Source of the DNA: Azolla caroliniana
Lineage: Eukaryota; Plantae; Polypodiophyta
Assembly (NCBI GenBank): GCA_043228905.1
Contig: JBHGNT010000011.1
Coordinates: forward strand, 8,618,001 to 8,682,000
Length of the DNA: 64,000 nt
Direction: 5' to 3'
A program made the position numbers and the translations under genes. Numbering within the stretch: position 1 is the first letter of the stretch; the number at the start of each line of letters is the position of its first letter. Below, in pieces: positions 1 to 64,000 of this stretch. The notes below the pieces were generated by a model, which saw only the letters and a list, made by a program, of their open reading frames with translations, was not told the DNA's origin and searched no databases.

Positions 1-292
1 TTGACAGCTATTTAGCTACAGACAGCTAATTAGCTGCATATATAAGTCACTTATGTACTTAGGTAAAAGTGTAGTAAGTAAGAGAAGTGTAGAAGAGTGA
101 GAGTAGAGTAGTAAGAACAAAAAACAGAAAACAAACGAGAGTGAGTTGAGCTCTGCGTGTAATGAAGTAGAAGCTTTTTGGACTGTGCAAAGGTAAGTCT
201 CCTTCCCCTTCCCCTTTCTGTCTTGAGCACTAAACGATCCAGCACATCACGATCCGTTGTGCACACAGAAGAGCCGAAGCGCCTTCGTAACA
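1..292 (+). repeat. Partial 5' LTR of copia A
   Basis: Near-identical to the distal part of 4607-5050; ends ...CTTCGTAACA directly before the PBS. Confidence 0.92.
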
Positions 293-304
293 TGGTATCA
301 GAGC
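293..304 (+). promoter_or_regulatory. Primer-binding site (tRNA-iMet)
   Basis: TGGTATCAGAGC, canonical plant copia PBS. Confidence 0.95.
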
Positions 305-418
305 ATAGTTGCTCATAAAGAATATTAGAACAGTACAGACATCTGAGAAGTTTGTTTCTAGTTGTTGATCTGAATCAGATAGAGTTGTTTGTGAAGTTGA
401 CCCTAATTGAAAGAGAAA

Positions 419-3400
419 ATGGTTGCAGATAATGCAAGCCAAATAGTTACAGAAAAACTGGATAAAAACAAATTCCTGGCATGGAAATTCAGAATGACAA
501 ACTTCATTATGGGGAAAGGATACTGGGATTATATTGAAGGAGACCTAGAAGAGGCTCCAGAGATCCCTAAAGAAAATGCATCTGCTGCACAGATTAAAGC
601 ATTTAAGGAATGGAACCAAGGGGCAAGAAAGGTATTGCATTGGTTGTCACTTAGCATCTCAGATTTGATGCTTGGACACATACAAGATGTTATGCTTCCA
701 AAAGAAGCTTGGGATAGTTTAGTAAAACTGTTTGCAGTGAATACAAAGGCAAGAAAGCTTCAGTTGAAAATTGAGCTAAATACCTTGGAAAAAGGTAAGA
801 TGTCAGTAAATGAGTATGCTCTGAAAATAAAGAGCATATGTGAATCACTTGCTTCTATTAATGTGAAGATAGAAGATGATGATAAGGTGGAAATATGCTT
901 AAGAGGCTTAGGACCTCAAGACAAGAGTTTCAAAACATCTATTCTCACAAGGGATAGTATCCCAAGTTTTCCAGATCTGGTTTCAATGCTTGTAGTAGAA
1001 GAAAGAAATCAAATGGATGATGTAAACAAAGGAAACTCAGAGAATGAGGGGAAAGCCCTCTACAATAGTGTTGGAAGAGGCCGAGGAAGAGGCCATGGAA
1101 GATTTGGTTCAGCTAGAACCAACAACAATTATCAAGGAAGAGGACAACAGGCTGTAAGTGGAAGAAACAACATCAGAGGCAGAGGTAAGCAAACCTATTT
1201 GAATGATGATGGCTGTTGGTATTGTGGAAAACCAGGCCACACACAGGCTGAATGCTATAAAAAGAAAAATGATGAGAAAAGAGGGAAGAGACAGGAAAAT
1301 AATTATGCCTCAACTAGTGAATATTGTGATAAAGATGGTGCATTTGTGATGCAACATGAAATAACAGCAGTGGCTGAATGTTCACAGAGATGCAATGAAG
1401 AGTTTATGAGGTATGTAAATTCTGGGGCATCTAATCATATGACAGGACATGCAAATTGGTTTGAAAGTTTAAGGGAACTAGAGATTCCTAGTTATGTACA
1501 GACAGGTGATAATACTACTCACCAAATAGAGCATGTTGGAGATATCCCATTGTGGGAAGAAAAAGGAAAAACAAAGTATATGTTGAATGTTATGAATGTT
1601 CCAAACCTTGCAAAAAATCTGATTTCTGTTGGACAGATAGTAGAGCAAGGAATGCAAGTGAAGTTTAAGCAAAGTGGATGCTTCATAGAGAAAAATGGAA
1701 AGCTCATTGCAAAAGGAAAACAAGAAGGAAGGATGTTTGTGTTAGATGTGGATATGCCTAGGAAGATTACAACCATGTTTATAGAAGGAATGAGTGTAAT
1801 CTCAGAAGTGGAAATGTGGCATAAAAGAATCGGTCACATAAGTATGCAAACATTGAAAAATATGTTGAGGAAAGATGTAGTGGTTGGACTACCTAAGTTG
1901 AAAGACTGTGAGATGGGAAAAATATGTAAAGCATGTCAATATGGAAAGCAAAACAGGTTGCCTTTCCCTCATGAAAGACATGTAAGCCAAAATTGGTTGG
2001 ATTTGGTACATACAGATGTATGGGGACCAACAAAAAATGCATCAATTAGTGGATGTAAGTTTTATGTAACCTTAATTGATGATTTCTCAAGGAAAACGTG
2101 GGTTTACTTCATGAAAGAAAAAAGTGAAGAATTTGATTGTTTCCGTAAGTTTAAATGCATGGTAGAAAAGCAAGTTGGAACTAAAGTAAAGAGCCTTAAT
2201 GACAGAAAAAAATATGCCATTGTATTATTGGGCAGAAGCTGTAAACACAACAAACTATATCCTAAATAGATGTATAACATCTGGAGTACATGAAGTAACT
2301 CCTGAAGAATGTTTCTATGGCAGAAAGCCAAGTTTAGGACACTTAAAAGTGTTTGGATGCCTTGCCTATGTTCATGTACCTGCTGAGGTGAGAAGTAAGC
2401 TTGATCCAAAAGCTGAAAAATGTATTTTTGTTGGATATTCAGAGGAGCAAAAAGGGTATAGATGTTATAACCTTTGACAGAAAGGATTGTGGTAAGTCGG
2501 GATGTAATATTTGATGAGTTGGGCAGCTGGTACAACCCAAAACAAAATGTAGAAACTGATGAAGACTGTGAAAATGAAGACATGGATAAATCTGAAAATG
2601 TAAGAGATAACCACAGAGTTGGAAACAATGTTGGACAACAAAGTTCCACATAAATGGAATGTACTGGACCATCTGGAAGCTCAGGTAGTAAATCTGTATC
2701 TAATGCATGGAGTGGAAAACATGCAAGACACAAAAAATATGATGATAAAAAGGGAAAACAGAAGATGCCAGAATATGAATGCTTGATGATGGGTCTAGAA
2801 ACATGGAAGATGTAGATTCAGATACATCATTGGATAATGAGCTTGGTATAGGAGCCCTGAAAGTCCATGGTATGGAAAAAGCAATGAAAGATGCAAATCA
2901 GAAACTGAGAAGATCAGATCGAGAGAACAAGACTGTTGAAAGATTTGGCTATGACACATATATGGCTATGCATTATGCATACATGTCTAAAGTGATACAA
3001 ATCCCTGATCCAAATAGCTTTGATGAAGCAAAAGATGAGAAAAAATGGGTGAATGCAATGCAAGAAGAAATAGATGCATTGGCTGAAAATAGAACATGGG
3101 ATTTGGTAAAGTTACCAAAAGAAAAAAATGTGGTAGGTTGCAAATGGGTCTACAAGACAAAGCATGATTCAAATGGAAATGTTAGTAGACATAAAGCAAG
3201 ACTTGTGGCAAAAGGATATGCCCAAATGCAAGGAATTGATTATGATGAAACATTTGCACCGATTGCAAAGATGGCAACCTTGAGAACACTACTTGCTGTG
3301 AGTGCAGCCAAAAGATGGGTTCTGCACCATATGGATCTAAAAAATGCTTTTTACATGGTGACTTAGAAGAAGAAGTGTATATGTGTCAACCACCAAGTTT

Positions 3401-4588
3401 TGAAGATAGGAAGCATCCTGAATATGTTTGTAAGCTGAAAAAGGTTTTTTATCAACTGAAACAAGCACCGAGAGCATGGCATAGGGAACTTTTAGAATCT
3501 CTGAAAAAAATTGCTTTCAAAATGTCAAAGGTTGATCCATCATTATATGTAAAGAAGATAAATGATTGCATTGTTGTGATCTTGATATATGTTGATGATC
3601 TAATCATTGGAGGTGATTCTATGGAAGAGATAAGTAAGTTGAAGAAAAATCTGGAAATGCAAATTCAGATGAAGGATTTGGGAGAGCTGAGATACTTTCT
3701 TGGCACTGAGATGATAAGATCTAAGAGTGGTATATATATGTTGCAAAAAAGTATGCAACAACTATGTTGAAGAAGTATGGTATGCTTGGATGCAAACCTA
3801 TTTGTATACCACTAGATAAGAACTGCAAATTGGGGGCTAATTTGGGAGCCAAAATAGAAGATGTAAACATGTATAGGTCTATGGTGGGCAGCCTCATATA
3901 TTTGACCATAACAAGACCTAATTTGAATTATGATGTTGGATTAGTCAGCCAGTTTATGCAACAGCCAACAAAGCCACATTTAGACTGCATAAGAAGAATT
4001 CTGAGGTATGTAAAAGCTACTCAGAACTAGGGACTGTTTTACAGGGTTGACCTAGACATAAAGTTGGAAGGATATACAGATGATGATTGGTCTGGAAGCC
4101 AAACTGACAGAAGATCCACAAGTGGATATATGTTTACATTGGGAAGTGCAGCTATTTCATGGAGTAGCAAGAAACAAGCCACTGTTGCATTGTCAAGTAC
4201 TGAAACTGAGTATAGAGGAGCTGCAATATCTACCTGTGAAGAGGTATGGATCAGAAGATTGCTTTATGATTTGGGAGAATATATAGATGGTGCTGTCACA
4301 ATTTGGTGTGACAATATGAGCAACATTCAATTGGCAAAAAACCCAGTGCTCCATGCAAGAACAAAGCACATTGAAGTGCATTATCACTTTGTTAGAGAAA
4401 AAGTGATTGATGGAGAAGTGGATCTATTGTATGTAAGTACAAATCAACAAGTGGCTGATATTCTTACGAAGAGATTGAGCATGGAAAAACATACACAGTT
4501 TAGAGACATGATGGGAGTTATAACCATCGGCATGGTAGTTGAAAAGCATGAAGAAAAGAATATTGAAGATGATCCCAAGAAAGGATAA
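419..4588 (+). pseudogene. pol: Copia gag-pol polyprotein with frameshifts, stops and an integrase-core deletion
   Basis: Zn knuckle CWYCGKPGHTQAEC, PR (N/D)SGASNHM, INT WHKRIGH..C..C and HTDVWGP, RT KARLVAKG and YVDDL, RH SWSSKKQ and RTKHIEV. Confidence 0.95.
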
Positions 4589-4606
4589 GTTGAGCTTGAG
4601 GGGGAT

Positions 4607-5050
4607 TGCTGAGAAGCAAGCTCAACAAAGGTATGTGATGCTTATTGAGAAATAAGCTACAGTAGTTATTAGCTAATTAGCTACTAGTGGACATAAAGGT
4701 GAAACAACTATTTAGCTATGCATAGCTATTTGGCTACTAACAGCTAGTTAGCTACAGACAGCTAATTAGCTACTGGTAGCTAATTAGCTGCATATATAAG
4801 TCACTTATGTACTTAGGTAAAAAGTGTAGTAAGTAAGAGAAGTGTAGAAGAGTGAGAGTAGAGTAGTAAGAACAAAAAACAGAAAACAAATGAGGGCGAG
4901 TTGAGCTCTTTGTGTAATGAAGTAGAAGCTTTTTGGACTATGCAAAGGTAAGTAAGTCTCTTTCCCCTTCCCCTTTCTGTCTTGAGCACTAAACGATCCA
5001 ACACATCACATCCTCTGTGCACACAGAAGAGCCGAAGCACCTTCGTAACA
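4607..5050 (+). repeat. 3' LTR of copia A (444 bp)
   Basis: TG...CA after the PPT; internal AGCTAATTAGCT repeats; TATATAA at about 4793. Confidence 0.93.
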
Positions 5051-5727
5051 CTTTGCAAGATGGATGGCACTTTGACTATCGCAGTAGAGTTGGTATTCCT
5101 CCTCTCGGATTCCCAGTTCTCCGATGAAGTCCTTCATCCAGATTACTTCCTTGATGGCTTCCATGACTGCCATGTACTCCGCTTCTGTTGTCGACAGTGC
5201 TATGAATTTCTACAGCCTCAACTGCCACGATACGGCTCCCCCTGCATCTGTCATGACGTATCTGGATGTAGACCGACTGGTATTTGCATCAGCCGACATG
5301 TCCGACTCGATGAAGCCTTCCAATAAGGTTTTTACTAGAGCCGAATGGGAGGCAAGTGCTCGAGGTGCCTTTCAAGTACCGGAGTATCCACTTGACAACG
5401 ACCCGGTGTTCTCTTTCCAGATTGCGCATGAACTAGCTGACAACTCCGACTGCATATCTGATATCCAAGCGGGTACGCACCATTGCCGACATCAAGCTTC
5501 CAACGGCAGAGGCATATGGTACATTCATCATCTCCGACTTCTCTGTCTTTGTCTTCGGGCTTTGTTTCATGGACAACTTACAGTTAACCGGAAGTGTTGA
5601 CCCGATCGGCTTTGCATCCATCATGCTGAATCGTTGGGGCACCTTCGTCAAGTACTTCTCCTATGACAGCCACAATGGCTTCTTCGTCCAGTCCCGGACT
5701 ATGTGCATCCCCAATATCTATCTTGCC
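5051..5727 (-). pseudogene. pol: Copia K fragment 1 (RT end / RNase H)
   Basis: Colinear with D pol at about 18280-18955 (VPYASAVGSLM, STSRYVMT); resumes at 10651. Confidence 0.9.
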
Positions 5728-6414
5728 CATGGTTGTTTACGTACCCGTATTTAACGGTTAAATATATATAATACCTCATCATTTGTATAGTACGTACTAT
5801 ACCTCAATGTTGTTCAGTCAAATATCATGTACATTTGTCCAATATGGTATTAAACGTATTTATAAAAAAATAGGTATAATATGTATTTATAAAGAAAATG
5901 TAAGTAAAACAAAAAGCAAAAAAAAGAAGATTTTAGTGAAAAAGAAGCCAAAAGAAGGAAGAAAGAAGAATTGAAGAGACGGCGATGAAGAAGATGAAGA
6001 AGAAGAAGAAGAAGAAGAGAGAAAAGAAGACATAAACCTGTCCTGAGTGTGATAATCGCAGTAGATAGAAGAAGAAGAAGAAGAAAACAAAGAAAAGAGA
6101 AACCTATCATGAGTGTGATAATCATAGACGATTCCTCAATCTATGAAGGCATAATTGTAAATAATTACAATTTGAAGTAGAACATTGTGATACACACTTG
6201 CATTGATTTATAGAATAATGGAATGTCGACATCCATATTACTACAAGTATTTGAGGATGTGAAATGTTCAAATGTCTTATATGCATTTTAGGATGTATAA
6301 ATATATTCTACATCACAAAATTGTGTAACCATAGATGTTTTTTACAATATTATAGATATTTTTTAGAAAGGTAAACAATTTTCAAATTCTAGAAGTATTT
6401 AACATACTATACGT

Positions 6415-7209
6415 TGTTGTGTTGTTATGCGTGTGTGTAGAAGGGCGGGACCATGGGGGTCTTGGACTAGGGAGAAAGGGGTGCTGAGAAACCGACTCCG
6501 GACGCGTTCCGGAGGCAACCGAACACGAGAGAGAGAGAGAGACAGAGGAGAGGGAGAGCGTGCGCGCGACACTGACTCTTATGCACATGAAGCAAGGGGT
6601 TGTGCTTCCGACACCACCAAATACACCGATATGCACAAACAGACGCAAATATGTATATTACAAGGGAAATAATACAACCCCGGCTTCGAGCTGGATCAAG
6701 GTAGGTTACAGCCGCAGTCGGCTGCCAAGCCGCCGGTCGGGGAGCTCACGGGCTGTCGCGCCGAGCGGGGTCTTGCACAAGAGACCGAGCGGAAGCAAAC
6801 CTACAAAGGGGAAAGATACAACCACAGCCACGGGCCAGCTACGCACAGAAGAAGAGAAGTTAACCTAACAGCTTTGCAGCCTTAACTCCTGCCCGACTTC
6901 TCGAGAAGGAGAAGAAAAAAAAAGAAGAAAAGAAAGAATGTAGCTAACCCTAGAAAAGAAAGCACAAAATGGTATACCCTTACGACTCAAAATGGGCAAC
7001 CCTTTCACAAAGGGCGCTCCCCTCCCTTTATAGAATAAGGAGAGGAATGCATAACAATGTGGGATAAATCCCGACTTACATGGGATTCTCTGTCCCGACT
7101 TAACTCCTATTTATCCACACGTTTTTACAAGGGTAAGTGCACATGGTGCACTCTGCCGATTCTTCCGATATTCCCCGGTTTCTCACTATGGCCCGGAATC
7201 TTGACGACA
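6415..7209 (-). repeat. 3' LTR of J
   Basis: Direct repeat of 9673-10500, TG...GACA. Confidence 0.92.
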
Positions 7210-8795
7210 TCCGCCCCCACCAAACCACACGTCCACCGGTACGTGCCAAGTTTGGAGAAGGGTGAGAGATTCCGGTCGGTGAGGAACCGGTCCTCCGTGG
7301 CCTGCATCCCGGTTTGCCGCGTCGAACGCTGCTGGTTTGAACCGTCAGCTCCGGTTCCTTCTCCGCGTTTGCCTCCCCTAGGCTCGTTCGACCCGTCGAT
7401 AGGTCATTCGCCGCGATCTCGTAGAGCGTGTGCTTCTCCGTTGGCCCTTCCTTTGACTGTATGCAGGCATCTTGTTCCTTCAGATACGCGGCGCCCTCCG
7501 CCCGAGGAACAACTCGTAGTAGCCAGCTTGGCCACTTTCGACTTGTGCTGCTGTCACCTGTTTGGAGCCTTCCGCTTGCCGTCGTCCCCTTGCCGCCACC
7601 TTCCTTCTCCTTGGTCTTACGTTGCCGCGTCGGCTCGAACTGCCAAGGTCTACGAGACCCAGTGTGGAGGATCCCTCTATGGTCATCTACCTTGTTTCCG
7701 GTCTCCATTCTGCGTAGTCTGTTTACACACGCCCGTGTTCTCGTTCCCGACACCACCGCGTGTTGTCTTCCGCCTTCCTTGCTTGGCACCATCTGTGCCG
7801 AGCACCGTCCTGTACCCATGCTTTGCTTTGGCCCTCGGTGGCCACACGCACGCCTTCCGTTCTGCTTTCGGGTGTGCCCTTTCCATCTCGGCACACCGCT
7901 CCTTTACCGTGTGTCCACGATAGCTTACCGGAAGATCACCCTTGCCGTGTCCTGGCCCGCATGGCCTCCTTCGTTCTCATAACACCTCGGCTGGTCGGTG
8001 CCTCTGATGTTGCCGCCTTTGTCCCCTTTGCTGCCACCTTCCATTACCCTCGGTCTCACGTTGCCTCATTGGCCGAACAGCCGGGGTCTCCGGATAGGTG
8101 TGAAGGATCCTTCTTGGGCCTCTGTCTTGTTGGGTCACCGACTTGTGTGCCAAGCGCGTCTGATCTTGTCTTGCCGACCCTGCCGGTCGGGCCCGTATCC
8201 GATTCATGGCCGCCTCGCCGGGGTCATACCTCCTTTCCGCTCTGCCTTCGTCATCCAATCACGTTCTCCTACCGCCATCGTCCTTTCCTATAGGACTCAT
8301 GTCAGCTCTTTGGCCGACCACCGGATCGATGTGAGGATCTTCGTGGGACCTCCCCTTTTTGGCGTCTTGGTTGCCCGCCTTGCCGCCGCCACCATTCTTC
8401 TCTCTAGGTCTCATGCCGACTCTTTGTTGCTGACTGCTGGAGTCTCGAGAACTGGTGTGTGTAAGGCCGTGGCAACACCACTTGCTGTTTTCTTGACTTC
8501 CTCTGTTGGTCACGTTCACCTGCCGCCACCGATCTCTCCTATAGGACTCACGCCGCCGCTTGGGCCGACCGCCGGATCGGTGAGAGGATCTTCGTAGACC
8601 GTCCCTCTGCAATTCTTTGCATTCGTCCCCTCGCCGCCACCGTTCGTCACTCTAGGTCTCACGTCGGCTCTCGGGCCGACCGTCGGTGTCTCTAGAACCG
8701 GTGTGAAGGATCCTCCTTGGGCTCTTTGGCACTCGGACCCTTATCTCGGCTCATCTCTCTCCGCATGTCGAGAGCGTGGCTTGTTTCGCACCCTC

Positions 8796-9635
8796 TCATG
8801 TGGTACCGTCATACCGATCTTCTGCCTTCTCGTGGGGCAAATTCGTCTCCTTGGCCTCGGCTCGCGGACTCGATCTTTCCTCTTCCTCGAGCATCGCCTC
8901 GAGAGCCACGTACACCTCCGCAATCCTGGCCCCGAAGCCGAGTCTTGCTGTCTCTCTTTGCCGTTTGGCCTCTTCCCACTGAGTTGGCACGCCGTCGCGC
9001 ACCTTCCCCTTTGCCTTCTCGGCTCGCTCGTCATCTAGCCGTTGGCAGACCCTTCTGACCTTTGACCAATCCTCAGTGAGGCCATTCGCTCCGTCCTCAT
9101 TTTCGAGCTCAATCCCAATTTCCTCTCGTTCTACCCGGTCGATCGACTTAACGAACAACAGGACTTTGTCCGCCCCCACCAAACCTTGTTCCCGCTCTGG
9201 GAGCCGAGCAAGCCGTCGCTTGAACTCTCGGAACGCCTTCGTTGCGCACCGGTGGGTCTTTGCCGATGCTACCCATTGGTCGAAGCCGCGTCGTCCCCGG
9301 TTCTTCCGCCATCCCCCATACACCTGTAGGAGCGCCTCTTCGAAGGCCTCCCACGAACTATGAGCCTCTCGGAGCTCCTTCACTTCCGCGTGCATATGGA
9401 CGACGACGACCCGACAGAAAAACTCCAGCCTCAACGCCTGGGCTACGTCTCGCTCCTCCATTTCCGCGTTGTAGGCTTCCAAGTAAAATGGGACTTTGCC
9501 CCCGTTGAAACAGCCGGCTCTTTCGACCACTCGCTCCAACGCTTGCTGCGCCGTCTCTCGTCTTGCTATTGCTCATCCAAACTCCCTCACCGCTTCGACA
9601 AAAAGTTGTGCGAGGTTGTCTTCTTCCAGCTCCAT
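8796..9635 (-). pseudogene. gag: gag of J (one in-frame TGA near the N-terminus)
   Basis: FNGGKVPFYLEAY and DKVLLFVKSID resemble the gag of B (FNGKDVTTYLEAF, SKVLQFIKSVD) and C. Confidence 0.82.
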
Positions 9636-9650
9636 TCTCCCTTGCCACCC

Positions 9651-9668
9651 TTCACGTCGGGTTCACCA
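9651..9668 (-). promoter_or_regulatory. PBS complementary to tRNA-Trp (J)
   Basis: + strand TTCACGTCGGGTTCACCA matches the 3' end of plant cytosolic tRNA-Trp plus CCA (from recall). Confidence 0.88.
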
Positions 9669-9672
9669 AATA

Positions 9673-9786
9673 TGTCGCGTTGTTACGCGTGTGCGTGTAG
9701 AAGGGCGGGACCACGGGGGTCTCGAACTACGGAGAAAGGGGTGCCGAGAAACCGACTCCAGACGCGTTTCGGAGGCAACCGAACGC

Positions 9787-9832
<46 letters not shown>

Positions 9833-10500
9833 AAGGAGAGGGAGAGCGTGCGCGCGACACCGACTCTTATGCACAGGAAGCAAGGGGTTGTGCTTCCGAC
9901 ACCACCAAATACACTGATATGCACAAATAGACGCGAATATGTATATTACAAGGGAAATAATACAACCCTGGTTTTGAGTCGGATCAAGGTAGGTTACAGC
10001 CGCAGTCGGCTGCCAAGCCGCTGGTCGGGGAGCTCACGGGCTGTCACGCTAAGCGGGGTCTTGCATAGGAGACCGAGCAGAAGCAAACGTACAAAGGGGA
10101 AAGATACAACCACGGCCACGAGCCGGCTACGCACAGAAGAAGAGAAGTTAACCTAACAGCTTTGCCGCCTTAGCTCCTGCCCAACTTCTCGAGAAGGAGA
10201 AGAAAAAAGAAGAAGAAGAAAAGAAAGAATGTAGCTAACCCTAGAAAAGAAAGCACAAAATGGTATACCCTTACGACTCAAAATGGGCAACCCTTTCACA
10301 AAGGGCGCTCTCCTCCCTTTATAGAACAAGGAGAGGGATGCGTAACAATGTGGGATAAATCCCGACTTACATGGGATTCTCTATCCCGACTTAACTCCTA
10401 TTTATCCACACGTTTTTACAAGGGTAAGTGCACATGGTGCACTCTGTCGATTCTTCTGATATTCCCCGGTTTCTCACTATGGCCCGGAATCTTCATGACA
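9673..10500 (-). repeat. 5' LTR of J
   Basis: TGTCGCG...CATGACA; contains an expanded (GA)n. Confidence 0.92.
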
Positions 10501-10650
10501 ACGTAAAATATGTATTTTACGTATTTTATAAGTATTTAATATATTAAAAAACGTATTTAAAGTATTTTTAAATTGGGAGGTATTATACGGGTATGAATAT
10601 GTTAAATACGTGTGGTATCCATACCGTACCTAACGTACCTAACAACCTTG

Positions 10651-10806
10651 ATCTTGCCGGACCCAAATCTTTCATTGAGAAGGTCCAGTTCAAGGCCTTC
10701 TTCAGATTCTCAATTTTGATTTGGTCCGGTCCGATAGTTAGCATGTCATCTACATACAACAAGAGGATTAGGAAGTCACCCCTGTCGAATTTCTTCACAA
10801 ACACGC
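10651..10806 (-). pseudogene. pol: Copia K fragment 2 (RT, YVDDML..MKDLG)
   Basis: LLLYVDDML and SMKDLGPA; contiguous with 5727 and 56461 after removing inserts. Confidence 0.9.
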
Positions 10807-11669
<863 letters not shown>

Positions 11670-11814
11670 TCCACCCCCACCAAACCGCACATCCTCTGGC
11701 ATGTGCCAAGTAATGTAGCGGTGGATTCCAATCAAGTCCTTACTCTTCCTCCGATCCGTTGGCAGTTCGGTCTTCATCCGACTCCTTGCTTTTGCCAGTC
11801 TCCCCGTCTTCGTG

Positions 11815-13037
11815 TCATTTCTTGAAGGCCTTTATCCTTTTCCCCACAACCGGTACTTCTATCTTCGTCTCGTCGACCTCCACAAGGTGATATGTGGCGT
11901 TATCATTGGCACCTGTCACCACGTACGGCCTGAACCACCTCCTCGCAAATTTCCGGGTTGACTGATGTTGGTTATCCAGGCAGTTGTCGTAGACCAGCAC
12001 CCAATCGCCCTCCTCGATCTTTCTCGGCCAAAGTCAGTGTATCAGGTCGAACGGGCCTTTATTCTTTTTCCGCGCTTCTTCTACCCTTGCCATCACTCAT
12101 GCGATGTCCTCCGGTCTTCGTTTGAGCTGTTGGATCCACACTGCCAACAACTCTTGTTGGTTCATCTCCGCAGACCAGTCGACTGCCAACCACGGGGAGT
12201 CTGTCCTTTCCACCAGCATGATCGGTTTCTATCCAAACATAAGCTTGGCCGGCATGTACTCGGTTACCGAATTGTGCGTAGTTTGGTTGGCCCAAAGTGC
12301 ATAAGTAATCTAGGCCAATTCCTGATTCGTTTGTCGCACGGTCGCACCAATGCTTTCATGATCGGCCCATGTCCGTGCTCGGCTTTCCCATTCGCCTCCA
12401 GATTATACGTCGTGGTGAGGGAAAGCTTTATGCCTAACTGGTCGAAAAAATCCTCAGCTTCCTGCAGATCCAACTCCCCTTGGTCCGCCACGATCTTACC
12501 CACACACCCGTATTGACAGACGACATCCTCTATTAGGAATTTGCATACGGACGTGGTTGTCTTGTTCGTCAATGCTCGGCCTTCCACCTGATTTGTCAGA
12601 TCTTCCCTTGATAGCACTAGGTACCGCATCTGCCCTACTCCCATTGGCATCATCACCAAGTCGACCATCCACTTGAAGTGTATGGTTGGCGGGTAAGTTG
12701 GGTGCAGCTTGTTGCGGTGTCGGATCACTGAGTGCATCTTGTAGCTTTCACACATCGACACGAAGTGGTGCACACCCTTATACATTCCTGGACACCAGTA
12801 CTTCTCTTTCAGCTTCTCGAACGTGGCCCATGTCCCTCGATGTCCGGACGAAGGACACTCATGGAACTCCGTCATCAACACTGATTGGTCTTCTTCCTGC
12901 GTCACCACCTGGAGTGTTGCGCCATTCCGCCTCTTTGGATGCCGCAATATTTTCAAGCTTTGTAGGAAGAATTAGTAAGCTTTCTTCCGGAGTCGACCCG
13001 CTTCTTCTTTTGTCCATGACGCGTCCATCTTCATCAT
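11815..13037 (-). pseudogene. pol: B integrase
   Basis: GHRGTWAT..C..K, KWMVDLV, ANGKAEHGH, RWFRPY. Confidence 0.9.
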
Positions 13038-14174
13038 TGTCGTGGCGTGGCTCGCCTAGAAGCATAGCGTTGCGTAGACAAAAGATATCATGAAAGTGAG
13101 GAAGGAATCACTAGGATTATGGACGGAAGAGACGAAAGAGTAGAGATAGAGTAAATAGAGATGAACAAGATATGACAAAATAGGATTTTTAAGGAATATA
13201 AGACAAGACAAGATAAGATATAAAATAATATATGAGAAAGTGTATGAAATTTATAATCATTTTCATGAAAGAGTTACAAAGTGATTGTGCACGTCGTTGA
13301 ACCTCCGAACTTTGTCTTGCAAGGTAATCGCTCTTCTCTTTCTTGATCGTAGACCACTACAATCTTCACTTCAATATTTTGATGAAGATAAGGCTCGAAC
13401 CGCCTCCCTCTTGTTGAGAGTTGACCACCATGACCGCCAAGCTAGAGCTCCACGTTTATGTTAAACTTCTTCCCTTCTCTCTCGATTTTTATGGTATCTC
13501 TTATGTAATACATAATTTGATTGATATCTCATACATATCTCCCTTTGATCTTCTCTTTCACCATTTAAATAGGTGCCCCCATGCATATGATGCATTGGAG
13601 GGTACAAGTCATGCATGTAGTGCATGAAATGCATGTGATGCATGATTGCCATTTGGCGTTCATGCATTACATGTGATGCATGATAAACATCTCGCTCATT
13701 TGAGCTTTTATGTATGAAACAATATATGCAATAACAATAAACATGAAAATATAATCTTAAAGAGAAAGGGCCTAGCCTAATGGTAGGTGTGTTGACTTTG
13801 GTGTATGAGGTAGTGGGTTTGAGTCTCAAAATACTATTGAATACAACATACAACTTTATTTTTATATCATGAAGCAAATCCTTTATGTAATATAAAGTAT
13901 ATATAAAGTATGCTTTATTTTTATGTATATTACTAGTATAGAATAAATGGTAATATTTGAGAGTCATAGGGTGGGGTTATTGGTTCAAGTCCTCTCTTGT
14001 TCGTGTAATATAATATATTTATCTATATATATATTATTTTTCTTTACATATATATAATATTATCATATGTGTTGTTAATATTATCTTTATATATAAAACA
14101 TGATCAAATGTTATTTTAGTTACGTATTTATCTTATTGTAGACTTTTAATGTGAAGCTTTCGTACTTCACGACA
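13038..14174 (-). repeat. 3' LTR of C
   Basis: Near-identical to 24984-26073 apart from small indels. Confidence 0.93.
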
Positions 14175-14214
14175 TCCACCCCCTCTAGACCTGCACATTC
14201 TCCGGCATGTGCCT

Positions 14215-17200
14215 CTATCTTTCATCTTCATGTTGATCTATCGGAGGAGGTTCAAGCTCAAACCTTTTCTTAAATACTTTTATCCTCTTTCCAGCTACCA
14301 CGTTTAGGATTAGTGTCCCATCCAATTCACTAAGCTTATAAGTAAAGTTATCATATACTTTTCTTACTATATAAGGCCCAAACCATCTTTTAGCGAACTT
14401 GCGGACGGTGCTATGTTGATTATCTAAACTGCTATCATACACGAGCACCCAATCTCCTTCTTCTATTTTCTTAGGTCGAATTCTATGACTTTTATCAAAA
14501 CGGATTTTATTCTTTAGTCGAGCCTCCTTCAATCGTTGGGCTGCTATTTCTATATCTCCAGGTCGACGCTCTAATTGTTGAATTCGCAAAGCAAGTAATT
14601 CTTCTCTGCTCACCTCTTCTCTCCATGGAATAGATATCCATGACATAATTGATTCTTCTATCAGCATGATGGGCTTTTGGCCAAGTATCAATTCAGCTGG
14701 CATGTATCCTGTTACTGAACTATGAGTTGTTCGATCCGCCCATAGTGCATAAGGTAGCATGCGTGGCCAATCTCTTATTTTACCTTTACAGCTTTTCACG
14801 ATCGCCTTAACTATTGGGCTATGTCCTCTTTCAATCTTTCCATTGGCTTTTGGATTATACACAGTTGTAAGTGATAATTTAACCCCTATTCGGCTGAAGA
14901 ATTCTCTAGCTTCATCAGAGTCGAGTTCTCCTCTATCTGCAATTATTTTACCAACACACCCGTAACGACATATTACATCTTCTAACAAAAATTTACATAC
15001 AGCTCTAGTTGTTTTTTGTCGTAGTGGTCTTCCTTCTACTTGGTTTGTAAGGTCTTCTCTTGCTAGTACTAAATATCGCATTTGACCTTCCCCAAGTGGC
15101 ATTGTCACTAGATCGACCATCCATTTATAATGCATTGATGATGAATATGTTGGTTTTAGCTCATCTCGATACCGGATAGTTGAATACCTCTGGCAAACCT
15201 CACAGGTTTCCACAAATTTAGTTACATCTTTATACATATGTGGCCACCAATACTTTTCTTTCAACTTCATAAATGTCGCCCATATGCCTCTATGTCCTGC
15301 CCACAAACTATCATGGAATTCATTAATTAATTTTCTCTTAATGTCATCCTTACAAATGACTCGAAGAGGATTTTCGGTTGGCCTTTTTGGACGCCTCCAT
15401 AAATGCCCTTCATGTAAAAAAAACTTGAATGCTCGTCTTCGAAATTCATTTAATTGTTTCTTCGACCATGATGGGTTGGCTTCTTGAGTCTTTGAAAAAT
15501 TTCCTATTTCTAACCATTGACCTTCATACTCTGTGTCTTTGAACATTATACTTACATTAAACTCATCATGAGGCGTAATAGATTCTTGATGAGCAAATTG
15601 ATGGCTTGTAGTTGCCCAGTTCTTATCTTCAGTTTGCATCACCTTTTCATTTATGAACCTTGCCCTTGACAACATATCTGCAACTGGGTTGTCTTTTCCC
15701 TTTATATGCTGCAATTCTGGGTTCATGGTTCTGATGTATGCAATCCACCGAAGCATTGCAATATCTAGTGTCGTGCAACTTGCTATCATTCCAATGAGTG
15801 GCAAACAATCTGTTTCAACCACTACATTTGCTCCGATCAAGTAATCTCTATCTGTTTTTAATGCAGTAAGCAAACCCCACAATTCTCGTTTAACTTATGC
15901 ATAGTTTCTTTGTCTTTCATTTAATATCTTTGCTCCAAATCTGATAGCATATCGATGTTGGTCTTCATCTTCTTGGTTGATAACCCAACCGATCCCGATT
16001 GGGCTAGTATCAACTGTTACTATAATTGGTCTTTCACCTTTGTAGTCTGGTTGACGAAGAACTGGTGCTTTCAGTAATGCTTCTTTCAGCTATTGAACAA
16101 CTTGTGTATGTTCATCAGTCCAAATAAACTTCTTTCCTTTTCTTAAAAGTTGGTAGAGAGGATCTGAGACATGTGCAAAGTGTGGTAACCAAATATGATA
16201 AAACACACATGCACCCAAAAATCTTCTCACCTCTGTTACCGAGTCGCAAACTTCCTTCATATTTTGTATTGCGTTAATTTTGATCGGTGAAGGCTTCCTC
16301 CCATACCACCCACACATATGACCAACTATTAGAACTTCCTTTTGCCCAAAGCAAGACTTTGTTCCTGATAGTGTCAAATGTACCTGCTCAAGCTTATTTA
16401 AAATACTTTCACAGTCATTAATGTGATGCATCATAAACTTTCTACAACCATTTCCAACCATAGTCTCATCTTTCTCTCTTTCTAAGCATCCCTTAATAGG
16501 AATATCATCTAAAAATGGCATAGTTACCTTTGGGATGTATTCATGTAGAACTTTGTTCATTGCATTCATCATATGAGCAACCGAATTCGTCGCACCTTGA
16601 GGTAGAGTGCACATTCGAACCAACCCAATTGGTGTTTTCATTGTTGTGATGTTGCGACTATCAATTGCTAGTTGAAATTGGTCGTATCCTGAATATAGGT
16701 CTCCCATAGAGTAAATCGCTCTTCCAGCAAACGCTTCCGCAAATTCATCAACGATCGGTCCGATTCCCGCATTTCGGATTGTGACTTTGTTGACTGGTTG
16801 TAGATCTTGAATGAATCTTAGAGAACCATCTTTCTTTGGAACTGTGAACCATCTATTGGAGTATGGTGCATTTGAAGGCTCTAAAATCTTCATCTTGACT
16901 TTATCCTTCAGCAACTCCAACAATTGAGGTAATCGAGCTCTCGGTACTGCAATAGGTTTAAAATTCCAAGGAATATGAAGGATAGTAAATATTACCATTG
17001 GCGTCACCACCTTTGGATTTACACAACCAATCTCCTCAGCTTTGAATGCGAACGCTTTCCCATGCCTAAAGATCATTTCTTTGAAAGTCACGATCTCTGA
17101 TTGCAGAAGAAATTCACCCCTTCCGATTCTCAAGTTATTTATTGTCTCCGAAGTGAAGTGATGTCCGATCTTCTCTATTGGTCGAAGCATAGGCTCGGTT

Positions 17201-17265
17201 GCTGCTGCCTCCATCTTTCTCTTCACTACCAATAGGTAATGGTACTGCAGCAGGTTTGACCTTTT
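14215..17265 (-). pseudogene. pol: C pol: RT-RNase H-integrase
   Basis: RT GDLYSGYDQ, LPQGATNS, FLDDIPIKG; RH ETDCLPL..NPVADMLSR; INT GHRGIWAT..CEVC; in-frame stops at about 16090 and 15895. Confidence 0.93.
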
Positions 17266-18064
17266 TGACCTATACGCAACGCTCGGCCACAACCAAGCTT
17301 AGAATCATACACAGAAAACGGGAAATAGATGCTCGACACAGAAAAGAGAAGAGTACACAGGATGTTTACGTGGAAAACCCAAACTAAGGGAAAAGCCACG
17401 GTAGCCCATAGGCTGCAAACTATCACTATGTTAGAATGTACAACAGTGAGTTCACGGAGGCAACGACCTCGTGCTCACGATCTTCGCCACAAGCGGTGGT
17501 TACAACTGAGGCAATGACCTCTTCCTCTCTCTCACTCTCTCTATACACAGTTACACGCTCTGATCTCGCACAGACAAGAATAACGACAACGACTACTAAA
17601 AGTTTGCCCTAAGTCATATTTATACTAATATGACTTTTCGGCTATTTACAAATATGGCCATGATGGACTCTCAGAATCATATTTACGAATATGTCTCTTC
17701 ATCCGGTTCTCACCGGGTCTGCACCATCCGGCTCTCCGTAGCCGGGTACTCCTCATCCGGTCTTCACCGGGTCTGTACCATCCGGCTCTCCGTAGCCGGG
17801 TACTCCTCATCCGGTCTTCACTGGGTCTGTACCATCCGGCTTTCCGTAGCCGAGTACTCCTCATTTGGTCTTCACCGGGTCTGTACCATCCGGCTCTCCG
17901 TAGCCGGGTACTCCTCATCCGGTCTTCATCGGGTCTGTACCATCCGGCTCTCCGTAGTCGGGTACTCGTCATCTGGTTTCGGCCTCGGCCTATCGGCCTT
18001 GGCCGAGTTTCTTCATCGGCACTGTTCTTCTCCCTTCCCATCTGGAGGGATCTGTCTCCCAACA
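17266..18064 (-). repeat. 3' LTR of D
   Basis: 17270-17585 matches 22171-22485; ends ...CCCAACA next to the PPT. Confidence 0.88.
17699..17975. repeat. 54-bp CCGG-rich tandem repeat, about 5 copies, in the LTR of D
   Basis: Unit TCATCCGGTCTTCACCGGGTCTGTACCATCCGGCTCTCCGTAGCCGGGTACTCC. Confidence 0.92.
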
Positions 18065-18074
18065 AACTCCCCCT

Positions 18075-21000
18075 TCACTCCGGCATGGGGTGTCTTACTA
18101 GTCCGATCCTCTTCCGGCATGCATCCAGCTTGTCGGGTATCAACACTTTGGTCAGCATATCTGACCCGTTCTTGGTCGTGTGGATCTTCGTCAGCGCGAA
18201 CTCCTGGTCATCTACTCTCTCCCGGATCCAGTGATACCTTCGCTGGATATGCTTTGTTCGGGAATGGTAGGCCGCATTCTTAGCAAGGTGGATGACACTT
18301 TGACTGTTGCAATAGAGCCGGTATTCATCTTGTTGGATACCGAGCTCTTCGATGAAGTTCTTCATCCATAATATTTCCTTGCCGGCTTCCACAGCCGCCA
18401 TGTACTCCGCCTCCATGGTTGACAATGCAACTGTCTTCTGCAGCCTCGACTGCCACGAAATAGCTCCCCCTACATATGTCATTACATACCCGGATGTAGA
18501 CCGGCTGGTATCCACATCAGCCGACATGTTCGAATCGGTGAAACCGTCAAGTTGAGGTTTTCCGCAGCCGAATCGGAGACACATATTTGAAGGACCCTTC
18601 AAATAACGGAGTACCCATTTGACCGTGTTCCAGTGCTCCTTGCCGGGATTGCTCATAAACCGGCTCACCACTCCGACTGCGTATCCTATATCCGGTCGGG
18701 TACACACCATTGCGTACATCAAGCTCCTGACGGCAGAGGCATATGGGATCTTCATCATATCCGCCTTCTCTGCTTTCGTCTTCGGGCTTTGCTTACCGGA
18801 TAACCTGCAGTTTGCCGGAAGTGTCGATCCGACCGGTTTCGCATCTGACATGTTGAACCGGTGAAGCACCTTTGTCACGTACTTCTCCTGTGATAGCCAT
18901 AATTGCTTCATTGACCGGTTCCGAATAATATGCATCCCCAGCATCTGTCTTGCCGGACCCAAGTCTTTCATTGAGAAGGTCCGGTTGAGAGCCTTCTTCA
19001 GCATCCGTATTTTGACTTGGTCCCGTCCGACGATCAACATGTCATCCACGTACAGAAGGAGTATCAGGAAGTCACCTCCTTCGAACTTCTTCACAAACAC
19101 GCAATGATCGGCCTGCGTCTTGTGGTACCCTTGATCGGCCATGAAGGAATCGAACTTCCGGTACCATTGCCGGGGGGCCTGCTTCAACCCGTAGAGGCTC
19201 TTCTTCAACCGACAAACCAAGTGCTCCTTCCCTTTCTCCACGAATCCTTCTGGTTGCTGCATGTAGATCTCCTCTTTGAGGTTGCCATGAAGGAATGTCG
19301 TCTTCACGTCTAGCTGCTCTACCTCGAGGTCCATGTTTGCCGCTATACTCAGCACCGTCCGGATGGAGGTCATCTTTACTACCGGGGCAAATATCTCGTC
19401 AAAGTCCACGCCCTTCTTCTGCTGGAACCCCTTCACCACGATCATGGCTTTGTATCTCGGGGGGTTGCCAGCATCTCCCGGTTTCAACTTGTAGACCCAC
19501 TTATTTCGGAGTGCCCGTTTTCCTTTCGACAACTCCACCAATTCGTACATATGGTTCTCATGCAGGGAATCCATCTCATCCTGCATGGCACTTAACCATT
19601 TTCGGCTGTGGGTGTCATCCTTTGCTTCTTCGAAGCTTTTTGGCTCCCCCTCATCGGTTAACAGCACATGCTCTGCATCCGGAAATCTCCGGGGGGCCCT
19701 TCTCTCTCTGAGAGGATATCTCCATCTCTGGGCTTCGGTATCCGGCTCCTCTATTTGCTCTTCATCCGAATCTGATTCGGGGTCTTGGCCGGTTCCGATT
19801 TTAGCTTCCTCTACTTCTTCTTCTGCCGGTTCGATATCCTCACCATAACCGGCTGGTTCCTCGAGTGCTAACCGGTTTCTTGCCGGTTGGGTCTGTTCAT
19901 TGTAGAGTCTATCCTTACCGGTCGACTCGGATTTCATTATCTTCTTCTCCGACTCCCAATCGGCAAGCGTCTTGTCCTCCATGAAGATAATATCTCGGCT
20001 TCGGAATACCTTCTTGTCGACCAGGTCCCACACTCGGTATCCGAACTCATCGTCACCGTAACTGAGCAATATGCATGGCCGGGTCTTTGGATCTAACTTT
20101 CCTCTCCGGTCCTTAGTTACATGCACGTACGCGAGACACCCGAACACCTTTAGATGCCGGTAGGATACTTCCTTACCGGTCCATACTCTCTATGGCGTGT
20201 CTCCGTCCAAGGGTACTGAGGGTGATCTATTTATCACATATGTCGTCGTCGACAATGCCTCAGCCCAAAACTTCTTGGGTAGTTTTGCATGCGCTAGCAT
20301 ACTCCGGACCCTCTCCATTATGGTCCGGTTCATCCTCTCAGCCAGTCCGTTTAGTTCCGGCGTCTTCGGCACGGTAAATTCGAGCCGGATTCCCTTCGAA
20401 CGTCAGTACTCCTCGAACTGCCCTCGGTATTCTCCTCCGTTATCTGCTCGAACCGCCTTCAGCTTCCGGTCGGTTTCTCTTTCCACTCTCACGTGGAGCT
20501 CTTTGAAGACGGATAGCACCTGATCCTTCGTCTTCAACAATGTGGCCCATAACTTCCAGCTGTGGTCATCTATGAACGTCACGAAGTACTGCGATCCTGC
20601 ATGTGACTTCGTGTCCACTTGACATACATCCGTATGCACCAACTCCAGTGGCGCATTACGTCTCATCGGTGGCCTTGATCGGAAGGAGGTCCGGTTTTGC
20701 TTACCGGCTAGACAATCAGTGCACTTCTCCAAGTGCACGTTCTTCACTGGAATGAGGTTGTCGTCTGCAAGCCTCTTCATCCCCTTCTCGGTCATGTGAC
20801 ACAGCCTTTTGTGCCACAGCTCACTGGCAGTGTCGGATGCCACGTTCACTTCCTCCGGACATAACCGGGCATTCATGAGGTACAACGTGTTTACCTTCCT
20901 GGCCCGAGCCACAATCAGGCTCCCTTTGCTGAACTTCATGACACCGTTCCGGATGCTACCCGTGTAGCCTTCATCATCTAGCCGACCGGCTGATATCAGG

Positions 21001-22121
21001 ATCAGTCAGACCTCCGGAACGTGTCGAACATCCTTCAGCAACAACTTGCATCCGGTTGGTGTTGACAGCCACACGTCTCCTATGCCGACAATTTGGCATG
21101 TACCTTCATTCCCCATCCGGACACAGCCGTGATCACCGGCTGAGTAGGATGAGAAGCATTTCTGGTCCGGAGTAAGGTGGAACGACGCTCCGGAGTCTAC
21201 CACCGAGGTCATCTCGTCGCCGGCAAGGTTTATCTCACTCTCCTCGGTGATGAGCATCAACTCTTCTTCACTTGCCGCGATTGCCGTCGTTCCCTTCCGG
21301 TCCGGCCCCCTCTGGTCTTTGCCGTTCCGGTCCGGGGTCCGCTTCGAATCGGTACTATCGGTTTCCTTATCTTTTCGGAAATGCCGACAGTTCTTTTGGA
21401 AGTGTCCCGGCTTGCCGCAATAGAAGCAAGTAGGCCTCCCCCTTGACTTTGATCGTGTCCCCGACTTCTCCCGGTTCTGGGGACTACGGTTTCTATGTCT
21501 TCCGCGTTCCGATTCGGTAAGGAGCGCTTTGGAGTCGGAGCTCGTATCTTTATCTTTCCGACGCGCCTCTTCATCTAGCAAGCTCGACTTTACTCTTGCT
21601 AGGGATAACCGCTTTCCTTCCGGCCCGGCGTTGCCCAAAGTGACAACCAACGTCTCCCAGCTATCCGGGAGGGAACCGATCAAGAGTAGTGCTAGTACCT
21701 TGTCGGCGAGAGGTACTTCCAATGATGTTGCCTGGTGGATAAGCCCCTGGAAGGCATTCATGTGCTCCGCCATGCTGGAGCTATCTTGGTACCGGAGTCT
21801 TACTAGCTTCCGGAATACCGAAACCTGATTAAACACATTTTTGTTTTGAAACATTTTGCCGATCTTCTCCCAGAGCTCATGAGCCTTGCTCTCTTCATTG
21901 AAGTTGTTGTATAGGCTCATGTCGATGAAGCACCGTATGTACGCCGTTGTCTTCATGTGCATCACCTCCCATACCCCAGCGTCGATTTTGTCCGGTCTCT
22001 TGTCCCCGAACTGAACCGACAGCCAGAGGTCTTTAACCATGAGCATGTCCCTCATCTTCGACTTCCACACCGAATAGTTGGAGCCGGTGAGCTTGAACAT
22101 GCCTCCCAACGAATCGTCCAT
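18075..22121 (-). pseudogene. pol: D gag-pol (a few premature stops)
   Basis: CFYCGKPGHFQKNC, VDSGASFH, WHKRLCH, VHTDVC, YVDDML, RTKHI. Confidence 0.94.
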
Positions 22122-22485
22122 TTTCTGTGTCGTTTCGCTCTGATACCAGTTGACAGGAGCTTCATGCTCCCTATACGCAACACTCGGCCACAACCGAGCT
22201 TAGAATCATACACAGAAAACGGGAAATAGATGCTCGACACAGAAAAGAGAAGAGTACATAGGATGTTTACGTGGAAAACCCAAACTAAGGGAAAAACCAC
22301 GGCAGCCCACAGGCTGCAAACTATCACTTTGTTAGAATGTACAACAGTGAGTTCACGGAGGCAACGACCTCGTGCTCACGATCTTCGCCATAGGCGGCGG
22401 TTACAACTGAGGCAACGACCTCTTCCTCTCTCTCACTCTCTCTGTACACAGTTACACGCTCTGATCTCGCACAGACAAGAGTAAC

Positions 22486-24916
22486 TCTTCTAAAGTATTT
22501 GCAAAAGAAATTTCTTCCATAACACTTTCAATCTGCTCTTCCATTTCAAGTACTCCATTATCCTTCAATGCCTGCTGAAACAGATTAGCATTCTTTTTCA
22601 AGTTCCTCTTGCATTCATACATCCTAGTCACACATATAGCACCACTTTCAGAAACATGAAATGACTTATTCATATGTTGTAATGCCCTATATGAGGGTCT
22701 TTTAATAATGGGACTATTGCAACCCTCACTCGCAACAGTCCTAGTCAAAAACCTGATTATCAAAATCATCATAGTCTTTTGGTATTGAATGATCACGAAG
22801 CTCTTGCTTGTTCCTCTCATGATTTGGGCGAACTGTCATAAATTGTATAGTTCGTCGTCCATCTTGGCTACGGATTTTCGCATAGGCAGAACCATTGTCG
22901 AGGACTTTGGTCTCCATTTGTACCACTGTAATGTATGGTTGCCCCAGGATTATTGGATAGGTAGATCCTTCCTGCACAAAGAAATGTTGATCTACCTCTA
23001 TATCACCAATAGTAACCTTTACATTTGGGCATGCACCAAATAAATCTTCCGTGACTAATGTGGCAGCTTTTACTCGCCAACCATGTTGAGTATCAATTGG
23101 CCATCTACCTTTCCCCGTAAAAATCAGCACTCATTATATTTATTTTAGAACCATGATCAATAAGTGCCATCATGGGGTCTGGAACATTTCCAATCTTCAC
23201 ATGATGCTCAGTAGTGGCTCTTGCCCAACATTTGCGAGAGTAATGGCTTCTTACATCTATTGAATTTATCATTGAGGTTGATGCATGTTGAGAGTCAACA
23301 ATGATATTGTTTGACTCGTTGCTCACCACTTCATATGCCACCTTCGGATTTGTCTCTTTAACCTGCTCATTTACTTGCTTCTTTCTTCGCACAATATCAA
23401 TTATTTCATCATGAAATTCCTTTTTTGCAATACCTAACACTTCTCTTAGTGTAAATTCTACTCGACTGTCTAGTATTCTTGTTTCTAAAACTTTCTTTAA
23501 ATCTGTATCTTTTTCAATATTAGACATTAATTTGAATGAAGGACCAGATTTACTTTTTTCGACCTTTGCGTCCATCTCTTTTCTTTTGCTTTCTCTTGTC
23601 TCATACTTTTTTGTTGAGCCAATCTCATCATCCGTCCTTTTCCTTTTTTCTTCCACTATCACCTCATGCGCTTGGTGTTTTGCCATCTAAGCATAGACCG
23701 TCATAGCATCTACTGGAACATCCCATCCAGTGTTTTTCCTTACAGAATCTCCGGCAACACGAAGGTCTTCCATCTTCATCTTTTGCTTTTGTGCGGTACT
23801 TACAACCTTCTCCCAGAATGATGATCGGGATGGCATGTCATCGAGGCGCATTCCTGCCGTTGCCGAGTAGTACATTGCAGAAGCTTTCTTTGCTTCAGCT
23901 TCTTTAAATTTAACCTTAACACCACCATCACCAAAGTTCTTTGTAAGTGGACTTCTAGTTTCAGTTAAATAAATGGTACCATTTTTCCAATACACCGAGT
24001 CTCGATTTTCCATGTCTTTATATTCCGCACAATCACGTAATCGATGTTCGAGACTATCACACCACATGCATCGATGTCGAAATGGTTCCCTTGACCTCAA
24101 AGTCTGACCATTCTCAACCTTTGCCACTTTAATTGTTAGATCTTTCATACTTTGAACTAAATCATCAAGCAAAGACTCACTCTTAGTTTCGATCATTTCT
24201 CGTGGTTGATGGACCATTTCGTGTGATGGTTCTCGACCAAGTCTTTGAACTTCGATGTTTTGCTCAAGCCGATTTGTGATTCCCACATGTGATATTTGTA
24301 GCATTGCACCATTCCTTTGCATTCTTTTCATAAATTTATTACAAGCATTTGTTACCTCATTACAATTTGCAGTTATACCATCCTTAGTATTTGGTACTTC
24401 AAGCATGAATTCCAATTCTTTTCTATATCTCTTGTCAACTGCCTGCAAAAATAAAGCAACCTTTTGCCAAGACAAAGAATTTCTTTCTTCTAGCTTTAAG
24501 TGTCCATACATCCTATTAAACTCTTTTTTTGTGTCAGCCACAGATAACCCTTTATCTTTTTTTAAGATCCATTCATGAAATGAACGCATAGTAACTCGAG
24601 AGAAATCCTCACGAGCATATTCAGACACAAGTGCTTCTTTAAATGCATTCCAATCCAAACTATGCAATGCTTGTATTTCATGAATTCTATCTCTTAATTC
24701 CATGTCAACTAATTTATAAAAGTTTGCTATCATATTGACATCATTTATACCAAACATTTCCATTTCATCATAATATATATTCACATACTTCGAAATATTT
24801 GTGCCATCAAACATACCAATCTTCTCTCGGACTTCTCGTAAGGCATGAAATAATCGATCTTGATTCAACTTTTCAATAAACAACATTACCGGATCCATTG
24901 TACTCGTACTTGCCAT
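22486..24916 (-). pseudogene. gag: C gag-protease
   Basis: FDGTNISKY gag motif, CMWCDSLEHRLRDC knuckle, PR LIDHGS and IILGQP. Confidence 0.88.
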
Positions 24917-24960
24917 GTTGATGTTGATCTTTACTTTAGATGTCTCTTCTACTTCACCGT

Positions 24961-24978
24961 TTCACGTCGGGTTCACCA
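24961..24978 (-). promoter_or_regulatory. PBS tRNA-Trp (C)
   Basis: TTCACGTCGGGTTCACCA. Confidence 0.88.
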
Positions 24979-24983
24979 GATTG

Positions 24984-26073
24984 TGTCGTGGCGTGGCTCG
25001 CCTAGAAGCATAACGTTGCGTAGACAAAAGATATCATGAAAGTGAGGAAGGAATCACAAGGATTATGGACGGAAGAGACGAAAGAGTAGAGATAGAGTAA
25101 ATAGAGATGAACAAGATATGACAAAATAGGATTTTTAAGGAATATAAGATAAGACAAGATAAGATATAAAATAATATATGAGAAAGTGTATGAAATTTAT
25201 AATCATTTTCATGAAAGAGTTACAAAGTGATTGTGCACGTCGTTGAACCTCCGAACTTTGTCTTGCAAGGTAATCGCTCTTCTCTTTCTTGATCGTAGAC
25301 CACTACAATCTTCACTTCAATATTTTGATGAAAATAAGGCTCGAACCGCCTCCCTCTTGTTGAGAGTTGACCACCACGACCGCCAAGCTAGAGCTCCACT
25401 TTTATGTTAAACTTCTTCCCTTTTCTCTCTATTTTTATGGTATCTCTTATGTAATACATAATTTGATTGATATCTCATACATATCACCCTTTGATCTTCT
25501 CTTTCACCATTTAAATAGGTGCCCCCATGCATATGATGCATTGGAGGGTACAAGTCATGCATGTAGTGCATGAAATGCATATGATGCATGATAAACATCT
25601 CGCTCATTTGAGCTTTTATGTATGAAACAATATATGCAATAACAATAAACATGAAAATATAATCTTAAAGAGAAAGGGCCTAGCCTAATGGTAGGTGTGT
25701 TGACTTTGGTGTATGAGGTTGTGGGTTCGAGTCTCAAAATACTATTGAATACAGCATACAACTTCATTTTTATATCATGAAGCAAATCCTTTATGTAATA
25801 TAAAGTATGCTTTATTTTTATGTATATTACTAGTATAGAATAAATGGTAAGATTTGAGAGTCATAGGGTGGGGTTATTGGTCCAAATCCTCTCTTGTTCG
25901 TGTAATATAATATATTTATCTAGACATATATATTATTTTTCTTTACATATATATAATATTATCATAGGTGTTGTTAATATTATCTTTATATATAAAACAT
26001 GATCAAATGTTATTTTAGTTACGTATTTATCTTATTGTAGACTTTTAATGTGAAGCTTTCGTACTTCACGACA
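24984..26073 (-). repeat. 5' LTR of C
   Basis: TGTCGTG...CACGACA. Confidence 0.93.
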
Positions 26074-26703
26074 TCGTGCTCAGGAATCTTTTGATCAGAA
26101 GCAACTCCCCATCGTTGAACTTGTTCAGGGCCAAAGTGCTCCGCTTGTTTGGCAACATTCGAGCCGACTCGAAGAAGTCCACGCCCACCTCTTCATCTTC
26201 CGACACCATGTTGTCCTCGTTCTCGAACCTTGCTCTTGAGAGCGTATCGGCCATGGTGTTGTCCTCTTTGGAGATGTGTCGTATCTCCGGAATCAGGGAC
26301 TTGATGTACGCGATCCACCTCGGCATCACCAGGTTTGGAGTTGTGCATATAGAAACCATACCGAGGATCGGTAGGTAGTCTGTCTCGATTATCACTTCCG
26401 TCCCAATCAAGTAGTCTTTATTAGCCTTGACCGCCAAAACGATACCCCAATGTTTGCGTTTAACCTGAGTGTACCCTCATTGCCACTCGCTCAGCACCTT
26501 CGCACCTAACCGGATGGGGAAGCATATGTCGTCCTCGTCGTCTTGATTAACCACCCACCCGATTCTGGTCGGACTCGTATCTAACGTTATGTAATCTGGA
26601 GTTTCCGCTTTGTATACAGCTCTCTGGAGAGTTGGTGCTGCCGTCAGCCTCTCCTTCAGTTTTTGAACCACCTCTATGTGCTCTTCGCACCATTCAAACT
26701 TTC
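26074..26703 (-). pseudogene. pol: B RNase H
   Basis: DTSPTRIGW, ETDYLPILG, MADTLSR. Confidence 0.88.
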
Positions 26704-29262
26704 TATTAGGAATTCGGTCCCTCCGGATGGGATCTAGATGAGAACCAAATGAGCCGGATTGGACGAGTCGGATGAAGGAACCGGATCGGATGAGACCTGG
26801 AAACCAGATCAAGTGAATCCGGATGGATCTAATGCAATCCAGATCGAACGATGTATGTGTAAATATGTTTCATGGTTGGCTTGTTGAGGTCATATTTGTA
26901 AATTACCCAAAAGTCATAGAAGTATAAATATGACTTAGGGCAATCACTTTTAGAGTGTTGTTGGTTTGTTAGATGTTGTATATTGTTGTATACAAAGAGA
27001 GAGAGAGAGGGAGAGATACAGAACTAGTTTTCTGTTGTAACCGCCGGTTTGGCGAAGACATAGAGCTCGAGGTCGTTGCCTCTGAGTCTCACATTGTATT
27101 CCTCCTCTCATAGTGAAAGTTGGAGTCTAAGGGCTCACGTGGTTTTTCCCATTTAGGGTTTTCCACATTAACATTTTGTGCCATCTCTGTTTTAGTTTGT
27201 TCTCTTCTATTCCTTGTTGAAGACTCGGTTGTGGCTGAGCGTTATTTCCGCACAAACTGGTATCAGAGAAAACAAAGGAAATGGAAGAATCATTCGGTGG
27301 CATGTTCAAGCTCACCGGCTCCAACTACCTAGTGTGGAAGTTGAAGATGAGGGACATGCTCCTGGTCAAAGATGTCTAGCTGTCGATACAGTTTGGGGAT
27401 AAGAAATTGGAGAATAAAAACCCCATAAATCGGGTTTCGGTATTTTGGAAGTTAGTGAGACTCCGGTACCAGGGCGGATCCACCATGGCGGACCACATGA
27501 ATGCATTTGAGGGGCTCATAAACCAAACAACTTTGCTTGAAGTACCTCTAGCCAACAAGGTGCTTGCATTGCTCCTACTCGGTTCCCTCCCGGATAGTTG
27601 GGAGACGCTAGTTGTCACTTTGGGCAATGCCAGGCCAAACAGAAAGCAGTTGTCCCTAGCAAGGGTAAAATCAAGCTTGCTAGATGAAGAAGCTCGCCGA
27701 AAGGATCGGGAATACGGAACCGATCCGAAGGCCTTGGTCACAAAAGATGACCATGACTGGGGAAGAAATCGGTACCGGAGTCCCCAGAACTGGGAAAAGT
27801 CTGGGACAAGGTCGATGTCAAGGGGGAGGCCCACTTGCTTCTATTGTGGGAAGCCAGGACACTTCCAGAAAAACTGTCGGCATTTCCGGAAATAGAAAGG
27901 AACCGACAGTGCCGATTCAAAGAAGGGTTCAGACTGGAACGGTTCGGACCGGAAAGGCTCAGATTGGAAGGGAATGTCGGCAATCGCGACAAGTGAAGAA
28001 GAACTGATGCTCATTATTGAGGAGAATGAGGTAGACCTTGTCGACGATGAGACAACGTGGATTGTCGATTCCGGAGCATCGTTCCATCTAACACCGGACC
28101 AGAAATGCTTCTCATCCAACACAGCCGGAGATCACGGCTGTGTCCAGATGGGGAATGAAGGTACTTGCCGAATAGTCGGCATAGAACATGTGTGGTTGAC
28201 GACATCAACCAGGTGCAAGTTGTTGCTGAAGGATGTCCGACACATTCCGGAGGTTCGGTTGAACCTGATATCAGTCGGTCGGCTAGATGATGAAGGCTAC
28301 ATGAGTAGCATTCGGAACGGAGTCATGAAATTCAGCAAAGGAAGCCTGATTGTGGCTCGAGCCCGGAAGATCAACATGTTGTACCTGATGCAGGCTCGGA
28401 TATGTCGGGAAGAAGTGAACGTAGCATCTGACACTGCCGGTGAGCTGTGGCACACGAGACTATGTCATATGAGCCAAAAGGGGATGAGAAGACACACCGA
28501 AGACAACCTCATTCTGGAGGTGAAAGACGTGCATTTTGAGACGTGCACCGATTCCTTGGCCAGCAAGCAAAACCGAACCTCCTTCCGGTCAAGACCACCG
28601 ATGAGACGGGATGGACCACTGGAACTGGTGCATACCGATGTGCGTCAAGTGGACAGGAAGGCACATGCCGGATCATAGTACTTCGTGACATTCATAGACG
28701 AACACAACAGGAAGTTGTGGGTCTCATCGTTGAAGACGAAGGATCAGGTGTTGTCCGTCTTCAAGGAGCTCCACGCGAGAGTGGAAAGAGAAACCAGCCG
28801 GAAGTTGAAGGCAGTTCGAGCAGATAATGGAGGAGAATATCAGGGGTAGTTCGAGGAGTATTGTCAGTCGAAGGGAATCCGGCTCGAATTAACTGTGCCG
28901 AAGATGCCGGAATTCACCGTGCCGAAGGTGCTTCAAAGGTTCAACTTGTCAGAGGCGAAACCGGTCGGATCGACACTTCCGGCAAATTGAATGTTGTTCG
29001 GAAAGTAGAGCCTGAAGAAAAAGGCAAAGAAGTCGGATATGATGAAGATACCATATGCCTCTATCATCGAAAGCTTAATGTACACAATGGTGTGCACCCG
29101 ACCGGATATTGCATATGCTGTCGGAGTAGTCATCCGATTCATGAGCAATCCGGGAAGAGAGCATTCTATGTCATCGTTGTTTTAGTTTGTTCTCTTCTAT
29201 TCCTTGTTGAAGACTCAGTTGTGGCCGAGCATTATTTCTACACAAACTGTTATTTCCGCACT
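26704..29262 (+). mobile_element. Internally deleted copia E (D/K family) nested in B
   Basis: TSD CTTTC at 26699-26703 and 29263-29267; 5' LTR 26704-27254; PBS TGGTATCAGAG 27258-27268; 3' LTR remnant about 29162-29262. Confidence 0.88.
27281..29160 (+). pseudogene. pol: E gag-PR-INT with most of RT/RH deleted
   Basis: Highly similar to D protein; jumps from INT TVPKMPE to RT-end KVLQRFN at about 28915. Confidence 0.88.
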
Positions 29263-32225
29263 CTTTCGACCCTTCTTCAGCAACCCGTAGAGCGGCTCGG
29301 CAAGGCGCACGTAGTGTGGGGTCCAAATGAGGTAGAAAGCACACACTCCCAGGAATCGCCGGACTTTTGTGACCAACATACATTCCTCCTTCATCGCGGA
29401 GATGGCCTCTACCTTCGCTGAAGACGGTTTACGGCCGTATGGTCTGCACAGGTGCCCAACTACTAGGATCTCGGATTGTCCGAATTCTGATTTCTCCATA
29501 AAGAAGGTAAGCCGAGCGCCCTCAAGCCTCTGCAGTATCTTCTCTCAATCGGAGATGTGATCCGCGACAAACCTCTGGCATCCGTCCGGCCCGATCGATT
29601 CATCCTTCACTTCCTCCAGACATCCCTTGATCGGGATGTCATCCAAGAAAGGCATGGTGATGTCCAGGATGCAGTCCCGCAAAACCTTGTTCATTGCATT
29701 CACCATGTGCACCACTGAGTTGGTCCCTCCTTGCGGCAGGATACACATCCGAACTAGACCAACAGGGGTTCCCATCGTCGTGATCTACCTACTCTCCACG
29801 ACTAACTGGAATTGGTCATATCTGGAGTACAAGTCGCCGATTGAGTAGATCAACCTCCCTAAGAAGGCCTCCTCAAACTCATCAATTTTGAGCTCGATCC
29901 TTGTGTTTCGAATGGTCACCTTGTTGACCACCTGCAGGTCTTGAATGAAGCGCAACATGCCATTCTTCTTCGGCATTGTAAACCACCGATTCGAGTATGG
30001 GGCGCTTGACGGCTCGAGGATCCCGATCTTGATCTTCTGTTTGAGCAGCTCCGTCAGCTCTCGGCACTGGAACCGGCTTGAGATTCCATGGTACGTACGG
30101 TACCGTGAAGATCACCATTGGCTCCATGATCCTTGGGTCTATGCATCCGATCTCCCCCGACGAGAGTGCGAAGGCTTTCTCGTGCCTTTCGAGCATCCTT
30201 TGAAACCGGTCTTCCTCCGCGGCAGTAGGAAGCCACCCCCACTGATCTTGAGCTCTCGTAGCGTCTCATCGGTGAAATGGTGTCCTATGCTAGCCGGATT
30301 TCGTAAACTTGGGTCGGCCGCGACCTCTTTCATCCGCTGCCAGTTGTCCTCGAGCAAGGGAGCTGCGACTGGCCTCACCTTCTAGTCCACAGTCTTGTAT
30401 TTCATGCATACTAGGGCCATTTGATCCGACCCGACCATCCTTTCAAAGTCCGTGGTGACTTCGTACATTTTGACTGATCCAACCGGAATTATCCGGTCTT
30501 CTCATAGGTCCTCTTTGGCCAACCTCTCAATCTCCCCGAGAGTGTTGTCAAATGAGACCACCTCCACAGTGCCACTGATTTGATCATCAGAGCCTAAGGC
30601 GCCGTAGGCCTTCAAGTGTCCTTCGACGTGCTTCTTTTCCCGGCCATCAATGCCAGTTATGGTACAACCTCCATTAGCGGAGGGCCAAAATTTCCTACTT
30701 ATGGTACAGGTGCGGGGTTTCCTCCGGTCATCCGGACTACCGTGGCCCCACACCTTGATATTCCTTTCTAAATATCCTCTCGGCCTTCGCGGTCAAGAGA
30801 GTCCTGATTCCGCTCATGGTTTGGCCAAACTGTCAAGACTAGACGGAGTGTTGGCCGTCCTGAGTCTTGACCCTAGCATAGGCTAAACCGTTGTCCAACA
30901 CCTTCATTTCCATCTGAGTTGTGGTAATGTATGGTTCGTTGAGGATGAACGGATGGGAGGATGTCTCTTGCACGAAGAAGTGCTAGTCGATCTCGACATC
31001 CCCCACCTTTACTCGAACATTCTAGCATGCACCATGAAGCTCATCGGTAGCGCGGGTCGTAAATCGTATCTTCAACCCATGCTTTGTGTTTATCAGCCAT
31101 TTGCCCTTCTTGTAGAAGTCCATGGACATTAAGCTAATCTCCGACCCGTGGTCGATTAGTGCCACCACCAGCTCTCTCACGTCCTTGATTCAGACAGGGG
31201 TTTTTGTCATCGCTCTGGCCTAGTGCGGGTTGATATAGTGGCACTTCGGGAACTCCTCTTCCATGTTCCCACCTCTTCGATGTGGACTGCCTTTACTTCG
31301 ACTGACTTATCTAGCTCTAGCTCTGGCTTTGGCTCTTCCTCTTTACCAGGTCCATGATAGAATCGCGGAACTCCTTCTTTGCTATCCCTAGCACTTCCCG
31401 CAACGTGAGCTCCACGCGACTGTCGAGGATCCGCTCCTCCAAGACCTTTTGTAGGTCCGCCGCCCTTTCAATCTCCGAGCTCAACCCGAAGCCCGACAAC
31501 TTCGTCCTCTCCTATGGGTCGATCGGGCCCCAATCATTTCTCTTTGGACCGCTTCGCGTCTCGTATCAATTTGAAGGTCCGACCCCTCCGGATTTTTCGG
31601 CCCACTTGTCTTCAACCAGAACCTCATAGTTTTGGCACACGGCCTCCACAAAGCCGGTTTTCTCTTCTACCGGATCACTCCACTTGGTGCCCTCTTGGGC
31701 CTGTCTCTCTGCGCGGTCCACCTCGTACTTCCTTAGCCTCACTCCCGAGAGACCTTCCACTAAGAGCGGCCAAAATCCCGTACTGCTTTCGGATGCTGCA
31801 CTCTTCTCTCCACCTACCCGGATCCCTACCGACACCAAATAGTGCCGACACTGAATATTGGATGGCCTCGACATTCTGGGGCTCGGATTCCTGCATTATC
31901 CTCTTCATGCCGCCGAATTCGGTGTTCACTTCAAGGGGCCTTCGCGTATCACACGCATGTACCCGCTCATTCCAGAGGTAAACGACATTGTTCTTGAGTG
32001 CTTCCGCGAGATCGGCTCACTCCCTTCGGATGTGGCCGACGACATCACACCACATGCATCGTTGGTCTACTAGAGGCCTCCGGTCACCCAACTGTCCCCC
32101 ATCATCTCTCCAAGCTTAGCTCCTCTAGTGTTGCGCCCCCGTATGGGTCCTTGACCACATCGGTCGGAACTGTGCCCGACTCGAGCCACCTTCGTGTCTC
32201 TTCTGTTTGCACCGGAATCGGTCCT
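29263..32225 (-). pseudogene. pol: B RT, protease and gag C-terminus
   Basis: GDLYSRYDQ, LPQGGTNS, FLDDIPIKG, LIDHGSEI, LTLREVLGIAKKEF. Confidence 0.88.
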
Positions 32226-32652
32226 TGTTACCAGTTAGGAACACAATCCACCCTCAGTCCTTCGGAGTAGCTTACAAGGTGATCGTGGTGCAAGGGAATA
32301 GGGATGCGTTGTGCGTGATTTGTAAGGCATAAGGGGGGGATGGCTACAACTTAACGTCCATAGGAGCGTTGTTACCCAACGTGTACTTACCTTGTGTTTA
32401 ATGCAACATAGTCTTGTACAGAGAACGAGAAATAGAAACAAGACACCAATAGACAGAATACCAAGATCAGAGAAGATCAAACTATATTAAAACGACGCTC
32501 TTTACAATGGTCTCTCGCCCCTTTTATACACAGGGCTTCTAATTGGTTACACTCCCTATGTAAAACTGTTACACACGTTACTTTAATACTGCTAATATAA
32601 TACTCAATTTTCCATGCGTTATGTCTGGTGGTTACAATTCTGGCAGACAACA
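32226..32652 (-). repeat. 3' LTR of F
   Basis: TGTTACC...GACAACA, matches 53665-53822 plus 54670-54958. Confidence 0.88.
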
Positions 32653-32928
32653 CCAGTGCCATGGCACGTCGAACCCATCTGCTTCTTATTCATCGCCCAA
32701 AATGTTGAGGATGTTCAATTCCGTTTGTTCGTCCTGCACCGGAGGCGGCGTGATGTCTGTAGGTGCTTCGTTGGTACGCTCGGCCGGTGCGTCGATTTCT
32801 GTGTTGTCCTCTTCACGTAGTGTGGTCAGGGCTGGTTCAGGTGGTACGTTGTCTGGGACTTGCCTCTGTGAGTCCGGTGATGGCTCTTTTTGGCATAGGC
32901 CGTCGTTGGGTCATTGCTCTTCTGTGCC

Positions 32929-34821
32929 TCAGTCCTCCGAGGGATATCTCGGCACTGTTGTTACCTCAAGTCCGTCACTTGGGTTAGGCTTGGGCTCATT
33001 TTGTTCGGCGGAGTCGCTGTCTAGTACGGTTATTGCTTCCTCCCTTTTCAATTCCTCCGCCCTCTGGCTCTTGTTGCCAAGCTCCATTAGCTGGTGGAAG
33101 ATGTCTTCTTCACTTTCCCCGAAATCTTCTAGCAGCTGCGTGAGTTCTTCGGAGTGCTGGTAAGCTAGCATTTGATAATGCTACGCGAGGTCCTCTCTTA
33201 CCGCCGCAATGCTTTCCTCATTTAGCTTGTAGAAGCCTCTTCCCTCTTTGCGGCAGTTCTCCTAGTCTGCCCGGTAGGTGTGCAATTCTACTACTTGCGT
33301 AGCCCACACCGCCCATCCTTTGTCCAACGTTGCTTTCGACTGCGTTGTAAACCACTCATGATTTGTTTGAAGGAGGATGTGTACATTGTCCGTTAGCATT
33401 TGGGAATGGGCTTGCGCTTCGTCCAGGGCCTTCTTGAGGTTTTCGATTTTACGCTTATTGGTCATCGTCGCTTCCTCATAGCAGCTCTGTATCTTTGCCC
33501 ATATCTGGGACTCCTTTAAGTGTAGTTCTTCGAACCGGCCCATTTCATTGTTCAGGCAAATTTCTACCTGATGCGTCTATTTACATTCATGCACAATATG
33601 TTCATCATACCACGCTTTGTTCCTTTCTAATAACTCTCGAAGCCCCGTAATGACGACCACTGTCTTCTTTGCTTCCTCCTGTAGCTTTCTCTTTTCTGCT
33701 TTTGTGCTGGTATGTGATGCTCTCTCTGCTTTGAGCTTATCCTCAAGTGCTTTGGCTGCCCTTCGTCCTTTGGCCCTGATATCTGCTTCTCTGTTTGAGG
33801 ATTGATAGAGTTTTGCGTGGAGTTGGTCAATCTCGGTCTCGACTAACTGAGTAGCCTTTTTCGCTTTTGCGGCTATGGCGGTTTGAGCTTCAACCTCCTC
33901 CTGTAAAGTCGCTTTTCTGTCTAAGGACTAGCGGAGATCTATGTGGAGTCGGTCAATCTTGGTCTCGGCTAGCTGCATAGCCTTTTTCTTTTTTGTGGCT
34001 ATGGCGGTTTGAGCTTCAACCTCCTCCCGTAAAGTCTTCAACTTGCTATCATTGGGGGTAGGTCCGGGGATATGTTGCGCCATAGTCGTGTTGCTTTCTA
34101 ATTGCGCAATGTGCTCTTGTGCCTTCTGTAGTTGGTCTTTAGTTAGCTTGACTGTATTCCAAACATTTTTTTTTTTAATAGCCATATCCTTGGCGCCCAC
34201 ATAGACTTTCGCCAATTCTCTATGCACCTCGACTAGGGACACATTTAATGGAGGTAATTCGATGCCCATACAGAGAATTCCTGTGTTACGCTCCTTGCCT
34301 AACTTGGCAAAGGGTCCCTCATCTTCGCTTTCTGCTGTTCTTGTCAGCGCATGCTCAATCATCTGTTGTTTAGCGTGCTCCTCGGCCATTCGCTGGGACT
34401 CCTTGATGTGCTGTGTCGCCAAGAATTCCATGAGTTCATATGTCGTTCCAAATTGCAATAGTGTGTTGAACTCATGGGCCGTATCCGGAATGTTCGGATA
34501 TTTTAGGTCTTCGCTTTCTACTATGAGCACTCCTTTGCCATGTTGAGACTGAGCCATAATGATTGCCTGTGGCTCACGGACTATCTCTAAAGTAGCTGTG
34601 GGCTCCAGTTCGTCGGATGGAGGAATTTCGAAGTGCCTCTCGCCCATTGCAGACAAACATAACTTCTTCCGGATACTAGCATTTGTCACCGTGTCGATGT
34701 TGAGCTTCTTGGCGATGTCTTGGGCATTGGGGTACGATGGCGCTTCTGCTACTCGGATGTACCCCTCAAAACCCTTTTCCAGGAGCCATCTGCGCAAAGT
34801 TGGAGAGATGGTAATCGACAT
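32929..34821 (-). pseudogene. Extra ORF of F: about 630-codon coiled-coil-rich protein of unknown function
   Basis: ORFs 33928-34821, 33262-33543 and 32929-33171 are in one frame, separated by single TAG stops. Confidence 0.7.
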
Positions 34822-35189
34822 CGTGGGTGGACAGAGTTCGTGCAGAGAGTGATGAACGGGTGCAGCACGTGAGCTGCAGTGTGCGTGGTCCCTGTGGTAG
34901 GTAGGAGAGTGAGGAGAGCGAGGAGCACAAGCAGAGCTAGGAGAGCAGAAGGCTGGAGGCTATTTTCTGTAATGTGCAGAAAACCTTATGTTTCCTTCTT
35001 TTTGTGCCTTAGGGTTCATAGGTCTGTGAGACATCGTGGTGATGCGTGTTCTTGGTTTTGGGACTTCTGCATGCATAAAGTCCTTTTAATAGTCATGAAT
35101 ATCTTCTGTCTTTTTTCTTCTTCTTTTTTCAACGGTAAAGTACAACACTACTGTTACATTTTGTTACTAGTGGGTCCCGGCTACTGGTT

Positions 35190-38100
35190 AGTATGGGATC
35201 CATCTGTCGTGTTCGTTATGGCGTGAAACGGGTTTGGGGGTATAGATCCCAGGTAAGGCTTTAATCGGAATCCGTTCACTTTTTGGCGTAATACTTCTCC
35301 GGTGAGGGTACCTAATTGAAAGGTCCCATTTTTCCGCCCTAATTATCCAGTATGGCCCTGTCCAACGGAATCGTAACTTTCTTGGCATTGGCCCCATGCG
35401 TGTTTGAAAGACCAGTACAACTTTCCCAACCTTGAAGTCTTTCTCTTGTGTGCCCCGATGTCGATCTACGAATGGCCTCAAACCCAAACACTAACCGGAA
35501 AGGCGTGGACTATATACTCATTTTGTAACTCGTTCGGTATGCCCACAAAGCGTTGTGGAGCTTTGTGTCCCAGTTTGTTCTATTCTCATTCACTATCTTT
35601 TTCAGGATAGTCTGTAGCGTCTTGTTCGTGGATTCTGCTAACCCATTTGCCTGTGGGTAATTTGGCATACTCTTCTTGTGTACGTCGGCGTAATGGTGCG
35701 TGAGTTCGTGGATGACTGAATTCAAGAAATGGATTCCTTGGTTGCTTATGAGCTCTATTGGGCAACCAAAATGGCACCATATGTGTTCATAAAGGAATCT
35801 TGTCGTGGACGTTGCAGTATTGTCTCATAACGGTTTGGCTTTTACCCACTTTGTGCAGTAGTCTATGGCCACGAGAATGTATTTGTTGCTTGTCTGTGCT
35901 GTTGCCGGCGTAAAGGGACGTACAAAATTGAGGCCCCATTTTTGGAACGGGTCAAGCAGGAGTACTGGTTGGTGAGGCATTCTTGCGAGCTCCGTAGGTT
36001 GCCCCAAGCGTTGACACAGATCACATTGTTTACAGTATTGATACGTGTCCTTTTGCATAGTTGGCCATCAGAGACCCACTTGCCATAGTTTTCTAGCCGT
36101 GACATCACCTACGTAATGTCCTCCGGCCGTACCACAATGAGCTTTGCGTAGTACGGCTTCCTTCTCATCTTGTTGTATTCCATGCCGCCAAATTCCATCG
36201 CTACCTTTATGGTAGAGTACGCCTTTGACCAAACAAAAGTTATGACTCCAGATAACCAATCGTTTCTTTTCGTCCGTCCGTAGCTGTGGTGGTGGCAGAC
36301 CCGTGGTCAAAAAGTAAGTCATCTCCATTAGCCAACGATCCGGAAAATTCTTTTCTTCTCATGACGTCGTGGTCGCAACCCGCAAAATATCAGCGTCGGG
36401 AAAGTCATCATCTTGTCGCAACGCGTTATCATTGTTATCTACTCTACTTAAGAAATCCGCTACGGCATGCTACGTACCCGACTGATGTTGATTCACGAAG
36501 TCGAACTTTTGGAGCAACAGCATCCATCTGGTCAACTTCCTTGTCAACGTCTACTTCTCAACCAGGTAGAGTAATGCCACGTGGTCTACGTGAAATGTAA
36601 ATTTCTGCCCGAGTAGATAATGCTAGAATTTGTTGATGTTGTAGATCATACCCAAGGCCTCACACTAGGTCGTGGAGTAGTTTTGTTAGGCACCTGATAA
36701 CTTACGATTCGCATAATAAACAAATCGGTACCAAATAGGCTCTGTGAGCTGCATCAATGTGTTGCCTATTGCGATATCTAAGGCATCTACAAATACGTGA
36801 AAAGGTTTCGTCCAATCTAGTGGTTGTACGACTAGTGCTTGGGTTAGCATTATCTTTAGTGCCTCGTACGCTTTGTCTTCTACTGTCGTCCACGTGAAAG
36901 GAGTACGATGTACGATGGAGTGTAATGAAGTCGCAAAATCCGCCAAGTGTCGTAACATACGGTTGTGCCAGCGTATTTGCCCTAAGAAGTGGCTATGGGC
37001 TTTGGCATTAGTCGGGGTCTTCGCTTCAATGATCGCAGTGATTTTGTTAGGGTCTACTTCTATCCCCTCCTTGCTTACTATATGTCCGAGCAGTGCTCTG
37101 CTGGTGACACCAAATGCACATTTCGCCATATTAAGACTGAGGCGTGACGTACGACAACGCTCCAAACAGTCGTAGATGACCCAAATGTTCACCTCGCATT
37201 CCATACACCGCAAAGTTGTCGAGAAAAACTTGCATAAATGCAGGTATATATTCTCCAAAAATCTTCGTAATGGTTCGCTGGAAAGTGGCAGGAGCCGTTT
37301 TCAAACCAAACATGATTACTACGGCGAGGAACACGCTCCAATCCGTGACGAACGCGGTCTTTTCTTGGTCGTCAGGGTGCATGCGTACTTGATTGTATCC
37401 ACTGAAGCCATCCAAAAAACTATACATGTCATGGCATGCGACGACGTCTAGTGTGCTATCTGTAAAAGGTAAGGGAAACACATTCGTAATTGTTACGATG
37501 TTTAGCTTATGATAATCCACGCAGACGCGTATTTTCCCATTTTTCTTCAGCACCACGACTACTAGACTCAACCACGTGGCATGTTTTACTGGCCGATTGA
37601 ACCCTGCTTTCAACAGTTTGTCAATTTCTTCTTTCACGCGAGCTGCGTAATTTGAGTTCATTCGATAGCGTCGTTGCTGCACAGGTTTTGCGTTGGTGGA
37701 CAAGTTGATCTTATGCTGATAAAATTTCGGATCCAACCCTTTCACGTCCTCGTGTGACCATGCGAAAACATCCTTCTATTCCCGGAGCAGTTCTGTCATC
37801 GCCGTCTTCTCACCTGAGATCAGGTTCCTAGCAATTGAGAGTAGCCTTGGCACCGCCGTAGTTTCGATGTTGACTTCGTCTAATGCAGACGCGGTGACTC
37901 GACGCGAGATTTCCATTTGTTTTTTTGAATGCTTCTCATGCCCTACTTAACTCCATTATTGACACAGGATCAGGCTCGTACTCCACTAGTTTGGGCGTAT
38001 TGGTTGTGGCGTACTCCGCATCGGTTTCCATTACGTCAATTTTGAATAATGGCACGATCCGCAGGTTTTCATCGAGGTATGCCTCAAGCTCATTATCATC

Positions 38101-39433
38101 CAATCCTTCCAACATATTAATATCTTCGGCGTATAATGGCGTTATGCCCTTGGTTGGGGCCGCCGTTTCCTGCGTAGGTACACAGACTTTGTTGCAGCCT
38201 CGTCGAAAGCTGATACAGTTATGCTACCAATTCTGCTTGATGTTGGCAGAGCGTAACCATGGTCTGCCCAACAAAATTGGATACGCTCCCGAAGCATCTA
38301 ATGCGAGCACTACCGCAGAGATTTCAATGTGATGGCCTCCGACGACAATTCCTAATTTCCGAATTAACCCAAGGGGCTCGATAGAATGGGTGTCTGCCAT
38401 ACGGAGCTAGAAAGGGCATGCTTCCCAATCTATAATGCCCAATCAAGTACACGTGCTTGTACTAATGACATTTATGTTGGACCCCCCATCGATGATGCAT
38501 CCCGATATTTCTTGACCCTTCAGTACCAATTTAATGGCTGGATTGTGGTGATCTACTACTGTTGGGTTGGTACTAGACTCCGCGAAATTGGTCGAGACAT
38601 CTAATCCGGCTGTGCCTCGTATACGATTCTCTACCACCTGTTGGAACCGTGGAACCAAGTGGAGGAGCTTATCCATGGTGATCGTTATTGTCCGTCTGCA
38701 AGTTGGCATTTGCTGATTCTTGTTTCATACGCTCCGCGTTCGCCGCTTTTGCTTTTTCTACATAGACCTAGGCTACTTTGCATATCTCATGTTGTTCTGC
38801 CCATTCTGTGTTTTGCGCCTGTTGCCGCGTTGTGACCTGCTACACTTTTGTCATGATTTTATTTATGGTTGGTTCCTTACCTTTGCGACATGGACACTGC
38901 GTCGCGTAATGACCGGCTACTAGCACACGAAACAATGTACGCTTGACTCGCCTCTCTCTACAACCGGTGGTGTATTGGTTTCTACTAGTACGGCTTGCTC
39001 TTCCTGGGTTTGCTAAATTCGCCTGTTATTTCAGGGTTGTTGACGATATTCTCGACGCAACTGTAGGTGTTGTTCATCTTTTGAACTCTCCTCATAACGA
39101 CGTTGGTCCCTAGGCTGACGATTGTTACCATTTAGATGAGGTTCGTTGAATCCTCCACGATTGCTGGTAGGTTGTCGATTGTCTTAGTGTGGTTCACAGC
39201 ATCGGTTTCTTCGTTGAAGCGGGGGTATGAAAAAGCGATTCCGGTCACGATGGTGATGGTCGGCAAAGGAAGGTTACTGTCAGCACGGTGTGCGCTACTG
39301 TGGTGTTTCTTCGCATTACTTTGGTCGTGTGGAGATAAGACTTTGTGATTGAGGCCGCTCTGTTCTGTGAGCATGGAGACTACCGTGTACGCCTGAAAAG
39401 AGGAGTTGTGGTCGTTGAGGCGAGGTTTCCGCG
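35190..39433 (-). pseudogene. pol: F gag(part)-PR-RT-RH-INT
   Basis: PR IIDGGS, RT KNGKIRVCVDY and SFLDGFSGYNQ, RH HVFVDA, INT CDLCQR, YPQANGLAE, WTGPY. Confidence 0.9.
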
Positions 39434-39860
39434 TGTCATGATATGGTAAGACTCGAACCCATAACCTTATGTTATATGGGTTCGAGCTCTTGACCATTAC
39501 ATTATCTATTGTAATACGTAGGTTATTATTTTCATTTAAGTTTTACTATAGAAAATTATTGTATATTCTAGATTTCTTTGGAACATTCTAGAAGCTTCAG
39601 GACTACTCCTGAGAACACTATAAAAAGAGGCACAAGGCATTATTTCGAACCAAATTGGTTCAACGCCAGTCTTAAGCCTGATAGCTATTTGTACTTACTC
39701 TTCACATAATATATCATCTGTTATCATCATCCTCTCTCTCTCTCTCTCTCGCCTTCGCTATCTCTCTCTCGTGAGTCTTACGTAGTTCGTCCTCTTAGTA
39801 CTAATAGTACTTTCCTTCTCTAGTACTAATTATCTCTCTGTTTTAGTACTATTCGTGACA
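39434..39860 (+). repeat. 5' LTR of G
   Basis: TGTCATGA...CGTGACA; TATAAAAA at 39619. Confidence 0.92.
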
Positions 39861-39930
39861 GTTTGAACCAATTTTTCTCTCAGGTCTTCTTTTTGGTTTC
39901 CCTCATCCTCTTACCCCTTTTTCCAATACT

Positions 39931-42900
39931 ATGGCTACTGTTAGCGCCGAGGAACATCAATCCGTTTTTTCCGAGCTACAGTGTTCAAAAGAAAAATTCG
40001 TTGCATTGGAACAAGAAAACCAACGATTGTTAGGGGATCTTCAACAAATTGCTCTAGAAAAATAACAAACACAGCAACAACATGGGGAGTTGCAATAGCA
40101 ACATGGGGAGTTAGTGTTACGCGTATAACAACTCGAAGCAACTATCATTGCGTTACACCAACAAGGATCAAGTCCCCAAGGATTTCATCAAGAGCCCAAG
40201 TTTGGTCTTCTTGTGAAATTTGATGAAACGAGCTCACAATTCAGAGGATTCCTTAATTAGGTACGCTTAGTCATGCAAATGCATCCTTCCCGATACCCCA
40301 CTGATGCATCCCAAGTAGGCCTAATAGGTACGTTGCTCTGCTTTTGGAAAAACAATCTCCCTTGCTTAATAACTTTGAAGACTTTATTAGTGAGTTTAAA
40401 GCCTACTTTGGAGATACCGACAACATCAGGACGGCAATCAACAAAATCCGACGATTGCGTCAACGCGATCGTCCAACCTCTGCCTACGTGGCGGATTTCC
40501 ATCTACTCGCCTAAGATATCCCCTAGGATGATCAAGCACTAATGGAGTAGTTCCACTATGGCCTGCGAAACGACGTCAAAGATTTACTTTTAACCTTTCC
40601 CGAAGAACCAAAATCTCTTACAGAGCCAATCAGTTGAGCGGTCCGATACGACAACCGCCTTTTCGAACGACATTAGGAATGTCAATTTCAAATGCCACGG
40701 ACTAGGCCAGAGCCCACATACGCCTCAGTCGCAGCTAAACCGGTTGCACGAGATCTATCTTAGGCAAATATTCTGATGCCGATGGAGATCGACACCATGG
40801 GTTGATGTGGCCCGTTATCGGAAGAAGAAAACCACCGACGACGTCCAAATCAATTACGTCTTTATTGCGGTGGACAAGGGCATATCGCCATCAACTGTCC
40901 CCATAGGCCAAGAAGACAGGTAAATCAAATCGTAGCCTATACTAAATCCGAGTCAATTCCCTTAGGAGTGTCTAATAGTATTAATAGTACTGATAGGCCA
41001 AGTATCTCAAACAAATTTGAAATCCTTAGTCAATTAGAGGAAGAGTTAAACGACTAAGTCCAGCCAAAATAGGAGCCGTTTGGTTGGACAACCCTAGATC
41101 TGTGCATCCCATTAGTGGTGCCATTCCCTCTAAGCAAGTTAGCAATGTGTTCTTAGCCCAAGTCATGATTAGTACTAAAAGTACCCCTCCAGTACATCTC
41201 TTAGCCCTTTTAGATTCCAGAGCCAATTCCTGTTTCATGGATCAGAATTTTGCCCAAGCTTCTCAAATATCCTTAAGAAAACTTCCTTGCCCCACAACTG
41301 TAGTAGTCATTGATGCTTGTCCCATTGCGTCTAGGAATATCGTAGAAGATTGAGAACCCATTCAGGTTGACCTAGATAGCTTTGTGTGTGTGGTATCATT
41401 TAATATAATTAGTAGTCCAAAGCATCCCATTGTCCTAGGATTACCTTGGTTTGAGGTACATAATCCAGACATAGATTGGAGAACAAGAGAAGTCCGGTAT
41501 CGACAACCCCGAGAATCTACTCATCGAGTTTCGACCATTTCGCTCCATCAATTACACGAAGAAGGACGCAAGGAGTCAATGTTTCTATTTGCAATATCAG
41601 TACATCCTTCCAGAACTATTAAAAAGGAATCCTCAGTTCAACTTCCCGTGAAATATCATCCTTATGCCGATGTATTTGACAAGGTCAGAGCTGGTACTCT
41701 TCATCATCATCGTCCCTATGATTGTCCCATCGATTTACAACCAGGAACAGAGCCACAGTGGGAACCGATTTACAACTTGTCACCAACCGAGTTGGAAGTC
41801 CTTTGAGCCTACATAGAGAATTTGGCAAGCGGGTTTATTCATCATTCGAAATCTCCGGCCGGTGCACCCATTTTCTTTGTCAAAAAGAAAGATGGATCCA
41901 TTCATCTCCTCGCTGATTACCGCAGCTTGAATAAGGTCACCATTCGGAATAGGTATGCATTTCCCCTTATATCAAGTCTATTAGAACGTGTAAATGGTGC
42001 CAAGTTTTTTACAAAAAGCGACTTACAAGGAGCATATAACATCGTGCGGATCCGACCGGGAGATGAATGGAAAACCGATTTTCTCACCCGATATGGGCAC
42101 TTTGAGTATACCGTTATGCAGTTCGGTCTAACCAATGTGCCTGTAGTCTTCCAACACGTGGAAAATGATATATTCAGAGATCTCTTGGATATCTCTTTGA
42201 TCATCTATTTGGATGATCTATTGATTTATTTGAAGACCTAAGGGGAGCATGATTCTCATGTACTATTAGTACTAAAACGACTCCGAGAGCATGGTCTTTA
42301 TGCCAAACTAGAAAAATGTAGGTTTGACTACAAGCTAGTGGAATTTCTAGGCTATGTCATCTCCTCAAAAGGCATCTCCATGGATCCAGCTAAAGTCCAA
42401 ACTATGCTAGAGTGGCAAACTCCACGTTCGTTACAAGATGTGCAATGTTTCCTAGGCTTTGCTAACTTCTACCGCAAGTTTATACAAGATTACTCGAAGA
42501 TTATTTTACCTCTCACACAACTTACAAAGAAGGGACAATCATTTCTTTGGTCCAATGAAGTGGACATGGTTTTTGTGCATCTTAAGAAAGCCTTTACATC
42601 AACTCCTATTCTAGCTCATGTGGATACAAACAAACCATTCATCATGGAGGCCGACGCATCAGATTTCGCCCTCGGTATCATCCTTTCACAACAAGGAGAT
42701 AAAGAAAAGTTACATCTTGTGGCTTTCCACTACTGCAAATTTGATGCCGCGGAAATTAACTACGAGATACATAACAAGGAGTTATTAGCCATTGTGGATT
42801 CTTTTGTGCAATGGAGGCACTTCTTAGAGGGCTCTCCTCATCAGGTCATCGTCTTCAATGATCACAAAAATCTTGCTTACTTCCTGAACGCTCGTGTACT

Positions 42901-44637
42901 AAATTGACGGCAAGCTCGGTGGGCCCAATTCCTCATGCGTTTTGACTTCAAAATCACATATCGGCTGGGGAAGCAGCAAGGAAAAGCAGATGCACTATCG
43001 TGACATTCATATCTTGCACCTCATCTGGGTGATCCAACATTTGATAATCAAAACCAGGTAATCTTGGGACCAACACGTTTGCACACAACGCAGATTTTTC
43101 AAACTCCACTGGATTCCCAGATTATCGATGCCATACGTGCCAACTTGAAGATAGATAGTTTTGCTAAGGCCATTCTAGCGCAAATTGATGCCTCTCGAGC
43201 ATCCTGTTCCCAGTCTCAACAACCAAGTATGGACTACCGACAATTCAAATATCATGATGGTTTATTATTCTTTAAAAAGCTCGTGTATGTTCTTGATTGC
43301 TCCTGTCGCCTTCAAATCGTCCAAAATTGTCACGACACCCATACAACTGGACATTTCGGTAGTACTAAGACGTTGGATCAGTTCGACGATCCTTTTGGTG
43401 ACCCCATATGCGACGTTTTGTCGACGACTATGTTCAGATCTCTGATGCTTGTTGCTAAGCAAAGATGCCACGACATCATCCATATGGCTTGTTGGAATCC
43501 TTACCAATTCCAAGTAAGCCGTGGTAGTCCATTTGTCTTGATTTTATCACAAATCTTCTAGTTTCAAAGGGTTTCAATGCTATCTTAATCGTCGTTGATC
43601 GATATACTAAGATGACACATTTTGTGCCTTGTACTAAGGCCATCACTAGTGAGGAAACTGCAACCCTTGTCATGCGTGAGGTATTTCGGCATGATGACCT
43701 CCTAGACAATATCATCAGTGACCGAGGACCTCAATTCCTCTCCAAATTTTGGATGCATCTCTTCAAGATGCTCAAGGTCTCTTGCAACCTCTCCTCCGGC
43801 TACCATCCCCAAACTAATGGCCAAGCGGAACGAATGAATCAAACGTTAGAACAATATCTTCGGTGTTTTCTGAGTTATCAACAGGACGATTGGGCTCATA
43901 TTCTCCACTTTACAAAGTTTGCGTATAACAACGTTATTCACTCCTTGACTCGGGTCTCGCCATTTTATGCTTATATCGGTTCTCATCGTCACTGGTCTAT
44001 GATCGACACTCCGGAGCTACCTACCAATCCTCGTGCCGAGGATCATCTGGAGATGCTAAGCAAGATTCATACGGATCTATCTACTCATCTTCGTCATGCT
44101 CAACACACTCAGAAGACTTATGCAGATCATCATCGGCTTCCCTCCTCTTTTGCCATTGGAGATCGAGTATGTCTCTTATGTCGTCACATCAAGACAACTC
44201 AACCGTGTGACAAATTGGATTATCGACGACTCGGTCCTTTCCGTATTAACAACAAGGTTAATGATGTCACGTTCCGCCTTGATCTTCCTCCGCACCTTCA
44301 GATACATCCGGTCTTCCATAGTTCTCTTCTCGAACCTTATCAGGCCAACACTATTCCAGATCGTGTTACACCACTGCCACCCCTGCTTGAGTTGGACACC
44401 GGCCCAGAGTATGAAGTTGCTGCCGTCCTCGACTCCAAGTTTGTTCGCAACAAACTTTATTATTTGGTCAATTGGCTCGGCTATTGTCCGAGTGAATGTA
44501 CTTGGGAACTTGTCGAGCATGTCACCAATGCTCAGGATCTTCTTGCTAATTTCCAACAAAAGTATCCGGACAAACCCGGTCCACAATCAGCGCCGACTCA
44601 TGACACTCGTCGTCTTAAGGGGGGGATAGTGTCATGA
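39931..44637 (+). pseudogene. pol: G gag-pol with C-terminal chromodomain
   Basis: [23 protein letters not shown] and YLDDLL, RH EADASD, INT YHPQTNGQAER, GPF module, chromodomain EYEVAAVLDS..YYLVNWLGY..TWE at about 44407-44570. Confidence 0.94.
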
Positions 44638-45578
44638 TATGGAAAGACTTGAACCCATAACCTTATGTTATATAGGTCGAGCTCTTGACCATTACATTAT
44701 CTATTGTAATACAAACATGTTCCCATTCAGAAGTGGAAGGATCGCGCATTCCACTTTTAGATTCTCTTTGTAGTCACACAATTTTAGCTTGTTGTGAAAT
44801 CGAACATGCACCAGTATCACATGATCAACCAAAGATGGTGAATTTATTGATTTATTAATCCGATGCATCTCTATACCTAGAGAACATGCTATTTATGGGA
44901 GAAAATATAAATGTATGAGATTTATTTTTGCAATGTTTACAAATTTAGGGTTGGGGTTTACTACGCATTCATTTGATACAAATTAATTATTTGAGGAAAG
45001 CATTAACAAACAAGGATTCCATTTTCGTGAGATGTAAAGTGTAGAGGTTTACAATGGTTAAACTTTCCAAGAGAGGTGTATATGCTATTTGAGAAATTGA
45101 TATTTACATATTATTGAATACAATACATCGCAATTAATCCTTAGTAAAGATCATTAGGATATAATACCAAATGTATATGTTCATGACAACACATGAAATT
45201 TAGAAGTCGAAAGCATACTCGTAACTATTAGTTTACATGAAATTAGACATAAAAGAATATACCCAAAACATATATGACAATTATTAAGGCATAGGCCGTG
45301 CTAAATTTTTGGGTGCCAAAATAGAGACAACACTCCAGTAGTAACGTTGAAGCATGTATTAAAATTTTCATTTGATTGTCTACACATAAACACTAAATCA
45401 AGAAGTTAAACACATATATACAAATGGAGTACTAATAATCCATACAAAACACACATTGATAGCCCTCCATACATCTAGTCCAGACAACAATCAACCATAG
45501 AAACATGATTGTTGTTCTATAATCCCCTTCAATAAAGCAAATACTCCCCAATATCTACAAATGCCTCCTTCATTCCTA

Positions 45579-46436
45579 CTATAAGTTTTGGACGTGCAGC
45601 TTATGTGGTTCTCTGATCTCCAAAGGATGGCGTTCTGTATTCTCATCCAGAGGGGGGTGATGAATATGGGTTATCGGAAGGTTAAAAACTTGCCCCTTCT
45701 GCACAAGCTTTCTATGGATGATGTTCCTTCTTATTTGATTTTGTTTCGATGACAACACACCAGACACAAGCTCTACTCCTGGTGTAGATCGAGTCTCATC
45801 ATCTTCTATTGAACTCGATGACTCAGAATCTGACATTCTTGTCACCTTCTTTTCTTGAGGCCTAGACTGCACAACATATTTCTTTATTGGTGCTTTAACA
45901 TGCGATAAAGAGGCTGCCTTCAGGCCTTGAATGTATGGCCTCAATGTTGTTATCAGGTTGGTACTTGTCTCAATAGCATTCCGAAAGGATTCTGGCCCGC
46001 ATAAATCCTTCAACAAGTAGTCTTCAGAGACGATCATCTTACGGACTCCTTTTGTACAGTTGACTAACACAATCAAATTAGTTGAGTCCGTGTCTTCATA
46101 ATCAAGCCAATTTTTTTTGTCATAGCTAAATGGCCAATCTTGGGCAAGCATCCCACGTCTAGCCAGTCTGGAAACTAAGAGTACTAACTTCTTTTTCAAG
46201 TCGACATATTGCAATGCCCACTCGTGTCCAGTTAAGTCTCTGTCCAGTTGGTCTTCACCTCCTCCAGCCATGACAAATGTCTTCTAACTAACTTCGTCAG
46301 ACGGCTGCCTCACGACTTCATCCTCAAACACAAGTTTCTTTCCCTTTTGCGGATACGTGACAATAGGGATCTTTGTTGTCTCTGGAGGAGAGCTTTGATA
46401 CTTAATCCGAATTCTTTTGAGTGGCATCTCCTCCAT
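45579..46436 (-). pseudogene. Second ORF of H, unknown protein, divergent from the transposase
   Basis: 230-aa ORF extends in frame to an ATG at 46436 through one TAG; a possible splice acceptor (TTATTTCATGTAG on -) lies at about 46450. Confidence 0.55.
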
Positions 46437-47158
46437 AGGATCAGTCGACCTACATGAAATAATAGAACAATGAACCTAAACCTACATTCTCTCAAATGAT
46501 AATGTATTCTAAGATGGTAAGGTTTTCTACATTTTAAAACACATATGAAGCAGACTGGAAAATGAGAATTCAAAAAATAGTTTGGCCTCATTAAGCTCTT
46601 GCCTAACAACTTGAAGGGTGTAGTAATAAGGTCAAAAACCTAGTAAGAGGCACTAGAAAGGGAGTTCAGATAACGGAATAGTGAAACCTAAACCTATATC
46701 CTCCTAACTGGCAATGGTAGTAAGGTAGTAAGGTGGTATGGTAATGTTTGGGCCTCACTTCAGTCTTACAGTATGCACATTCCTCTTAAATGAAGGTGGT
46801 ATGGTGTGCCAAATTAACAATCCAGTAATGTTTTGGCCTCATTTTAGTGTTACAATAAGAACATTCCTAGTACGTGGTGTAAAGGACTTGTAGGATGGGT
46901 GAAACAGGGTTAGAAACCTAGGATAAATGTATATCTAACGTCTTTGAGTTCTCTAAACCCTCAAATTACTAGAATTTTGACATCCCCATCAGTGTCTAGG
47001 TCTCAGATTGCAGGTCAAATTCTACTGTATTTTGACCTTAATTTAGAATTTCTAAAGATGTTTTTACTTCTTATTTTTAGCCTAATGTTTGCTTTCGTGT
47101 TTCTGATGGTGTAATGTACATTAATAGTGTGGTCTAACTACCCTAGTGGCTCTATGAC

Positions 47159-47293
47159 CCTCAACTCAATACGGCGTATCGAGTTCTGGCATTAGGAGCC
47201 TCAACTCGATACGGCGTATCGAGTTCTGGCGTTAGGAGCCTCGACTCCATACGGAGTATCGAGTTTTGGCGTTAGGAGCCTCCACTCCATACT
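47159..47293. repeat. 40-bp tandem repeat (about 3.3 copies) with internal hairpin
   Basis: Unit CCTCAACTCGATACGGCGTATCGAGTTCTGGCGTTAGGAG, period 40. Confidence 0.9.
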
Positions 47294-49030
47294 ACGTACA
47301 GAGACAACGACAGAGAAGGAGCTAAATAAGAAATTACATGCCCAAGCATTAGAGCGAAAAAGAGCTATGCACCATAGGGAAAAGTCGATAAACAATCCAG
47401 CTAACTACATGTGTTTAATGATAGATGGAATGGACCAAAAGAAGACGTGTCTACCTTATCTTAAACGTCTTCCTAAAGGTGTCAACGATGATTGTCTCGT
47501 CCAGATGCACTTGGTGGGTTGTTTAGCGTATAATGGAAGTGTTAAGCCTCATGTCTTCGTTACCTACCCAAATGTCCACAATGACCCTAATTTAACAATC
47601 ATTATGATTCAAAAAGTTTTGATGTCTTGGGGGCAGTCTTTGCTGCGAGTTTTATATATTCAACTTGACAATACTGCTCGTGAAAACAAAAATTCTACAG
47701 TCTTTGGTTATCTAAGTATGCTGGTGAACCAAGGAATTTTTAGGAAAGTGAAAGTTACTTTCTATTGGTTGGTCACACACATGACCATATCGATTAGATG
47801 TTCAGTAACTTCTCTCGGCAGTTATCATGATATGATGCTTTCACGTTACCTAAGTCATTCGACATCATTCATGATGCATATACACCATGCCTAATTGTGG
47901 AACACTTGAAGGAAATATATGATTTCAAGAGATACGTCTTTAAATGGTGGTGAGCGAAATGCTAAAGTGTTAGTGCCATTAAATAATATAAGTTTCAACC
48001 ACGTATTCTTAATAATAATAAATTATCATAGTGGCTATACATTATTATATGCAAAGTAGTATTCATCCTCCCCTCAATGGGAGCCTGAAGGCGGGTGTCA
48101 GTTTCTACTTCATATGCCTTCTACTTTTGTTTATGGTGCAAGACAAATGCCGATTGAGACTAAAAAGGTGGTCACCAATGTACCAACTGATAATCAAAAG
48201 GATGTTTGGATGCAAGCACTACAAGACAAACGCAAGCACATTGACAATGCGAAGAAGTATGTTGGGGAACAAGACACGTCATGGTGGGATGTGTTCTTTG
48301 CAGATCAAGAACAAATTGTTGACAATTGTGTCCTTGGTATTTGGACCATGCAAATCCCCTTCACATGGAATATACAACAGTGTCGTAATTCTCAGACTTC
48401 TCCTCTTGCACCTAATGCGATTAATGATAGCTTGCTCCATCCACCACAAAGGGACATATATGTTGGACCCAAGCTTATGAAAATAGCGGAAATGAGGTGG
48501 CAAGGAAACTTGCAAGAATTGAAGGTGGGTATGTTAATTGCGACACCTGCTGATGATAAGGAGCTGGGACATCAATTTTGGATTGGTAAGTTTTAGATGT
48601 GGTGATGCATGAGAACCAAAGCCAAATCCAGTCTATAAAGGTGTATTGGTGCAACACTAGAAGCAAAAATGCCTTTACCGGCAAGTATGCATTAGAGATG
48701 ATGGAATGTCCACGGTCAAGGGGCAATAGAAAGAGGAAAAGAAATATTCGTAGCACTTCATGCCTAGACATTGGTGACGTAGATATTATTGTTTACGACT
48801 TCACACTAACAAAAGTTGGACGTCTGAGGAAGTCTACAATAGATATCATCAAGGAGAAATTACCTATTCTACAAGGGGTCTCAAGTCGAAGGCAAACAAG
48901 ATCGTCAAAACATAACATGGAATGTCAACATCTAGTTTTAGATGAAGATAATGCCTTAATAGGTACATCTGAAGATGACGAGGAACAATCTGCATTGTAT
49001 ATTAGTTATAGTAGTGACTCTAGATCATGA
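47292..49030 (+). pseudogene. DDE transposase of H (Sola1/DUF7869-like), frameshifted, N-terminally truncated
   Basis: Motifs IDGMDQKKT, LYIQLDNTARENKN and, after a frameshift, LLVGHTHDHID. Confidence 0.75.
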
Positions 49031-50217
49031 TACGAGTAACACCGGGTCATTTGAAACAGGTAATATGTCGCATTCTCTTTTTCATATCTTAGTGAGATGT
49101 TAAAAAATGCCTTATTTAAGCAGAATTTCAACAAGGCACGACGCATGTGTATGTGGTTTATGAAAACATAGCGAAAAAAAGAACTAACTAATATCAAGTC
49201 AACCAAAATCATCCGATGTATATTCTATCTACCATGTTTTTGTCCAAATCTTAGACAGGGGTGTATTTGTCAACACAAGTATAATAGTAACACGGGTCCT
49301 TGTGCATATTCTAAAAAGCATGCCCCATTGAATAAGTGACTTCTTCTAATTATGTGTGTATATTTAAATATAATACATCTTAAAGCAAATTGTGAACCTT
49401 GCAATTAAGAGATACTACTATGTCAAGAGAATATTTCCATTGACACGTGATACATGACACTGTCAATGTATAAATAAACTAGTCTACAATAACATTCCAA
49501 TCATACGAGTAAATGATAGAGTATAAACTTATCTCCGATATACCCCAAATGATAAAGGATAGTTTAGATAACATGTACACATACAAGTATACTTAATTTC
49601 TAAGTTCAATGATTGTTACACGAAAATTATAAGTAAGCTCAACTTATATATTACGTCAAAATTTAACAATTCATATTGTTCAAAATTTACAATAAGCCAT
49701 AACCATTCAATCGAATAATAAGTCTGGTAAAGCCGTCTACTCAGGATTAGCTCTTTCATCAGGATTGTCCTCATTGGCTTCGTCAGTACGCTAAGTTGAA
49801 TTGTTAGTATGTTCAGACTCTGAAACGTCTTCTAATTCAACAAGTTGCCCTGCGTCTTCATCTATAGTTCCACAAGTTTTCTAAAAGTCATCTAGAACAT
49901 CTAAGTTTTATTGATATGCTTTGCCCCAACTTCTTGGTCTTGATCAGGACAACCCCAGATACCTTGATTCCTCATTTTGATGACATTAACTTGCTCAAGG
50001 TCCTTCTCTAATGTAATAGAGTTCCTGATAATCTTTAAGGCGTATGTTTTAGTAGTACATGACAGTAGAATGAAATTGCACAGGTAACATCAAACTGAAG
50101 AATAGAATATAACGTTAATCTAAATTGATGTAAGTTTTATATTATATACCTGTGTCAGAAAACTAATCTAAAACCCATTGAAAATTTGAAACAATAAAAT
50201 TTGAAAAAATAAAAAAT

Positions 50218-52090
50218 CTTGGATTTTTAATTGGAATCCAATGCAATGCACTAGATTTCAGTTGAAAATCCAAGTTTTTTTTTTTTGTAATTTTTAAAAA
50301 ATTTTCCATTAAAAAATAAAAAATGGATTTTCAGCTAAAATACTATGCCCTACATTATATTTTAGTATATATAGCTAGAATCTATTGCAATGCGTTGGAT
50401 TAGAGTCGAAAATCCATTTTTCTTTTTTCTTTTTCTAATGTTATTTATTTATTTATTTTCCATATAAAAAAATAATAAACGGCTTTTCAATTGAAATCCG
50501 ATACACTACATCAGATCGTAATCTATACAGCTAGACATTGATGCATTGCATCAGATTTTAGCTGGCAATCCTTTTTCTTTTCAATTGTTTTTCATTTTTT
50601 CAAAAAATAAATACAAATATATTAAAAAAGTGGATTTCCAACTGAAATCTAATGCACTACATCGAATTTCAATTCAAAATCCAAATTTCTTTTAGGTTTT
50701 TTATAAAACAATGAGATAATAAAAAAATATTCCATTTTCAACAAAATCTGAACCATTGAGTCGGATTTCAATTGCAAATTAATGTTTTATGAAAAAACAT
50801 AAGAAAAATATTGGACTTTCAACGAAAATCCGATGCACTGCATCGGATTTCTATTGAAACTCAGTGATTTTGAATGGAAATCTTGTTGAAAATGATCTGT
50901 TTTCAACGGGAATCCAATGCACTGCATCGGATTCCCGTTGAAATCACATCATTTTAAATGGAGAAAATCACAATTTGTTTATTTTTAACACTTTTTTAGA
51001 GAAAAATATAAACAAATAAGAAAATTTGTAAACAAACAAGAAAAAGTGGACTCTCAATGGAAATCCGATGCAGTGCATCGGATTTCCGTTGAAAATCCAT
51101 TTTTTTCAATTCCTATATATTTATTTATGATAAAAACAAAAACAATTCAAAACAAATACAAAAACAAATTCAAAATATCTGAAAAATTGGAAACAAATAA
51201 GAAAAAATGGATTTTCAATAGAAATCCGAGTAGTGCATCGGATTTCTATTGAAAACCCATTTTTTGCAATTTTTATTTATTTATTAATGGGAAAAGATGA
51301 AAAAAATTTGAAAAATACAAAAAAATATTTACAAATATGAAAATTTGGTAACAAATAGCAAAAAGTGGACTTTCAATAGAAATCCGATGCAATGCATCGG
51401 ATTTCCTTTGAAAATTCATTTTTTCAATTTCTATATAGTTATTTATGAGAAAATAGACAAACAAAATACCAAAAAAATTCTAAAAACTATGAAAATTTGG
51501 AAAAAAATAAGAAAAAGTGGATTTTCTACGGAAATCCGATGCATGTTTATTTATTTTTTATAGAAAAATTTCAAAAAATTTCAAAAAATTTCAAAAAAAA
51601 AAAGCAAATTTGGAAAAAAATATGTAAAAGTGGACTTTCAACCAAAATCCGATGCAGTGCATCGGATTTCCGTTGAAAATCCATTTTTTCAATTTTTATT
51701 TATTTTTTTATGGGAAAAATAAAAACAAATTGAAAAACAATAAAAAATAAGAAAATTTTCAAAAAAATAAGAGAAATTAGATTTTCAATTGAATCCGATG
51801 CACGGAATTGGATTTCCATTGAAATCTAATTTGTCAATTTTTATTTATTTATTTACGAGTAAAATAAAAAATGTTTATTTATTTATTTATGGGAAAATGT
51901 TTTATTTTTTCAATTTGTATTTATTTATGTATTTTCAGGAAATCCATGCAATGTATCATATTTTAGTCTATGTAGCTAGAATTCAATGCAATGCATTAAA
52001 ATGCAAGAGTATTTTTTTAATGGAAATTTTTTTTAAAAAATCCAAGACTTACAGGAATCTGATGCATTATATCCAATTCTAGATGTATAG
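50218..52090. repeat. Array of about 15 imperfect ~53-bp palindromes with A/T-rich spacers
   Basis: Consensus TGGATTTTCAACGGAAATCCGATGCA(C/G)TGCATCGGATTTCCGTTGAAAATCCA; best copies at 50812, 50900, 51046, 51207, 51365, 51630. Confidence 0.9.
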
Positions 52091-53646
52091 AGTAAAATTC
52101 GACATGTTGCGTCAAATCTAGATGGAATGAATCGGATTTCTGTACGACATCAAAGGCTTACTATGAGAATCTAAGACAAATGGAAAACATCTTTAAGACA
52201 TTTTTTAGATTCTAATGATTTTGGTAGAAAGCTTCTCTCACATAATCTAATCTTGTAAATGGAAAGTACATAATGAAATATCATAACCAAAAAGTCAGGA
52301 GGAAAGATGCATCAAGCACATCTACTCTTACATTGGATAATGTTTATATATTAGTGTATGACTTATCTTTGACCAAAACAAGTTATCTGTGACAGACCAC
52401 AATGAAGATACTAAAAGAGGATCTGGAATGTGGCTTCAGACACAACACAAAGATAAACAAGAAGCATGACTCATAAACTCGATGAGGTTGGATTGCAATT
52501 GGATCAACACAATGCATTAGTTGCCATTGATGATGAGGATGAGACCTCATAAACTCGTTCTAGTTCATCTAATGGGTATGAAGATGATGACATAAACTTG
52601 AAAAATGATTGTCCTGATACGTTAACTATAAATATTGTATTGCACATCAAGATTTGGATTCAGAATTTCTATAAATATTGGGGTTACTCATTTTGGACAT
52701 TCATTTGTAAGTTTGGCATGTCCATTATTTAGGCATTTTTTTGAACACCTAAATTTCCGTCATTTTTAAAATTCCTTTACGCATGCGGCACCCCTTTTTG
52801 TGAATCACCCTAATTTGTGTCATTTTTTGATGGACAGTTCTCAAAATGCGACATATTACCTGTTTCAAATGTCCCGGTGTTGAGTGATTTTTGTAAATGT
52901 TACACTCATCAATGTAATTTTGGTATCTATTGTAAGAGAGTGTTGTTTGTAATACTTGAAAGATGTAAAAGTTATGTTTAGAAATATTATTGCTTTGTAC
53001 AAACATTGTCTATTATAAAATACATTACTTCTTGACTTGTCACTGATAGTGAACATTGTACCATTTGGATTATATCTTAATTTTAGCGTTTTTTCAAGCT
53101 TAGGAAATGATGCATTTTTTAGGTTTTCCAACGGTATTTGGAGAACATGTGATACTGGTATCATTATGTTTTGTGAATAGAGTACCTAAACCCCAAAATT
53201 AGCAGGAATATTCCTTATCCTTCCATTTTTGCGTGATCCTTCCACTTCTGAACGCGAATGTGTTTACGTAGGATATTATTTTCATTTAAGTTTTACTATA
53301 GAAATTGGTTCAACGCCAGTCTTAAGCCTCATAGCTATTTGTACTTACTCTTCACCTAATATATCATCTGTTATCATCATCCTCTCTCTCTCTCTCTCTC
53401 TCTCTCGCCTTCGCTATATCTCTCTCGTGAGTCTTACGCAGTTCGTACTCTTAGTACTAATAGTACTTCCCTTCTCTAGTACTAATTCTCTCTCTATTTT
53501 AATACTATTCCTGACACCGCGTAGCGCATTCTTCTGTCTGTCTGGTGATGGATCTAGTTAGTGTTCGATCTTATCGCATAGGTTCTCTGATACGTCGGCG
53601 GCTAGACATCCATTCCTTGCTTGCTCGGTTGCGAGGATTCGCAGAT

Positions 53647-53660
53647 CACCAGGCGTGCCG
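53647..53660 (-). promoter_or_regulatory. PBS of F, tRNA-Arg-like
   Basis: CACCAGGCGTGCCG versus recalled tRNA-Arg(UCU) 3' end CACCGGGCGTGCCA; 4 bp from the LTR. Confidence 0.65.
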
Positions 53661-53664
53661 AAAG

Positions 53665-54958
53665 TGTTACCAGTTAGGAACACAGTCCACCCTCAGTCCT
53701 TCGAGGTAGCTACAAGGTGACCATGGTGCAAGGGAATAGGGGTGCGTAGTGCGTGATTTGCAAGGCGTAAGGGGGGGACGGCTACAACCGAACCTCTATA
53801 GGAGTGTAGTTACCCAACGTGTGGTCGTGCCTTTCGGCTCCGGATCGTTGTGTGAGTCGGGTGGGAACCAATGAAGTTTTGGACTAGGAGAAAGAAGAAT
53901 ATGAGATAAGTCTAGTAATGAACAGGTAGAAAGATAGGTAAGCTATGAATCTCATGAATCCCACGAGTTTAGTGTATTTTTCAATATTTAGATAGTAAGA
54001 GACAATTTTTTATGATAAACTCGTGAATCCCACGAATATATTAGATTGATCAATCCTTGAAAATAATCAACCCCCCTATACATCTTTCTCTCTTCCTTAT
54101 ATAGTGTTGGAAGAGTCCAAGTTTATCACATGCAAGCATCATGCTTTTCCCTAACTTTAGTTTTCATGCATACTGCATGGGCATGATTAGCTTTCTATAC
54201 CATCTTTTCTTTTAACTCGAGTGTGTATGCATGAATAACTTTGTGTACCATGCATATCTAGAATATTTACATGGGATAAAGTTTAGTATAACTTTAAAAC
54301 TCATAATATGCTAGTATAGTGGTAAGGCTTAAAAATCGTTAACATGGAGGTACAGGGTTCGAATCCTGCCCTATGCATATAACAATCTTTTCTTCTATTT
54401 ACAAATTTGTCTCTTCATCCAGTGAGAGACTCTCACCGGCCTTCTTTATTCGGCTCTTGCCGGTTCTGCTTGATCCGGTTCTTATCGGGTCTCCTTACCG
54501 GTTCCTCCTTTCCGATTCCATCCTTCATCCGGTTCTCACCGGTTCCTCCTTACCGATTCCATCCTTCATCCGGTTCTCACCGGCTCTTTCTTGCCGGTTC
54601 CTCCTTGCCGGTTCCATCTGAAGGGACAAAAATGCAATTTTCACGTAGTGTGCGATTTACACTACGACAACGTACTTACCTTGTGTTTAATGCAACACAG
54701 TCTTGTACAGAGAACGAGAAACGGAAACAAGACACCAATAGACAGAATACCAATACCATAGAAGATAAAACTATATTAAAATGACGCTCTTACAATACGC
54801 TAGCTCTTTACAATGGTCTCTCGCCCCTTATATACACAGGGCTTCTAATCGGTTACGCTCCCTGCGTAAAATCGTTACACACGTTACTTTAACGCACCTA
54901 ATATAATACTCTATTTTCCATGTGTTATGTCCGGTGGTTAAAATTTCGACGGACAACA
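53665..54958 (-). repeat. 5' LTR of F, interrupted by solo LTR I
   Basis: 53665-53822 and 54670-54958 together match 32226-32652. Confidence 0.87.
53823..54669 (-). mobile_element. Solo LTR I (B/C/J lineage)
   Basis: Termini GGTCGTG...TACGACA, flanks GTGT/ACGT, TATA on - at about 54097-54104, CCGG-rich repeats at 54430-54615. Confidence 0.78.
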
Positions 54959-55616
54959 ATCCCTCCAGCTTCTTCCTAGCACTCGGGCCTGTCGTTGATG
55001 ACCCCGCATCGTTCCACTCTCGCCGTTTGTCGAAACGGCTACAAACACTCTTTATCGTGGTCCAATCGGCCATGAGCCCTTCATCCGTCTCCAATAGGAG
55101 ACCCACGTTTTCTCGGCTGAGTGGATCGACTGACTTTATAAACTGTAGGACCTTGCTTGTGTCGAGTACGGTTCGGTCTAGCACTGAGAGCCTTGCAAAT
55201 CGTCTTTCAAACTCCTGGAGGAGCACTGATGTGTTCCTCCCCTTTCTAGGGCTCTTGACCCATGCCATCAGCTCCTTTGATAAGTAGAGTGAGTCATTGA
55301 AACCATATCTTTCGAGGAGCCGCTCCTCGAACTCCTGCCAACTTTGTCAATCGGCCTGCATCTTGAGCACATCTACGTGGATGCTCGGCATAACTACCTG
55401 TGGAAACACGGACAACCATTTCTCCTCCAGAACATTTCTCATCAATGTCTCATCCTTGAAAGCCTCCAAGTAGGTCGTGACGTCCTTTCCGTTGAATTGG
55501 CCTGTCATGGCGACTACCGTTTCCATAGCCCTCTTGAGGCCACTGGTGCTCTCTTGAGCATTAACCAAGTGGTCGACAACCACCGCCATCACTTCAGTGA
55601 GTTCACTTCCCCTCAT
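54959..55616 (-). pseudogene. gag: B gag N-terminus
   Basis: FNGKDVTTYLEAF and EFERRFARL; starts just after the Trp PBS. Confidence 0.85.
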
Positions 55617-55661
55617 TTTCGGACTCCTCTACAACCTCCTTCACGTCAGGTTCAACAAAGA

Positions 55662-56460
55662 TGTCGCGGGTTTCCATGAGTATGTGTTGAAATGGGCAGG
55701 ATCATGGGGGTCTCAGACCAAGGAGTCAGAGGAAGTAGGAAGAGCAACCGTGACGGAGTGCCTAGTTAACTACCGGAACCCGGACAACGTATGTATAGGT
55801 TCGCAGAAGAAACCGTGTCACATAGTTCACAATTGGAGCGACGAAACAGATACGAAGAAACAGAAATAGAGGTAAAACCCGAAACAGAAAGAGATCGACC
55901 CGAACTATGGAAATGAATATATTAAGGCAAGCAGAATACAACCGAGCTTGACCGGTACCAAAGCCATGCATTCTTCGGAACACACCTTCTCTCCACACAC
56001 ACACGCACACAAACAGATCGAGAAGCCCTTGGTCGGGATCTCATAGGCTTCCTTACCAAATCATACACGGGATAGGGAGCGAGACATAGATAGATAGAGA
56101 GAGAGAGAGCGAGAGGGAGAGAGAGAGCTCGGCCCACACACGGACAACACTTCGTCCTTGCAGACCCCCCGCATCCTCAAACAGGCTCAAGCCTCCCCTT
56201 TTATAGCCCAAGGGGAGACTGTTACATCATGATCGGTGTCAGGGATCCCCCCCGTTGATTTCTTTACATTAAATCCCCACATTTTCTCTATGCGTGTAGG
56301 AATCTAAAGTACCCTTTAATCCGTATTAGCTTGTACTTACTAGTCTTATGCTATTTACATTATATTTGTATATGTTTCTTGATTTGTGTGTATCGGTGCA
56401 CACACCCGTTCACGGGCGCTTGGCCCTCGTTTCTCTCTATGGCCGGAATCCTTCACGACA
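55662..56460 (-). repeat. 5' LTR of B
   Basis: TGTCGCG...CACGACA; decayed Trp PBS TTCACGTCAGGTTCAACA at 55640-55657. Confidence 0.9.
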
Positions 56461-57494
56461 ACGCAATGGTTGGCCTGCATCTTGTGGTATACTTGGTCGG
56501 TCATCAAGGAGTCGAACTTCCTGTACCATTGCCAGGGAGCTTGCTTCAGTCCGTATAAGCTCTTCTTTAACTGGCACACCAAGTGCTCCTTCCGTTTCAT
56601 GACAAATCCCTCCGGCTGTTGCATGTAGATCTCTTCTTCAAGGTCATCATGCAGGAATGCCGTCTTGACGTCTAGCTACTCGACCTCGAGGTCCATGTTT
56701 GCCACTATGCTCAACACCGTCTGGATGGACATAATCTTTAATACTGGGGCAAAGATCTCATCGAAATCCACTCCTTTCTTCTGTTGGAAACCGTTCACCA
56801 CAATGCGGGCTTTGTATCTCAGTGGATTCCCGGCGTCTCCCGATTTCAGCTTGTACACCCACTTGTTCTAGAGTGCTCTCTTTCCTTTCGGCAACTTTGT
56901 CAATTCATATGTGTGGTTCTCATGAAGGGAATCCATCTCATCTTGCATGCCACTTAACCACTTACGACTATGGGTGTCTTTCTTTGTTTCTTTGAGGCTT
57001 TTCGGCTCCCCCTCGTTGGTTAGTAGTACATGCTCTACATCCGAAAATCTCCGGGGTGCCCTTCTCACTCTTAAAGGATATCTTCTTACTTGGTTCTCTA
57101 ACACCGGTTCTTCATCCAAGTCTGATTCAGGGTCTTGTCTAGTTCCAACACCTCTTCTTCTTCGGTCGATGCGGTTCCTTGTCCAGAACCGGTCAATCCA
57201 TCGAGTATCATCCGGATTCCGGTCATATGGGTTCTTGTATCCTTTAACCGATCTCTGTTGGTCGATCCGGGATCAATTGTCTTCTTTTTCAATTCCCACT
57301 CGGCAATGGTTGTGTCTTTCATGAAGACTATGTCTCGACTTCGGAAGACCCTCTTGTCAACCAAGTCCCACACTCGATAGCCAAACTCATCATCGCCGTA
57401 TCCAAGGAATATGCATGTCCAGGACTTCGGATCCAGTTTTGCTCCCTTGTCCTATGGTACATGTATGTAGGCGAGACAACCAAACACCTTCAGC
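56461..57494 (-). pseudogene. pol: Copia K fragment 3 (INT C-terminus to RT)
   Basis: KVFGCL, SRDIVF, YKARIVV, SLYGLKQAPWQWY; truncated at about 57494. Confidence 0.9.
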
Positions 57495-57495
57495 T

Positions 57496-57838
57496 TGGTC
57501 ATGGGTTCAACCCCTACATTCCACAGTGGCATCTAGTGAGTTAAGAGATATGTATGGAGTATATAATAGAGAGGTGAGTAAAATTGGGTTTCGAAGCCGA
57601 GATGGATGTAGCTCAATTGGTAAGGTTGCCCAATGGAGACCAAGTGGTCATGGGTTCAACCCCTACATTCCATAGTGGCATCTAGTGAATTAAGAGATAT
57701 GTATGGAGTATATAATAGAGAGGTGAGTAAAATTGGGTTTCTAACCCAAGACGTAGTGCTTGTAGTGCTATCAACTTACCACTAGGGTAAGCTAATTACG
57801 ATAATAATAATAAAAATTTTAAAAGAGAAAAAAAAAAA
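57496..57838 (+). mobile_element. tRNA-derived SINE-like sequence with a 149-bp partial tandem duplication
   Basis: A box TAGCTCAATTGG 57609-57620, B box GGTTCAACCCC about 57653-57663, GGATGTAG..CTACATTCC stem, A-rich tail 57801-57838. Confidence 0.62.
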
Positions 57839-58161
57839 GCAAGAGTGGAGAGGGGAAGAAGAACCGAAATTGTTTTTATTGTTGCACTGTCTATTGGTAA
57901 CGGAATTAAGCATAAATATATGCGTTGGAAAGCCCTCGATTAGAGCTTCATAACAAGATATAGCAAGTTAAGTTTGGTGGTCTGTGCAAGAAGAAGCGAT
58001 TAAAATAAGGTCGTGTGTTGTTGACATCCACATAATCAACACACATTGCGGGTCTTCTATTGTATTCATCATCTTCGACCTCTTCAATCGGGCGAGTTTT
58101 GGTTGTCTTTCTTGTTCATGGAAAATTGTTTTTATCTCGGATCACTATCACATCAAGAATA

Positions 58162-59680
58162 ATGGATATAAACATGAATTCCTCTCAAATTGTGGGGGGC
58201 ATCGATATGGAAACAATTGATCCAAAAAAGAGTAATGTGATGGTTGAATGTAATCGTGAAATGGAAGACATTGAAATCTCTAAGAGGTTTAAGGGCATGG
58301 AGGAAATTAATGAGAAAAAAGCGACACGCTGAAGTAATACATGTAGCTGAGGTTTGACAATGATCATTGTAATTGGGATAATTTATGGGGAATTGCCAAT
58401 ACCGTATTGTCTGATATTGTGGAAGAAAATGAAAATGTAGCGAAAGAATGCAATGATGTGGATGTGGATGTTGATGCTAAGACAATGTTGCAATCTTTTG
58501 ATGTATTCTATGATCGTGCGGTTATATTGTTTTTTACTGGGAAACACCCATACATTAATTGCATTAAACAATGGTTGAACACAATCGTGTCACCAAATTG
58601 TGTTAAATATATATATGCAGGACCACAAGGGTTTTATGATGTAGTGTTTCGTTCACCGGAACATCGAAGCGCATTGTTGGCTAAAGTTCTGGTGTTTTTT
58701 AATAAATGATTGGTGCATGTAATGCAATGGTCCCCCGTTGTGGACTATCATGCTTTGTTGAAACAAGAATGCCATGTTTGGGTAACAATGGATTGTAAGC
58801 ATGCTTTTTTATGGCCACTTTTACCAGAGTTGATGAGTCAAATAGGTAAAGTGTTGGTATCTCCACATGCAAATGCTACAAATAAGTGCAGATTTTGTGT
58901 GTTATGGGATACAAGCCATAAGAGGCCAGGATGGGTGCCTATGAACACGCCTAGAATGAAAAGACTTTGTTTTAAATTGAAGTGGGAGACATTTGCAGGT
59001 CATTGTTTTGGATGTAGTGAATGGGGTCACTTTATGGCAGAATGCCATCATCATTGTCCTTCAACTATAGAGGTTCCTAATGAAGGGAATGGTAAGGAGT
59101 TGGGAGAGATGTTGGTGTGTCAAATATGGTGGTTGTTATGGATGAAGGAACATCATCTAGAGCTAGCTATAAAGAGGTTTCACTTCAAGGTTTGGGCTCT
59201 AAGAATAAGGGAACTCAATCTATGGATATGGAGAAACAAAATTTGGTGGTTATAGATAAGGGGAAAAACTGTTGGATAGAATTAGTCATGACATTATTGT
59301 TGAAAAGGATTGGCATCAGGTTAAGGGCAAGTTGAAGGGCAAATCAATGAATATGCAACGTAATAGTTTGCCCACTACTCGTGAGACTACTTGGAAAAGT
59401 AATTCAGGAACTAGGGAGGGTCCTCGAAAAGGTCCTTGGCAAAGACAATTTAGGGATAAGGGATTACCCCTTCACCTTCAATTGATTGATTGAGACAGGT
59501 TGTTAATTCATCGAATTCTCGAGGTTTCCGTCAAGTGGGAGAACCTAAACAAAAGAGTTCGATAGACAACACTAAGGATGTGGTGCATGAAAATCCATAT
59601 GCAGCATTGGAACATGTTTTGACTAGTTTCATGACATCGGTTGCTCTAAAGGAGCAAGTGCACCCATAACATTGTTGATT
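58162..59680 (+). pseudogene. LINE (L1 clade) ORF1
   Basis: Plant L1 ORF1-like GFYDVVF..HVMQWSP region and Zn knuckle CFGCSEWGHFMAEC; boundaries approximate. Confidence 0.75.
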
Positions 59681-59699
59681 GAATAAAAGTGGTACCATG

Positions 59700-62600
59700 G
59701 AATGTGAGAGGGGCATGTTTTCCTCATAAGAAGTATATATTATGGCAAACTTTGTTAAGTAAAGAATGAGATATATTATGTGCAGTTGAGCCTAAGTGTC
59801 ATGAGTTAGCAGGATCCATAGTTCATTTGCATGGATATTCATCATTCTATGCAGGACATCTTAATAATCACTATTTAGGTGTGGTATTAATTGTGCGGGA
59901 TAAATATTATCCTCGGGTGGTGCATAATGATCCTTCTGGTCGGTTTTTGGTTCTAGAAATCACTTTTTTTGGCGAGGCTGTGTGGGTGGTTGGGATTTAT
60001 GCCCCTAACCAAGCCACTCAACGTATTGCATTATGGGGCTCACTCTGTCAAACCCTATGTGTGGGCCGCCCAGGATTACTTATGGGTGATTTTAACATGT
60101 GTGTTGATGCATCTCAATCTACGTCTAAACATTCAATCATGGATTATCTTGAGCAACTTGCTTGCGATTCATTGGCTATGGAGGTTCTGAAGTTGGATGT
60201 TTGGATATGGTTGCATGGGAATGATCCAGGTTTTACTTTCCAATCCGCTCAACATAAACAAACATGGAGTCGGTTAGATAGAATGTATGTGATGCACAAT
60301 TATTCGTTTTACCGGCATCACTTCGTATGGTAGTTTTACAAGATTTAGGAACTTCATATCACTTTCCTATTTGTTTGGAGTTTTGTGGTCATGCAATTGA
60401 CATGTATAAATCCTTTCTTGGAAAGCCTCCATTACGCTTTAACTCTACTCTTTTGCTTCAACCTCACTTTGATTCTCTCATGGAGCAAATTTTGGTAAAT
60501 TTTTCACAAGAAGTGAATCTTAAAGGAGTTAAAGCATGGGATATCACGTTACGAAATATTAAGATCATTCATCGTATGTATGGAGTAACTAATGCTCAAC
60601 GAAGAAGAGGTCTTCTTCTACAATTTTCACAAGTTCTCTCTAGGTGTAATGCGTTATTGATACGTTCACCATTAGATGAGGAACTTTTGGATATCCAAAG
60701 TCAATTGCATGTTATTATTTCTCAGTTGTAATGCCAAAGTTATTGTTATGCGAAGATGCAACAATTGAGGGATGGGCTCATAGATAATCAATGTTAATCT
60801 TTCTTTTTTTTCCAAGCATTACGTCCTACTTATACTCGATCTAATGTGGTACATGTGAAGCAAGGGGATGAATGGATAGTGGATCCTACTACAATAATTG
60901 ACATATGTGTTTATTACTTTAAGGAATTGATTGGCCCACATTGTTAATGACAAATGAGGTGAGTAGAGCACGTCATGAGTTTTATGATGTGGTTGGATGT
61001 GTTGTGCATGATCTCATTAGTCATGAATTGGATGCGGATTTCACTGAGGATGAGCTGGACATAAGGCATCTTCCTAGTGGTAAGAGCCCTGGTTGGGATG
61101 GCTTGACAAATGAAGTTTTTATGCAATATTCGAACATTTTAAAGGGGCTCTTAACTTTGATGTTTAAACATTCTTGGGATTCTGGTCGTATGCCTCAAGC
61201 TTGGAAGGTTGGTCAAATTAAATTAGTTCCAAAGGTGGCATCTCCAGAGTCATTTCATCAATGGAGACTTATTTCTTTGATGGGGGGGTTGTATAAGATA
61301 TTTACAAAGTTCTTGGCAAATAGATTACAAAAGTATTTGCCAAAGTTGATACATCCCGCCCAATATGGTTATATTGCAGGTAGGAATATATTGCATAATG
61401 TGTTGAATGTTCAAATGGCCATGGATTATGCTCGAAACACTAATCAAGAATTTATTATGGTGCAATTAGATTTGGAGAAAGCTTATGATCATGTTAATTG
61501 GTCCTTTGGTTTTGGGTTAATGCATACAATGGGCTTTGGACCTCGTATGTCTCGCCTCATATTTTTATTAGGACAAGATGTGGTGTCTCGAGTCATGCTT
61601 AATGGGGGAGTTACATAAGATATTTCCCTTACAAGATCTGTTCGTCAAGGATGCCCTATTAGCCCGTTGTTGTTTGCTATTGTTACTCATCCATTGTTAG
61701 TGATGCTATCAAGGCTTGCAACAAATGGTGATATTGTGGGTCTACACCTTCCGTCTAGAGGGAAACTAGTTGCACAAGCTTTGGCAGATGATTCTTTCAT
61801 GTTTCTACAAGCCTCATGAGAGAATCTTGAGAAGGGGATGCTTGTATGGAACCAATTTGCATTGGCTTCCGGATTACATATTAATTGGAGGAAGTCTAGT
61901 CTCATATCATGTACTGAAAGGGATTTGGAATGTTTAGGATGACAAGGATCCGTGGTGAAGAAAGGCTCTATTTTTCGACACTTGGGCTTATCCATTAGGA
62001 ATGAATGTTACAAATGGTCAATTGATTGAATGGATGCTAGTAAGTTGAAGGATAAGTTCATGTATTGGAAATCACAATCTTGGCCATTTTATGTACGTTT
62101 GAAGGTTGTACAATGTATTATGGAACCTATGATATTATATTACTTGCCATTGCTGCCATGGACAAAGAAGGCTTTGCATTCTATTTTGCAACCTCTTTGA
62201 TATTTGTTGTGGAAGAAGAGGGATAAGATGGGAATCACTTGGGTTGCATGGAATCATCTAGCAACTCCTAAGCGCTTGGGGGGGGCTAGAATATTGAACT
62301 TATCTAAGCATATGATGGCTCGTAGATTTTCATTATTACAAGACATTTGTTTAAACTCACAACCATGGATATCTATTGTTCAATATTTCATTGAGAACAA
62401 GGGTTTAACACATGGGAGGACAACAATTAAGGCTTCATGGTGGCAATTACTAAATGGATGTATTTCACTTAGGATTCCAAGCTCTACATGTGTTCAACAC
62501 TTGGTTACCTCATGGCAAGAAGCACTCTTGTTATGTGTATGGAAACCATCGTCTAGTAGAGAGCATTGTAATTCTTTGCAAAAAAAGTTACTTGTGTCTC

Positions 62601-63450
62601 CTTGGTTATTATGTTGGCCAAGAAAGGAGAGATTGTGCTCTCAATTTAATCGTTTGTTTTGTTTGGGGGTCAAAGAGGTGGGAGATATAGTTGAGGCTCC
62701 ATCTCAAAGATTTTTGGAGTTTGTGGAAACGCAACAATTATTACGAATTCCGCCTAATTATGGGTTTATTTGGCAACAACTACAAAATATCCCATTGTTG
62801 CAAGGTCCCTTACCTCTACAAATAGGAGAACAATCGTGGATTTATTGGTGTTTAAAGGGACAAACATCGTTGTTACAAGTGACTACTAATCTTTTGTATC
62901 ATTGCTCTGTTGAGTCTCTTGGCTGGTTATCATCTAAGGCTGAAGAAGAATGGAGATTACACAAATCTGATCATGGGTGGTGGCAAATCTTACAACATAG
63001 TTGGCATTCTAAATTGCCACTTGTAGCAAAGGTCTTCATTTGGAGAGTTTTAATTGGAGGATTGCCTTTGGGATTAGCTCTAAAGCGTCGTGGACTAGCA
63101 ACGAGTAATTGCTTTTTTTGCACTATTCAAATGGAAGATAGTACTCATTGATTTATACAATGTCCGATTGCTTCTCAGATTTGGAGTTAAATTTCTCAAA
63201 TTTGGCAAGTTTTATCACGATGTTATTTGACACCTAGACAATGGGTGTTTGCACAATTTACACAGGTGGACCCAAAGTCAAAGATGAAGCTCTTTTTTCT
63301 ATTTCTGAGATATTGGGGATTGTATCATAATTGGAATATGTGCAATGCTTTTGTATTTGATGGTAGACATGGAGTGAAAGCATAACTACGAAAGTTAAAG
63401 GGAGTACTAATGTGGCCATTTTCTTTATTGGAGCAAGTGAAAATCCTTTC
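59700..63450 (+). pseudogene. LINE ORF2: endonuclease-RT-zf-RVT
   Basis: EN IYAPN, MGDFN, SRLDRMY, SYHFPI; RT KSPGWDG, LDLEKAYDHV, RQGCPISP, ADDS; C-terminal KVFIWR..CFFC..EDSTH. Confidence 0.92.
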
Positions 63451-63491
63451 CTCAGTGGAGTGTTCATCGTGCCTATTGGCAATTCAACATG

Positions 63492-63493
<2 letters not shown>

Positions 63494-63556
<63 letters not shown>
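63494..63556. repeat. (CT)n microsatellite, probably within the LTR of the following copia
   Basis: About 31 CT units. Confidence 0.9.
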
Positions 63557-63559
<3 letters not shown>

Positions 63560-63710
63560 GAACTCATGCATAACATGAGTTATGCTATACTTATCTTAGT
63601 CTTAAACTCTAGTTAAAAAGACTTTGATTAATATCTAGATATTGTATTGTGATCGTGATTAATATCTAATCACTCTTTGATCTTGCTTAATCACTCTATT
63701 CTATAACACG

Positions 63711-63722
63711 TTATCAGCACGA
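63711..63722 (+). promoter_or_regulatory. Bianca-type PBS (internal half of tRNA-Met)
   Basis: TTATCAGCACGA after an LTR end ...TATAACA (63708). Confidence 0.8.
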
Positions 63723-63785
63723 TTAGCCTCTACCATAGTAATTAACTATTCTCTTATATAAATCTACCTTATTGTTACCATTAGC

Positions 63786-64000
63786 ATGACTTCTCAAGCT
63801 CTACAAATAGAGAAATGCTTATTCCCGCCACTTGCGTTGGATGGGTCCAATTATATGACTTGGATGGTTCATGTCGAATGCCATCTCACAAAGAAAGATA
63901 TCCTTCATACAATAAGTGATAATTTTAATGATGCGGAGAACTCAAATACTAGGAAGAATGCAGCGGAAGAATTCATCTTCATTCTTCATCACCTTGATCT
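63786..64000 (+). CDS. gag: Copia (Bianca-like) gag N-terminus, runs off the window
   Basis: Open frame MTSQ..LALDGSNYMTW..ECHL..FIFILHHLD downstream of the PBS. Confidence 0.78.
   Translation, partial: MTSQALQIEKCLFPPLALDGSNYMTWMVHVECHLTKKDILHTISDNFNDAENSNTRKNAAEEFIFILHHLD

Follow-up and report, generated by a model that had tools for sequence, protein, structure and literature searches.

Nested Sola1 transposons in Azolla caroliniana and a likely fern family carrying a predicted ParB-like/amino-methyltransferase gene and a palindrome array

The 8.5-kb insertion found in the analysed window (64,000 nucleotides of contig JBHGNT010000011.1 of Azolla caroliniana) consists of two nested, internally deleted Sola1 copies from different subfamilies, with one palindrome array each. 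Both copies are non-autonomous. They belong to a family, likely a fern radiation of Sola1 elements, whose members span 7.6-8.6 kb and bear, divergently from the transposase, a second gene predicted to encode a ParB-like domain fused to a DNA amino-methyltransferase. The favoured reading, to which I give about even odds, is that this protein binds the array and marks the promoter region of its own element with 6mA or 4mC.

The outer transposon interrupts the 3' LTR (44630-53516) of a Ty3/gypsy element of the chromodomain type, which has its own 5-bp target site duplication (TSD), CCGCG. The empty site, TAATACGTAGG, is seen in the 5' LTR (39434-39860) of the same host, and in other LTR copies the empty-site sequence follows 44712 (contigs from 4/4 sequencing runs, the comparison being of assembled contigs over 44300-50100 only, where depth gives no copy number). 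Both the empty site and the terminal inverted repeats (TIRs) of about 35 bp interrupting the LTR, proposed in an earlier note made from the letters alone, are thus borne out, the outer TIRs being 86% identical over 36 bp. As each of the 25 element ends surveyed among related contigs terminates in -TGTT, with variable flanks, the ends are set at 44714 and 53264 and the outer TSD at 4 bp, namely TACG, with TACA as its left copy. CpG decay of this left copy, also suggested in that note, is plausible: relative to the related contig L004, transitions affect 12/40 CpGs against 29/613 other C/G positions, and the end tabulation and the empty site agree with the 4-bp reading. A 2-bp (AC) or 3-bp (TAC) duplication fits the outer junction alone, and was rejected because all ends start with AACA after a variable base and because the inner TSD is 4 bp long.

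The second family member occupies 49038-52881, with 37-bp TIRs that are 97% identical and an exact GAGT/GAGT TSD (Table 1). Position 49037 joins 52882 directly in all six outer-clade contigs (identity at least 85%) that span the site (L001-L005, L065), and in a contig of run X2 a different point of the gypsy element is fused to 49038, consistent with a separate insertion of the inner type. The earlier description of a single two-gene element of 8.5 kb does not, therefore, survive. That the composite nonetheless moves as one unit with two arrays would have a parallel in the giant transposons of Ectocarpus, whose fixed nested insertions are reported to travel with the outer element (PMC12477816); here, the TIRs and exact TSD of the inner copy, its unoccupied site in close relatives and the X2 junction make it very unlikely. 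Both copies would have decayed through 5mC following insertion.

Table 1. Features of the nested insertion and of its retroelement host (window coordinates)
Feature	Position	Strand	Remark
Host Ty3/gypsy 5' LTR	39434..39860	+	Empty target site, TACG once
Interrupted 3' LTR, left part	44630..44709	+	95% to 5' LTR
Outer left TSD, TACA	44710..44713	+	Plausibly CpG-decayed TACG
Outer left TIR	44714..44748	+	Starts 5'-AACA
Conserved non-coding region 3' of deleted methyltransferase exons	44749..45460	.	85% to L003
ORF2, predicted 5' part of exon 1 of ParB-like/amino-methyltransferase gene	45582..46469	-	Cut off at start of ParB core; rest deleted
Outer array of palindromes, unit TCGATAC-N3-GTATCGA repeated every 40 bp	47147..47298	.	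Truncated by deletion
Remnant of the Sola1/DUF7869 transposase, matching P0001 residues about 336-917	47299..49030	+	Frameshifts and stops
Inner left TSD, GAGT	49034..49037	+	
Inner left TIR, 37 bp	49038..49074	+	5'-AACA
Inner methyltransferase remnant (predicted): last part of exon 4 with decayed SAM-binding motif, then intron 4 and exon 5	49807..50180	-	74% to L032 958-1226
Inner palindrome array, unit TCCGATGCA-N-TGCATCGGA	50235..52138	.	
Inner transposase C-terminal fragment	52249..52600	+	P0013/P0016/P0038 subfamily
Inner right TIR	52845..52881	-	
Inner right TSD, GAGT	52882..52885	+	
Outer right TIR	53230..53264	-	
Outer right TSD, TACG	53265..53268	+	
Host 3' LTR remainder	53269..53516	+	

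Judged by its sequence, the transposase belongs to the Sola1 group of the Sola superfamily, which confirms and narrows the Sola-like assignment first made. The outer copy is frameshifted and lacks about 335 N-terminal residues; it matches Pfam DUF7869 (E 2.4e-23) and retains the DDE core motifs that had been noticed. Two stretches compared by eye, without an HMM score, align with the Sola1 profile (PMC5751038 supplement), its consensus fdlqkvlslP / ilysDncagqNknsfv standing against IDGMDQKKTCLP / LYIQLDNTARENKNSTV in the window. The family shares with the group the DDD core motifs QKxxxLP and DNxxx[QE]NKNS (PMC5751038), as well as the 4-bp TSD, short TIRs and a size within the reported 2-9 kb (PMC10741241), and differs from it in the DGMDQ variant of the first motif, the 5'-AACA ends, and the second gene and array. 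The TSD is 4 bp in both insertions having two flanks (n=2) and the TIRs measure 35-37 bp, starting 5'-AACA; in L032, L040 and L019, collapsed contigs that include both ends, the two flanks do not match, so that no TSD is readable. Sola1 elements prefer AT-rich (AWWT-like) targets. The 25 flanks are 74% AT against a 60% background, with AWWT in 4/25, and neither window TSD is AWWT. An AWWT-like, AT-rich preference is also reported for Sola2-type elements (PMC3627910), whose motifs DFAENY / SDG..QYKN / ATSHGKxxCDG, as aligned in the supplement of that paper, all three differ from those of the window family. A transposase of the fern Ceratopteris richardii is 65% identical; a literature search on DUF7869 returned no paper.

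The divergent second ORF had been rightly seen and taken for cargo, its identity being missed: on the present prediction it opens exon 1 of a gene with five exons and a product of about 980 aa, which combines a ParB-like region with a beta-class N6-adenine/N4-cytosine methyltransferase. In the outer copy it ends where 121 bp of unmatched DNA replace 2.55 kb of L003. One open frame of 915-986 aa with four predicted GT-AG introns (phases 2,0,2,1) was recovered at 4/6 loci tested, the automatic splice test giving no such frame at the other two; likewise, both domains occur in one chain in the independent database proteins P0099, P0104, P0211 and P0219. Pfam N6_N4_Mtase is matched with E 1.3e-10 (L003) and 7.6e-18 (P0099). 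The query of the fold search was P0099 and not a fern protein (this relative and the fern exons share 36-46% identity); its model superposes on CcrM with Z 23.9 and an rmsd of 2.6 A over 216 residues, followed by M.BceJIV, MboIIA, M.RsrI, rotifer N4CMT and M.PvuII. The putative catalytic motif, DIPY, is found in 10/10 aligned rows and precedes the SAM motif DLFSG by about 160 residues in the spliced models, this order and the modelled P0099 fold being those of the beta class. With respect to the canonical (D/N/S)PP(Y/F/W), Ile replaces the first Pro, while Asp, the second Pro and Tyr are retained; more distant relatives have DAPY, DVPY, DFPY or DIPH.

The ParB-like assignment draws on structural comparisons. 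Atlas structure matches to ParB_N clusters have TM 0.58-0.62 (among rows meeting the naming threshold), and KorB, ParB, Spo0J and SopB make up 6 of the top 11 fold matches of a poor exon-1 model (pLDDT 54, best Z 5.7); a Pfam search of the region gave no ParB match, DUF6551 alone being reported (E 0.02-0.09). The nucleotide-binding arginine of the ParB P-motif, GxxR (bioRxiv 10.1101/2025.10.10.680097), is absent in 16/16 motif matches (GGSHS, GGGHT and similar) and in alignment A3, which renders a CTP-driven clamp doubtful. No relative of the ParB-like region was confirmed among 266 pattern matches in viral contigs or among 56 in prokaryote genomes, an exon-3 profile found no match among PDB sequences, and no relative of ORF2 of 691-2000 aa was found, the last result being weak evidence, as the gene is predicted to be spliced.

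Gene and transposase are linked. L003, of the outer type, and L032, of the inner type and bounded by both TIRs, are complete or near-complete and have one layout; with L023 they supply intact genes. Where an ERZ contig extends at least 2.5 kb upstream of a transposase matched at its N terminus, exon 1 is present there and divergent in 13/13 cases (13/14 at 2 kb; 14/17 at 1.5 kb), these contigs being collapsed assemblies from similar-looking data sets and hence not independent observations; in L003, L032, L019 and L040 the gene sits between mapped ends. Of the distant Sola1 contigs, four reach 1.5 kb or more upstream and none of these carries it, so Sola1 elements can exist without it; three of these four loci have no exact palindrome upstream, the fourth having a single copy. 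Between subfamilies, synonymous sites are saturated or nearly so, dN is 0.03-0.46 and dN/dS, where computable, 0-0.12; by these rates the gene is under strong purifying selection.

The two hairpin arrays first noticed in the window do exist, and are variants of one palindrome, CGAT-N7-ATCG, observed five times against 0.66 expected, always inside the element. The inner array comprises 4 exact units, or 18 within 7 mismatches, the loose ones having no chance control. In 62 ERZ contigs the palindrome occurs 144 times, against 0-4 for each other spacing, and every one of the 144 copies lies on the upstream side of the transposase match, with no copy on the other side. Together with the divergent linkage, this supports the earlier supposition that ORF2 and an array regularly belong to the family. 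The spacing is fixed although array periods range from 40 to 160 bp. Three half-site variants track three clades, common to both gene trees, a number of clades too small to show co-evolution of reader and array. The units are strong hairpins (z -6 to -8); since any palindrome folds, hairpin energy is no evidence of function.

A comparable layout is known from the brown alga Ectocarpus, where the Sola1 element Sola1-1_Ec32 has, running opposite to its transposase gene, a gene of 1104 aa encoding a ParB-like domain and a predicted N4mC/N6mA methyltransferase, for which self-binding and self-modification were proposed (PMC12477816). The likeness to the fern-type family, i.e. such a gene opposite the transposase and inside the TIRs, is one of layout; that element is a single family of 21.5 kb, whereas the present one is a land-plant, likely fern, radiation with a protein of about 980 aa. 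The string "palindrom" is absent from the main text of that paper. Literature searches (Repbase and Dfam lying outside their scope) listed no Sola element of land plants that carries a ParB-methyltransferase gene. The suggestion that the family may be undescribed thus holds for land plants in the literature searched and fails overall, the layout having been published for Ectocarpus. In the red alga Bostrychia, Plavaka (EnSpm-type) elements with PAG2/PAG3 encode a ParB accessory protein adjoining tandem arrays of inverted repeats, its proposed binding sites, and a putative N6-adenine methylase; they differ in transposase superfamily, in the fusion of ParB to a 2OG oxygenase, and in the separate methylase, fused to SET (bioRxiv 10.1101/2025.02.11.637652). 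The same ParB and N6_N4-methyltransferase pairing is frequent in phages and prophages (bioRxiv 10.1101/2025.10.10.680097), from which the fern gene departs by its missing GxxR arginine and its four predicted spliceosomal introns, the best phage matches covering the methyltransferase third only, at about 26% identity. Marchantia DN4MT1 (bioRxiv 10.1101/2021.02.12.428880) and rotifer N4CMT (PMC8885841) are likewise bacterial-type beta-class amino-methyltransferases in eukaryotes, yet they are host genes with (T)SPPY and shown 4mC activity, whereas the predicted enzyme here has DIPY, is ParB-fused and transposon-borne.

If the ParB-methyltransferase protein does act on its own element, a dimer would recognise each CGAT-N7-ATCG through the ParB-type helical domain, by analogy with ParB and KorB at parS and operator sites, and the fused methyltransferase would modify nearby DNA to 6mA or 4mC, the former being slightly favoured by the Asp that opens the catalytic motif. 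The methyl mark, or the bound protein, might then keep the shared divergent promoter active or tune it against host 5mC silencing, and the transposase would cut at the 5'-AACA TIRs, generating 4-bp duplications. A broader and more tentative proposal, to which I give somewhat better than one chance in three, is that ferns harbour an old, still intact Sola1 radiation running a self-contained epigenetic read-write circuit, in which a ParB-derived reader, probably CTP-independent, recognises a CGAT-N7-ATCG operator array specific to its clade. The methylase fused to this reader would add 6mA or 4mC at the array, shielding the bidirectional promoter from 5mC silencing. This would mean site-specific DNA methylation other than 5mC in the nucleus of a land plant, and a reader that diverges in step with its operator.

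The methyltransferase domain might instead be dead, or a mere DNA- or SAM-binding module of an array-binding regulator of transcription or chromatin: DIPY is non-canonical, with its second and fourth residues varying in relatives, and the methyltransferase domains carried by DIRS1 transposons are reported as likely inactive (PMC4738411). The catalytic Asp, Pro and Tyr and the DLFSGTG motif are nevertheless retained across subfamilies with saturated synonymous sites, and the P0099 model keeps the whole beta-class fold, so that an inactive domain appears unlikely. A slightly poorer prospect is that the arrays serve the transposase, as its binding sites or as transposition cruciforms, with the methyltransferase acting elsewhere, e.g. 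genome-wide or on the TIRs. Half-site variants do track transposase clades as well as ParB clades, and the units fold strongly, although hairpin energy, as said, is uninformative; the arrays, however, are internal, kilobases from both TIRs and between two gene starts, with none 3' of the transposase gene or close to the right terminus, and the gene-less distant loci are all but devoid of the exact palindrome.

Passive Pack-type cargo, with arrays as by-products of replication slippage, is largely refuted and can be given the faintest chance of all. Non-autonomous copies, including both in the window, lose most of the gene, and distant Sola1 loci lack it; against this stand the purifying selection, the conserved intron phases, the matching clades in both gene trees, and the constant palindrome spacing.

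Meaningful 6mA and 4mC in plant nuclei, and their writer enzymes, are contested. A transposon that would write its own non-standard methyl mark is a design so far described in algae only, within the literature searched, self-modification by transposon ParB-methylase proteins having been proposed there in 2025. The likely fern family adds intact genes, many copies, and a candidate target sequence of which three variants occur naturally; with Ceratopteris richardii, a laboratory-model fern, in the host group, binding, specificity and base identity are directly testable. For annotation, fern "Sola" repeats can be two-gene elements, and the feature in the window is a nest.

The feature consists of two copies of a two-gene Sola1 family, one nested in the other and both dead; it is real, although the earlier note, which saw one 8.5-kb element, misread it in part. 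The outer copy interrupts an LTR of a Ty3/gypsy element, whose integrase, SH3 and chromodomain are found upstream of that LTR and which has its own target duplication, CCGCG. An uninterrupted LTR preserves the empty site and reads TAATACGTAGG; consecutive LTR parts flank the outer copy on either side, and the empty site is seen in other LTR copies (contigs of 4 of 4 sequencing runs). The outer junction by itself is compatible with a 2-, 3- or 4-bp duplication; because all 25 tabulated element ends in related contigs are -TGTT (5'-AACA) with a variable adjoining base, the ends fall at 44714 and 53264 and the duplication is TACG, its left copy decayed and now TACA. This copy shows strong CpG decay (12/40 CpGs vs 29/613 other C/G sites). 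The ends and the CpG-decayed 4-bp duplication proposed earlier both hold.

What does not hold is the single element. The 3.8-kb inner element has inverted repeats of its own, flanked by an exact GAGT duplication, and in 6/6 close relatives spanning its site (contigs L001-L005 and L065) that site is empty, 49037 being joined to 52882. Inside it are the large array and a fragment of a transposase C-terminus, whose closest relatives belong to a different subfamily from the outer one; L032, a complete element, carries the inner TIR at each end. Deletions have reduced each window copy: the outer one is missing some 335 residues at the transposase N-terminus as well as 2.55 kb of the second gene, and all that is left in the inner one is the final methyltransferase exon, the array and the tail of the transposase. 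A 121-bp segment without match to L003, a related contig, occupies the outer-copy deletion. Contigs near-identical to a segment of the inner element (49346-49708; 1 difference in 173-223 bases) have high depth, hinting that the deleted inner form is a young, high-copy, non-autonomous family. In a further related contig, another member sits within a transposase of the family (L030:3990-4080, with a TIR at 4040 and a flank 99% identical to the transposase of contig L020); this is either another case of Sola-in-Sola nesting or a chimera of the assembly.

Features of the window
Feature	Position	Detail
Outer element	44714-53264
Outer inverted repeat	44713-44748 / 53230-53265	36 bp, 86% identity
Inner element	49038-52881
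Inner inverted repeat	49038-49074 / 52845-52881	37 bp, 97% identity
Uninterrupted LTR (empty site)	39434-39860
Segment in outer-copy deletion	45461-45581	121 bp
Transposase C-terminal segment	48480-48900	beta-rich
Segment with high-depth contigs	49346-49708
Further LTR pair	13038-14176 / 24984-26075
Further LTR pair	6415-7209 / 9673-10500
Further LTR pair	17269-17584 / 22170-22485
Tandem array	17695-17977	54-bp

The window transposase belongs to DUF7869 and shares 89% identity with an intact protein of 917 aa. Named relatives occur solely in two ferns, Ceratopteris richardii (65%) and Adiantum nelumboides (50%), which makes a fern the likely host. The C-terminus of the transposase has a conserved beta-rich segment without Pfam match, which may resemble Tudor/BAH-like chromatin readers. 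The Sola assignment of the earlier note is borne out by eye: the motifs QKKTCLP and DNTARENKNS agree with the Sola1 profile as excerpted from PMC5751038 (QKxxxLP after the first Asp, DNxxxQNKNS at the second), and the Sola2 alignment, as excerpted from PMC3627910, disagrees. Downstream of its intact gene, contig L021 has a second, repeated transposase C-terminal segment (residues 781-902; 6759-7223). In contigs L046, L047, L058, L068 and L072, distant Sola1 transposases (33-46% identity) bear long tandem repeats, 39 or 87 bp in period, in the N-terminal coding part, and no ParB-methylase gene lies upstream; L059:1-13342 has two copies of a distant Sola1 transposase, tail to head, in a 3.9-kb near-perfect inverted duplication (99.97%), possibly an assembly artefact or fold-back.

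The second reading frame, ORF2, has 35 relatives and no domain by Pfam search. Longer relatives run on, exactly at the stop of the window copy, into a conserved region related to ParB_N by ESM Atlas; in L003 and L032 further frames follow, one matching N6_N4_Mtase (E 1.3e-10). Removal of four predicted GT-AG introns, whose phases are identical, gives one frame of 915-986 aa in 4/6 loci tested, the automatic exon join not succeeding for L019 and L040, and both regions occur in a single chain in database gene models. The structure predicted for P0099, one of these gene models, resembles CcrM (Z 23.9, rmsd 2.6 A over 216 residues) along with further enzymes of the beta class, 4mC writers among them; for the weak exon-1 model (pLDDT 54), 6 of the 11 top fold matches are KorB, ParB, Spo0J, SopB or ParB-N structures (best Z 5.7). 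Two features speak against a textbook reading: DIPY as the catalytic motif and the absence of the GxxR arginine of ParB, the latter suggesting that the ParB-like part may bind without CTP-driven sliding. In the related protein P0042 (residues 235-388) this region scores in ESM Atlas near unnamed cnidarian and mollusc clusters and fungal DUF3723, suggesting a wider eukaryotic ParB-like family.

The family carries the second gene as a regular component, as had been proposed. The 79 loci comprise 62 ERZ contigs, which are collapsed assemblies and hence no independent observations, and 17 more distant JGI contigs. Counted were ERZ contigs in which the transposase match begins no later than residue 130 (shorter or N-terminally cut ones being excluded). 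Exon 1 lies divergently upstream in 13/13 of these when 2.5 kb or more of upstream sequence is available, 13/14 at 2 kb and 14/17 at 1.5 kb; in distant contigs the count is 0/4. As to selection, dN between subfamilies is 0.03-0.46, synonymous sites being saturated or nearly so. Trees of the ParB region (weakly supported) and of the transposase recover the same three groups over 12 loci.

The hairpin arrays likewise proved to be a family feature. The 40-bp and 160-bp arrays differ in look yet have CGAT-N7-ATCG in common, of which the 62 ERZ contigs contain 144 copies (0-4 for each of the other spacings between 0 and 13). All of these lie on the upstream side of the transposase match, none on the downstream side; of 33 contigs with 600 bp or more upstream, 27 have the motif, and in the window 5 are observed vs 0.66 expected. 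Half-sites differ by clade (YTCGATAC, GTCGATGC or TCCGATGC; L021 mixed), a match that cannot show co-evolution with three clades only. Fixed spacing, free spacer and variable period look like the operator of a dimeric protein, though this is not proof.

The ParB-like half would bind these palindromes, located between the starts of the two genes, the methylase would mark their DNA with 6mA or 4mC, and the mark would sustain or tune expression of the element against host 5mC; to this inferred chain we give about an even chance. That the ParB-like protein binds the array and the enzyme is inactive seems unlikely, and it is rather improbable that the transposase is itself the binder.

Such a layout has published precedents. 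Sola1-1_Ec32 of Ectocarpus carries, as in the window family, a ParB-like/N4-or-N6 methyltransferase gene on the strand opposite the transposase, and self-modification was proposed (PMC12477816); Bostrychia Plavaka elements have ParB-domain accessory genes beside inverted-repeat arrays (bioRxiv 10.1101/2025.02.11.637652). ParB-N6_N4 fusions are frequent in phages (bioRxiv 10.1101/2025.10.10.680097), phage matches to the family's protein being about 26% identical and in the methylase part alone. Marchantia DN4MT1 (bioRxiv 10.1101/2021.02.12.428880) and rotifer N4CMT (PMC8885841) are host genes with SPPY motifs, whereas the family's methylase is DIPY and transposon-borne. This element type is not described in the accessible part of Iyer et al. 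2016, and Sola repeats have been counted in Azolla and Ceratopteris without a structure being given (see also the review PMC10741241). Searches of the accessible literature listed no land-plant case. The window family puts an element kind described in 2025 into a new kingdom-level lineage, and its defined candidate operator makes the published self-modification hypothesis testable. The window itself is a dense TE nest, with further LTR pairs and nested retroelements.
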